DNA of 64,000 nucleotides, from contig OX597821.1 in the NCBI GenBank assembly GCA_951406725.2, positions 101,308,001 through 101,372,000 of the forward strand. Direction: 5' to 3'. The DNA comes from Octopus vulgaris. Lineage: Eukaryota. The first letter of the stretch is position 1. The number at the start of each line of letters is the position of its first letter. Positions 1 through 64,000 of this stretch are shown one piece after another. The translations under genes were made by a program, and so were the position numbers. Under the pieces are notes generated by a model. The model saw nothing but the letters and a program-made list of their open reading frames with translations. It was not told the DNA's origin and did no database searches.

Positions 1-97
1 GTGTCCGTTCGTCCATCCGTCCGTCCTTGTCTTGACATGACATGCATTTTCAGAGAGAACATGAATAAAATTTAAAGCCTGAAATGAAATATTTATA

Positions 98-292
98 ATT
101 AAGAGCAGATGGACAGCCATCCAGTTATATGTAATACTTGTATTTACATTTTGAGTTCAAATTCCACTGAATTGGACTTTGCTTTTCATCCTTTCAGGGT
201 TTGATAAAATAAGTACCAGATGAGCATTGGAGTCAATGTAATCAACTTATTTCTCCCCTGAAATTGCTGACCTTGTGCCAAAATTTGAAACA
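98..292 (+). mobile_element. Decayed SINE, family C (central block gctttcatcctttcggggtcgataaaataagtacc)
   Basis: gagttcaaattcc B-box-like motif, then ctttgcttttcatcctttcagggtttgataaaataagtacc and tail aaattgctgaccttgtgccaaaatttgaaac; aligns by eye with 58234-58468 and 51075-51243. Confidence 0.75.
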
Positions 293-660
293 ATTGTTCT
301 ATAAAACTCCAGATGCATTAAGATTGCAAAATCAACTAAAATTGGTTTGCTAACAATAAATATCATTTACATGTGTCAACATTTAATTCATACCTTATTT
401 GGTCAATTATTTGCCGTTCATAATCCTGAAATATCATGTTTTCTAATTTAGAGACTTAACAAGTATGTTGTGTTTCCTTCTAAATGATTACTTGCTATAC
501 CCATTCTAAGATCTATCTCTTTCTCTCTCTCTCTCTCTTTATCTCTCTCTCTCTCTATCTATCTCATGCATTTAACATCACTATTACTCTTATTCCTCTA
601 TAATTCTTGTATTTAAAAAATTACTAATAAAAATACTTTTATTAAAATTAGTCTCTATAC

Positions 661-1032
661 CAGCATTTCTCAACCAGGGTTCTCCAGAACCCTAGAGTTC
701 TGCAAAAGGTTCCTAGGGGTTCCATGAGAAAGAGTGAGATAAGCTAACGCTAATTTCATGATCATAATATTACTCTACATGCACAACATATTATTGGTTA
801 TTGTAATATAGACATCATCCTATCTAACCTATTATGTTATCAAAAAAATTTAACAACCATTGGGAATATATTTAGTGATGTCTGTAATTTATGGACACCC
901 TACATATATATATGTATATATATGAGATTTACTATGAAAGATATGGTGTGTAATTTTTTTTGTGCAGGGGTTTCTTGAGACATGTAATTTATTTTAAGGG
1001 TTACACAAGGGTAAAAAGGTTGAGAAACACTG
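661..1032. mobile_element. hAT (Buster/Charlie-type) MITE, 372 bp
   Basis: 15-bp TIRs cagcatttctcaacc / ggttgagaaacactg (2 mismatches); perfect 8-bp TSD ctctatac at 653-660 and 1033-1040 with central TA. Confidence 0.9.
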
Positions 1033-1309
1033 CTCTATACAATGGATAGTCAATATAAATGTTGGTTGGTTGCGTTTTTCAGTTACACTTTACATTTTAT
1101 AGAGAGGGGGTATAAGAGAGATACAGGGAGAGAGAAAGCTAACATAAGAGATGCAGGATGAGTTGAAAGAATCATAGGAGGAGGAAATGTGGTGGAGGGG
1201 CTTATGCAATTGTTTTATTTAATTTTAATTTAAGGTAATAAATACTTTTCTTTTGAAAATTGGTATTCATTTCATTATAAAGGTTAAATTATAATTATAT
1301 GCCATATAT

Positions 1310-1370
<61 letters not shown>

Positions 1371-1374
1371 TTTG

Positions 1375-1752
1375 CTTATACCTATCTCCTCTCATAAGTT
1401 CATCTTCCTAGCGTTCAAAATAATTTTTCTATCGTCTTGACTTAACTGCCTCACCGTTTGTTTTTACTGTCTTGTTCTCACTGTCCTGTTCTTGTTACCA
1501 CTTTCACCCTCCACAAAAAATCCCAAATTCTATTTAATTTGCTTTGTGGGAAGGACTGTTTCAACGAAGTCACGTCTTGTCCTTACCTTCAAAACGCAGA
1601 GTAGATGAAACAGGGGCAACGGATGAAGGGGAATATTCTTTATGCTGTATGTCTCATTTCTCTGTTTGTATTTTTCATTGTTCAAAAAAAGTTTGTTTTC
1701 TATGTTTTCATTTCTCATAGTGTTCTACGTTTTTTTGATGTCCCGTACCCAT
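1375..1752. mobile_element. Unclassified repeat inserted in a (TA)n/(CA)n microsatellite, possibly a retroelement terminus
   Basis: CpG-retaining ~380-bp block bounded by TA/CA microsatellites (1305-1370, 1751-1842); no coding motif recognised. Confidence 0.35.
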
Positions 1753-1809
1753 ATATGCATGTATATATACATATATATGTTGGTATGTACATATATGTAT
1801 ATATGCATA

Positions 1810-1844
<35 letters not shown>

Positions 1845-1934
1845 GAGTGTGTGATATTACCCATGGCGGCAAATGTATACTTCCAAAGTCACCTACTATA
1901 TGATGAGTAACAAACACTCTATTAAATCTAATAA

Positions 1935-2152
1935 TAATAGTTTCAAATTTTGGCACAAGGCCATCAATTTCGAGGGAGAGGGTAAGTCGATTACATTAAC
2001 CCCAGTGCTCAAATGGTACTTATTTTATTGACCCCAAAAGGATAAAAGGCAAAGACAATTTTGGCAGAATTTGAACTAGGAACATAACGATAGATGAAAT
2101 GCTGCTAAGTATTTCACCTGGTGTGCTAACGATTTTGCCAGCTCACCACCTT
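1935..2152 (-). mobile_element. SINE family C
   Basis: Reverse complement reads aaggtggtgagctggcaaaatcgttagcac...gttcaaattctgcc...ggccttgtgccaaaatttgaaac. Confidence 0.8.
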
Positions 2153-3399
2153 GATAATTGTTAATATTGAAACAAGGAAGCATTCAAATGTGTGTGTGTG
2201 TGTGTGTGTGTGTGCTGAAGACTATAATTTGTGTGGGAAGGCAGGGTCAAGAAAGAAGATTTTGAAGCATAGGTTTTAAAGTGAATATTCTGATTATTTA
2301 AACTTTCAGCTTGAAGGTAATTAATAAACAGATATTTATTCATGATATTAGACAAAACTGAAGCAAAAATGATCTTCCTCTTATGCAGTCATTCTAATTT
2401 CTACCTTTGCAAGCAATTCGGAGCTGTTCCTCCCAAAAGAGCTGCCATATGGAACAGATCATATTCATTATTCATATACAATATATTGAATTCTGCTCTT
2501 AGATTTATATATTTGATGCTTAGTGGCTATTATTTAGTTTCTCTTGAAGTGTCAAGAACAGCCTCTTACAGCATTCTACTAACACAATCACACAAACAGA
2601 ACAAAACATATGCAATTACAAAACACACAAAGGCTATAGTTGAAGAAAAGTATTTTTGCTTTCTAAGTATTCTTAGACTTGAAATCAAACCTACCTATTA
2701 CAAACTACATATTTTCTTGTCTACTTTAGCTACTACTACTACTACTACTATCATCAGTTCATGACACATTTTTACTTGGTTTTCATTTTCACCATATTTT
2801 CATGCCTCTTCAGTCAGTCTTCATGATGATAGAATTTGATGAGGGGGTTTTTTGTTTTGTTTCATGTTTTTCTTTGTTTTGTATTTTTGTTATTGTTTTC
2901 TTTTTTTTTTTTCAGTCATTTTCTTTGCTCATCCAAACACATTTTCTTGGAAATAATGTCTGTCTTCTTTATTTCCTTCCAGATGTTGTATATTCTCCAC
3001 TTTCTCTGCCATAATATTTTTGTTATACTTTGTCACCAACAGAGACACAAAGCTTTTCTTTAATCATTATAAATGCCTCTCATAACATATTACTAATGAC
3101 ACACTGTCTATTATTTTAAATTCCAAGATATTAAATTATTGCAGGTGATGATCTTTGTTGCTTATGAAATGACATATGCTATGGATTTACAGCTGTCATT
3201 AAGGCAATATTTCTATTTCATACTTCCTTGGTTTTATTCATAGAAATTGATCATAATTCATCTTTATTACTTCATTGTGAAATTCTTCAAATTTTCAATT
3301 CAGTTATATTTGATACTAGATAGTTTGGTTTTTGAAGACAAGATTATAAATAATCAATTGTGTAATTTTCATTTTGTCAATCAATACATAGTTTTCAAT

Positions 3400-4950
3400 T
3401 TTCAATATTGATGGATACCTCCGTTTTAGCTCAGCAGTTTAAAGCTTGTCGAAATAAGGCTCATCATCATATTCAATGTGTTTTTTTTATGCTGTCATGA
3501 CATAATGGATTTACTATACAGCATTGTTCCATCCATCTCAAATTTTTTCATCTTATTATAGTAAATCCTAACCTTATATGATCTGATCTATGTGAGCTTT
3601 GATAATGAGATCAGATCTCATGTAACCTCTACCACTAAATCAAAATACAATTCCATTGAATATAGGCCATTTATTCACAGTGTATGTGTGTTTATGTGTA
3701 TATAAGTGGATGTGTATGTATATATGTGAATATATATATATGTTTGTGTATATATGTGCAATATATGTTAGAAGGTATATGTATGTGTATCCATACCAAT
3801 GCTCCAATCAATGATACCCAGTTGATTTGTTTACTTCATTTCAGTGGTCTTCGTTCATTCTTCACCAATAACTGTTAGCTCCATTCCTTTTATTGCTCAT
3901 ATTTAAAGATACTGCTATCAACTTTGGCCAAGCCATTAGAGACTCCAATGAAGAATTCAAGATGGATGCATGCAGTATCAGGTTCTCATTGCAGAGGGCA
4001 AAGAGGATAGGACTAATAATAGTGCTTTTGTAGATTTCGCTACACTTTGTAATAATCCAGATTGTACTTTCAACACCTTTGTACACAAACTTATACAATT
4101 CTCTTAAGCTGTGTATTCAAACTTAACTTTCTCATTGCTCAATGGAATTCATAACTCAAATATAGTGAGATAAAAATGCTTATTCTTTAAGTATTTCACC
4201 TGAAGTTGTAGTATTTGCAGCTCTATACCAAATGCAATATTTATCTTCTCCAGCTGACTTCTAACCCAAATCATTTTCTGTACAATTCTTGCTGCCACCT
4301 TGGTAGTACTTGATTCATTAGTTTTAGACAGTAATTTCCCTTACCTACTGCAATTTTTCATCTTTAAATTTGTTAGTGGATTTTTTTCTTTTTTCTCTAT
4401 TTCTGTTTTTTTTTCTCTTTTGTTTGCTTTTGTTTTTTGGGTTTTTGTTTTTTTCTGAAACTCCTTAATTATGTATGGTGCAACTATATCAATTATTAAG
4501 AATATCACTTTTTTTCACAGTACTATCAAGCCATTGGTGTGTTTGTTAGCAATCTATCTTATTTCAACATCCAAACAAATTTCTTGAAGATCTTTTAACT
4601 TTCTCTACCAACCCAGCTATGAGCCTCTCCCCTTGTATAAGATAACCAGTTTGAATATATTCTTGCAGTTCATGTAAAAGACTACTTAGTGACTTTCATC
4701 TCAGAACTACATAAGCTTTGTACATTCATTATATCTTATTATGATTTCAGAACCTCTCTATGCAATAGTGTATCTGTCTAATGCTTCTCTGCATGTTTAT
4801 TGAAATCCTCTATAACAATTGCAACATCATTTTCACTTGAGGTTATTCTTATTAGAATCTGGTAAAACTGGTTTCCAACTTGTGATAAATTATTCATGCC
4901 TGCTATGCAAATAACTAAACTTATAGTATTTTGTTGCATAAAAGATATAG
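3400..4950 (-). mobile_element. Highly decayed non-LTR retrotransposon ORF2 remnant
   Basis: Minus-strand peptide ISPILFALCNENL resembles the RT motif LSPLLF; PLCHDS near 3490 resembles a C-terminal Zn-knuckle; many stops. Confidence 0.4.
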
Positions 4951-5048
4951 CAAAGCCATATTAGCCCTAATAATAGGCAATCATGAAATAACTACTGCAT
5001 TGGTGTCTGTTTGTTTTTAAGGGTTCAAAAACTAAAATTTTAAATACA

Positions 5049-5080
5049 AGTGTGTGTGTGTGTGTGTGTGTGTCTCTCTC

Positions 5081-5124
<44 letters not shown>

Positions 5125-5133
5125 CACATACAT

Positions 5134-5170
<37 letters not shown>
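5049..5170. repeat. Compound microsatellite (TG)n-(TC)n-(TATC)n-(CA)n
   Basis: Direct reading. Confidence 0.95.
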
Positions 5171-5171
<1 letters not shown>

Positions 5172-5234
5172 TAAAAAAATAGAGGATTTATAATTTGCAT
5201 TCTAAGTTTATTTTGAATTAATTTTCTCCTTTAG

Positions 5235-5368
5235 TAACAGAGGCTTTTTTTAAGGAAGCCACACTTGAAACAGGTGGTGTGTACCAAGGAATGAAGGGAA
5301 GTTACCTGCAAGCTGAGGGTAAAGATTGGTTTCAGTGCCCAGTTCAGGTCATTCTGAATAGATTGTAG
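5235..5368 (+). CDS. Coding exon of an unidentified gene; either internal (5235-5318, donor G|gtaaag) or terminal (stop TAG 5366-5368)
   Basis: Acceptor attttctcctttag|; phase-1 frame xTEAFFKEATLETGGVYQGMKGSYLQAEGKDWFQCPVQVILNRL*; locally raised GC, strong G-first codon bias; AATAAA at ~5480 and ~5495. Confidence 0.55.
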
Positions 5369-6237
5369 CCTTTGACATTGCAGTGTCATACAATCTCTTT
5401 TTCCTTTTTCTATAAACTCAAAGCTTATTGTGTGTCTGCATAAGAGATCAATATAGTGATATATTATTTGGTTCCATTAAATAAAATTAATTTCAATAAA
5501 ATACATTTCAGATCACATCCAATTTATTAAAAGTACATAATTAGAATGAAAGAAGTAATCTACAGGAGCTCAGCTTCAAATTTTCCTGTACAAAACTATA
5601 ATCTAGCTTAAGGATTTTCCTTCTGACCTTACAACATTTCACAGGTTATAAAGCTTTCTATATTCCTACAAAGAGTATATTGATTGTCTAACTTCTATCT
5701 CTTTGTGTTTAAAGCTCATACAGATTATTGTGATCTTTGTTTCATCAAATGAATGAAATAGCATTGCTTGTTCCAGTGATTAGTAAGATTTGTTTAATCC
5801 ATTACAAATTTAATCTCCTAATATAGATCTGTCAAAAATTATTTTGTTGTATTTCAGACAACATGATCCCTCAAACTAGTGCCCACTTTACCATTAAGTT
5901 TGCATGCAGCAGACATTATTTTCCTCAATCATTCTTTTCCCCTTTTACTAATTTCAACTTCAGTTGTTTTCTCTATAATTTCTTCACCATCACCTTTTAT
6001 TTTCACTAACATTCAATATTGTTTCATATATTTTCTTTGGAATAAAATTATATTTATTAAATTTCTGATGGCTAACACCAAGCAACTCGATTTTTGATAG
6101 TATTTAGTTTTGTACCATCCTTTTTTAAGTCCAAATGCTGCCAGAGATGTCTGTGACTATCATACCTCTGAGATTGATACAATATATCGCATATGATTGT
6201 ATAATACTAAATATAAAGAAACCATTGTAGTTATCAT

Positions 6238-6570
6238 TTGGCATGGTTGTATAGTTAAGAGACTTACTTTGCAACCATGTGATTTCAGGTTCAGTCCCAC
6301 TGTGCAGCACCATGGTCGAGGATCTTCTATTATAAAATATCTGGAAGCTCATTGTGTGTGTATGTGTATGTGTACATGTGTGTGTTTGCTTCTGTCTGTC
6401 ACCACCATCACTTGACAACTAGTGTTGATTTGTTTATTTTCCAATGGAAAATAAGTGAGTAGGCTTCAAAAAATAAGTAAATAAAAGCACTTTTTATTTG
6501 ATTGACTAAAACCTTCAAGGCAGTGCCCCAGAATGACCACAGTCCTATGCCTGAAACAACAGATGAAAGA
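6238..6570 (+). mobile_element. Decayed tRNA-derived SINE, family A
   Basis: Head ggcatggttgtatagttaag...caggttcagtcccactgtg, internal (TG)n, tail aaggcagtgccccag...ctgaaac; matches 43005-43408. Confidence 0.7.
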
Positions 6571-6910
6571 TGTACTCTTGAATATCAAAGAACCTTTTAT
6601 CATTCAGTGTTAATATCTGTTTTCTGAATCAAATTTTATATATCATCAATTTGGCTGTTGAAAATAGAAGGAATCTAAGCTTAATCCAGATTTGATTTAA
6701 GATTTTTAAAATTTATTTTGTTTTGAGTTGGTGACAAGTATTGTAACATTCATGTCTGGTATACTACTATATTTAATATGCACTTTGATTTTGGGCTCCT
6801 GGATTATCTTGAAAACCCATTATAGCATGTATAATAGTAGTATTGCACAACTGACTTCAAGAGCAGATAATCTGCTATAATCCAATTAATTGGTTTTTAA
6901 TATTTCATTT

Positions 6911-7138
6911 TCATCATCATCATCATCATCATCATCCTTGTTTAACATCCTTCTTTCATGCTGGATGGTTGGATGGTTTGACAGGAGCTGGCCAGGCAGG
7001 AGCCTGCACCATGCTTCTGAATCTGTTTTGGAATGGTTTTTATGGCTGGATGCCCTTCCTAACACCAACCACTCTGTAAAGTGGGCTGAGTGCTTTTTAT
7101 GTGGCACTCGCACAGGTGAGGTCAGTTTTGGCATGGTT
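6911..7138 (-). mobile_element. RTE-LINE 3' end fragment with (GAT)n tail
   Basis: (cat)n then gtttaacatcc...gctggatgcccttcctaacaccaaccact, the reverse complement of the terminus at 17651-17821. Confidence 0.75.
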
Positions 7139-7741
7139 TTATATGAAATAAATGTATTATTTATAAGAATCCATCTATGTATCCAACCATGCCAGCATAG
7201 AAAACAGGCATTAAATGATGATAATTAAATGATTATTTGTAAATAACGATACATAAATGAGGATAGATAACTGAAAATGTTTAACATTCTTTTTGCATTT
7301 CTGTGTCTACTAGAGATATTTTTTAGCTCACTTTGAATTTAACCATATATTAATTTGACTGATATTTTCTGTAGCTAAACATGCTGGCACAACATAAATG
7401 ATTGTCAGTATTTTACAGTGTAATCACCAATTAAAGATGTGGTTTTCTCCATTTTTATTTTTGTCATCTTATACCCCAAATTTCTTGAAATTCTTCTAAA
7501 TGATATCTGGATTGACTTGTCATACATAACAAATTACCTTGGATGTTTATTCTACTTGCATTTATTGGTATCTGATTGCTGGATATAGTTAACCAAATTC
7601 ATGTAACACTGAGTGCTTTATAGATATCTGCTTAGATTTTTCAATCCCTTTTACTTCTTCTTATATATATATATATATATATATGTAGGTCCCGGGTTGA
7701 TTCGGGGTTAACCACAGTAAATTAATTTATTATATAGAAGG

Positions 7742-7792
7742 AGCTTCTACAGGACTAGTACTGTTTCATTCAAGAGAAATCTTCAGGAAGCT
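7742..7792 (-). ncRNA. Type I hammerhead ribozyme (mirror copy)
   Basis: Exact reverse complement of 7911-7961. Confidence 0.75.
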
Positions 7793-7910
7793 ATTTAACA
7801 AGAATTGTATTAGCATTTATACAGGTTTAAAGGAGTGGTTTAAAGGTCCCCCACCACCACTCCTTTAAACCTGCCTAAATGTATAAATGCTAATACAATT
7901 CTTGTTAAAT

Positions 7911-7961
7911 AGCTTCCTGAAGATTTCTCTTGAATGAAACAGTACTAGTCCTGTAGAAGCT
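7911..7961 (+). ncRNA. Type I minimal hammerhead ribozyme
   Basis: Stem I agcttc/gaagct; core CTGAAGA 7917-7923; short stem II ttc-tctt-gaa; GAAA 7936-7939; stem III acag/ctgt around tactagtc; cleavage triplet GTA 7953-7955. Confidence 0.8.
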
Positions 7962-7982
7962 CCTTCTATATAATAAAATAAA

Positions 7983-8025
<43 letters not shown>

Positions 8026-8171
8026 ATTTTGTTTAATGTACACAGTACATAGTTATAAGCTACTAATAGTTTCATACATTGGAGATGTTTTCTTGCCATG
8101 TTATTAAAACCTCTGTAGAAAAGATATCCAATGTATGAAACTATTAGTAGCTCATAACTATATAGTGGATC

Positions 8172-8615
8172 CATCATCATCATCATTGTTTATCATCCGC
8201 TTTCCATGGTAGCATAGGTTGGATGATTTGATTGAGGACTGGCAAACCAGATAGCTGCACCAGGCTCCAATCTGATCTGGCAGAGTTTCTACAGCTGGAT
8301 GCCCTTCCTAATGACAACTACTCCGAGAGTGCTTTTACGTGCCACTGGCACGAGGGCCATTCAGGCGGTACTGGCAACAGTCACACTCAAGTGGTGTTTT
8401 TTATGTGCCACCTGCACAGGAGCCAGTCCAGAGGCACTGGCAATGACCTCATTCAAATGTTTTTTCATGTGCTACCAGCACAAGTGCCAGTAAGGCGACG
8501 CTGGTAATGATCATGCTTGAATGGTGCTTTTTATGTGCCACCAGCATGGAAGCTGGCAATGATCACGCTTGGGTGGTGCTCTTAGTGCTCCACTAGCATG
8601 GATGCTAGTCATCGA
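8172..8615 (-). mobile_element. RTE-LINE 3' UTR with (GAT)n tail and internal ~50-bp tandem repeats
   Basis: (cat)n, ctacagctggatgcccttcctaatg, then repeated gtgcttttt(t)atgtgccac...ctggcaatga units also seen next to the RTE ORF at 22535-22740. Confidence 0.8.
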
Positions 8616-8714
8616 ATCTATTAAATAATATTTATCTCTCACTGGGTAGAATACTTTTTTTGTTGATTTTAGCTTAATGGAAAAGTTTAATGTGTATGTG
8701 TGTGTGTGTTTATA

Positions 8715-9128
8715 TAGGCATAGGTGTGGCTGTATGGTTAAGAAGTTTGCTTCCTAGCCATGTGGTCTAACGTTCAGTTTTGTTGTGTGGCACCTTGGGC
8801 AAATGCCTTCTACTATAGCTTCAGGCCAACCAAAGCTTTGTGAGTGAAATTATTGGTTGAAAGCTGAAAGAGCCTGTTGTGTGTGTGTGTGTGTGTGTGT
8901 GTGCACCCTTCTCTTGACATCATGAGATGGTTGTAAATGAGCATGACCATCGTATAAGTGATGTTCATTTCCAGTCTTCCATGAAAAACATATCAGACCA
9001 TGAAGAAATATTACCTTGCATGGAAGTAGGTAACGGTTGGCAACAGGAAGGGCATTCAGCTGTAGAAACTCTATCTCAGAAAATTCCATCTGACCCACGC
9101 AAGCATGAAAAAGTGGACATTAAATGAT
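8715..9128 (+). mobile_element. SINE family B (family-A head and core, RTE-derived tail)
   Basis: ggtgtggctgtatggttaagaagtttgcttcc...ggcaccttgggcaaatg, (TG)n, then ggcaacaggaagggcattcagctgtagaaa...gtggacattaaatgat. Confidence 0.8.
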
Positions 9129-9679
9129 ACTCATAACCATGATATTAATATCTGTATTTATATAGTGTTTGGGAACATGCAATGATTTTTTTATTTTGTT
9201 ATTCTTGGAAATAGCTTTCTATACCAATATAATATTGTTACTGAATATTGTTGCTTTATTACATCATTGCATTTTTAAATATAAGTTGCAGAGAAAAAAA
9301 TATTTACAGCCTAGAACTATGTATTAAATGCATCCTTTATCTTGATTTAGGTGAGAAAAAATGTGTATTATTATTATACATTGAGCTTTATAGCATACAA
9401 ATTCTGTGAGACTGGATTTTATTAGGAGGTTTTTTTTTTATGATCTCTGGAGATTCTATGAATGGATCTCATAACTATTTCATTGTAAACTACCTACCTG
9501 ATGTTAATGCTAGCATGCATCCCTTGTGCCTGAATTAATGTCTCAATATATTCTTACTCATAGCATTCTAACTGCATTTCAATTACAAGAACCAAGCAGT
9601 TGAACAAGTAAGCATTTTGATAGCTATTTGTGATTGAAAACCATTTCTTTAATCTAAGTTCCAATGTCATATGCAAATA

Positions 9680-10100
9680 TTGCTGTAATAATAATCTGAA
9701 AAACCTTTTACTTCTAAATTCACCATTCCAATTTTCAGTGTGTACTCAATGAAAGTAGTAGGCACATAAATACTGCAGTGGCTCACTAAGAGATTGACAG
9801 AGACTAGAACTTCAAATGTGCTAGATGTAGGAAAATAGTTAGTAGTTAACATGAAGTGGAGTGCATAAACTGCTTAAAATACTCAACAGATATTTGTCTA
9901 TTTTAGAAATCATGTAAAGGAAGGGACTTCTAAAGGGTTGATGTTCTGGAGGGGAAGAATTTTGACTAGTTGTTAGTGTAGGCTGGAACCTGAGAAAACA
10001 GATACAGAAGACTTGATAAGAGGGGAGTATATATGTCAGATGGTCTTAGCCAGGGATGATATTCAGATAGCTAACTCTGAGGAGCAGGCTGTTGTAGTTG
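9680..10100 (-). mobile_element. Decayed LINE APE-endonuclease fragment
   Basis: Minus-strand LHFMLTTN...LVSHCSI resembles LDLFLT..SDH of CR1-like APE domains. Confidence 0.35.
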
Positions 10101-10469
10101 TGGTAGAAGAAGCAAATTGATAAAAGTCACATGGCAGAAGTTGGGGAAATATGCAAATATATGTTACTATTTTCACTTTGACAAATTGAAAGACACACCT
10201 TATACCCAAAGATCACCAAATTCTGAGAAAGCTAAATATTTTTATTTTTTTAAAGTAAATCAACTTATGTAATGAGTAAATGGTCAAAATATGAAGTTTC
10301 AAAAATTCTGGCTAACTGATCCACAATTTTCAAACTGGGCCAGAGAAAAAAAAATGTTTGCAATATAGCTTTGTGTAAAACCAATTTAATAAAGTATGCT
10401 TCTTCAGCTAAATATAAAAAATTGCATTCTAATAAACTCAAATTCTCGACAAACTATCAAAGCATTTTT

Positions 10470-10976
10470 TCTTTCCCAGTAGCAAAATAACAGAGCTACA
10501 GTTAGCAGCATTTGTAGCTTGTCATGTAAATATTCGTTGTGTCAGTCACATAGGAGAACTTGTTAATAAAGGAATTCCTTTATCACCAATTGCAGCTAAT
10601 TTCAAACCGCATAGATCAAAACATATGGCACTTACAAAAAAAAAGTTTATTGGTCTATCTTTACTGAAAGAACAAATTGAAGACATAAGTAATAGTCCAT
10701 TCTCTTTGATATTGCTTGTGGAAAGCATCGGTGTGTCAATGTGTATGTTAGATATAAACAACAAAATAAAATTGTTTCACAGTTTTTAGGGTTAATTCCT
10801 GTTCCAAAAACTACTGCTGAAGTGTTGCATCGAGAAAAATGTTCTTATGTGATGTATGAACTAATATTAAAAACTGTTTTGTTATTACAACTGATAGAGC
10901 TTCAAACCTTTGTGACATTAATAATTCTCTCTACATATAAATAAAATTAGATAATCAAAACTTGGTTCTCATAAAA

Positions 10977-11027
<51 letters not shown>

Positions 11028-11230
11028 TTGCCATGTTGCTAGAGACTTACCTTTTAATATTGACTGGTTATGTCAAGAGAAACAACTGGTTCCACTGATC
11101 AGTGCTTTGAAGGGAATCTTTCATGGAAATATATAAATTTATCATTGATTATATGGAACCATTGAAAATGACTACCCTTTTAGCTGCAAGATGGTTAGCT
11201 AGAAATATGTGTGAAAAGAATTCTTTGAAA
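10470..11230 (+). mobile_element. Decayed hAT transposase fragment, split by a (TC)n tract
   Basis: ELQLAAFVACH...HIGELV...SPIAANFKPHRSK...SPFSLILLVESIGVS / VRYKQQNKIVSQFLGLIPVPKTTAEVLH / HVARDLPFNIDWL..NWF: hAT FSL..DES, VRY and TAE motifs with frameshifts; (TC)n at 10981-11024. Confidence 0.7.
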
Positions 11231-11561
11231 GACAAATTAAAATTGCATTTTCAAAAAAGCATCTAGTTGCAAAAACATCTAATTTTTAAAATTAAGAATT
11301 CTCTTGAATATCATGTTAAATTATTGACTAAGTAAATTTAAATGGAAATCTCATATATAAAATTTTCATTTCAGGTTACTATCTCAACCTACTAACTTTC
11401 TATTTATTCATTTTTTTCTTTTTCTGTTGAAAATTTGAGGCTACTTTTAGGAAATTTACTTGGGCAAACCTGCCTTTGTGCATCTATCTATATTAGGTTT
11501 CTTTCATTCAACATGCAGAGTACTTGGGGGTAATTCTATTTGAACATGTATTCCTCTAATT

Positions 11562-14500
11562 CAGGTGTGGGGAAAACCCAACTCGCATGCACAATTTTGC
11601 CTGCTGGCTGATATACTCATGTACAAAATAAAGTAAATTTTTCAATTATAAAATGTATACAATACTCACATGCCTATTTGCAACATAGGTCATGTTTCCA
11701 CTATGACTTAAAAGGGATCAGACTCAAACAGAAATTGTCCAGTAATTGCCATTTGAATGGAAATTTTGATTTTACTATAAAACACATATTGCTAGGTTTG
11801 TACCACTCCCTTGAAACCCAACTACACTTTAGCTGAGAAAACTGGAAATATATTGCATATCTCAAAATAATTTTTATATGAAACGAAAGCTGAAGGATTG
11901 TAGAAGATACTGTGTAAAAATTATATCCAAGAACCCCAAGTATTTAAATTTTCCTCCCTATTTCATTTTTCACGTTTTTATGAAAAGAAGTCTCCAAAAT
12001 TGATACTCATTCTCTTTCTGTCAATTGAAAAGCAAAAAAATATTTTAAAATCTATTAAGAATCAAAAACAAATTGGTAAAGCTTCATCAAAACAGAAACT
12101 ATTAATTTAGTGCTTTGTGAACAGGATTATAAAAAATATTACTGACTTCTTTTTCTGAAAAAGCAGTGAAAAATAACTTTTTTCAAAGGGGTGTCACATT
12201 TCTGCTATCAGTTGGGGTCAAGAAGGTTAGCAGGAGTTACTTTCATCTGCCATCAGTTTATCAGTTATTGTCATTCCCTACCCACTTGCTTGTCAACACC
12301 TGTGTGGACAAGGAGGGAGAGAAAAATCAAGTTAAACCTTGCAGAACCAAACAATATCTAAATTTTTTGCCGATTTCTATTTTTCACTATTTTTACAACA
12401 CTAAGTGCATGCATTATGACTATGAGCCAGTTGGCTTTTGTTTTTCCAAGGCAGCAGTAATAACAAAAAATTCCAAAAGTGATAATATAAATTTAACCAG
12501 TTTATAACTTTGTTAAATCAATTTTTCAATACCCTTATCAATATGGCAAGTGATTATTAAAATCCTAAAAAAAGAAGTACTGGTGAATGTGCTTTGTTTG
12601 AGGAAAAATGGACTGAGCTTTATTTTTATATTAAAATAGATAACAAATGCATTTGTTTTAGTTGCAACGAACAGGTAGCAATTGATAAAAAATATAATAT
12701 AGAGAGGTATTTTGTGAGTAAGCATAAGACCTATGAAAAGTTAAAAGAATCTGAACATTTAGACATGATGACCTCCTTAAAAGAAAATCTGACCAGAAGA
12801 CAAACTTTTTTTTAAAAGGCCAATTCTTGAATGTGAATTAGTTACTTGAGCCAGTTATGTGGTGTGCAAAAATATTGCTAAAAAACTCAATCACATAGTG
12901 ACAGAAAATTTGTGAAAGAATGTAACCTTACTGCTGCTGAGAATATATGCCAAAAAACCTTTGTTTGGAAACATTAGCTTCTCAGGAAGAATTGTTTCTG
13001 GTCATATTAAAGATATTGTTGATGACATTCAAAATTCTCTAAAATCTGATTCAGCAAAATTCGTATTGTATTCATTAGTTATTGATAAGACAACTGATAT
13101 GTTTAATACTGCTCAAACGGCAATATTTATACATGGAATAACTGCAAAATTCAGCATTCAGGAAGAATTTCTTGCCTTGAAATCAATGCATGGAACAACT
13201 AGAGATGAAGATTTATTTCAAATGGTCAGCTCAGCCTTAAAGGATTTTGATTTACCATATGAAAAAATGAGTGGTCTTGCTATAGATGGCACTCCATCTA
13301 TGGTAGGTTGTGAAAAAGGGTTCATAGCTCTGATTAAGAATGAATTTAAGAAGCGTCTTTTGGATCCGAAAACTTTGCGTGTTACTGCTTTATTCACATG
13401 GAAAGTTTATGTGCAAAATCTCTCAAAGCCAAATATGGGGATTTATTGTACTATTGTGAAGTTAGGTGATTAAGTAAGGCCCAAATGCTTAAGCAATTTT
13501 TATGAACTGTAGGAAGAAGTGACATTTTTATGGATATTAAAGGTGTTCTATTATAGAACAGGAAGATAAAAAATTTCAAAGTGATTTAGCATTTTTAGTC
13601 ATTTAAATAATTTGAACTTGAAACTACAAGGCTCTAATCAGATAATAACCAGTTTGCTTTCTCATATCAAAAGCTTTGAATCAATGCTTCATTATTTATC
13701 ACACAAGTGAAAGGAAAGTGCTCCACTCATTTTCTGAAACTGAGCAAACTAAATCCTGAATCAAAAAAGGAATACCCTGATGAGTGTGAAAGTCTTTTGA
13801 AGAAATTTGAAAGTAGAGTTGAAGATAAAATCAAACTACATGCTTTTGAAACACCTTTTGATATGTGCCCTGATGAGGATCCAGATTACTTACAATTAGA
13901 ATTAATTGATTTCCAGTTAGATAACTTATTAAATCAAATTATAATAATCTGTCTTTATTGTACTTTTACAAATCCATCAATCCTGAGAAATTCCCTGCTT
14001 TACATAAAAATGCCTTGAAATTCACATCTCAGTTTTCAATAACTTATCAACGTGAGCAATTTTTTTCCAAATTGAATTAGGCAAAAAAATTGTCTTCGTA
14101 CCAGACTTACAAACGAAAACCTGAGTAATGAACTAAGAATAGCAGTTTCTTCAAAAACCTGTGATATTCCTAAACTTTCAAAAAAAAAAAAAAAGAAAAA
14201 AAGCAGTTTCATCCCTCTCACTAAGATAAATTTGTTTAAAAATGTCATTTACATCTAGTGTTATTTAGATATTAATGTAATTTTTCAAAATTAAATTCAG
14301 TCTGTGCATGACCATTATGATTTCTCCAACATTAGGATAGCTACATTTTGAAAAATATAAAATACCTCATAAGTAATATAAAGTCTTAAATTCAGTGGCA
14401 GTGTTAATGAAGATGTTAAGCATTAATTTAATGTGTTAAACTTGTGTTTATTGAATTATACATAGATATATACAAGATTTACACAGATACAAGAGTCCAA

Positions 14501-14573
14501 ACTTGTGATCCACCTACAGACCTTTTTCTTTGGAAATTTTTGCTCACATCACTAAAAAGTTCCCCTATCCCTG
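11562..14573 (+). mobile_element. Full-length (3.0 kb) dead hAT DNA transposon, Buster/SPIN/GTF2IRD2-like
   Basis: Imperfect TIRs caggtgtggggaa / ttcccctatccctg; 8-bp TSD ctctaatt (11554-11561) / ctctagtt (14574-14581); internal transposase pseudo-ORF. Confidence 0.9.
12543..14224 (+). pseudogene. Disrupted hAT transposase (GTF2IRD2/EPM2AIP1/SPIN-like)
   Basis: FEEKWTELYF..CICFSC..KKYNIERYF (BED-like), YSLVIDKTTDMFNTAQTAIFIHG, SMHGTTRDEDLF, AIDGTPSMVG, LQLELID, STYQREQFFS..RTRLTNENL..LRIA, ending QFHPSH*; several stops and frameshifts. Confidence 0.9.
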
Positions 14574-15399
14574 CTCTAGTTAGTGATCTTAAGAGACAGA
14601 AACAGCATTATCTAACCTCCTTTCATTTTTCAACTCCAAAAGAATCAGTATTGAAGATTTTTTTTTTTAAACTCATACCAATAACTTTTCATCACAAACT
14701 TGATTCATTGACAGATTAGATTATATAAGTGCTTTTTCATTTTGTTTATGTTCAATCAAAATATCTCTTTAGACAACTAATTTTTCAAATGAGAAACAAA
14801 TTGTTATTCTAAATTTTAAATTTATAAACGGTGTTTCTATCTGTAGAAACTCCAGATATCATTAGCTCATATTAAAGATAATGAATGATATAAATCTGGA
14901 ATTTATTTCCTTAATTTAACAGTAATTAGGGAATGTGATTTATGTACAATTACTTTCTCTTTATACCACTCCCTATTTCTATAGACGTTTATGTGTATAC
15001 AAAAATTGGATCTGTATAACTGAGAAAGAAATCATAGTACTTAATGTAGTTGCATTAATTTGGAACTCAAAATAATAGTAAAAATAATCACTGCCTGTAG
15101 ATTTATTCAGTATTCCTTTCCAAACACTGAAGTACAGTGAAATATTTCACTGTTTTCTTTGCACTTTACCTTAAGTTTATTTATTGCTGATATATCCCAT
15201 CATCAACTTAAATTTCATTTTAAATCTAAATAATTCTATTCTTTAAACAAGAATAATACAGAACAAATAAATTTATTCTTATCTAAATTCATATAACCTT
15301 GCTGAAGATAACAGTTAAATAAAACAATAATTTCTTTCTCTTTGGTGTCAGTTTTCCATGTTAAATTGTTGAAAATTGTACTGTTTTTGTTTATGACAA

Positions 15400-16350
15400 A
15401 GATTGTCATAAATGTTATAGGTAAGATACCATTATGCCTATATGTTTGATACAGTTTTAGATTGTATCAATTAAATCAGTTACCTTTACTTGTGAAATCT
15501 GTATTCTAGTTTTTCAAATTGTAGGATTGAGTTAAAGAAAAATAAATTCAAACATTTATGTCAGATTCTTTGATCTAGTCTCAATAAAACTCTTTAATTG
15601 TTATTGACTTTTACATATGGTTGGAAATCCTGTAATATCTTTTTACTGTTGTTTTTATATTATATCTTTAAGCTGGTCACATTGAATACGAAAATTAATT
15701 TAATGGTACCTTTTGTACATAAATGTTTCTTAATTTTATACCTTTCAAGCTGCCTGTATTTTCATTCTTGTTTGCCATTCATATCACCATTTTTATTTAA
15801 GACTATCTTATCACTTCATAAACCAGTATAAATCCTTTTTAAGCTAACCTCTTTCATCATTGATGGCTTTCCAAAAGAATGTATATTTTCCATGATATAA
15901 ACTGCTACTATTGATACTGATCCTAAAATCTTATTGCCCTTTTATGTTTAAGTCACTTGTTAATAGCTAAACCTAAAGAACACACCTTTCCGATTTTCAC
16001 ATCTAATGAAATAGGTTGTTTTTTTTTTTTCTTCCTTTCTATCAATAAAAGCCCGATGATAAACAGAAATACATAGATTCAAATAATGTTTTTCTTTTCT
16101 TATTTAACTGTTGAAAGATTTATTGATATCCAGTATCAAATTATGTTCTCCATTAAAAGAAAGCTTGTCATAAATTACAGGCTTTTTCACATCACTGCAA
16201 TCTTTAGTAATACAACAATTGACTTGTTTCTTCTCTCTCCTTAATTTATGCTTTTCACAGACCTGCTGTAGATTTTTTCCTGATTTCCTTTCTGAATTTA
16301 TTGCTTGGATGTCATTCAAAATCTTCATGAGTAACTGACTAAGGGAAATC
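15400..16350 (-). mobile_element. Possible decayed LINE endonuclease region
   Basis: Minus-strand NGDMNG near 15780 resembles the APE GDFN motif; A-rich minus strand; otherwise unalignable by eye. Confidence 0.3.
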
Positions 16351-16756
16351 ACATCATAAATTTAATGCTATCTTATTATCCAAGCAAATTGTAAACTAAC
16401 AGATATTTTCAACTTAAAACAAAATTTGAACTTCTTAAAAAATTATGTGATTCAACAGGTGATATGATGACATGTTATGTCCTTTTTGAGTATACAGGAA
16501 CATGAAAAATCAAACAGTTGGATTATCCAGGTATTGATAATGGTCTAATATAGTGATGGAAATGAATTTTCAGAATTTGGTGTAGAGCAGGCTGTACTCA
16601 GATCACAAAAGGGTCTATCAAAGATGAGCAAGTGATTTTTTGACAACTCTTTGATCTCTTAGTTTAACCTTAACTATGCACATTCCTCTCCAAGAATGCT
16701 ATAATATATGCATTCATATTTGTGACCTTAAACAGTCTATGGATCTCGTATCATTT

Positions 16757-17110
16757 AGGCATGGCTGTGTGGTAAGAAGCTTGCATTACCAACCGTATGG
16801 TCTTGCATTCAATCCCTCTGTGTAGTACCTTAGGCAAATGCCTTCTACTCTGACCAAAGCTTTGTGAGTGGATTTGATCAACAGAAAGAAGCCCATGTTA
16901 GATAAATAGATATGTTTGTGTTTGTCGCCCACCACCACTTGACAATTTATGTTGATTTGTTTATATCCCTGTAACTTAGTAGTTCAGCTAAAAGAGAGCT
17001 GCAAATTAATTGCCAGGCTTAAAAATAAGTCCTGGTGTTCTTTTCCATTAAACCCTTCAAGATGGTACCCCAGCATGGCTGCAGTCCAGACACTGAAGGA
17101 AATAAAAGAT
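16757..17110 (+). mobile_element. SINE family A
   Basis: aggcatggctgtgtggtaagaagcttgc...ccccagcatggctgcagtcc...ctgaag. Confidence 0.75.
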
Positions 17111-17650
17111 ATGAATCCAAATACTTTTAATAATGTTCCAAACCAAAGGTTCCCTCAAATTATCACATGCACGTTCACCACTTCACAACTTATAATCACA
17201 ATGTCATACAAGTGTCTGTACTCAATGGTAAGCTTTTAACCAAGATTTTAACCAGTTTGCTGAACTACTTAAAATTTTTACCACTGGTTCTGTATAAAAA
17301 AAAACAACTGAATTTGCCAATAAAATATGAGCAGCTTTTTTTAAAATGTTGATGATATTGAACATTAGCATATCAAATTAATTATTAAATACTTTTATTG
17401 TAGAATATTTTCATTCTTTGAATAATTTTACTGTTTTTAAATCTAAATATATATACTGAACTGTCAGTTGTTTATGTCTGTTTTATAGCAATGAATACTT
17501 TTGAAATTCAATTGTAAAATTATCTGTACGGATAGCAATTAATTGATGGATATTAAAACTAAACTAGTTTTATATTAAGAAAGTAAACTTAAATAAAGAT
17601 TATATTTTTAATTTAGTGACAGCAAATTAGTTATATAAATAAATAAAGAA

Positions 17651-17821
17651 CCACTCGCGGAGTGGTTGGCGTTAGGAAGGGCATCCAACTGTAGAAACAC
17701 TGCCAGATCAGACTGGAGCCTGGTGCAGCCCCTGGCTTCCCAGACCCCAGTCGAACCGTCCAACCCGTGCTAGTGCGGAAAACGGACGTTAAACGATGAT
17801 GATGATGATGATGATGATGAT
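17651..17821 (+). mobile_element. Young 5'-truncated RTE-LINE 3' end with (GAT)n tail
   Basis: gagtggttggcgttaggaagggcatcc...ggacgttaaacgatgatgatg; CpGs intact; aagaa on both sides as possible TSD. Confidence 0.85.
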
Positions 17822-18109
17822 AAGAAGTTCGCTTTACAGCCACATGGTTTGGGACTCAGTCCCACAACACAGCACCTTGGGCAAGTGTTTACCATAGCCC
17901 CAGATTGACCAATGCCTTGTCAGCGAATTTGGTGGATGGAAACTAGGGGCTTTGTTCCCCCATAACTTGGAGTTTTGCAAAAGAGACTGATAGAATAAGT
18001 ACCAGACTTAAAAATAAGTTCTGGGTTCCAATTTTTTAACTAAACCCTTCAAGGCATTGCCCCGACATGGCTGCAGTCCAATGGCTGAAACAAGTAAAGG
18101 ATTAAAAGA
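17822..18109 (+). mobile_element. SINE family A, head-truncated
   Basis: aagaagttcgc...gcaccttgggcaagtg...catggctgcagtccaatggctgaaacaagtaaag. Confidence 0.75.
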
Positions 18110-19892
18110 TATGGATATGAAAATGTTTCCCAATATTTCATCATGTTCATATTATGTCATCATGATAACGCTACTCAAACTCTGCTAAGTAAATATCGAA
18201 TAGCTCTTCTGATATACCATTCAATCACTTGGCATAAAACCAAAAAGATTCAGATTTGTATGAATCTTCTTGAGGATTGATAACATTTCTGTTGGTATTC
18301 ACAGTATATAATATGCTAATATTTATATATGTTTATAATTCAAGAAGGAAAGTATTTCAAACTTTGGTATGTTAATCTCTGATATTACCAAAATTTTTAA
18401 CTCACTTCAACTTTAGTAATAATGAATTTTCAGAGACAAATATCAGTACTTTTATTCTTTTAATTTTAATTTTTTTAAATAATTTATATATTTTTGCATA
18501 CCTTATTATTACATATTACAGCAATAGTTTCCAAATAGCTGTTTGTATTACTTAGAAACTGGCAATGGTCTCTGTGTCAGTAAAATTCAGTCTCTATAAC
18601 GTTTGGAAGAATGGGTGAAGTTTATTTACCATGCGGATTGTAGAATTGTCATTGTTCTTGTTTATCATATAAGAAAATTAGAGAAAAATTTCTAGCTGAA
18701 GTGTTAATTTAGTAGAGAGATAATTAGGCAAGATGGGTGGTATCAGAGAGTAGGAAGCAAAAGCCACTTGGTGAAAAAGATGGATCAGAAGATTGGAAAG
18801 GAGAGTAGCCAGGGACCTACCTCAAATAACTGCATATAGTGACACAGCTATAATGAAAGATTAAACAGTAAGTGTGGAAGGAAGGTGGATATACCTTAAA
18901 GAAACATATATACAGATATAGTTGCAATAAAAGATTAAGTACTTTGGTCAGATGTGAAGCAACAGAAGGTGTGTTGGAAGCATTATTCAAACATACTATT
19001 GCACACATGCATGTGTGTGTGTGTGTGTACATATAAATATGTATATACATTTAAATATATGAATCTATATAAATATTTCCTCGTACTTATAAAAGATCTG
19101 ACTGGCTGAATTGTCAGCATGGGTTTGCAAAGCCATATTAAGTAACATTTTTTTTCAAATGTATCTTAAGTGAACTTACAACTTGCTTTGTAGTCAACTT
19201 GCTGGGAAACTATAACTTTGTCAAATTAGAGAACAATAACATTAATAACTTGGGCTAACTGAATAATTAAAACAAGTTATTGGTTAACTCCTGATTTTGT
19301 TTGTTTTATTTTTTACCTTCATTTTTCACAAAGTTCCTCGGTAGTCACTTGCATTCTCATAGATTCTAATGATACTATGTAGTATATTACAAATCAATTT
19401 ATATTCTATTTTATTATGAGTACTAAATATGATATGCAAGCATATTTATAATTAAAAAAAATTAATTCATATTGTTAGGAACTTGATAAAAAAGATCTAA
19501 TAATAATTTGTTGGCATTGAAAATGAAAGAAAAATATGGAAATTGAGAAGTTGGGGTATATCATACTTTTTTACTCCACCTCCTACAATTTCCATCTTTG
19601 AAGTAATTAATGTGACATAGTAATCCTGTAAACACTCACATTTCTCATTCTGAGCCTCCATTAAAATGTAGATTGAGTTTACTTTCTAAAGTATTAATAA
19701 ATGAGGGTATAATAAGCATTTATTAGCACTCACTACTATTAATGATGATTCTAAATATAATCTTTAATATCAAAAGGTAATATCTTTGAAACTGGATGGA
19801 TTTTAACTTAATTTCACTCAGTTCATAGACTAACAGTCTGATAACTTTTTACTTCTGTTAGTATATTATATACCATTTTTTAGTACTCTTTT

Positions 19893-20290
19893 ATTAATTT
19901 TAGTCATTAGATTGCACCCCTGCTGGGGTACCATCTTCAAAGATTTTAGTCAATTATGCCAACCTCAGTTATTATCTAGTACATGTTTCATCAGTCTCCG
20001 TTTATCGACTGGCTGAGTTCATTTGAACCATGTCCATTTAGGGAGTCATGCCCTGTTTCTGTGTAATGGCTCTTAGAGAGTTACGCTCTAGTTAGACAAA
20101 TACCCAAAGTTAACTACATTGAATCACACTAGGACATACACATACATACACATGTAAAGGGCTTCTGTACACTTTCCATTCATAACATGGCTATGGTGAA
20201 CAGTATCTGCATGAAGTGCCATGCAGAGGGATGAAATATAAAACCAGATGATTGCAAAGAAAACTCCTAATCACATAGCCATTCCTGCAG
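19893..20290 (-). mobile_element. Decayed SINE family A
   Basis: Reverse-complement head (cacatagccattcctgca) and tail (ttttagtcattagattgcacccctgctggggtacc). Confidence 0.6.
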
Positions 20291-20970
20291 TGAGAATTTT
20301 TCTTTTCATTATATTATTAAAAAAAAAAAAGCTGCTAATAGTGACCTTAAAGTACTAAAGACAGTAAATAGTACTTAATAAATTTCTGATGATATTGACC
20401 TAAGAAAACTGATTTCTATTTGTATGAACTTATTATTCATGTTTATAATGTTCAGCTTCTTAATTTACATGTTTTTCCTGTTCATAAGATTATCTCTGCA
20501 AGTGACAGCTGTAAGATGAAATAAACTGCTATGTTTTGACTGATCAAAAAAACTTCTTTTCGCTCTTAGTGCATTATTTACATTCATTGCTAATACACTG
20601 AATTTTATCATGCAGTCTTCTTTAATCTTCCTTCATCATCAGATAAATCAATATATATCATTACTTCGTTCTTTTACAACTAATCAAAGTTCTTTTACTT
20701 CAATCAACTTAGCCAAATTCCAACCAATAGTTTAACAATATTTAAAATCTATGCTTGCTTGATTCATAACAGCTTATAAAAACAATTTTAAAAGCACTGA
20801 TAATGGTGATAATTTGCTAAAGAAAACATCTTTTTATACTTGATAGTTGGTGCAAAATTTAAGTTCAAACTACATCTGTGTTCAAATCCTGCTGAGGTTA
20901 CCTTCTTACTTTCCTCCTCAAAGTTTGATAAAATAAGTACATGAAATATATTAATGTTGAGTCAATTTAA

Positions 20971-21185
20971 CCCTTTAGCATTCAGATTAGTGTCAAATGT
21001 AATGCTTATTTATTCACATTGTTTTGAATTAATCATGAATCATCTCATAGTTTTGAGATTTCAATGATATGATTGTTTATTTTTAGAACAGTGTTGGGTA
21101 GTTGTGAGAGGCTGAATCTGGTCAGTTTGAACAAAAAAACAGACAGAATATTTGGGCTGGACATGGGTGGTTTAATGCTCAAGGG
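20971..21185. mobile_element. TTAA-targeting (piggyBac-type) MITE, family 1
   Basis: ttaa|ccctttagcatt ... aatgctcaaggg|ttaa; second copy in opposite orientation at 42884-43515. Confidence 0.8.
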
Positions 21186-21439
21186 TTAATATACTTTCCC
21201 CATACAAAAGTGGTTTCATGTATCTCTTTAAACATTTTTTATATTTAAAATATCTGGGTAAACCAAATAATAAGAATGTGTCCCTCTCTCTCATATTGTT
21301 TCAATATGCCAAAATCGTAAGTGAAATTATTTTTCCTTTGAAAAACATAATTGTATAAAATAATTGCTACTGCCATTTATGTATTACATCTTTTTTTGAT
21401 CATTATAAATATTAAAGTTTGTATGCTATAGGGAGATGA

Positions 21440-22120
21440 GAATACTGTAGTTTTGATCAAAGCCCTTCATTGGAAAGAAAGAAAATAGTCTTATCACTGC
21501 ACTGAGAATTTGAAGAATGTGTGAGGGAGGAAAAAAATAATCAAGACAAATGAGGGATGGAGGAAGATAAGATGGAAATTGGAGGTCAGCGACCAGAGTA
21601 ATGAAACCAAGTGGGGATAATGATTTAAACAGAGAACTAAAAACAATCGCAAACAGGGAGGCACTAAAGGTTGCAACAGATGTGATGTAATATATGAACA
21701 TATTTATAAACAGATATACCCACATCTACAAACATATTCAAACAAAAAGGAAACAGAGGGAGTTGATAGGGGAGGAAGGGAGATGCATAGATGTAAGGGA
21801 TGGGAAAGTTTGTCAATATGCAACATGCAGACTTCCAATATAAAAAGGTAAATGGAAGAGGCTTGAAATTAGGGAAGGGAAGTATGTTAGAAAACAGAAA
21901 GCCATTTGTTTATGCCTGTTGAAGCTAAGCCATCATAAAGATAAGATGCCTCGTCTTGTGTTTGTGGCTATGTGATGATCTTTAGTGTGGAACCATGCCA
22001 AGTCATCAAGGGAATGGCCTAATGAATTGAAATAGCAGGTCACAGGTTTGCAGGTCTGGAAGCTGTTAGACATTAGAGATACTGTGAAAGCTGCCTTCTA
22101 AATGGCATCCTGTTCATTAT
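21440..22120 (-). mobile_element. Decayed Penelope-like element: GIY-YIG C-terminus and 3' region
   Basis: Minus strand TGCHL..SF / PVTCYFNSLGHSLDDL / RHLIF..GIN matches the PLE pattern PVA.HFN..GHS..DL..LIF..GIN; degenerate hammerhead-like ccaatgaagggc..caaaac near 21450-21473. Confidence 0.65.
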
Positions 22121-22283
22121 AGGTTATATAATCTCGCTTTATAAAAAATATTACAAACTATTTTGTTCAATTTAGATACCAGAATTGAAGAGGATTCTAA
22201 GTGTTACTCATCAATGCATGTGAAATAATCAGAGTTAATTATAATATTGGATCATCCCATAAATAATGTGGATTTTTTATACT

Positions 22284-22529
22284 TCATTTATTTTTCAAAA
22301 CTAAAATAAACTCTCCTTCATTTTCTACAATGCTCTTCCATCTATATAGAAAAGTAGCAAGGCCCCTCTTCTTAAATTCACTTGTCCGTGATAGAAAATA
22401 CTCTTCCAATACTGTTCTGACCTCGTTTACAGAATTCATATTTTTTACATCCAAATGATTTTGAAGACTACAGAATAAATGATAATCAAATGAGGCAATA
22501 TCCAGCAAATATGGTGGATGGGGCATCAT
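22284..22529 (-). pseudogene. Mariner transposase C-terminal fragment
   Basis: PHPPYLLDIASFDYHLFCSLQNHL...RGL...RWKSIVENEGEF = decayed PHPPYSPDLAPSDYHLF motif. Confidence 0.9.
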
Positions 22530-23121
22530 TTTCCAGCAGCACTGGCAATGACCACGTTCGAGTGTTGTTTTTCACGTGCCACTGGCACATGTGCCAGTAA
22601 GGTGATGCTGGTAACGATCACACTCAAATGGGTTTTTTTATGTGCCACCAACATGGGAGCCAGTCAGCGGCCTTGGCAACAATCACACTCAGATAGTGCT
22701 TTTAACATTCCACTGGCATGACTGCCAATCAGGTGGCACTGTCATCAGCCACATCAGCGATTTTGATTTCACTTGCCTCAACAAGTCTTCGCAAGCAAAG
22801 TTCATTGTCCAATGAATGAGGGCTACTCATGAGTGGTCTGGTTACAGCCACTGGCATAGTCCTTGGGTTATGGTCTCACTTGGCTTGTCAGGTTTTCTGA
22901 AGCACAGCATATCTCCAATGATCTCGGTCACTAGTTATTACCTCAGTAAGGCCCAATGTTCGAAGATCGTGCTTCACCACCTCATCCCAGGTCTTCCTGG
23001 GTCTGCCTCTTCCACAGGTTCCCTCAACTGCTAGGGTATGACACTTTTTCACACAGCTGTCCTCATTCACTTGCAACACATGACCATACCAGTGCAGTCG
23101 TCTCTGTTGCACACCACATCT
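22530..23121 (-). mobile_element. RTE-LINE fragment (ORF C-terminus plus 3' UTR) nested in the mariner
   Basis: RRLHWYGHVLQVNEDSCVKKCHTLAVEGTCGRGRPRKTWDEVVKHDL...DRDHWR is the RTE C-terminal signature. Confidence 0.9.
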
Positions 23122-23384
23122 GGGAAAGAATGTTTTCCAATAAGATAGAGTTATTATTTTAAGCTGCATATACATTAGACTGTAATATTGCTATTACAAT
23201 ATTTAATATGAAAAGGGAAATACACAGTTCATTATAGAGTAGCAGCATTCTGGACTCATGTTAATATTGATACTTTTTGAGTAAGGAGCTGAAATGTGCA
23301 GAAACCATTTTGTATTCTATAAGTGCAATCACGGCTGTGTGGTAAGAAGTTTGCTTCCTAACTGCATGGTTCCAGGTTCAATCC
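23118..23384 (+). repeat. Direct duplicate of 24327-24574
   Basis: gaaagaatgttttccaataaga...ggagctgaaatgtgcaga...ggttcaatcc present at both sites with scattered substitutions and small indels. Confidence 0.9.
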
Positions 23385-24512
23385 ACAACAGTTAAAATCG
23401 AACTGCACTCCTCAAAACTTGCACTAAGAATCAGGACAAGGTAAAATTACTATCTGCTTTCATGGCAAGTTGATGCAGGTAGTTTATCCCATCTGCCCAC
23501 CTCTTAATTTTAGTTCATGCAGTTAAAAAAACCGCATTATTTATGGGATGACCCAATATATATTTTTACTGTACTCAGTTTTGTACCATAAATATTCTGA
23601 ATGTTTAGTGTTAGAGTAGTACTTCTGAAGGTGGGTAATACCATTAAAGGTAGGAGGAAGGTGGGTACTGGAAAATTTTATATGGGCACTAGGGACAAAG
23701 AAGGTTGGGTAGTAGATGTATCTTTTTATTGCCCTAAATTTCAAAAACATTTTCAATTTATATTCTGTGATTGAATCACTACATAATATTAATTGCAATG
23801 ACATTCCATATTGTACTAATGTGCAAATAGTCTTTTAATGTATTTAATTTTATTGCAAAGGGGCATTGAAAAAAATGTCAGTTAAAGAAAAGGGAAGATA
23901 CTTATTGAAAAAAAAAGTATGTGATTGAGGAAATCAAAGTTTGAGTAGCAAGAAATTAATACTTTCAACAAAAGATTAGATGCAAAGTAACTGACAATCA
24001 CTCATAAAAAAATGAATCACAGACATGGACAAAGTACTTTTCTCTATATAGTCTAAAGAGTTGTAAAATAAGTGCTAGTTTTGTTTCACTTCACAGGTAA
24101 ATATAAAGTACTTAGCAGGTTTACTATATTAAAACATTTATTAAGAATAGTTATAATTACTGATGTTGGCAGAATGAAGGAAGAGATGAGATGACTTTTG
24201 TTTTTTGTTTGCGTAATGTTGTATTATAATTATTCAGAGATTCTACTGGAGTTTATAAGCTATGAAGGACACAATTGCAATTAAAAAAAAGTTTACAGAA
24301 AGAACACTAATGATAAGCTAGATTTTTCTGAGAAAGAATGTTTTCCAATAAGACAGAGTTATTATTTTAGACTGCATACGCTATTACAATATTTAATATG
24401 AAAAGGGAAATACAATGTTCATTATAAAGTAGCAGCATTCTGGACTCCTGTTAATATTGATACTTTTTGAGTAAGGAGCTGAAATGTGCAGAAGCCATTT
24501 TGTATTCTATAA

Positions 24513-24862
24513 GTGCAAGCATGGCTGTGTGGTAAGAAGTTTGCTTTCTAACTGTATGGTTCCGGGTTCAATCCCATTGCATGGCACCTAGGGCAAGTAT
24601 CTTTTACTATAGCCTTGGGCTGACCAAGTTTTGTGAGTAGATTTGGTAGCCAGAAACTGAAAGAAGTCTGCCACATATATGTGTGTGTGTCCCCCTCCAT
24701 CACTTGACAACTGGTGTTGGCATGTTTACATCCCTGTAACTTAGCAGTTTGGCAAAAGAGACCAATAGTTGAAGTACCAGGCTTTACAAAGGGGCTGATT
24801 CATTTGACTAATATTCTTCAAGGTTGTGCCCCAGCATACCTGCAAACAAATAGAAGATAAAA
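24513..24862 (+). mobile_element. SINE family A
   Basis: gtgcaagcatggctgtgtggtaagaagtttgc...ccgggttcaatccc...(TG)n...aaggttgtgccccagcat. Confidence 0.8.
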
Positions 24863-24979
24863 GATAATAAATTATTAGGAAACTTTTACTATGTAATATA
24901 ACTAAAGAGGTTTAAAAAAACACCAATGCATTATAAATTCAAACATTCATATATACTGAATAAAGAAATTTTCAGTTAA

Positions 24980-25209
24980 CCCTTCTGATACCAACCTCCC
25001 TGAAATTGCTCTTTGTTCTATGATACAAATTCCTTGTTTTAATGTGATCTAAATGAAAACCTTCCATCAAATTTTTCTGCAAATTTGTATTCCAAACACT
25101 TGCTTAATAATGACAGTTTTATTTTTTAATAACTTTTTCATTATTTTCAAAATTAAAATGAAATAAAGGCAGTATATTTCAACCATATTTCAATATGGTA
25201 ACAAAAGGA
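24980..25209. mobile_element. TTAA-targeting MITE, family 2
   Basis: ttaa|cccttctgatacca ... tggtaacaaaagga|ttaa; inverted copy at 35085-35306. Confidence 0.7.
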
Positions 25210-25899
25210 TTAACTCTTCATGTTTACAAACCACTTACAAAGGGTTACTAATACATGTGCATACAGTTTCATTGATTCATAAGAAACTTAGTTTCCTTAG
25301 AATATAAACAGTAAGTAGAATAACATACTAAATTACTACTGTAATATAACAGTTTGGATGAATTAGAATATTACATTTTCTTTATGAAGTTGACTGTTTC
25401 TATATAGTCATAACTGGTTTATAAGTTTATTAAAGGGACTGAGACTTTGAAAAACTAGATTAACGCTCATTCTATCAACAGAGGAAGTTAAATGGAATCA
25501 AAGGTACTTTTCTCACACTTTAATTGAATATTCAAATAACTTAGTTGCATTAATGGAACTTCAGTGATCTTATATGTACATACATATCTGTGTGTTTATG
25601 TCTATATGTACTTAGATACATGTGCACTCACATCTATAAATGCATGTGTGGTATTTGGAAATGTAACATAAACTGTTATTTCTTCCTTTTTGTCTTATAC
25701 CCTCTCTCACACTCATTTACCTTATCCCGTCCTCACTTTCTCTTCTTTATTCTCTCACACTATTTTTTCTGTCACTTTCTTAGAGTTTCTCCTTTTTCTG
25801 GTGAAGAGGAAGAGATAAAAGAAGGAAAGAGTGTGATACTACTTCTTAGGGATGAAAAGAAAGAAAGGGTCAAGTCTGTATGATCAAACAAAACAGCCC

Positions 25900-26125
25900 A
25901 AGTATAGATAGTCCTTCTAGGGTTTTACTGGTAATATTTTGTTGGTGCCATTCATTAAAAGATTATAGGATGCTTTCATTTTAATATATGTAAAAACCTA
26001 TCTATGTAGGTTTTCTGTAAACAGATGCTTGTGGGTTTCTGTTGACATGTATCTAAATCTATGTTCGTGTTTCTGTGTGGTGCAGTCTGTTGAAAAATAT
26101 ACAGTTCTGTATTTATATTTTTCTG
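25900..26125 (-). mobile_element. Penelope-like RT fragment, decayed
   Basis: Minus-strand ASVYRKPT matches the PLE RT motif T.VYRKPT; FNRLH upstream. Confidence 0.5.
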
Positions 26126-26222
26126 GCACATAATTTCTTGACCATCCACATTTTTTTGTACTTTCTCTTTCCTTCCTTATCTATTCTCTTCAACACTCTC
26201 TAACTTCTCCATCACTGAAAAC

Positions 26223-26227
<5 letters not shown>

Positions 26228-26320
<93 letters not shown>
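26228..26320. repeat. (CT)n-(CA)n microsatellite
   Basis: Direct reading. Confidence 0.95.
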
Positions 26321-26439
26321 AGCTGACAAACTGATTACAAATCTATTACTCATCTATGTTCTCAACATAGATGAATAATAAAAATCATTGATAGTTTTTT
26401 ATACCAAAGCAACTGATTAGTTTTCCTCATAATATTTTA

Positions 26440-26781
26440 TCATTATCATCATTGTTTAACATCTGCTTTCCATGCTGGCATGGGTCAGATGATTTGACAG
26501 GAGCTGGCCAGCTGTCTATACTTCAATTGATTGTTTTGGCATGGTTTCTATGGCTAGATGCCCTTCCTAATACCAACCACTTTACAGAGTGTGTTGGGTA
26601 CTTTTTATGTGGCACCAGCACTCATAAAGGATATGCCTGTGTGTACGGATGACTGCAATTTTACTTAGCTTGACACATCTCAAGTACCACAAATCACCAC
26701 AGTTCCCAGTCCCTTGTCATTTCCTCAGTGAGGCCCAGTGTCTGAAGATCCTTTCTCACCACTTTGTCCCACATCTTCCTG
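26440..26781 (-). mobile_element. RTE-LINE 3' fragment
   Basis: cattatcatcattgtttaacatc...gatgcccttcctaataccaaccac...gaggcccagtgtctgaagatcc...accactttgtcccacatcttcc (matches 22945-23000). Confidence 0.75.
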
Positions 26782-26837
26782 AAAGATATAAGATATAAAT
26801 GAAGATATAAATGAAGCTTCCGTTTTTTTTTTTTTTT

Positions 26838-26995
26838 TTACTTATTTCAATCATTTGACTGCAGCCATGCTGGAGCCTAGTACTTATTCTATCGGTGTCT
26901 TTTGCCAAACTACTAAATTACAGGAACGAAAACGCACCACCATCTGTTGTCAAGCGATGTTGGTGGGGACAAACACAGACACACAAACATATACA

Positions 26996-27040
<45 letters not shown>

Positions 27041-27240
27041 GTATGTGTGTGTGTGTGTGTATATATATATGACAGGCTTCTTTCAGTTTCCATCTACCAA
27101 ATCCATTCACAAGGCTTTGGTCAGCTTGACAGCTCGAGGCTATAGTAGAAGACACTTGTCCAAGGTGTCACGCAGTGGGAACAAACCCAGAACCATGTGG
27201 TTGATAAGCAAGCTACTTACCACAAAGCTACTCCTGCACC
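26838..27240 (-). mobile_element. SINE family A
   Basis: Reverse complement of 43005-43408; ends accacaaagctactcctgcacc. Confidence 0.85.
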
Positions 27241-28597
27241 TAAACATTTATGTATATGCTAAACATATATATAAATTTACAAAGAATTTAAATTGCCTTC
27301 CTTTTAATCTTGATAACTTCTCTGGTAGCAAGATAGTTAAGTCAGATTCTACAAGCTTTTAAGAGCCATAGCAAATCCTAACTCCTGCCACTCTAATCAT
27401 TTACAAGGAACTAATAAATTACAGATGTATACATTTCATTTGTGTGTGTGTGTGTCTGAACACACAGGCACACACACACGATGTTTCTTCTAAAATAATT
27501 TTCCCTCATTTCATTCTCTTAAGTTGAAATATGTTCTCTGTATAGATTTTCCCTCCTTCTATTTTTACTTTGCTTAGATATCTACCTGGCAGAAACTGGT
27601 GCCATGTTGTTAATTCTAAACTCTAATCCTTTCCACCTCTCCAATGTTGTCACAAATCATGAGCTTCAATAGAGACATGGAAAAAAAAAAGCAATATTAA
27701 TTACTAAATATTTGTTATGCATAATTTCTCTCTATTTTCTTCATATTTTTTTAGCTCTATTTACTCTGTTAATATTGATAAACTCATATCTATTTGATTT
27801 TTCTTTGTGGGAGTTAAAAATGAAAGGAATAATTAAAAGGGTTAAGCTGCTGTTTCAATAGGTTTATTAAAGGATGGCATAAATTAGTATTTTGAGAAAA
27901 TGTAACATCATTATAGAAATTGCAGAGAATTATGGATTCTTTCCATAATAAAGAAAACTCTAAGATAACATTGTTTAATTTATGTCATTTACTTGTCAAT
28001 AAATCAATCTAACTGTGACTACCCATACCAACTATTATAAAGTAAATATGAAATAAGGTTTCAATTACAACGTCAAGCAAATGGTATACAGAAATAATGT
28101 GTCATAAATATTATAATATATAACATGAGCATTACAAATAAACTCAAAAGTAAATATCACTGAGATAAAGAACCCTAGTGTTCTGCATATCTATTGCTGA
28201 GTTACTTACACACACACACACACATTTGTGTACCAGTAGGCTTATATATATGTATAATGGTTGGACTGGTTGCTGTTCTATATGACAGGTGTGTGGGCTC
28301 CTAATAAAAACCATATCTGAATTGATAATGTATTCGCCAGACTCATTTCCTGACCAATTGATCTGCTCTCCATTGCTTTCTCTAAGCAATGTTGTGTTTT
28401 CTATTCACAGGTGGGGTTTTTTTTTATGCACAAACTCTATTGTAAATTCCAGAATGGTGTGGATAAGTTCTGCGGACAGCAAACTTGTGTCACTAGAGGC
28501 TAAATTTGTGTCTTTCTTTAACTCTTGAACACAAGGTTTCTTTCTAATAGGCACCATTTTTAATATTTGATTGAGAGAGAGACTAAACTAATATGTA

Positions 28598-29384
28598 TGT
28601 ATGCCTGTAGATGAACAGTTTGCTTCTGAACCATGTGGTCTCTGGTTCAATCTCCTTGCGTGACATCTTGGGCAAGTGTTTTCCACTTGTGAGTAGATTT
28701 GGTAGAGAGAAACTGGAAGAAGCTTGTAGTGTATGTGTATCTGTCTCTAGATATGTGTGTGTGTGTCTGTCTATATAGATGTGTATGTCTATAAATGTGT
28801 GTATCTGTCTATCTATAAATGTGTGTATGTTTGTCTATAAATATGTATGTGTGTGTGTCTGTCTATAAATGTGTATGTGTCTGTCTATAAATGTATGTAT
28901 GTGTGTCTGTCTATAAATGTGTATGTATGTGTGTGTCTGTCTATAAATGTATGTATGTGTGTCTGTCTATAAATGTGTATGTATGTGTGTGTGTGTCTGT
29001 CTATAAATGTGTGTGTATGTCTGTTTATAGATATGTGTATGTGTGTGTCTGTCTATAAATTTATAAATGTGTCTGTCTGTCTATAAATATGTGTGTGTCT
29101 GTCTGTCTATAAATGTGTGTGTGTGTGTGTCTGTCTGTCTGTCTATATAGGTATGTGTGTGTTTATGCACCCTTGTCTGGACATCATGTGATAGTTGTGA
29201 ATAAGCATCATTGTCATGCAAATGAGATTGTTCGTTCCCATTCTTTCATGGAAAATATGTCTGGCCATGGGGAAATGTTATCTGGCTTGGCAACAGGAAG
29301 TGAATCCAGCCATAGAAAAGTTGCCTCAACAAATTCCATCTGACCTATACAAGCATGGACAAGTGGGCATTAAACAATGATGAT
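28598..29384 (+). mobile_element. SINE family B with an expanded internal minisatellite
   Basis: Head ...agtttgcttctgaaccatgtgg..gacatcttgggcaagtg; tail ggcaacaggaagtgaatccagccatagaaa...cattaaacaatgatgat. Confidence 0.75.
28730..29162. repeat. Minisatellite of ctgtctataaat(gt/at)n units, ~22-32 bp
   Basis: Anchor gtctataaat/gtctatagat repeated about 15 times between variable (TG) runs. Confidence 0.9.
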
Positions 29385-29718
29385 TATCTTCACATAAGTG
29401 GAATGTTCAATTCTTGCAAATGTTTACTTACATTAATGAGAGCTATAAAAGCCTAAAATAGAAACCTTACATTAATTTAAAAAAACATTACATGACCATA
29501 ATTTTAATTTTGACTTTTTTGATTTTTTAACCAAAATCTACTTGGTCTCCTAACTTTTAACATTCTCTCATCGAAACTATAAACCCAACCAATATACACA
29601 AAACTTTATAAAAACACTAGATTTGTTCTGTTTTGTTTTGTTTTTTGGGGGGACTGCTAAAATATTTTTTTTAGATACTTCTGGTTAATTATCAAAATGT
29701 TCTATGATTCATGTTCAG

Positions 29719-29830
29719 GTCCTGGAATATCATGAATAACATGAGAAATTTGCCACAAAGCAATAGAAGAAGAGATTATTTGTCAATGACAACTGATGAT
29801 CAAAGTGGCTTTATATGTAATTCTGCTTAA
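29719..29830 (+). CDS. Weak candidate terminal exon (phase 2): SWNIMNNMRNLPQSNRRRDYLSMTTDDQSGFICNSA*
   Basis: Acceptor catgttcag|, 36 open codons, followed by T-rich UTR-like sequence; no homology recognised. Confidence 0.25.
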
Positions 29831-30558
29831 GCAGTGGCCAAAGGTTGTTTTTTTTAACCTTTTTTGTTTCATTTTTCTTTTCTGGTAATAGTTTAACATC
29901 TGGAAGAATGTTTTGACTTTGTCATCTCAAGTGTGTGATCAGTTTTTACATTGCAATGTCTATTTGTTTGTGTTTTATAAATGATTAGCAGCTGTTTTGT
30001 AATTCAGTTTGTTTTTAAACTAAATATTGTGATCCTATACTGTTTCACACTTGTTCAATAATGTTTTCATTTTTATAAATAACTAAATGTATATTTAAAA
30101 TTATATATATTTTTCCAATCCTTAAGAGAAAATGAGACAGAAATTTGGACTTTTTATAAAGTTATGTCTATGTTGGTTTTAAGGGGTTTTCATGAGGTGA
30201 CTTTAAAATCACTAAGCCCAAATACATTCTGGTCAAAAAGAGGAAAAACTAGAAACCATATGACATATTCTAATTTAAAATTCTGATCATATAATTTTTT
30301 TCTTTCATTTTTGTTTTAATTAAAGCAAAAATGTTACATATTTTTGTTTATTTTTATTTAATTCTATTTTTATTCCTTCATCTTGATTATGTCCTTCCAC
30401 TTTTTTTAAGAGTTATGTGCTATGTTTTCGAAAGTTTGCACACAACTATATTTGTATAATTAGATTGTGCAACATCTCTATCTATCTTAGGCTTTATGGC
30501 TCCCACTAATGGACATAAACATTTGTAATCTTCTAAGAAGAATTAGACATTTCATTAA

Positions 30559-30561
<3 letters not shown>

Positions 30562-30610
<49 letters not shown>
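30562..30610. repeat. (TA)n microsatellite
   Basis: Direct reading. Confidence 0.95.
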
Positions 30611-30615
<5 letters not shown>

Positions 30616-32559
30616 ATCTCTCTCTATCAAAAAATAAAAGCAGCAGAAAAACTGTATCTAATCAGAAAAAGAAGCTCTGTGTTCAAGAGATAAAAAAATT
30701 TCACAGAATTAACCTCTAGAGACACAGCTTCCTAATCACAATTAGTGGCATAAGTTCCTAATAAAAGGTCATCACATTCTAATTAAATAATTTCTTTATA
30801 AACAACAGAATATAACCAGACACATGTGTGTGTGTGTCTCCCTGACATACACAGCCTAATCAGATTTTAGCCAGTGTTCCATCTTTGTCCATATCATCCT
30901 TTGTGATACTGCTAGAAGGATATTTTACAAAATCGTCTTTATATAAGACTGCTCTTTCAATCCTGACTTACAATTGTTTCTAGTTTAGGCACAAGGTCAG
31001 CATTTTGAGAGGAGCAGAATAGTCAGTATCAACAGCTCTGATACTTAACTGATATTTTATTCTATCAACTCCAAAACAATGAAAGGCAAAGATGATCTAG
31101 CAAGATTTGAAGCCTGACTGGTAAAAATATGTCAATATAATGATATTGTTGCCCATTCTGTCTAACAAATTGTTAAATTTCTCAAAGATTATAAAAATAA
31201 GATTGTCAAAGAAATTATTTTTAGCTAGTACAAATTTTATTTGTACTGTATTCAAGATAATCTTATGAGAAGCTTTCATTATTAAATTTTTGTTATAAAC
31301 ATTTCACTTGTTTTGCATTCCAATTATAAATAATTTGATTGTAACAAAAATTTTGTTTCTTTTTAAAATTAAGTTTTAAGGCAATACAATTTTTTTTTAA
31401 ATCTAGGGGTGAATGAACTAAAATTATTATCATTTAGAGTTGCATATTTTATTCCTTAGAAAATTTAGATCTGTTTTTGTTTGGGTATTTTTCTTTCTAT
31501 ATTAGGTCACTTTTTTTGTGTTTTTCTTATTTGTGTATCTATGTTGATAATGGAGCAAAATGAATTTAGAATAGGAGTGTTTGAGCTATGAATATATTTG
31601 ATCCCATAAAGAGTTAAAAAGTAGAGATTGTATACAATAATACTTACAAAAGGAATTTGTGTTTGTTTTTCTTTTTTTAAATATAAAATTTATAATTATA
31701 TTACTTAATATGCTAGAAACATATTTAAATACCTCAATATAAACCAGCTGCTTTTCATCTGACCTGAATTTTTCATTCTCTACATGTAAAGAAATTTTGT
31801 AGACTGACCAAAATGGAATTCAATTGAAAGCAGTTTTCCTTTTCTTTTATTTCCATCTGTAATTTAAATTGTGGCTACCATTGTATTCCTGAAATAGAAA
31901 ATCAATTTTCTGTGAGGTTCACCTTATAAAATGGATTCCAAAAATTTTAGTTATTATGATAATATCTTGGAAGCTATCTGTTTTTCCTCATAACATATGA
32001 ACAAGTAAAACTTTTTAACAGCTCATTTAAAATACCACTTGACTTCAATATTTTTTGAAAAATGAAGATTTCCTATGGCATTTTGATAAGAAATTTTTCA
32101 GCCCTTGCTTAGATCAATAAAATAATTTCAGTATTAGGTTTGCATTCACTTTACAGAAGAAATAATTTTTTTCTTTATTTTTTCCATAGATCATTTTACT
32201 ATTTTTCTGCAATGAAGATATTCTTTTTAAAAATTTGCTTGAAAAATAATTTTTTTAAAATAAAGACATACTGACTAAATTCTCTGAAAATGCTATGGAT
32301 TACACCAACCAAAGAATGCAAAAATTACTGAGATAGTTGTATGAAAATCCGATTCTACCAGTCCTTGATATCAGTAGTATTGAAGTCATTTGTTTTCTCT
32401 CTGGCAATGGATATTTTATCATTAAAGTACTTACTACCATTTATATGATGATACATTCAAGAAGAGAAGGATAGGAGAAATGTATTGACTTCAAGAGTAA
32501 TAATAAACCTTCTAATCCAGCCAAAAGTTAAAATTTTGTTTATTTTACTTGGATGAAAA

Positions 32560-32946
32560 TATGACTGTGTGGTTGAGAAGTTTGCTTCCCAACCACATGG
32601 TTTCAGGTTCATTTCTACTGTTTGACACTTTGGGCGAGTGTCTTCTGTATGGTTGACCAACCAAAGCCTTATGAGCAGATTTGGTTGATGGGAAACTGAA
32701 AGAAGCCCATCATATACATGTGTGTGTGCCTCCTTGTCATGATAGTTGTAAATGAATGTCACTGTTATACAAGCAGTGTCATTCATTTCCAATATTCTGT
32801 GAGAACCTATGTGGTCATGGGGAATATTATTTTGCTTAAATACAGGTGAAGGTTGGTGACAGGGAGGGCATCTGGTCGTAGAAATTCTGCTTTGATAAAT
32901 TTCATCATGCAAGCATGGAAAAGGGACATTAAAATGATGATGATGA
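32560..32946 (+). mobile_element. SINE family B
   Basis: gactgtgtggttgagaagtttgcttcccaaccacatgg...gcatggaaaagggacattaaaatgatgatgatgat. Confidence 0.8.
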
Positions 32947-33559
32947 TTAACTACATAATTTGACAATGTATTGATAAAACATTCTCAAAATCTTCTTTCT
33001 GGAATTTCTCTAAAGTTGTCATTAAATTCTAATTCATGATTACACAGAAGAAAAAAACTTCATAAACATCTGCAAATATATTGTGATCTCATACCATTTC
33101 ACATTTGTTCTATAGTGTATACATTTTATTGTAACCAAAAGTATTTCTGTTCTTTTTAGCATGATATCATCGTTTATTTTCATGTCACTTTTAAATGAAT
33201 AGAAGTTTTCAAAGATATTCGTGATTAGATTACTAGCTTTTAATTATCAGTTGTTTTCTTAGCTGGAATAGAAACAACATAAGAAGTACCTTTTTTGATA
33301 TAAACTTCACTCATTGATTGATTTGCTACCATCTTCAATGTTCACACATACAAGAAATCCTCTCATAAACACCCCTTCTCTAGCTAACTGTTGTACCACT
33401 GGATATACATGCATATCAAAAATGACAAACATTTAGTCAGGGAGTGATGCACCCCCTCAACTAAAGGCTTTTACTGTCAACAAAGACTTTAACTGAATGG
33501 TATGAAAATTTTTCTAGAAGCCTCACATGCCATCATCATCATCATTTTAACATTAGTTT

Positions 33560-34200
33560 TTAGTATTTTAGTTTAGATGCATCTAAGCTAAAAGGCTATG
33601 CAAGCATATTTGCTGCTTGTTCCTAGTTTATGCAACTTCCCAGCAACTAAGTACCTAACTGCCCACCAAAATGAGTAGCGTGTCACCTGGGGTCATTTCA
33701 ACAAATTTAAGGATAACTTAAACTCTAGTGTACCTTAATGTTCAGTCATTTCCATCTCTATATTAATGATGTTCATCCACTACTGACTTTAACAACCAAA
33801 TTCTGATACCAATGGCACAGCTGTTCAGTCTCTTCCATACCTTTCATGCATAGCTTTCTTTAAATATACATTTAATGCTTACTGCAACAAGGTCTGCACA
33901 TCCCACTTAAATAGTGGTTTGTCAAATCTCTTGCAAGTGCACCAAAATGTATCTTAATGAAACAAAATGCTGTTCATGCTATAATATTCCTCATAAATTC
34001 TCAATCCAAATAGTGTTTCATAATCTCTTATAGGCATCCTCTATTCTTCACCTAGCTGAGGCTACATTACAATGACTTATATTTTCACTTCAGCTAAGAA
34101 CAGCTGATAATCATATGTAAAATCCAAACATGCACTTCACTGGAGAATCATTATTTCCAAGAACTTCAAATCATTTGATATTTTCTTCAAGTCTATGTTT
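33560..34200 (-). mobile_element. Decayed RTE-like LINE RT region
   Basis: Minus-strand LDFTYD..LAE resembles LDFADD..LAE; TFGAL and YG..*T resemble AFG.L and YGSETW. Confidence 0.5.
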
Positions 34201-34359
34201 CTTTTTTGCCCTCATTTGCTAATTTAAACTAATGTAAATAGAGAATTAATTTCACTGTCAAGTTCTCATTATCATCAGAACTAGTATAGAGAAAACTGGA
34301 ATGTCATAAATACCATAATTTTTATTGCCATAATAATAAATAAAAGATTTTAAACTCAC

Positions 34360-34581
34360 TATATCAATGCATATTTTACCAAAATGTAGATTTACAAATA
34401 AGACATTCAAAATTTCATAGGTTACTAAATATCTTTGTAAATATCTATTTTTTTCTTTTATGAATCAAAATTTGCAGTATCTGGTGTGTAAAGCTTGGAA
34501 AATAAATATCTCACAGACAGCAAAGAAATCAGATACATTGAAATATTCACTAGTAGTAAGGAAGAGATGTTTCTTTTATGA
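34360..34581 (+). pseudogene. Possible decayed quasi-RRM fragment (ESRP/fusilli or hnRNP F/H/GRSF1 type)
   Basis: ISMHILP..(shift)..DIQNFIG and ESKFAVSGV*SLENKYLTDSKEIRYIEIFTSSKEEMFLL*; RYIEIFxSSxEE is the qRRM end signature; in-frame TAA at 34489. Confidence 0.4.
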
Positions 34582-35084
34582 AATGTGTTGCATGAAGAAA
34601 TATGCGTGGATGCATTGGATTTAGTTGTTGAAAAGCAACTTAACAGTTGCTATCAATACAAATGTGTGTGATATTTATAAATATAGCTTACTCTTCCTCT
34701 TTTCTTCTCACCCTTTGCTATCAAAAACACAATGCTCAGAACTGAGACATTAGTTTTCCTCTCATTTTTATCAAAATATTAAAACATTAAAACTATTTTG
34801 TAGAATTGTCTCATAGGATAATAAATTAAAGATAAGTGGCACGTATAACTTTTAAATGACAACTCTATATTCTAAATATTACATTTTGATAAAAATAAAT
34901 CTCTGAATTATGACAATTCTAACACTTAAAAATATAACCTCTCTATGTTATTTATTTAAAATATTGTCATTTAACTCCAGATTAACTATGATCAAACAGA
35001 CCTATAATTAAAATGCATTCTGAGTGTGACTTTGTTGATACAGTATATCTAGAACCACATTATCCAATGTATTTAAACTTTTAA

Positions 35085-35306
35085 CCCTTTTGTTACCATA
35101 TTTCTGTTGAAATGCACTGATTTTATTCCAGTTGATGTTGAAAATAATGAAGACTATAGTAAGAAAGCATTGCCGTTATTAACCTTTTCTTTGAAACATA
35201 CATTCAAACGAAATTTTGATGGAAGGTTTTGACTTGGATCACTTTAAAACAGGAAGCTTGCATCATAGAACCAGGGGCAGTTGTAGGTGGGCTTGTATGA
35301 ATGGAG
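35085..35306. mobile_element. TTAA-targeting MITE, family 2
   Basis: ttaa|cccttttgttaccata ... atggag|ttaa; reverse-complement homologue of 24980-25209. Confidence 0.7.
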
Positions 35307-35929
35307 TTAAGATGGTAAAATGTGCTCTGAAGGATATCTAACTTCTTTTTCTAGTAAGTTGAGCAAGTTCAGAGAGGTTGACTTGACTTGATTAAAGATT
35401 ACGTATATTCCTCTAGGTGTATAGACATATTCACAATATTCACAAGTGATCTGGAGTGCTTATATAACTTTTTAGCGAAACTGATTTAAAGAAATGCTTT
35501 ATTTGCTTGTAGGATCACATAAAAGAATGTTGTTTAATATGTGGATAGAAGATATTTTAATAATTGCTCAAAGTAAAATCTATATTATTACCAATCAAAA
35601 AGACATGTCCTGATATTCTAAGAAGAATTTAGTTTTTATTCATCTAACATCTTAGACACTTTGATTTGTGTTTAGGTTGTTATTTTAAGTCAACTCAAAA
35701 ATTATGTCAAAGATTTTCAGCAAAAAAACATTTGCATATCTAATCACTAGAATCTTCTGTTGACCTATCATCTGCTCATGTGATTTGGATGAAAATTCTG
35801 TAAATTAGCAATTTTTTGGTAATGCTGAATTTTTTTTTAATTATCAAGAACTGAGACAGGCAGCTTCTCCAATGAAAATGTATCGTTCAGACTAGTGATC
35901 AGTAATTTTAGCATAGGATATAAATGGCC

Positions 35930-36420
35930 TCAAAGATATAATCTGGAGAAAGAAGACATGGAAGCTGAAAGATTCTTAAGCATGCCATAGATTCAAAGAA
36001 ATATTGATGCATTGGGAAGGAGGAAAAGGATATGGAGACCTTTAACATAAAGGACTACTGACAGTTTCTAGGAGATAACTTGCTGCGAGTCATAGGTAAG
36101 GGTTATGCATGGAATAAGGTTCTAGCTAGATGGAGGGTGACATGGTGGAAGAATTGTATTGTAGATAGTTATAAAAACTAAGGGAAGGGTCTGGAAAGAT
36201 AAGAAGAAAGTGAGGACAGAGGAACAATATCACCTTGCTAGGAGAAAAAGCAGAAGTTAAGTACATAACACAAGAAGCTAAAACTAAGAGATTTAGAAAT
36301 GATCTTGAATTAGAGGATCAGAGGCTTGGGGTGTTCTGGATTTCAAAGTAGTATGTCAGTGTGAATCACATTGTTAGGAAAAAGCACAGTGTAACAGCAT
36401 TGTTCTTATTTTCATTAGGG
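35930..36420 (-). mobile_element. Possible very decayed Penelope-like RT/linker region
   Basis: Purine-rich + strand as at 21.5-22.1 kb; minus-strand DSH..RTP resembles TDSH.YL..S.HP. Confidence 0.3.
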
Positions 36421-36904
36421 AAATGTTATAATAAGGATGCTAAATGAAGAGACTGTATTGGGAGGGAAAGACTACCCAAAATTATGAAATTCACAAAACT
36501 CTCAGGTCATTAGTTGCTTATTATGTAATTTTACAGCTAAGTTAATATATATATATATTGTATATTGAGTTCTGTTCCCCCTATTTATACCAACAAATGT
36601 GTGTGTATGTGTGTGCATTCCCTATCCAATCCTTATAGATGTTGCCTACCTCTCCTACCCCTATTTCTTCTCTCTTCCCTCCCTTACACTCTTGCAAATT
36701 CCCACCCACTCATAATCCTAGTTTCTCTGTCCCCACTCACTTCTACTCACCTCATCACTACTACATCTCTCTTTGCAGCTACTACTAATTCATTCTCACT
36801 CTCCCCTAATGTGAGTAGTCATGTAGCTCCTCTACAACAAGAACCTGCTTTGTCCCTTCTCCTTCTCTCATGTCTTAACCTTCATCTGCAAGCATAAAGT
36901 ACCT

Positions 36905-37128
36905 CCCTCTTACCTTGGGTCTTGTAGTCTTACAAGCTGCACAGCAACCTCACTAGTGCTAAAAGCACCCAGTACACACTGTTTCATGATTGGCATTAGA
37001 AAGACCATCCAACTGTAGAAATCATACCAAAGTAGAGACTGGAACACAATGCACTTTGGACCCATCAGATCCTATCAAAACCATCCAACACATACCAGAA
37101 GGGAACATGGATGTTAAATGATGATGAT
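36905..37128 (+). mobile_element. RTE-LINE 3' end, decayed
   Basis: gattggcattagaaagaccatccaactgtagaaa...ggatgttaaatgatgatgat. Confidence 0.65.
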
Positions 37129-37984
37129 ATTCACACATAAATAAACCTGATAGAAGCAATTTTGTTCTTATCTTCAATATATAAGAAAATGTGTTTCCTC
37201 TCTTAATGAACTAAACACAAATTAGTGTAAAGTTATGAAATGATATTTAAAATCATTCAGTTAATGTGATGAGAATTATGAAAGGTGAGTTATTAACAAT
37301 GCAATTAGTCTCGTTGGAATTGAGGTTAAAATAAATATTTACCGAGTTCAAAACATCTTGTTCTGGATTGCTTCAATTATAATGTCGTTAGCTCACACCC
37401 ACCAAATTATTTTATCGGATTATCAGTGTGTCTTTCTTGTCACCTATATTAAGTCTTTCCATGTTCTTTCTTCTAATCAGGCCAGGTATGTGTGTGTTTT
37501 ATTTTATAGTTTAACAGGTTTGCTTATATTTTCATTTGTATATTGAAAGTAACATTTTGCTGAATGTAAGTCAACTTTTATTTTGTCGTACATATGGTTT
37601 TAAAATATTTACATATCATTCTAGGTTTGGTGATACAATCAGAAAAAGTAGAACTCAAAACATTAGTTTATATATTTTTTATTATTAATCAGCAGAATTT
37701 ACAGTTAATAATAAAAGAATACATACTCTATAAATTTATTATTCTCCAATTAATTACTCTACATGTTTTGTTTGTTTGGTTTTTTTTGTTTTGTTTTTTT
37801 CAAGGGTTTGTCCATTCATTGAAAATTCTAAATTCATAATTGTACAAAATATGAGAGCTGATCTGATATGTGAATCTGTAGTTGATAAAATTAAGATAGA
37901 GATTTAAATGCCTTGGTACTTTTTCACAAAGATCAACAGTTATCTAAGATGTTCAGCCATCTAAGGTTTAAATCTTTTGCCTTT

Positions 37985-38356
37985 TCTTTTAGCTGTTTCT
38001 GTCATCATTGGGCTACAACCATGTTAGTGCACCACTTTGAAGAATTTTAGTTAAACTGATCAACTTCAGTACTTACATTTTAGGTCTGGTACATATTCTA
38101 GCCATCTCCTTTGTTGAACCTCTAAGTTACAGAGACATAAATAAACCAACACTGGTTGTCAATCAGTGGGAGTGTACAGAGGTACAAAGACACACATATA
38201 CATATATGATGGGCTTCCACACAATTTCCATCTACATAATTCACTCTCAAGGCTTTGGTTGGCCCAGGACTATAGTAGGAGACACTTGCCCAATGGGACT
38301 GAAGCTGAAAACATGTGGTTGCAAAGTGAACATCTTTACCACAGAGCCATGTGCAT
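37985..38356 (-). mobile_element. Decayed SINE family A
   Basis: tatagtaggagacacttgccc...ctttaccacagagccatg (reverse head); gtttctgtcatcattgggctacaaccatg (reverse tail). Confidence 0.7.
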
Positions 38357-38645
38357 TTGAATTTCTTTTTTTTTTTTTAACTAAATAAAAAAGCCATCAT
38401 TAATTGTGGGTGATTAACTTTGAGATGGTTAGCTCACTGCAAATATCAGAATTTGCAAAAATACCCAAGCCATACCATCATGGAAACTAAAACATTTCAA
38501 GCCATTATGATTTATGTGGTATTGTCTCTTTTAATACAACTTTCATTTTTGGAAAGAATTGATAAAACGTTTCCACTATTTCAATATCAATTTATATTGA
38601 GTAGTTCTAGTTAATGTTACTGAATCTACAGGTCTGTTTTTTTTC

Positions 38646-38679
<34 letters not shown>

Positions 38680-41600
38680 TTCTTCCCTGCTAAGCTGATC
38701 GCCATGTTTATAGTTTAGAGTAAATCTGATTTTGTTAGTTAGATATTTGGGAGCTCTGAGACATTCATCAGTCCAGTAATTCTTGAAAATGTTCCTCTAA
38801 TCACTCATTTCTCCTTATGAATTATAAGCTTTCTATTTTTATGCTTGATCTTCTGCGGTATTAGCAGGATTGGTTGAGGCTGATATATATCTCAAATCAC
38901 ATAGAATCATTCTAGGTAAAGAAAGATCAAGATGTATGTCATCTAATACTATATTTCCAACCACTGATAAGTATATAGAAGTAAAATATCCATTTTCTGA
39001 TAGCTGCTTTTAAGGATATACTGAAGCCTGTTTGATTATCTCTAGATCTAGCTGCCAGAAAATAAACTACATTTGCATAAAGAATTTCATGAGGTTGTTA
39101 CGAGATATAAGGATGAAGAAAAAAGCTGGTATGGCATGTCTGTTTTTATTTTTACAGAAAACACAAGTTGAGAAAACAGCAATAAAACAATAAAAGAAAC
39201 AGTTATTGAAAGCTAGATTGAATAAGAACTGAATCAATGAAATATAGAGATTGACTTTCAGTAAGCAATTTTGTGAGCTATAAAATTCTTGTTAAAGAAA
39301 ATGACATTGAAATCAATTGATGCAAAAAGAAAGGTCATTTATATCAACATACTAAAAAGTAATCAGCCTCAAGAAGCCTTTGTCAATAGAATGGCTACAG
39401 AAGCAATGTAAAATCCAAGTGAAAACACTACAAATCTAAAAAGGATTTGTAGAAAATTATATATTTTAAATGCTTCAATTCCTCAATTAATTTTTGTTGT
39501 CATACATAGACATAATTACATTTCTTTTAATTGCTTTAAGAGCCTTAACTGGGTTTTTTTTTAATGTTATTATCTGAAAAGTATTGATTTGAAACATACA
39601 AATTCTACTCATTTGAGAACCTTAGCTATCATTATCTCTGGCTTGCAGCCTTGCAAGAAAGAAGAAATGAGTGAAAATGTTTTATTGATACAATGTTATA
39701 GCAGACATATCAAAACAGATAGCTCGAGAAATAGGATGTTGTTGTGAAGCCACTTTTGGAAATAACTCCAAGTAGCATCTTAAATCAGATCAAATCTTGA
39801 CATATATTCAATATCGCATTGATAAGATGCAACTTTCAGGGAGATATAAATATTTATATCTTCAGTACCTAAGGGACTGATTTGTTCTCAGTTGCTCTAT
39901 TGCTGTTCTTCAAATTTTAAAATTTCCATGAGCGTTTTTTGTTTGTTATTTACACACCTTGCTACACAAAAGGTTAACTGACTAAGAGATATTCTGATAA
40001 CATCACTAATATTATTAAAATTAATGTTTAATAGTAACTACTTAAAACTAATGTTTTAAAGGTGGTTTAGCTTTACCAAATTAATATTTCTACTATATAT
40101 GGTATTCGTAAGTCTGAAAATCAAATCAGTTTATATGAAAACACTAGGCTACCTACACAATTATCAGTAGCTTGTAACAATTTGTGTTCAGACATTCTAC
40201 AAACCAGTTGATCTGATATCCTGAAAAGGATAGTTAATAGAAAATTTAATGATATTGGTATTTCATTCCCAGAAGCCATTAGTTGCATAATCTATAGATT
40301 AATTATAATCCAAAATTGTATTGTAATATAAAAGCCAATTTAAGCTCAGACAGCTGTGTTAAGATTTTAAACATTTATATCATGTTTTATTTAAAATGGG
40401 AAAGTGTTTACAATGAACTCTGGGATTGGATCAAAAGTCTTTAGATATGCAACTTGTCTATAGTAAGGTTTGACCACCTGATATCAAAAACCTTTATGAT
40501 TCTTTTTTTTTTTTTTTCAAGAATAATATATTTGTAAAGACTTGTTTTCAATTCATTAAACATCAAATTTTATGAGGTCTTTACATTATCTTGTTATTTA
40601 CATCACCTGCATCCCTCAGAAGATTAACAAAACAATGTAAATGGGGTGTGTATACATAAGCTGATTCAAAGAGGATTTTTAGCACATTGTGTGACCATTT
40701 TGGGGCTCACACATTGGCTCAATACTGAGAGGTTAAATAGAAATGTGAGTTACTTGTAAATCTGTATTTATGCAAAGAGCATAATTGTAAATGTGTATGT
40801 AAATGAATGTATCTACAATAAATGATAATTAAAAAAAATTTTAATGATATCAGCTATGTAAGCTGGAGTTATAAACTTTTGAGAGAGAGAGAGGGAGAGA
40901 GAATGGATAGAAAAACATGGAAAAAAACATCAGAGATATGAATTTAGAAGGATTCTTGGAAGAAAAAAGACTGAAGAGCTGCTAATGCTATTGTTGTTTA
41001 GCTGCAGATCAACCCTGATTTTTTTTTTTTTAATCCATTCACATATATATTTTCATATCCCATTTTGTTTTGCTTCTGCTTTTTTGCTATTGCTGAGCCA
41101 AGATCAAGATTCAGTTACTAAATATTTCACTGAAAGCCTGAGTTAAAAATAATAAAAAGGGTATGCAAAAATATGCTTACATAAGGATTCAAAAAGTATT
41201 TTTAGATTGATCATAAACATATAAGACTGCTACACATGGAAGTAGTAATTACATCAAGGTGTCCACAAACATATTGTGGGTTCAATTCTCACTAGGTTCT
41301 CACATTTTTACTCACTTCGTGTAATCTACACAACAATGTTGTATATCATTCAATTTATGTTTTCTTTATTAGTTAAATGAAATAAAACCTAAAAAGCTTA
41401 TTTGTTAAGATTACAGATTGTAAGAAGGTTAAATTTGGGTTGCTTAAAAATGACTTGGTTGGATTAGTTGAAGGTCACTATTTTAATTGTCAAGATAATG
41501 AGGAAAAGATTTCAGGATTAAATTTCTTCTTCTGCCAAATAACATCAAAAGGCAAAAATATAAAAATGAAAAGGTGTACAAAAACACATACACATAAGTT

Positions 41601-42883
41601 TTAAAAATTGATTTTCTGATTAATTTGGGTATAAATGCTTAACATGGAAGTGCGTATTGTCAGGAAGCTTATTATATATTTATATTTCGTTTAATCAGAA
41701 TTTTTTATGAATCCTTTTGATTAAAGATCACCTTTATCATAGTTATTTCAATCTCCTCTTCCAATTCCAGCACTGGAATTAGTTGGACAGGTAAAAGATG
41801 TAAAATGTTTTAAAAAAAACGCAATTTTCAAAAATGCTTTCATAGATATTTCAAGGAACTTAATGAAATACTTTCGTTTATTAACACAGTTCTTGCACAC
41901 ATTCACATTCTTTTTTCACCTTCTATCTCATCTTATACATAACCATACCAATATATTTATTTTTATATTTTTCATTATTTTTTTTTAAATAAACGTGCAC
42001 TTCAAATAAGTGAAAAAGAAGAATATTTTCCATTATATGTGTGTATTGATTTCTTTTCTTTTTTTTCTTTCTTTGGATTAACTAATAAAATAGGTTATAA
42101 ATGGCAAGTTCTCGTAATTCATTCTAACAGAAAGGAAAACTGATTAGTTTCGCTAATAATGGTAGCTAATCAATATTTTTTAATCATTAGCTCTTTGGTA
42201 TGTGTGCCAGAACAGGAATCATTACAGAACACTTATGTTTTCTTGCCCAATAAGTAATCATCACATATATTTCTTTTCCTTTTAATGAATGCAGGTGTTT
42301 ATTGTATTTATTTTTGCTGCAAGCTTAAAACTTCGTATAAAAACATTGTAATCTAAAATATGAAGGTAATAATGTTGATAGGACGTTAAGTTTAGGAAAA
42401 ATGATAACTATCTCACATCATTTGGGAACTGAAGCATCATCTTACTGAAGTTAATAGTACTTCATATTAACATCTGGTAAAAGCATCTATAGTTAATGTC
42501 AAATTGTAAAAGATAAGTTTTCAAGAGCAGGACTTTATTGGTATGTGATGTTGCCAAATTTTTCCTTTTATCATATGTTTATGTAAAATAAAACTCAACT
42601 TGTAAGTTATACAGTTATGTTCAAGTGTTATATTTATAAATAGTTTCAAACAATTTGTGTTATTCACAGGATATTAAATAGGGTTTATTCTCTATATCTT
42701 GTAGCAGCTCTTTTGCTATATTACCATGAATTGTATAATCAAATGTAGCAAAATATCAGTAAAGGACTGGTTTATTTGATTGTCTTATATTGATCAATGT
42801 AGTGCTGGTATTAATAAATATAGTTGTCAGCAGACATTCGAAATTACAGCTCCCACTGAACCCAACATGTCAAGCATTATTAA

Positions 42884-43515
42884 CCCTTCAGCATTTAAAC
42901 TGGCCATATCCAAACAAAATATTCTATCTGTTTTGTGTTCAAACCAACTAGATTCTGCCTCTCACACCTGACCTACAATGTCATTTCCAAAAATAAACAA
43001 CTATAGGTGCAGGAGTGGCTGTGTGGCTTGCTAACCAACCACATGGTTCCGGGTTCAGTCCCACTGCGTGGCATCTTGGGCAAGTGTCTTCTGCTATAGC
43101 CCCGGGCTGACCAATGCCTTGTGAGTGGATTTGGTAGACGGAAACTGAAAGAAGTCTGTCGTATATATGTATATATATATATGTATGTGTGTGTGTGTCT
43201 GTGTTTGTCCTCCTAGCATTGCTTGACAACCGATGCTTGTGTGTTTACGTCCCTGTCACTTAGCAGTTCGGCAAAAGAGACCGATAGAATAAGTACTGGG
43301 CTTACAAAGAATAAGTCCCGGGGTCGATTTGCTCGACTAAAGGCGGTGCTCCAGCATGGCCGCAGTCAAATGACTGAAACAAGTAAAAGAGTAAAGAGTA
43401 AAGAGTAAATATTGAAATCTCAAAGCTGTGAAATAATGCATGTTTAATTCAAAACAATATGAATAAATAAGCATTACATTTGACAAAATAATATGAATGT
43501 GAAAAAGCTAAAGGG
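42884..43515. mobile_element. TTAA MITE family 1 interrupted by a SINE
   Basis: ttaa|cccttcagcatt ... gctaaaggg|ttaa; the halves 42884-43000 and 43409-43515 join to match 20971-21185. Confidence 0.8.
43005..43408 (+). mobile_element. Young tRNA-derived SINE family A (CORE-like centre; resembles octopus OR-type SINEs)
   Basis: A-box tggctgtgtgg, B-box ggttcagtccc, CORE-like ggcatcttgggcaagtgtctt, internal (TA/TG)n, tail gactgaaacaagtaaaaga(gtaaaga)n; CpGs retained. Confidence 0.9.
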
Positions 43516-44311
43516 TTAAGTTACAACAAATGAACCTTTTTTCTTTTAACTAGCATGTTATGATATAATGTCAGGAAGATTTGGCCATTATTTCTAACAA
43601 TTCATGCAACAGTGTAAAAGTTCTCTTTTTAGACTATCTCATCTCATCTCTCTCTTTCTCTCTCTCTCCCCCTCCCCCTCTCTCTCTCTCTCTCTCTCTC
43701 TCCAATGTGTGAAATATTTAAGAGCCAATGAAATTGTATTTGGTAAATGCTATCATTGTAGACTCAATTTGCTCCTAAACAAATTCAGTAGCAAAATGTT
43801 TTTATACCATAAAATAATTATTCCAGCATTCTTCTGTTCTAGAGTTGCAAATTTTACTCATTAGCTTTTTTTTTTCTTTTTATTTCCATGAATTCACAAT
43901 AATGCATTGTTTTTTTCTCGTTTCAAATCATAATTCTATATTATCAAGGCATCTTTGTTGAAGCAATTTGCGTATAGGGTTGGTGCAATTATAACTTGGT
44001 AAGTCACATATAATATCCCAATTGTGGCAATCTTTGTAACCATGAATTTATGTTTTGAGATGATGACACTATATTTAATTTCTCCTTATAGTAAAGGTGA
44101 ATAGATTGCACTCTGGCAACCTTTACCAACCCTCTCAGTTGTTTAGCATCTCAACTTCTCAATTATTAATGAAAATAATATTTCTTCCTTCTAGCTTCAC
44201 AGACCAACTGTTTTATTTAATATTTAGTGACTTTAATTTAATTGCTACTTCATTTACTAATGTATTATTTTGTACTGCTTTATAATTGTTTTTCTTTGTT
44301 TTGTTTTTTAG

Positions 44312-44480
44312 TGATGCGGCTGACCAAGCCATCACTGATGCCTTTCCATCCTCTAATATGTGATAAAAGGGATCTCTCAGGTGCCATTTACCAACAAATG
44401 GATTTAGATGACTTATCAAAACCAAGTGGTGTGGACTATTTTGGTGTCGGAGATCTCCTAACACTTCCTCAAAATTTTGG
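44312..44480 (+). CDS. TRAPPC13: Trafficking protein particle complex subunit 13, N-terminal internal exon (169 nt, phase 1 to 2)
   Basis: Acceptor ttgttttttag|, donor GG|gtaaga; (V)MRLTKPSLMPFHPLICDKRDLSGAIYQQMDLDDLSKPSGVDYFGVGDLLTLPQNFG matches TRAPPC13 VMRLTKP...LTLPQNFG. Confidence 0.95.
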
Positions 44481-45037
44481 GTAAGATTATTAGTTCTATA
44501 TTTGGATGTTGTCTTAGATAATATATGATGATTATCATCATCATTATTATCATTACCACACTACACCATTATCATCATCATCAGCATGAACAATGTTTGG
44601 ATGTCAATTTTCTGTGCTGACTTACTCTGACCAAATATGCAAAAATATCATTTTAGTGTATCACTGTTCAATGCTATTTCTTCTATGATGACCTAATGTT
44701 CTTAGAGCAGTTCCATCTCACTAAATCTCTTTGTTCCTATATATATATTTTTTGGGGAAAGTGTTGGCTACTTACTTATCCATGACTTTAATTTTACCCA
44801 ATGTAAATCAGCCATTTTTCAACATATATTGAGGTAGACATCTACATGGTTACTTAACTTGATATATGTAACTGTTAAATACTCCTTCAACAACCCCTAA
44901 CTATTCCTGTTTGAAACCTTAACTTTTTTTAAAATGGGAACCAAATTTTGAAATGCCTGAATCTGAAAACAGTTTACCATAAGCCTGGTCAACTAAAGTC
45001 AATAGCAGCTGATCAGTAACAGTAACTAATCTTTATT

Positions 45038-45418
45038 GTCATCATTTTAGCATCTATTCTTCCATGTTTGCATGGGTTGGAGAGAGTTTAATGAGGCAAA
45101 TTTTCTACAAAAAGATACCTTTCCTATCACCACCACTCATCAGCTTCCAAGCAAAATATTTCTTCTTAATCAGATATGTTTTCACATAACATTGAAAATT
45201 AATGACACTGCTTGTATGACAATGGTCATTTACAACTATCACACAGTGTCAATACAAGGAGAAACAAACATATATACACTAATACAAACACACACATGAT
45301 GGTCTTCTTTCAATTTCCACTCTACCAAATCCACTCACAAGACTTTAGTCAGCCCAGAGCAGTAGTAGAAGATACCTACACAAGGTGCTTCACAATGGGG
45401 ACTGAACCCAAATCCATG
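45038..45418 (-). mobile_element. SINE family B
   Basis: atcattttagcatctattcttccatgtttgcatggg (reverse tail)...accaaatccactcacaag...gggactgaaccc (reverse head). Confidence 0.75.
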
Positions 45419-46604
45419 TAATTGTATTTTACATGTAAAATAATGTATGGCTGGTTTGTTTTAAACTCAACTTATATTTCTACCTAATATCAAGAACTAA
45501 ATAAATAAATAAATAAATTCAATTTAGAAAATGTGTGCTTTAATTATCTTGTATTAAAATAAACGCTATTTTCTATCAAGTGAATATTTCCATAGCAATG
45601 TGTCAGCTTGATGTTCTGCTTTCAATTCTTTCATTTTAATGACTTCTGTTTTTTAAGTTCAATTAAAGGCTTTGGAAAGGTTAAAAATAAAGAAGCATAT
45701 TTTAAAAAGGAAGTTCTAGAATGAGTCAGTCTTGGAAGGGAAAAAAAGAGTTGTGCATGTTGTTTAGTGCAAAGACCAAAGAAAGGGAGTCATTAAAATG
45801 TAGAGAAGTAGAAAATAGAGTCTACAAGTAATTCCTCTGTGAGTTGAACATAGCATCTTCAGTTAATCCCATGAGTGATCCTTTTAATTTCATAAGCAGA
45901 TTCTTTTCATATCTAAAAATATGTATTTTAACCCTGAGCAATTATCAACTAAACCCAAAGGCATACTACAATGTAATACTTCTCCCATATGTGGATTACT
46001 ATGTCTATCTCTTTTAGTTCCATGTGTGTGATCTAAAATTCAATTTTCTAAGAGGAAAATCAACTATTCCAAATTTTTTCCAGTTTGATGATCTTCCATC
46101 AAAATGCATTCTCATTTCACAACTTTTACTATTAGCAAAAAATAGTAGAACACATCTGCTGTGCTTCAGAATTTTCTCTATGCCATAATTAAACTCTGTC
46201 TCATTTACTTCTCTCTCCCTCTCTCTCTCTTCCTGCCAACACCAATATAAAACCTTGTGCTTTAGACCCTGTATCAAACACTTCCTTAGACCTTTATCCT
46301 TAAAATTGCATTTGTTTATGTTGTTCTGTTACATTTATTATTACTGTATGAATATATTGTTTATGCTTCCTATTATAAACAGCTTGAGTAATTTTGCAAC
46401 TACTCTCATAATGCAAATTTGTTGGCAGTACTATGTCTCTTATCTCACTATCCTAGACAGAGCTAACTCCACATACATTGAAAAGAAGACCCTTAAGGCT
46501 CAGATCAGATTAACATGCCATATAATCTGTATAGCTTAGTCCAGGATACAGGAGCTGGAATTCCTTTTATAATAAATCTGCTCACTTAGACCTAAACAAT
46601 CCTT

Positions 46605-46797
46605 TTTACTATAGGCACAAGACCTGAAATTGGAGGAAAGAGGCTAGTTGATGACATCAAATCCAGTGCTCAACTGGTAATTATTTCAACACTGAAATAA
46701 CAAAAGGCAAAGTCTACCTTGGCAGAATTTGAACTCAAAATGTAAAGGTTGACAAAATGAAAATTATTTTGTCCAGTGTGCTAATCTTGCCACCTTA
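46605..46797 (-). mobile_element. SINE family C, decayed
   Basis: ggcacaagacctgaaatt...aaaggcaaagtctaccttggcagaatttgaactc...gccacctt. Confidence 0.7.
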
Positions 46798-47409
46798 AAC
46801 TTAAATAATGATAGGGTCATTCAGTCTGACAATAAGAATTCAGGGATTTTCATTATTAAAAAGTGTTTTTCCTGCAATTCTGCTCTTGTAATTTCCTTGA
46901 TTATTTGTCTTCAGCATTCAGCATGACTACTTTGTTTCACTTATAAATGAATAGCTTTATCTCAATTGTAAACATCAATATATTTATAATTTTGTATCAA
47001 TATTTGATGTAATCTAACAACTTCTCCACCTGTTTGAACAAGTATTAATTAATCTTGTATGTTTTTAATTTGTTTTTATAATGTCAGCTTTGTTTTCATA
47101 TGTATGTGAGTTTTATCAATTTAAAATGAGCTCTTGAATATTCAAGTTTGGAAGAGTGTGTAAGCCATAATGAAAACACTTGGTTGTCTGGAACAAACAC
47201 AGATATTGAAGTTCATATAAGACAACAACGTGGCAAATATACACTTTCTGAATAGAATTGATGAATATATACAGCACAGTGCTTCATTTGCTACTTCAGA
47301 GTGTGTGTGTGTTTGTATATGGTTACACATTATAATTCTCCTGAACAATAGATAAGATACATTCTACAGACATTATATAAAAATATCCTTTGTTATTATA
47401 ACCCGGCAC

Positions 47410-47604
47410 AAGGCAGTGAACTGGCAGAATCATTAGAAAGCTCGACAAACTGTTTATCGCCATTTTGTCTGTCTATATTCTGAGATTGTCGACTTTACCT
47501 TTCATCCTTTCAGGATCAATAAAATAAGTACCAGTTGATCATGGGTTGATCTAGTTGACTTACCCCATACCCCAAAATTACTGGCATTGTGCTAAAATTT
47601 GAAA
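47410..47604 (+). mobile_element. SINE family C
   Basis: aaggcagtgaactggcagaatcattag...ctttcatcctttcaggatcaataaaataagtacc...gtgctaaaatttgaaa. Confidence 0.75.
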
Positions 47605-48144
47605 TCTTTGTTATAACTTGGCTTAAAATAGGCACTTGATTATTAACTAAAATTATAATATTAACAAGTTCTTTTAAATAAAATTGTCATAATTCGATTT
47701 TAGCAATTATAAAGGAAATATGAAATAGCAGAATTAGTTGAGCATAAACAGAAGAGTCTGTGGTATTTGTTTATATCCCAAGTTCAAATCCTGCTATTCC
47801 AAAGTTGTTCAAATAAACAACAGTCTATAAATACTGGGATCAATGCAATTGACGATACCCTTGAAATTGGTATGCTAGCAGATCCATAGTCCAATGACCG
47901 AAGCTGAATAAAGCAGTTTCATATCTGCATCCTAATAAAGATAGCTGAGATTTCATTTGATTAATCAGTCTAAAATTTACATTTGATTTTCTTCGGTTAC
48001 AATCTATGCAAATATGAGATCTAAACAAGATGTAATCCTATCACTGAAAGCAAAAATAAAGCTACTGAGCAAACTGAACATTTTGGGTGTAGCGAAGTCT
48101 GAGCACATATGATAATGTTCAATAAGTTTGGGTCCTAATATATA

Positions 48145-48572
48145 TCATCATTACCATTGTTTTGACATTTACCTATCAATGCTAGGATAGGTCAGACAGA
48201 ATTTTGTTGGGGTAGGTTTTTATACAGCTGGATACCCTTCCTATTACTAACCCTTACCTTTTCCCAGATAAGGTAATATTTCCCCATAGCCAGATATGTT
48301 TTTTTTAGAACGCTAAAAATACAGCTGTATGATGATATGATGATGATGACGCTTGTTTGTAACCATCACATGATGTCAATACAACAATACATACAGGCAC
48401 TCACATATACATACATACATGGGTGTGTGTGTATGTGTGTGTATGATGGGGTTCTTCTAGTTTCTATCTGCCAAATCCATTAACAGGGTATAGTAGAAGA
48501 CACTTATCCAAGGTGCCATACAGTGGGATTGAACCCAAGACTGCATAGTTAAGAAGTAAGCTTTCTAAACAC
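48145..48572 (-). mobile_element. SINE family B
   Basis: cagctggatacccttcc...tagtagaagacacttatccaaggtgccatacagtgggattgaaccc. Confidence 0.75.
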
Positions 48573-49187
48573 ACAATGCACACACACGAACACACACACA
48601 CACGAATATATGTCTGTACATATGTAACAATTATTTAATACACTCCTCATTTACTTCCTAACACTAACTTGTCTTTGTTGTCCTAATTTCTTATTTATTC
48701 ATTAAAGTTTTCACAGTCATGTTTTAATATGCTTATAGGTAACATACATGGCTTATAAATGTCTCAAATGGATTGAACATTAAGCATTTTTTCATTCCTG
48801 GATCTACTATTTAACATCTACTTCTTTGCCAACATTAATATCAGTTTCCCCCCTTACAGTTAGGTGGTGATATGTGAGTAATGTAAATATGAATGTTCTT
48901 GGTTCCAGTTTCATGTAATGAAGCAGATCAGAAATACATCTTCTTTTGGATGCTATTGCAGAAAATATTTCCAGATGATCTGGTACCCATTTCTGGCAGC
49001 TAGGTAAACTGAAGTAATGCAAAATATGTCATTCTTCTCTGAATTGAAGCACTGACAGTCAATTTGAAGTCATGACTTATGAGTAGGAACGAAATATTGC
49101 ATCTTATCCATTTGCTCATCTCACTTTTTTTATTGTATAATGTGCTTTGCATTAGAACAGGGTTCAGTAACTTTTTGTAATGATCTA

Positions 49188-49600
49188 ATGTGTGGTTAAG
49201 AAGCGCACTTTGCAACCATGTAGTTTCAGGTTCGGTCTCACTGCATGGCACCTTGGGCAAATGTCTTCTTCTAAAGCCCTGGGCTGATCATTGCCTTGTG
49301 AGTGAATTTTGTAGATGGAAATTATATGGAAGCCTGTCATGTATATAAATATATATGATTTTGTGTGTTTGTCTTTCTATCCATATTTATCACTCCACCC
49401 CCACTACTTGAAAACCGGTGTTGGTTTCTTTACATCCATGTAATCTGTGGTTCATCAAAAGAGACCAATAGAATCGGTACTAGACTTTTAAAAAATCATA
49501 AGTGCTAGGTAGGGAGGGGTGGCATTTGTTTCACTAAAACCATTCAAGGTGCTCTCCTGTCATGGCCACAGTAAAATAACTGAAACAAGTAAGATTTTAA
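49188..49600 (+). mobile_element. SINE family A
   Basis: gtgtggttaagaagcgc...ggcaccttgggcaaatgtctt...catggccacagtaaaataactgaaacaagt. Confidence 0.8.
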
Positions 49601-50621
49601 AAAATGAAAAATTTACCCATATTATAATGTATCTTACACTTAGAAATATTCCTGAGTATTCCCCTCGCCGTTCCTATCACTGGCACTGCTTAGTATGCAG
49701 TAATTAAACAAATCAGCTATTTAAAGGCCTTCATTCAAAGATTCACAAATAGATTAAATTTGAAAAATTGTTTATAGAAGCTCTGAGGCCCCTAATGAAC
49801 ACCTCAATGGTCCACCTGTAGCTGACTACTACCTTAAAGTTTGATAAACAACCAGTTCTGTGTTTGGGCCATTACTTCTACATTCTGCCAACTTGTCTCA
49901 CTTATATAATGTTATTTATCTGTTTGAAATACAAACAACTGGAAAATAAATTTGAACTAGCTAACAGAATTTATTAATTATGCTACAATAAATTGAACCT
50001 AATAATTAAATATGATAATAAATTAGACTTCAATCACAAACTATAGCTAATTAAATGTGGATCTTTAATGATCTTCATGTGATAACAGATTGAAAAGCCT
50101 TAGTAATGTTGAGTAACTTTTGTAACTTTTCTCTTATTTACATAACCCTCTCTGAAGTATGATTTCATAAAATTATAGATCTTAAATTATTTTGGAAAAG
50201 ATACTTATTTTTCTTCTTTTATTTTGTTTATGGTTATCAAAGGAACAATGACTTAGTGGATCTTCATTGTGTTATTCTCTCCCAGCTTAGTTTATTAGAG
50301 AAAGAAAATGTTCTCTCTTTCTCTCTCTCTCTCATATATATATATACATATATATACACACACACACATACACATACACAGTGGTGTCAAGAGTATACTG
50401 CTAATCAAATGTTATTTCTGCTTATTTAATCATTACTTAAATTTCAAATTGTATATAAATAACTTTTTTTACTCTTAAATTATGTATGTTTAAACATGAA
50501 AATTTTAATTAGCCTACTACAATTATCGACAACATTACTAAAGCTACAAAAATCAACAACACTCACTTGAAGAACTTTTTGGAAAAGTATATAAATTAGT
50601 AGTCACAATTATACTCTTTAG

Positions 50622-51243
50622 TAAGGTGGTGAGCTAGCAGAATTATAAGCATAGGTGCAGAAGTGGCTGTGTGGTAAGTAGCTTGCTTACCAACCACATG
50701 GTTCCGGGTTCATTCACACTGTGTGGCACCTTGGGCAAGTGTCTTCTACTACAGCCTCTGGAGTGGACTTGGTAGACAGAAACTGAAAGAATCCCGTCGT
50801 ATATATGTGTGTATATATATATATATATGTATGTATGTATGTGGGTGTATATGATTGTGTGTCTGTGTTTGTCCTCCCAATATCGCTTAACAACTGATGC
50901 TGGTGTGTTTATGTCCCTGTAACTTAGTGGTTCAGCAAAAGCAACCGATAGAATATAAGTACTAGGCTTCCAAAGAATAAGTCCTGGGGTCGATTTGCTC
51001 AGCTAAAGGTGGTGTTCCAGCATGGTCACAGTCAAATGACTGAAACAAGTAAAAAAGAAAAAAAATGATATCAAGCAAAATGCTTAGCGGCATTTTGTCT
51101 GTCTTTGTGTTCAGAGTTCAAATTCTGTCAAGGTTGATTTTTGCCTTTCATCCTTTCAGGGTCAATAAAATAAATACCAAGTGATGGAATTGACTTAATC
51201 GCTCCCCCAAACTTGCTGGCCTTGTACCAAAATTTAAAACCGA
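50622..51243 (+). mobile_element. SINE family C split by a nested SINE family A (50651-51065)
   Basis: Head taaggtggtgagctagcagaatt, resuming at gcaaaatgcttagcggc; TSD-like attatactcttt at ~50608 and ~51245; inner element is a complete family-A copy. Confidence 0.85.
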
Positions 51244-51911
51244 TATTATACTCTTTAGCAAGACTAACTATTAATAACTGTTTGATTATATCATCCTAAG
51301 ACTTGTTGTCATGGATAAATGAAAAAGCTTATCAATGATGAAATTTTGGAGTCATAGTTACTGGAGATGGATGCTTACTGACTGCTTCGCATCTTTACCT
51401 TTTGACCTGCAGATTTAAAAAATAATTTTTTGTAACTAAACACTTTCAAACTTCAGACACTGGTAGAATGTGTCATATAAAACATCTTTTACCCTTAGCA
51501 TTTTTGAGAAAAACTTCATTGGTGATGAAGAACTCCAAAAAGATTGTATTGGTGTATTTTGAACAACATTCAGCAGAAATACTATACAAAGTTGTGTCAC
51601 TACCATCAAAATTGACTAAATTAATTTGGGCTTGCATGACCTGTTGCAATAAAAACTATACATTTCTCTGAAAAACTAAAAATCTATCATACTTGTATTC
51701 AGTTCATTCAGGTGCATAAGAAATGGATTTTATCAGTCTGGTCAAAAAATTTGTATAGAAATTTAATTTGCTTGGCTCTGACAGGCAAATATACATCCAT
51801 TGTATAGGAGAAAAATGCCACTCAAACTAAATCCAACTCTTAAGCATGGTTTGGAGTTGCATCTCTGGATTAGAGATTGGTTTCATATGTCCAAAAGCAT
51901 CATTATGTTTG

Positions 51912-51918
<7 letters not shown>

Positions 51919-51962
<44 letters not shown>
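51919..51962. repeat. (AC)n microsatellite
   Basis: Direct reading. Confidence 0.95.
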
Positions 51963-51965
<3 letters not shown>

Positions 51966-52779
51966 TGTTCTCTAGCATTCAGATTGTGTATAACCTAATA
52001 ATTTAAAGTGAATGATTTATCCATTTTTTTTTCCTTTCAATCATTGTGACCTAAAAAATTTACTTTTATAATGTTTATAGTCAAAATACCATCTTAAATA
52101 AAAGAAAAATACGTTTTAAATACTAGAAAAAAATAGATCTCGAAATGTAGTTTCAGAAACCTGTTTGAACAAATAGGACCTAGAATCCATTTAGAGATAA
52201 CATTGAACAGATAAGCTTCCATAATTGTACACAAGCAAAAACACATAAAAATACAAAAAACCCATGGTTTATTATTAAACAGGTAGTTGTTTCATAAAGG
52301 GTCTCTAAAAATGATGAAAAATTATAAAAATAATTTTCTGCTAAGCTTCAGCAAATTTATTTCAATTGCTTTTTGTTTCTTGTTGAAGCCTGTATTTCAA
52401 AATAATTTGCCATATCACGATACAATATGGTGATTAGTGTGGAAAGAGAGTTTGCTGTAACTAATTCAAGAGAAACTTCATTGGTATTGAGATATTGACT
52501 GTGTGAAAACTTATTCAATAACCCTATATAATAACTCTAGTAATTTCATTGTCTTAGATTGAGTTAGAAATTATGAGTCATTATTATGGTTTGATGCTCA
52601 TGTATTCATTAATATACAATAATAATGTTGATGATCTAATCAACTCTCATTGCTCTATAAATAGATCATGACTATAGAAATACTGCAGTTTACTTCTGCA
52701 TATAACAATATACAGCATGTTGTTATAAATATATGCTCCTAGACCACTTCAAGCAACCATTAACAGAAAAGCATTGCAC

Positions 52780-53220
52780 TATGCTGTGCCAAGAATCTCT
52801 CCCCCATTAGCTTTTGTAGGTCCTCAATTTCATGTTAGTGTATGTGTTTGCCAATTACATCAGTTTAGTTAAGTGGTCTTTGTCCTCTCTTAGGATTCAA
52901 AAGTCTCCAAAATATAACATTTGGTTGGCCTGATGTTCAGCCTCGTTGCTGTGGCCAACAAAACATACTTTTATTAAGTAACAATAGTGGAGAAAGGTGG
53001 AATGGGTCCATAATTTCTTCTAGGGTTCCTGAATTCATGCCATGTGATGTCTTGGGCTGTCATAAATCTTGTTATGTGTACTATCTTAGTCTCATGTATT
53101 TACCACTATAATCCCTCAATAACATAACACTATTACATATTCCACATATAACTACTCCCCATATCATCCACCATGCTTTTATATCCTATTAGCTGACAGT
53201 CTTAAATACCCAGTTTCCAT
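52780..53220 (-). mobile_element. Decayed RTE/RTE-X LINE C-terminal region
   Basis: Minus-strand FVGHS and RGQRPLN resemble R.AGH and RGRP motifs. Confidence 0.4.
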
Positions 53221-54610
53221 TAACACACCTATTTCTACTTAATGCTAATAATGTAGAACATATACAGTTACTATGTAACATTTGAATTCTCATACAAAAG
53301 CTTATTTATATTTTCCATTTTGAGAAATTGTGAAAAAAAATATTTAATTGTCCAAATATTGCTCACCTCTGCTTGCTGGCTACTTCTAATCATAATTATC
53401 ATCATGGACATCAATTTTTTCTAGCTTTATTTTTTTCTTTATTATAATATCTTTTATATTGATAATTTTTCTTTATTATAATAAATTATTATGAATTATT
53501 ATCTTCTTAAATTATTTATCATTCTCTGTCATTTTTTTAAAGTCTATCAAATTTCTGTTGTACTTTTATTGGTATTCTGCCAACATCCTCTGATTTCAGT
53601 GTATCTAAAAATAACCTTGTTGCCACAAAGATATCTGTTAAATTTTCTAAAATTCTTTATTGCATCATTCCTAGGAATAATGTTAGCATTTCTGTCTGAT
53701 TGATTCTAAAACCATTGTTAGAAATCAATTGATAATCCTTGTTTTGAGAGCTGGCAACTAGTTACTGCCAGTATGCTTTTGACAGAACTTTGAACTTTAA
53801 TCCTTTCAGTTTGGATCCTCAATAAAATTCTATCATAAAAGCTTTGCAATGTTAATTTTTGCTATGATTGATTTTATTCAGTAGCTTTACTAATTCTCCT
53901 ATTTTTGCAACAGACCATTTGATATAGAATTCCAAAATTCTCTTATATGTTATTAAATATTAGATTAAAAATGATATTTTGAAAGTTATCACTTTTTTTT
54001 TTTTATTTTTTCCTTTTGAAAGCAGTATATGTAATATATGCATAAAAATATCTCATAGGAATGGACTAAGAATATTGTTGCTTGTTGAGTGGATACAGTT
54101 GAGCAACATTTCAGCTATGTATTTTATTAACCCTATATACACTAAATAAATCTTCATAATACTCAAACTGCATCTTGATTATGTATATCATTTACTTTTA
54201 TTATGTATATATAACTTTTACTATATTAATTTGTTGACATAATTTAATTTTGTTAAAGTTATATAATCCACAATTTCATCATGAATCAAATCTCTACAAA
54301 ATATTGGCTATTACCCAATTCTGTTGCTATGCAGCAACAGAAGTTAGGTTAAATTATGCATTTAACTTGTTGCTGTGTCAAAAGTTAGGATATGGGGACA
54401 AACTTTTACCCTAATCTTTACTAGAAATTATAAGTGGAAAGTTCTTTATCATTTGCCATTCTTCTTTCTAAATATCAGCATATTATAAACAGTTTAATTT
54501 CTTTCATGTTGCTATGGATCAGCTGAGTTTAAAAACTGGACATAAAATCTTAGCTATCTATAGTCATCTTTTGTTAGCTTCAGCTTTCTTATATCAAGTT
54601 TATGCTACAA

Positions 54611-54700
54611 TCTCTCTCTCTCTCTCCCTCTCCCCCCTCTCTCTCTCCCTCTCTCTTTCCCCCCCCTCTCTCTCTCTTTCTCTCTCCCCCTCTCTCTCTT
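54611..54700. repeat. Imperfect (CT)n polypyrimidine tract
   Basis: Direct reading. Confidence 0.9.
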
Positions 54701-55445
54701 CACCTGATGCCTCTCTGGTTTTTAGCTGCTTTCTAAGCTTGACTAAACTCAGTCAATCCTTCAGATTTACATTGCACATCCTGCAGATTATAGTAATCTG
54801 ATTCCACTTCAGCCTTAACAAGTCTTTTGTTGTATAATTTCACTATGGTAAGATGATATATTATAGCATCAAATACATGATTCTTGACTCATGCAATTGT
54901 TCTTTCCTAAATATTGAGAATTTTTCTTTGTTTTGCTTTTTATTCTGTGTCTTTTTTTCTTTGCTTTTTTTTAAAAATAAAATGGACGTTTTTCTTTTCT
55001 ACTTCACATGACATCAGTTAAAAGGTGTCTCCTTCCAACACTAATTAGGTTACATACTGGATAACAAATCAGCTATTACAATTCATTATCTTAATCCTGA
55101 CAAAACACACACACACACATCAATAAGCATGTGTGTGCACATGCTGTGTTTGTATTTGGTTCATTGAAATTGTTCACTCATAGGAAATAAACTCATTGCA
55201 TTCAATTTTGCTGTGCAAAACAAACATCAGCTTTGCAAAAGGTAAATTTTTAAATAAACTTAACGCTTTTATCTTAAGTCCTGCTTTGCAAAGCAAAAAC
55301 TATCAGCTATGAATGATTCACTTTTATTTCAAAGTGCTTCATGTGCTCCATTTTCATAGTGTACTCCAAGGAAGACAATGCTGCTGTGTTTAGCATAAAC
55401 CAAATATATAACATATCTGTTCCATACATTAACATCTAGTCATAT

Positions 55446-55793
55446 TTGCTTTGCAACCACGTGGATTTGGGTTCAGTCCCACTGTGTGGCACCTCAAATA
55501 AGTGTCTCGTATTGTAGCCCCAGGCCAACCAATGCCTTGTTAGTGAATTTGATAAATGAAAACTGTGTGGAAGCCCATCATATATATGTGCGTGTGTCTG
55601 TGTTTGTCCTCACCACCACTTAGCAATCAGTGTAAGTTTGTTTACATCCCCATAACTTAGAAGTTGCCAAAAGAGATTGATAGAATAAGTAAGAGACTTA
55701 AAAATAAGTACTGAGATCAATTTGTTCCCTAAACCCTAGAAGGTGGTGCCCCAGCATGGCCACAATCCAATGACTGAAACAAGAGATAAAAGA
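55446..55793 (+). mobile_element. SINE family A
   Basis: gggttcagtcccactgtgtggcacc...aaggtggtgccccagcatggccacaatccaatgactgaaac. Confidence 0.8.
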
Positions 55794-56159
55794 TTCCATT
55801 CCATAGTTATATTCAAGAATCCTACATAAATCAAAAAGCAGCTCATAGTTTAAGTAATAGTTTATGTTATTACATTATTCTATATTTTTGCTGTCGCATT
55901 CTTCATTATCGTTGTTTAATGTTCACTTTCTGTGCTGGTATGGGTGGGATGGCTCATTATTGTCTGAGTTCTCACTCAGAGTTGCTACTCTCCCAGAGGA
56001 TCATGTCTCACTCACTATGGTTGGATGCTGCTCTTCCTATCATCAACCACTCTACAATGCATACTGAGTGTACTGGGTGCATTTTATTTTGGCACCAGCT
56101 CTAGTGAAGTTGGTTTTTACCTTGTAAGACAAAAATGTTCTTGCTACTCTATTTGTTCA

Positions 56160-56700
56160 CTCAAGGCAATATGACCAAGAAGATGAACAGCAGAGAGACT
56201 GCTGACAGAAGAACCAGAATAGGAGGGTGAAGGGAACAAAAGTTTGATGGTAGAAACAGTGATTGAGATGAGAGGGTGGTAGAAGGAAAAAAGAGTGATG
56301 GGTAGTAATTATGGTAGACAGAGGAAGTCGATAACAAATATCTTGGGGAGAGGGAGTAATGATTAGCAGTATAGAAAGGGTGATGATAATGAGTTGGGTA
56401 CAAACATTTCTGGTACAATCCTTTACACATAGGCTTTGTGATGGACAAGAAACAGGGTGATAAGGATGATGGTAGGAAGATGGAATGCAAGCATTTCCAA
56501 TACCATCCCTTGTTACATAAGCAGCATGATACTATAATTAGGAGAGACTTATTTTTATTACAGCAGTAAGATTGTACATGAATAGAAGAGAGAGCATAGA
56601 GGAGATTAGTGATAGAGAGATGGAAGGAATCAAGGAGGCAGAGTAAACTGCTGTTGTGGACTTTACAGAAGTATATTGAGCAAGAGACCAGAATGTAATT
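56160..56700 (-). mobile_element. Decayed Penelope-like GIY-YIG region
   Basis: SLLIIVSCCLCNKGWYW resembles N.IY.I.C..C...YIG; LFIFLVILP resembles LIF.L.TL.P; explains ORF 56161-56862. Confidence 0.45.
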
Positions 56701-57110
56701 CATCACCATCGCCATTCTCATTTTAACATTTTCTTTTCCTTGCTCACATGGGTTGAATAGAATTTGTTGTGGCAGATTTTCTAGTTTGATGCCCTTCCTG
56801 TTGCCAACCCTCACCTGTTTCCGAGTAAGAAAATGTTTTTGTATGACTAAACATATTTTCACAGAAGATTGGAAACAAAGGGTACCACTTGCATGATGGT
56901 GTCACTTTCTTATGACTGTCATACAATATCAAGACAAGGAGACAGTGACACACACTCACACACACAGCATTTTCTTGTCTCCATCTATCAAATTCACTCG
57001 CAAGGCTTTGGTCAGCCTGGGGTTATAGTAGAAGACACCTGCCCAAGGTACTATGCAATAGGACTGAACTCAAAACCATAGGGTTGTGAAGCAAACTTCA
57101 TACCACGCAA
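56701..57110 (-). mobile_element. SINE family B
   Basis: gatgcccttcctgttgccaaccctcacctgttt...tagtagaagacacctgcccaagg. Confidence 0.75.
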
Positions 57111-57134
57111 TCACCATCTTCTATCACTACTACT

Positions 57135-57535
57135 ATTTTTAACATTCATTTTGCTATGCTTGCATAGGTGGGAAGATCTCCAGCACTGCATATTGATAGG
57201 CACCTTGGTTTTTTTTGTCATTTCTGCAAGATTCAGGGTCCTAAGATCAGCCTTCACCACTTCATCCATTTTCCACTAGTTCCATCCACTTTAGGTGACC
57301 TGCACTTCTTTATACAGCTGTCAACCACTATATGCGTCACATGCCCATATCAACATAGTGTTTTCTCTTGCACACTCTATTTTATTCCTTTTAAATTCAG
57401 TTTTTCTCTTGGCTTGTTTGTACTCTGTTGTTCATGCACACTAATATTTACACATCCAGTGAAGCATACTCACTTTATTTCTTTCTAGTCTTTATAAATC
57501 CTCTGCATGTAAGGCCCACAGCCCACTAACATGCA
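57135..57535 (-). mobile_element. RTE-LINE fragment
   Basis: cttcaccacttcatcc and cacatgcccatatcaacatag match the reverse RTE C-terminus (W.EVVK, YGHV) at 22960-23100. Confidence 0.6.
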
Positions 57536-58233
57536 GCAAAACTAAACTATACAAATATCATTTCAGTTATATTATTAAAAAAAAATAATAAAGCTTTTTC
57601 TTTTCATAAAATCCTCTTCATAAACATTATTTGCACCTTTTGATTTTAAGATTATTGGATTGTTGTAATTCCATAAAAAAGATGGTGACAGAATAATGAT
57701 ATTCTCCAATATCATTCTTTTACACAGATTTAGCAAAACTCTTTGTTCCCACTAAATTTACTATTTTAAAATTGTCATTGAAATTATATCATTTTATTAA
57801 AAAAATCATTTTCTGTTTATTTTCTGGTGTTAATTTGGAATTATTCCATAAAATTTTCTACATACAGAACGTACTGTCTTTGTTCAGACTGAGCTTATCA
57901 TTACATTTCTAATCTAATTTCTAATTTTATTAAATTAATATTTTACCTGTTTATCCTCTTTGGGGCAATCTTTTGCAGAGAAACAACCAAACAATATTTC
58001 TGGTATTTTTTTTTATATTATTGTCACAAAGAGTTGAAAGACAAATCTCTGGGATTTGAACTTAGAATGTTGAAAGTTGGAACCAAATACTGCAAAGTAT
58101 TTAGTTTCACTTCTATTTTTTCAGTCTTACAACCATTCCGTTTTTGCTGAGTTGAATCTATGAACCAATTCTGTTATTTATTCATACCATTTTAACTTCA
58201 GTGTCTGACTTTAAAGAATTCTAGCAGATTAAC

Positions 58234-58652
58234 AAAGGCGGCAAGCTGGCAGAAACGTTAGCACACCGGGCGAAATGCGTAACCGTATTTCGTCTGCTGT
58301 TACGTTCTGAGTTCAAATTCCGCCAAGGTCGACTTTGCCTTTCATCCTTTCGAGGTCGATTAAATAAGTACCAGTTACGCACTGGGGTCGATATAATCGA
58401 CTTAATCCGTTTGTCCGTCCTTGTTTGTCCTCTCTGTGTTTAGCCCCTTGTGGGTAGTAAAGAAATAGGTATTTCGTCTGTCGCTACGTTCTGAGTTCAA
58501 ATTCCGCCGAGGTCGACTTTGCCTTTCATCCTTTCGGGGTCGATTAAATAAGTACCAGTTACGCACTGGGGTCGATATAATTGACTTAATCCGTTTGTCT
58601 GTCCTTGTTTGTCCTCTCTGTGTTTAGCCTCTTGTGGGTAGTAAAGAAATAG
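58234..58652 (+). mobile_element. Young SINE family C with a tandem 184-bp duplication of its body
   Basis: Head aaggcggcaagctggcagaaacgttagcac; units 58285-58468 and 58469-58652; TSD agattaac at 58226-58233 and 58651-58658; CpG-rich. Confidence 0.9.
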
Positions 58653-58849
58653 ATTAACTATATTTCTGATTTGAGCCTACTTTACACCTATCTAAGATTA
58701 GCAATTTGTTCTGTTCTTACAACATTGCATAAAAAAATTCCATGAAGCTAGATTAACAATTCTTTCCAAACCAACAAGATGTTTTTTTAATATAAATGTT
58801 CAAATATTTTGATTCAAACCATTTATGTGTTTACTGTATTCACTTTCAG

Positions 58850-58934
58850 TAATATCTTCCTTGGTGAAACATTCTCCAGCTATATCAGTGTCCATAATGA
58901 TAGCACACAGCTTTGTCGGGATATAGCAGTAAAG
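58850..58934 (+). CDS. TRAPPC13: TRAPPC13 internal exon (85 nt, phase 2 to 0)
   Basis: Acceptor cactttcag|, donor AAG|gtcagt; (G)[28 protein letters not shown] continues in frame from 44480 (GG|T). Confidence 0.95.
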
Positions 58935-59439
58935 GTCAGTATACTTTACAGTGAAAATCTTTTCTTTTTTTGTCATATATTATCTTTTAACAACAGGTTA
59001 CTAAGTGCAGCAAAATGAAAAGAAAACAAATTGTAACAATCCCAAATTCATAGACAATTTGGTTTAAATTTACACAACTGGATGGTGTAATGCTGATTTA
59101 GTTGTTTTCTTATTAAGACTAATTTTGTTTAAATTATGTTGATTTTTATCTCTCAAGCTCTGTAATTTTGATTAATAGCATGTGCCTTCAGATTTCTCAG
59201 TTAAGACAGGAAGTTTCATTTTCTAGCTTTCAACTGCCTTTAGTTCAGATTCTCCTCCAGTATACATATAAATTTAGATCAGGCCCTTGTTAAGTATATG
59301 TCCTGTGGTATATGTCTGCATAGGATTTCCTCATAGTATTTCCTCATCCGACTTGAGCTTTAATTAGCTTTCAATTCTCTTAATTCACATTGTTTGAATA
59401 TATTTCTTTTTTTCTTTTCCTTTTATATACTCTAGATAG

Positions 59440-60110
59440 CTTACAGATAGTACAAGAAAATTGCACATCAACTTTGAGTATCACTGTTTTGCAATTATTC
59501 ATGCTGACTATTAACATTATGTTTTGATGTGAAGTAAGCAGTGAGAGAGCCAGCTGAAATCCAACAGGCTTTAAATATATTCAAGCTATTTGTTTTGTCA
59601 TCAAGTTTAATACAGATTTTTATGATGAATCTAAATTATATGGAGGATAGAATCATTTTCAGTGGTTAATTATTCATCATTGAGACACAATGTACCAGAT
59701 TAGCGAAGAGATTCTACCCAAAAGGATTTGGCTATAGAAATCAAGTGATCAGTAGTAAATACGGTATCTACTAATCTATTGTATTCTTTTATATCTTGTC
59801 TAAAATCTCTTCTGGTTTTATACTGCAAGTTAATTGGAATTGGATATCTGTCAAATATAGAATATATATTTGAGAACAATCCAATTAAGACATGTGCAAG
59901 AAAATTGTTTGTATTTGCTGTTTGAGCTGTGAAAAGTATCACACTCAATGTGCAGTGGCTACCATGTGTTAGAGAAAGGACTGAATTAACTATAGTTGTT
60001 CAATCCATTCTGCTTGATATTGAAATCACAAAGCTACTTTGAGGTTAAAATCAAAGGCTGGATTTGACACACTGAGTTATTGCAATAACAGCATGAAGTA
60101 ACAGCAGGCT
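59440..60110 (+). mobile_element. Possible decayed RTE-like LINE C-terminal region
   Basis: Fragments such as EDRI and RLAKRFYPK loosely resemble W.DRV and R....R.PK. Confidence 0.3.
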
Positions 60111-60244
60111 GTTACTTCAACAGCATGGGGGAAGAGGCCACTGTAGATCAAAAAGAAACCCATTCCACCCTGGCCCTTTCTCTATTATTTTAACCCATTT
60201 TTTTCCTCTCATCCCCTGGTATTTAGTCCCCCCACCCCGCCAGC

Positions 60245-60470
60245 GTTCATAGTCTTGCAAACTGCATAACAGCCTCACTAGTGCTAGTGACACAAAAAAA
60301 AGCATGCAGTCATGTTGTAAAGTGGTTGGTATTAGGAACAACTTGCAACCGTAAAATCCATGCCCAAAACAGTCACTGGAGCATGATGCAGTCCATGGAC
60401 CCATTGAATTCTCTCAAACCATCCAATCGATGCCATCATGGAATATGGATGTTAAATGATAGTGATGATG
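60245..60470 (+). mobile_element. RTE-LINE 3' end
   Basis: tgtaaagtggttggtattaggaa...catggaatatggatgttaaatgatagtgatgat. Confidence 0.7.
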
Positions 60471-60479
60471 TTGTTGAAG

Positions 60480-61900
60480 TAATGAACTTGGCACAACCTC
60501 ATATGAGCAGGTTTACATGGTCTTGCCTTTGGAATCAGTGCATGTGTTTGGTGTTAGGTGTGTTGCTTGTATGTGGGTGATACTTAGCTACCAAAGACTA
60601 GGTGTAAATACAGACTGATGTAATCTGTTGCAGTGAGCATTGTTGGAGGTGACAGCAGGTATGTAATTGATGCACAGGAGTGCAGATAGAAAACTAAACT
60701 TTCCAGCACACTAGAGTTGATAGCATGAGTCAGAGAGAATTTTATCAGCACTTTATGCAACAGTACAATCTTACAAAAAGCTTCTGATCTAAGAGAAAAA
60801 TTATGAATGGTGACCAACAGCATGCAGTTTTGCTAAATTAGCAAGCCAGACATGTTGAATATTTTACTGATGCAAAGTGCAACAATTGTTTTTGCCAGAT
60901 TTCTCATAAGAAGGATCTACTACTGAGTGACAGCAGAGTTGGTCTGGCTTTACAAAAAGTATGCTGTTGGTTGTTAAAGAGAAAGAAGGTTTTTGATGTT
61001 GTAGAAGGTGGTTGTTAATAACTAACTCTATCACATTTGAGGTGTTGGAAATGAGAGTAATAGGATGGTTGGTGGAAGAATCAGAAGTATATCCCATTCT
61101 TGGGAATGGGATATACTGTAGCATATCTTCAAAGATCAGGATAAATTCCTACAGAAAGAAAAAGAGAGGTTGAAATGTTTGGCAGTAATAGAGACTAGCA
61201 CATGGTCACATTATATGAGGGTAATAGAAGGGACATTATATGAGGGTAATAGAAGGGACATTATTAGGGTTGACAATCATGTCAGTCTGAAACAACCACA
61301 GCTGTTTTTGCACTTCCTGTGTATGTGTACATGAAAGTGGGCTTCAGAGAGTACAAAGGGATAGTTTTGAAAGAGTTTTATATAATGTGTGCAGTGCAGA
61401 CTTGAATAAAAGGAATGTGAAGACTATGCCCAAAGGAGTACTGCTTACAGGACCATCATGATTGAAAAGTAGAATGAAGGAGGATTCCATAAAGTTAGAA
61501 GAGATCTTTTTGTAAGGGACCAAAAAAAGGAATGTAGGGGTGCTTGTGGCTGTGTAATAAAAGGCAGCATCTTTTACCTAGCTCCACAGCTCCTACAGCA
61601 ATGATTGTCTTGCAGGAGTTGTGGGGCTAGGTATAAAGATTGCATGATTTTCTACAAGCATTGTAGGCCATGTTCTTTGTCTAAACTACTACAGCACAGC
61701 TATGAGAGAACCACTCATGGAATTTGAGGTGTATGCAGGATATAAGGACATGCCTAAGATAATAGCCATCTTTGATGGATCAGTACTTTTACTGTCATAT
61801 ATATGTGTGTGTGTGTATGTGTATGAAATATTTGTATTGTCAAAGATAGTTATCATTGAACAGATAGAGATCCAACTGGGCTGAGAAGTTGAAGTGCATG
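60480..61900 (-). mobile_element. Decayed CR1/L2/Jockey-like LINE RT region
   Basis: SDSSTNHPITLISNTSNVIELVINNHLL and QHTFCKAR correspond to D.SNYRPI.L.S..SKV.E..IN and QYGFR..R. Confidence 0.7.
61569..61640. repeat. Near-perfect ~72-bp palindrome/hairpin
   Basis: acctagctccacagctcctaca (61576-61597) pairs with tgcaggagttgtggggctaggt (61611-61632) with 2 G:U and 1 mismatch. Confidence 0.85.
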
Positions 61901-62956
61901 ATGATATGCCAATGGTTTTTTACATTAGATTTATGGTTCTGCATTCAAATTCCTCCATAAATATTAAGTCCACTTAATAATTCATCCTTTCAAACGTAAT
62001 GAAAATCGTTCTTGTTGCTAAGAGAAATAATTATCGAAATACGACAATTGATAATCTGTTATTCTAACTAAACCATTCATTGACAGTCTAATTTGATCTG
62101 AACCATTCATTGGAATAAAATTCTACTTTGGTCAAACTGAAAAGAAAAATTACTTTAGCAGTCATGACTGTTTAGTATTTTCTTGCAGACTATGCTGACA
62201 TTTTTGTGTAAAACATCAATTATAGCTACAAATATTACTATAAATATCAATAAGATTAGAAATCAATATTAAAAATTCAAAGGAAATGGATTTCATTGTG
62301 AACTTGTATTCAATTGGTTTCTCTACAAAAATCAAAATGTCAAGATGTGGGACAACTTTATTTGTTTCTATACAATGTCATTGTTCTTTAAGTAGTGTAT
62401 ATAATCTATAGATTTTAATATTGTTGGCTTTATAATTCTTATGCCATTTTAAATTTAATTGTTAGCAATTTCATAATCCCTGTATTTCATCTAACAATGA
62501 AGTTGTAGGCTGCAACCAATATTGATGAAGCAAATTATTTTAATCCAAAATTTTATGTTTTTGTTTTGTTTTCTTTTTTAAATATATTGTTGATAAAATG
62601 CATTTTGTAAGCTTTATTTTGAAAATTGCATTCAGATTTCTTTTTTTTTTTACCTTCATAAAAAATAATTATCAAATTAATAACTTGCAACTATTGTTAT
62701 AGTTTAGTTTCATTGTTGAATTTATAAACAACATTTTTCTTCTTTTTTTTTTTAATTCTATAATAATCTGGTAGAAATCAATTAGTCATATTGTGTGTGA
62801 AAGGTCTTCTTTAATGTCAAGTTAGATATCATTTCGACATGAATCTTCATATAGAAAATGTATTGATTAAAAAAAAATTCTGATAAAGAGATAGTTTTCC
62901 CTTATTTATTTCTTAGAGTTAGAAACTAATATCCTTATTTTTATTAGGTTTACAAA

Positions 62957-63056
62957 TGTGTTAGCTAGCTAAGCCTATATAATTTTATTGTGTTAGCTAG
63001 CTAAGCCTATATAATTTTATATCTATGCATCCTCTTAGTAAGAGGATGCATAGATA
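62957..63056. repeat. 32-bp tandem duplication abutting a perfect 18-bp-arm palindrome
   Basis: tgtgttagctagctaagcctatataattttat x2, then tatctatgcatcctctta-g-taagaggatgcatagata. Confidence 0.95.
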
Positions 63057-63514
63057 ACTTGGTAAATTGTATGCATCATTTTGATTATAATTATTGAAGA
63101 GATATTTATAAATCATAAAGTATCAAACATTTTTCCAAAAGCTTATGCAATAGAAAGTTGCACTTATAATTTGCTGTATTTTCTCTGAGAGAAAATGCAC
63201 CTAACTCATCTTTTTTAATTTGTCCCTTATTATTTAAAGGTTCTTTTTCAAGTGGTAGACGAAATTGCATTCAGTATATCAAAATAGATTTAGGCTTACA
63301 GCAGAATTAGCTTTTACTGGTTGAAGGTTTTAGTAAATCTGTCACTATTTTTATTGCCTTTCTTTTTCTTTCTGTCTTTATATTTTTCTTTTCATCACTC
63401 AGTCTATTGTAATATATGTATGTAATATTCCTTTTTCTAAAACATGTGAAGAAAAAATAAACTTTGTCCAAAATAAAACACAACCTCCCGGCCGACGCAG
63501 GCGATAGCATTTTA

Positions 63515-63748
63515 GGAGGCGCAATGGCCCAGTGGTTAGGGCAGCGGACTTGCGGTCGGAGGATCGCGGTTTCGATTCCCAGACCGGGCGTTGTGTGTGT
63601 TTATTGAGCGAAAACACCTAAAAGCTCCACGAGGCTCCGGCAGGGGATGGTGGTGATCCCTGCTGTACTCTTTCACCACTCTAAAGGCGGTGCTCCAGCA
63701 TGGCCGCAGTCAAATGACTGAAACAAGTACCAAAAAAAAAAAAAAAAA
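63515..63748 (+). mobile_element. Chimeric tRNA-derived SINE (distinct head plus family-A tail, poly-A)
   Basis: A-box tggcccagtgg, B-box ggtttcgattccc; 63681-63729 identical to family-A tail 43337-43385; followed by an A-run. Confidence 0.85.
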
Positions 63749-64000
63749 CCAAAAAAAAACCTTAATTTTTTCCTTGCATCACATATGTGAATTCAGTGAA
63801 TAAATTAGATATGGTCACTTTTTGTTTTGTATCTCCAAATAAATTACTTGAAAATCATCTTGATCTGAGGATAGCATGTGACAGTCAGACAGCGAAACAT
63901 AGCTCTTTATAATATAGATTTATGAAAATATGTCATATTGTCTTGAAAATGTTTGCATGGATTTTACAAGTTATATCGCTTAGATATTACTTGGCACATA

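Follow-up and report, generated by a model that had tools for sequence, protein, structure and literature searches.

A foldback with two hammerhead ribozymes in a (TA)n tract

How does a perfect inverted repeat with a hammerhead ribozyme (HHR) in each arm come to lie in a (TA)n tract of an octopus genome? The locus is part of a 64-kb stretch of Octopus vulgaris DNA, analysed as a whole and referred to here as 'the window', and it bears on a wider problem, since the origin of the inverted repeats and of the one-sided tail of Penelope-like elements (PLEs) is stated as open in the accessible parts of PMC8557442 and PMC11167929. The 98-nt arms (7726-7823 and 7880-7977) are exact reverse complements, as a preliminary description of the window had reported, and their match reaches 7722/7981 at 99%. 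A strict descriptor of the type I HHR matched both arms and nothing else in the window (core at 7917 and GUA ending at 7955 on the + strand; 7786/7748 on the − strand) and gave 0 matches on 60 block-shuffled windows, which bears out the earlier claim of such a ribozyme in each arm. In the + strand HHR (7911..7961), stem I is formed by 7911-7916/7956-7961, the core runs from 7917, stem III comprises 7939-7942/7951-7954 and cleavage is predicted after 7955; in the − strand HHR (7742..7792) it is predicted at 7748/7747. We number positions from this predicted cleavage site, with +1 the first base 3' of GUA (window 7956). A TATAAA stands at 7882..7887 (+), 29 nt upstream of 7911, the position at which ~1,300 sister arms stop and the putative capped start, and another at 7816..7821 (−), 29 nt upstream of the putative transcription start at 7792 (−45).

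The 51-nt HHR motif has a minimum free energy of −8.5 kcal/mol, against −7.3 kcal/mol for the active fold, and shuffled sequences fold as well as 7905-7970 does (z −0.28). The duplex of the stem III palindrome is predicted at −15.2 kcal/mol, and a pair of copies, folded together, takes the form of a dimeric hammerhead (−29.4 kcal/mol), in keeping with the proposal of a dimer-type ribozyme with a palindromic stem III. Among the arms of the family described below, the common HHR variants lie in core position 7 and the loops. An Rfam search, which the preliminary description had recommended, went against it, with no hammerhead match either at the gathering score or at E≤10.

The complete insert (7684-7985; predicted fold −199 kcal/mol) is larger than first reported, and two of its parts had been overlooked: a 41-nt 'tail' on the left arm only (7684-7724, − strand), which ends at the position that we call E1 (+93) and has lost 29 nt of a 70-nt tail between two AGTAA, and a 56-nt spacer between the arms, which is mostly further element sequence in both orientations. 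From left to right, the (TA)n target (7662..7684) and the tail are followed by the E1 arm of the pLTR (7725..7838, −; it extends upstream as far as about −100 and has lost a little sequence at 7823/7824), the inversion junction joining the two arms (7839..7845), the E2 arm of the pLTR (7846..7977, +; from about −110 to E2 at +22/+23) and, on the right flank, a short A-rich filler with the (AT)18.5 target (7978..8022). The window copy itself has no ORF and carries private deletions. We rejected a one-off assembly artefact as its source, as the same form recurs hundreds of times in the genome, and the join at the HHR edge is also found in contigs of an independent public run (X16). On its own, the window copy is an ordinary truncated insertion. 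Elsewhere in the window lie a 185-aa frame (12916-13473, +), which we take to resemble a decayed hAT/GTF2IRD2-type transposase, and a SINE-like repeat (58285-58652; two tandem 184-bp copies, 95%).

The foldback and its element family

A search of the genome (2.8 Gb, 227 contigs) with the window arm gave 881 candidates, many of them inverted pairs 2-9 kb apart; the 40 arms that were scored are 91-100% identical, which supports the youth claimed for the element. The same arms bound ORF-bearing elements of 2-9 kb, so that the PLE origin stands while the label of an ORF-less derivative falls: the longer copies are built of tandem ~5.2-kb units that include an ORF and an extended 3' UTR of low complexity, and natural intact 713-aa ORFs (in L084 and L188) combine a reverse transcriptase (RT) with a C-terminal GIY-YIG endonuclease. 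The 713-aa protein has 766 homologs, the best of them ~40% identical, with which its YRDD and YIG motifs were aligned; the RT/GIY-YIG call is one of motifs, a Pfam search with this protein and that of a second family (family B) having returned nothing significant.

According to the accessible parts of PMC8557442, PLEs of the Hydra clade have an RWK motif, DKG changed to DKT, a CxCx5C linker and no CCHH in the endonuclease, together with a type I HHR, a preference for insertion in (TA)n and a length generally <3 kb. Here, P0001 carries RWR and DKT (RW[KR] is present in 119/121 and DK[TS] in 120/121 proteins), the linker CNCPDKTTC (CxCx5C, with the five-residue spacing in 115/119 motif-bearing proteins), CDLC (CxxC) and CMH (CxH), and CCHH is absent, by eye, from the endonuclease of the 713-aa protein. 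The family thus has the single RT + GIY-YIG ORF, the RWK/DKT and cysteine motifs, the type I HHR and the (TA)n target of the clade; it departs from the clade in size, a descriptive trait, with a unit of ~5.2 kb, because of the long low-complexity 3' UTR, and of ~3.4 kb in family B. Judged by its sequence, the window foldback comes from a young autonomous-type Hydra-clade PLE, of which it is an inverted copy that has lost the 5' part, and the suggested retrozyme-like non-autonomous family gives way to a truncated copy of a family with a 713-aa RT + GIY-YIG ORF. The family is new within this known clade, and its HHR differs, by eye, from all those in File S2 of PMC8557442, as far as that source was accessible.

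Family B comes from the same genome and served as a comparison; its protein is 42% identical over 707 aa to that of the first family, its HHR is its own and different, and many of its 727-aa frames are intact (L224-L236, L242-L247, L251). Most young copies of the first family have a broken reading frame. Among the matches listed (162 total; L040 6120-6160), 74/100 copies have a C-run that is one base short, which breaks the frame between the RT and the thumb/endonuclease, and 21 are in frame. A broken donor seems to be the main source of the youngest burst, with help in trans or slippage. A clade-wide programmed frameshift was considered and rejected, since 118/121 proteins continue across the motif and family B has an intact frame. 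An older subfamily has the same ribozyme with other upstream sequence (C1 matches, e.g. 9348553, 85569034), one short foldback sits in the (TA)n of the element's own 3' UTR (L040 5023-5260), and a metagenome scan for related loci confirmed none.

Two fixed ends bound the insertions

A pattern for the tail has 2,795 matches in the genome, and 98/100 among those listed end at E1 (+93) in (TA)n, in agreement with the (TA)n targeting that had been proposed; ~2,800 copies share this single end base. A second pattern, which leaves out the commonest continuing form, has 2,458 matches, and 89/100 among those listed end at ~+23 (E2), 70 nt upstream of E1, in an AT-rich target. Within 12 kb of 100 E1 ends we found an inverted E2 in 64/100 vs a same-strand E2 in 6/100, which extends the reported inverted pLTR to the family; most E1-ending copies have an inverted partner arm that ends at E2. 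The genome-wide comparison that the preliminary description had proposed shows many family copies, inverted pairs, (TA)n ends and linkage to an RT + GIY-YIG ORF. We fetched 20 of the 36 unpaired E1 ends: the partner arm was degenerate in ~9, another 5 stood as short single arms, and the remaining 6 extended beyond the fetched sequence. Arm lengths range from ~20 nt to kilobases across the family and are independent between the two arms of an insert: the longer can be the E1 arm (L030, L033, L037) or the E2 arm (L074, L078), and some inserts have an E2 end only (L252, L253). Family B repeats the pattern, with E2 at +37, E1 at +108 and a tail of 71 nt. In our reading, E1 and E2 would be the pair of sites at which reverse transcription begins, both of them used in a single insertion. 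The subfamily letter agrees between the two arms at 47/48 loci, which fits one template and a hairpin equally. At L114, L255 and L082 the arms of one insertion differ at the subfamily letter or the C-run, which could reflect two templates or RT error.

About a quarter of the arms stop at −45

The genome holds ~5,300 ribozyme-bearing arms, and roughly a quarter of them (~1,300) end exactly 45 nt upstream of the predicted cleavage site, 29 nt behind TATAAA. Paired inserts of 198-202 bp (18/64) have the length expected of a 138-nt and a 68-nt arm with AGCT in common. A turn ≤16 nt from the 5' edge of the HHR is seen in 719 foldbacks, and among 50 of these turns, sorted by hand, 18 are perfect palindromes, a single base is missing from 14, the arms are separated by a spacer in 6, and 12 are of other kinds. 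The other AGCT, at +3, has no such end cluster among 60 loci. Our greedy arm walker halts early at small deletions, and its values of +1, +4 and some upstream positions are artefacts.

Directly after −45, 1,382 arms carry a non-A base (the pattern behind this count excludes A, so A-starting ends are invisible to it). Among 100 of these listed, 41 are perfect AGCT palindromes and 5 are the older subfamily's own sequence; the remaining 54 ends carry C in 46, T in 5 and G in 3 cases (p 5e-15 against 1/3; junction letters tallied by hand). Among these 46 are all three single arms that are joined straight to (AT)n at −45, to which no hairpin artefact applies; C is found besides on 11/12 ends of the spacer junctions (6 of 50 listed) and in one X16 contig. 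Reverse transcriptases can copy a cap as C. The untemplated C marks a physical RNA end, and it would be the copy of a cap; many of the C ends could also be microhomology to a C of the partner arm, and foldback turns are sites at which long-read assemblies can err. The ends point to a putative transcription start at −45, capped and driven by the TATA motif, on the base that opens stem I of the hammerhead.

In family B, 657 foldbacks turn ≤30 nt upstream of the HHR core, and the arms of the 50 listed stop at or just inside CC|ATTCT (−47), a sequence that we take to be initiator-like, 27 nt behind TATAGA. Nine loci reach −47, and the next letter is C in 7 of them, unambiguously on both arms in L251 only. 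Full-length copies of the first family mostly run upstream past −45: among 27 listed, only L208 starts there, and its E2 arm is short and inverted. L193 and L255 bear the marks of run-off and then of a jump to another template. For the copies that extend past −45, read-through RNA, circles or clean jumps are possible; the G scar at −46/−45 of an LTR-like strand transfer had 0 matches in long copies.

Two other readings of these junctions have to be weighed, and we regard each of them as unlikely. In the first, one cDNA or antisense RNA folds back and is copied back, and −45 is a convenient AGCT palindrome. Such self-priming has been proposed for rotifer Penelope, with antisense RNA (PMC3846280, in its accessible parts), and here a hairpin of 1-2 bp could account for the junctions that have lost a single base (14/50 listed), the two arms are of nearly the same length in some long pairs (L070, L082), the arms share their subfamily letters at all but one of the 48 loci, and a small group of turns falls at the stem III palindrome (L096-L098). 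However, loop-less perfect palindromes (18/50 listed) require two strands, C stands independently at both arm ends of the spacer junctions, and longer palindromes nearby are not the main turn. The E2 arm, moreover, reaches −45 in L108, L110 and L111, yet an E2 cDNA lacks the tail of the other arm, and inserts with E2 only exist.

In the second, about equally improbable, the arms stop at −45 because the RNA is processed there, because a protein is bound or because of RNA structure at the 5' edge of the HHR, and twin priming may hold all the same. The stop coincides with the base that begins stem I and is close to the end of a weak hairpin, the start is placed there from DNA ends, contigs of the public runs gave neither start sites nor circular joints, and D. 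virilis Penelope has a TATA-less internal promoter (PMC2377424, in its accessible parts). Such a stop does not sit well with the letters at the ends, as those at +1 are mostly A (14/17) and those at −45 mostly C, or with an upstream hairpin that varies between subfamilies. Nor does it suit family B, whose stop precedes stem I by several nt and falls on the presumably initiator-like sequence with TATAGA at −27.

Inserted templates and ribozyme cleavage

Does the ribozyme cut the RNA that is inserted? A non-templated base after +1 was found in 44 arms, made up of 16 point changes, 11 stem I homology joins and 17 clean ends, and the control position −5 gave ~16 ends among 33 matches. We therefore rejected an arm-end peak at the cleavage site, where 17 clean ends and 11 stem I joins vs ~16 control ends are near background, and because of this likeness to the −5 control the inserted templates would mostly have been uncleaved by the ribozyme. 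G deletions at +1/+4 (6 and 11 of 208 arms; ~10/100) were likewise rejected as cleavage scars, because those that could be placed fall within short palindromes, in which long reads are error-prone, and short-read contigs are free of such gaps. Three loci with both arms ending at +1/+2, and also L076, hint at rare cleaved templates. In the RNA predicted from −45, a competing hairpin covers the cleavage site without any inverted arm. At L249, two arms, each ending at the cleavage site, enclose ~170 bp of captured, unrelated repeat sequence.

Two loci hold tandem arrays, L182 (C2:64628-64632 kb) with 277-bp units and 14 HHRs, and L183 (C5:37481-37489 kb) with 333-bp units and 24 HHRs. Their units comprise TATA, HHR, tail and ~100 nt beyond E1 and break near the same ORF position, and each array changes orientation once and has E1 and E2 as its outer ends in (TA)n. 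No second locus with 277- or 333-bp units was found among the matches listed. Such E1/E2-bounded arrays would imply that multimers of a small RNA, possibly a circle, had been inserted by the PLE enzyme.

The hairpin RNA and a hint of editing

Both window arms keep TATAAA and the putative start, so any promoter-driven RNA of the window copy would start inside one arm, point outward and lack the other arm; by prediction, the hairpin forms only from read-through RNA. The dsRNA hairpin of the preliminary description therefore survives in part: a read-through transcript would fold at the −199 kcal/mol given above, and a promoter-driven one would be without its second arm. For its proposed role as an ADAR substrate there is a hint in the family at large. 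Contigs of four runs that we guessed to be RNA have sense-strand A>G changes, often after U (L040 7769, 7808-7833, 7871), and in all four the UAG at −9, in the stem III loop that is needed for the dimer, shows A>G; G at −9 is absent in 205 genomic arms. This family-level signal is weak, and in three larger runs of unknown kind the sense-strand A>G changes are absent; individuals and thresholds differ between runs. The pattern hints at A-to-I editing of the family's foldbacks.

It is highly improbable that the foldback was selected for its hairpin, be it as a self-inhibited ribozyme switch or as a self-propagating non-autonomous family: the stability of the read-through hairpin and the A>G changes of the four RNA-guessed runs, stem III loop UAG included, would suit this, but the three larger runs are without them, arms vary from ~20 nt to kilobases as insertion by-products should, heterogeneous junctions mark each short foldback as an event of its own instead of a copy made from one master, TATAAA is missing from the 201-bp class, the window copy has its private deletions, and the HHR region of RNA from −45 is predicted to be blocked in cis already by the competing hairpin.

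A proposed twin-priming model

Twin priming is the probable origin of the foldback, as an inverted insertion of a young Hydra-clade PLE that lacks its 5' part. A presumably dimeric RT-endonuclease would nick both strands of (TA)n, two cDNAs would start on the element RNA, one at E1 and one at E2, and their 3' ends would be joined to each other. Many cDNAs would run off the putatively capped 5' end of an uncleaved RNA, and two such run-off cDNAs could anneal via their terminal AGCT to give the 201-202-bp foldbacks. The arms of the window copy extend ~55-65 nt past −45, so their template would be the 3' pLTR in an RNA that was long or had arisen by read-through. With less assurance, we lean towards the larger reading, in which the inverted pLTR with its tail is the twin-priming footprint of a dimer acting on both (TA)n strands, the HHR stands at the capped 5' end of the mRNA, about a quarter of the arms are strong-stop cDNAs with the cap copied as C and annealed end to end, and the same ends bound the retrozyme-like arrays.

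In the literature searched, whose scope excluded subscription papers and Repbase reports, we found no twin-priming or 5' run-off model for PLEs; the supplements of PMC11167929, which map genomic ends, may affect the novelty of ours. Approximately 1,400 base-precise junctions from two young families point to a single answer on the inverted repeats of PLEs, and the model predicts an exact start site, two primer sites, a cap-dependent C and AGCT annealing. The data suggest that the ribozyme rarely cuts the RNA that becomes inserted. The family has spread thousands of near-perfect hairpins across an animal genome.

Comparison with known systems

The proposed steps recall the twin priming of L1 and the minus-strand strong-stop of LTR elements, in which, respectively, both target strands prime and a cDNA runs off a capped 5' end. 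In L1, however, the two cDNAs copy different parts of the RNA, whereas they overlap here, and no tRNA primer or RNase H is involved here.

A biochemical parallel is Poseidon PAc of Anolis, known to us from the accessible parts of PMC11167929: in vitro it cuts and extends both strands, its RT starts at the two ends of the tail, it is predicted to be dimeric and HHR cleavage is not needed. It shares with the family, as modelled here, two RT starts that bound the tail, an AT-rich target, the extension of both strands and an uncleaved RNA template. Poseidon PAc belongs to another clade, however, and those parts of the study leave the steps after priming open, do not assign the sites to the two arms of one insertion and describe no 5' run-off.

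With the Hydra-clade PLEs of PMC8557442, in its accessible parts and including Hydra-1_Obim, the family shares the single RT + GIY-YIG ORF, the motifs, the type I HHR and (TA)n, and in many Hydra HHRs of that supplement, as here, stem II is short and flanked on both sides by a U, and stem III is palindromic. It differs from them in its ~5.2-kb unit with a long microsatellite-like 3' UTR, against <3 kb, and in a tail of 70 nt, against 30-40 nt. Non-LTR retrozymes, as the accessible parts of PMC7229834 and bioRxiv 10.64898/2026.07.22.740005 describe them, are PLE-derived direct tandem repeats of 170-400 bp with a type I HHR in each; the L182 and L183 arrays fit this description, whereas the window copy is an inverted pair only, outside the tandem-repeat class of PMC7229834. 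Finally, the Penelope copies of D. virilis and Adineta (PMC2377424 and PMC3846280, in their accessible parts) resemble those here in an inverted 5'-truncated copy, a one-sided tail and a palindrome at the junction, and the rotifer pLTR likewise has TATA/Inr-like motifs (PMC3846280). There, these features were explained by self-priming on an antisense template, whereas the junctions analysed here favour two sense-templated cDNAs.
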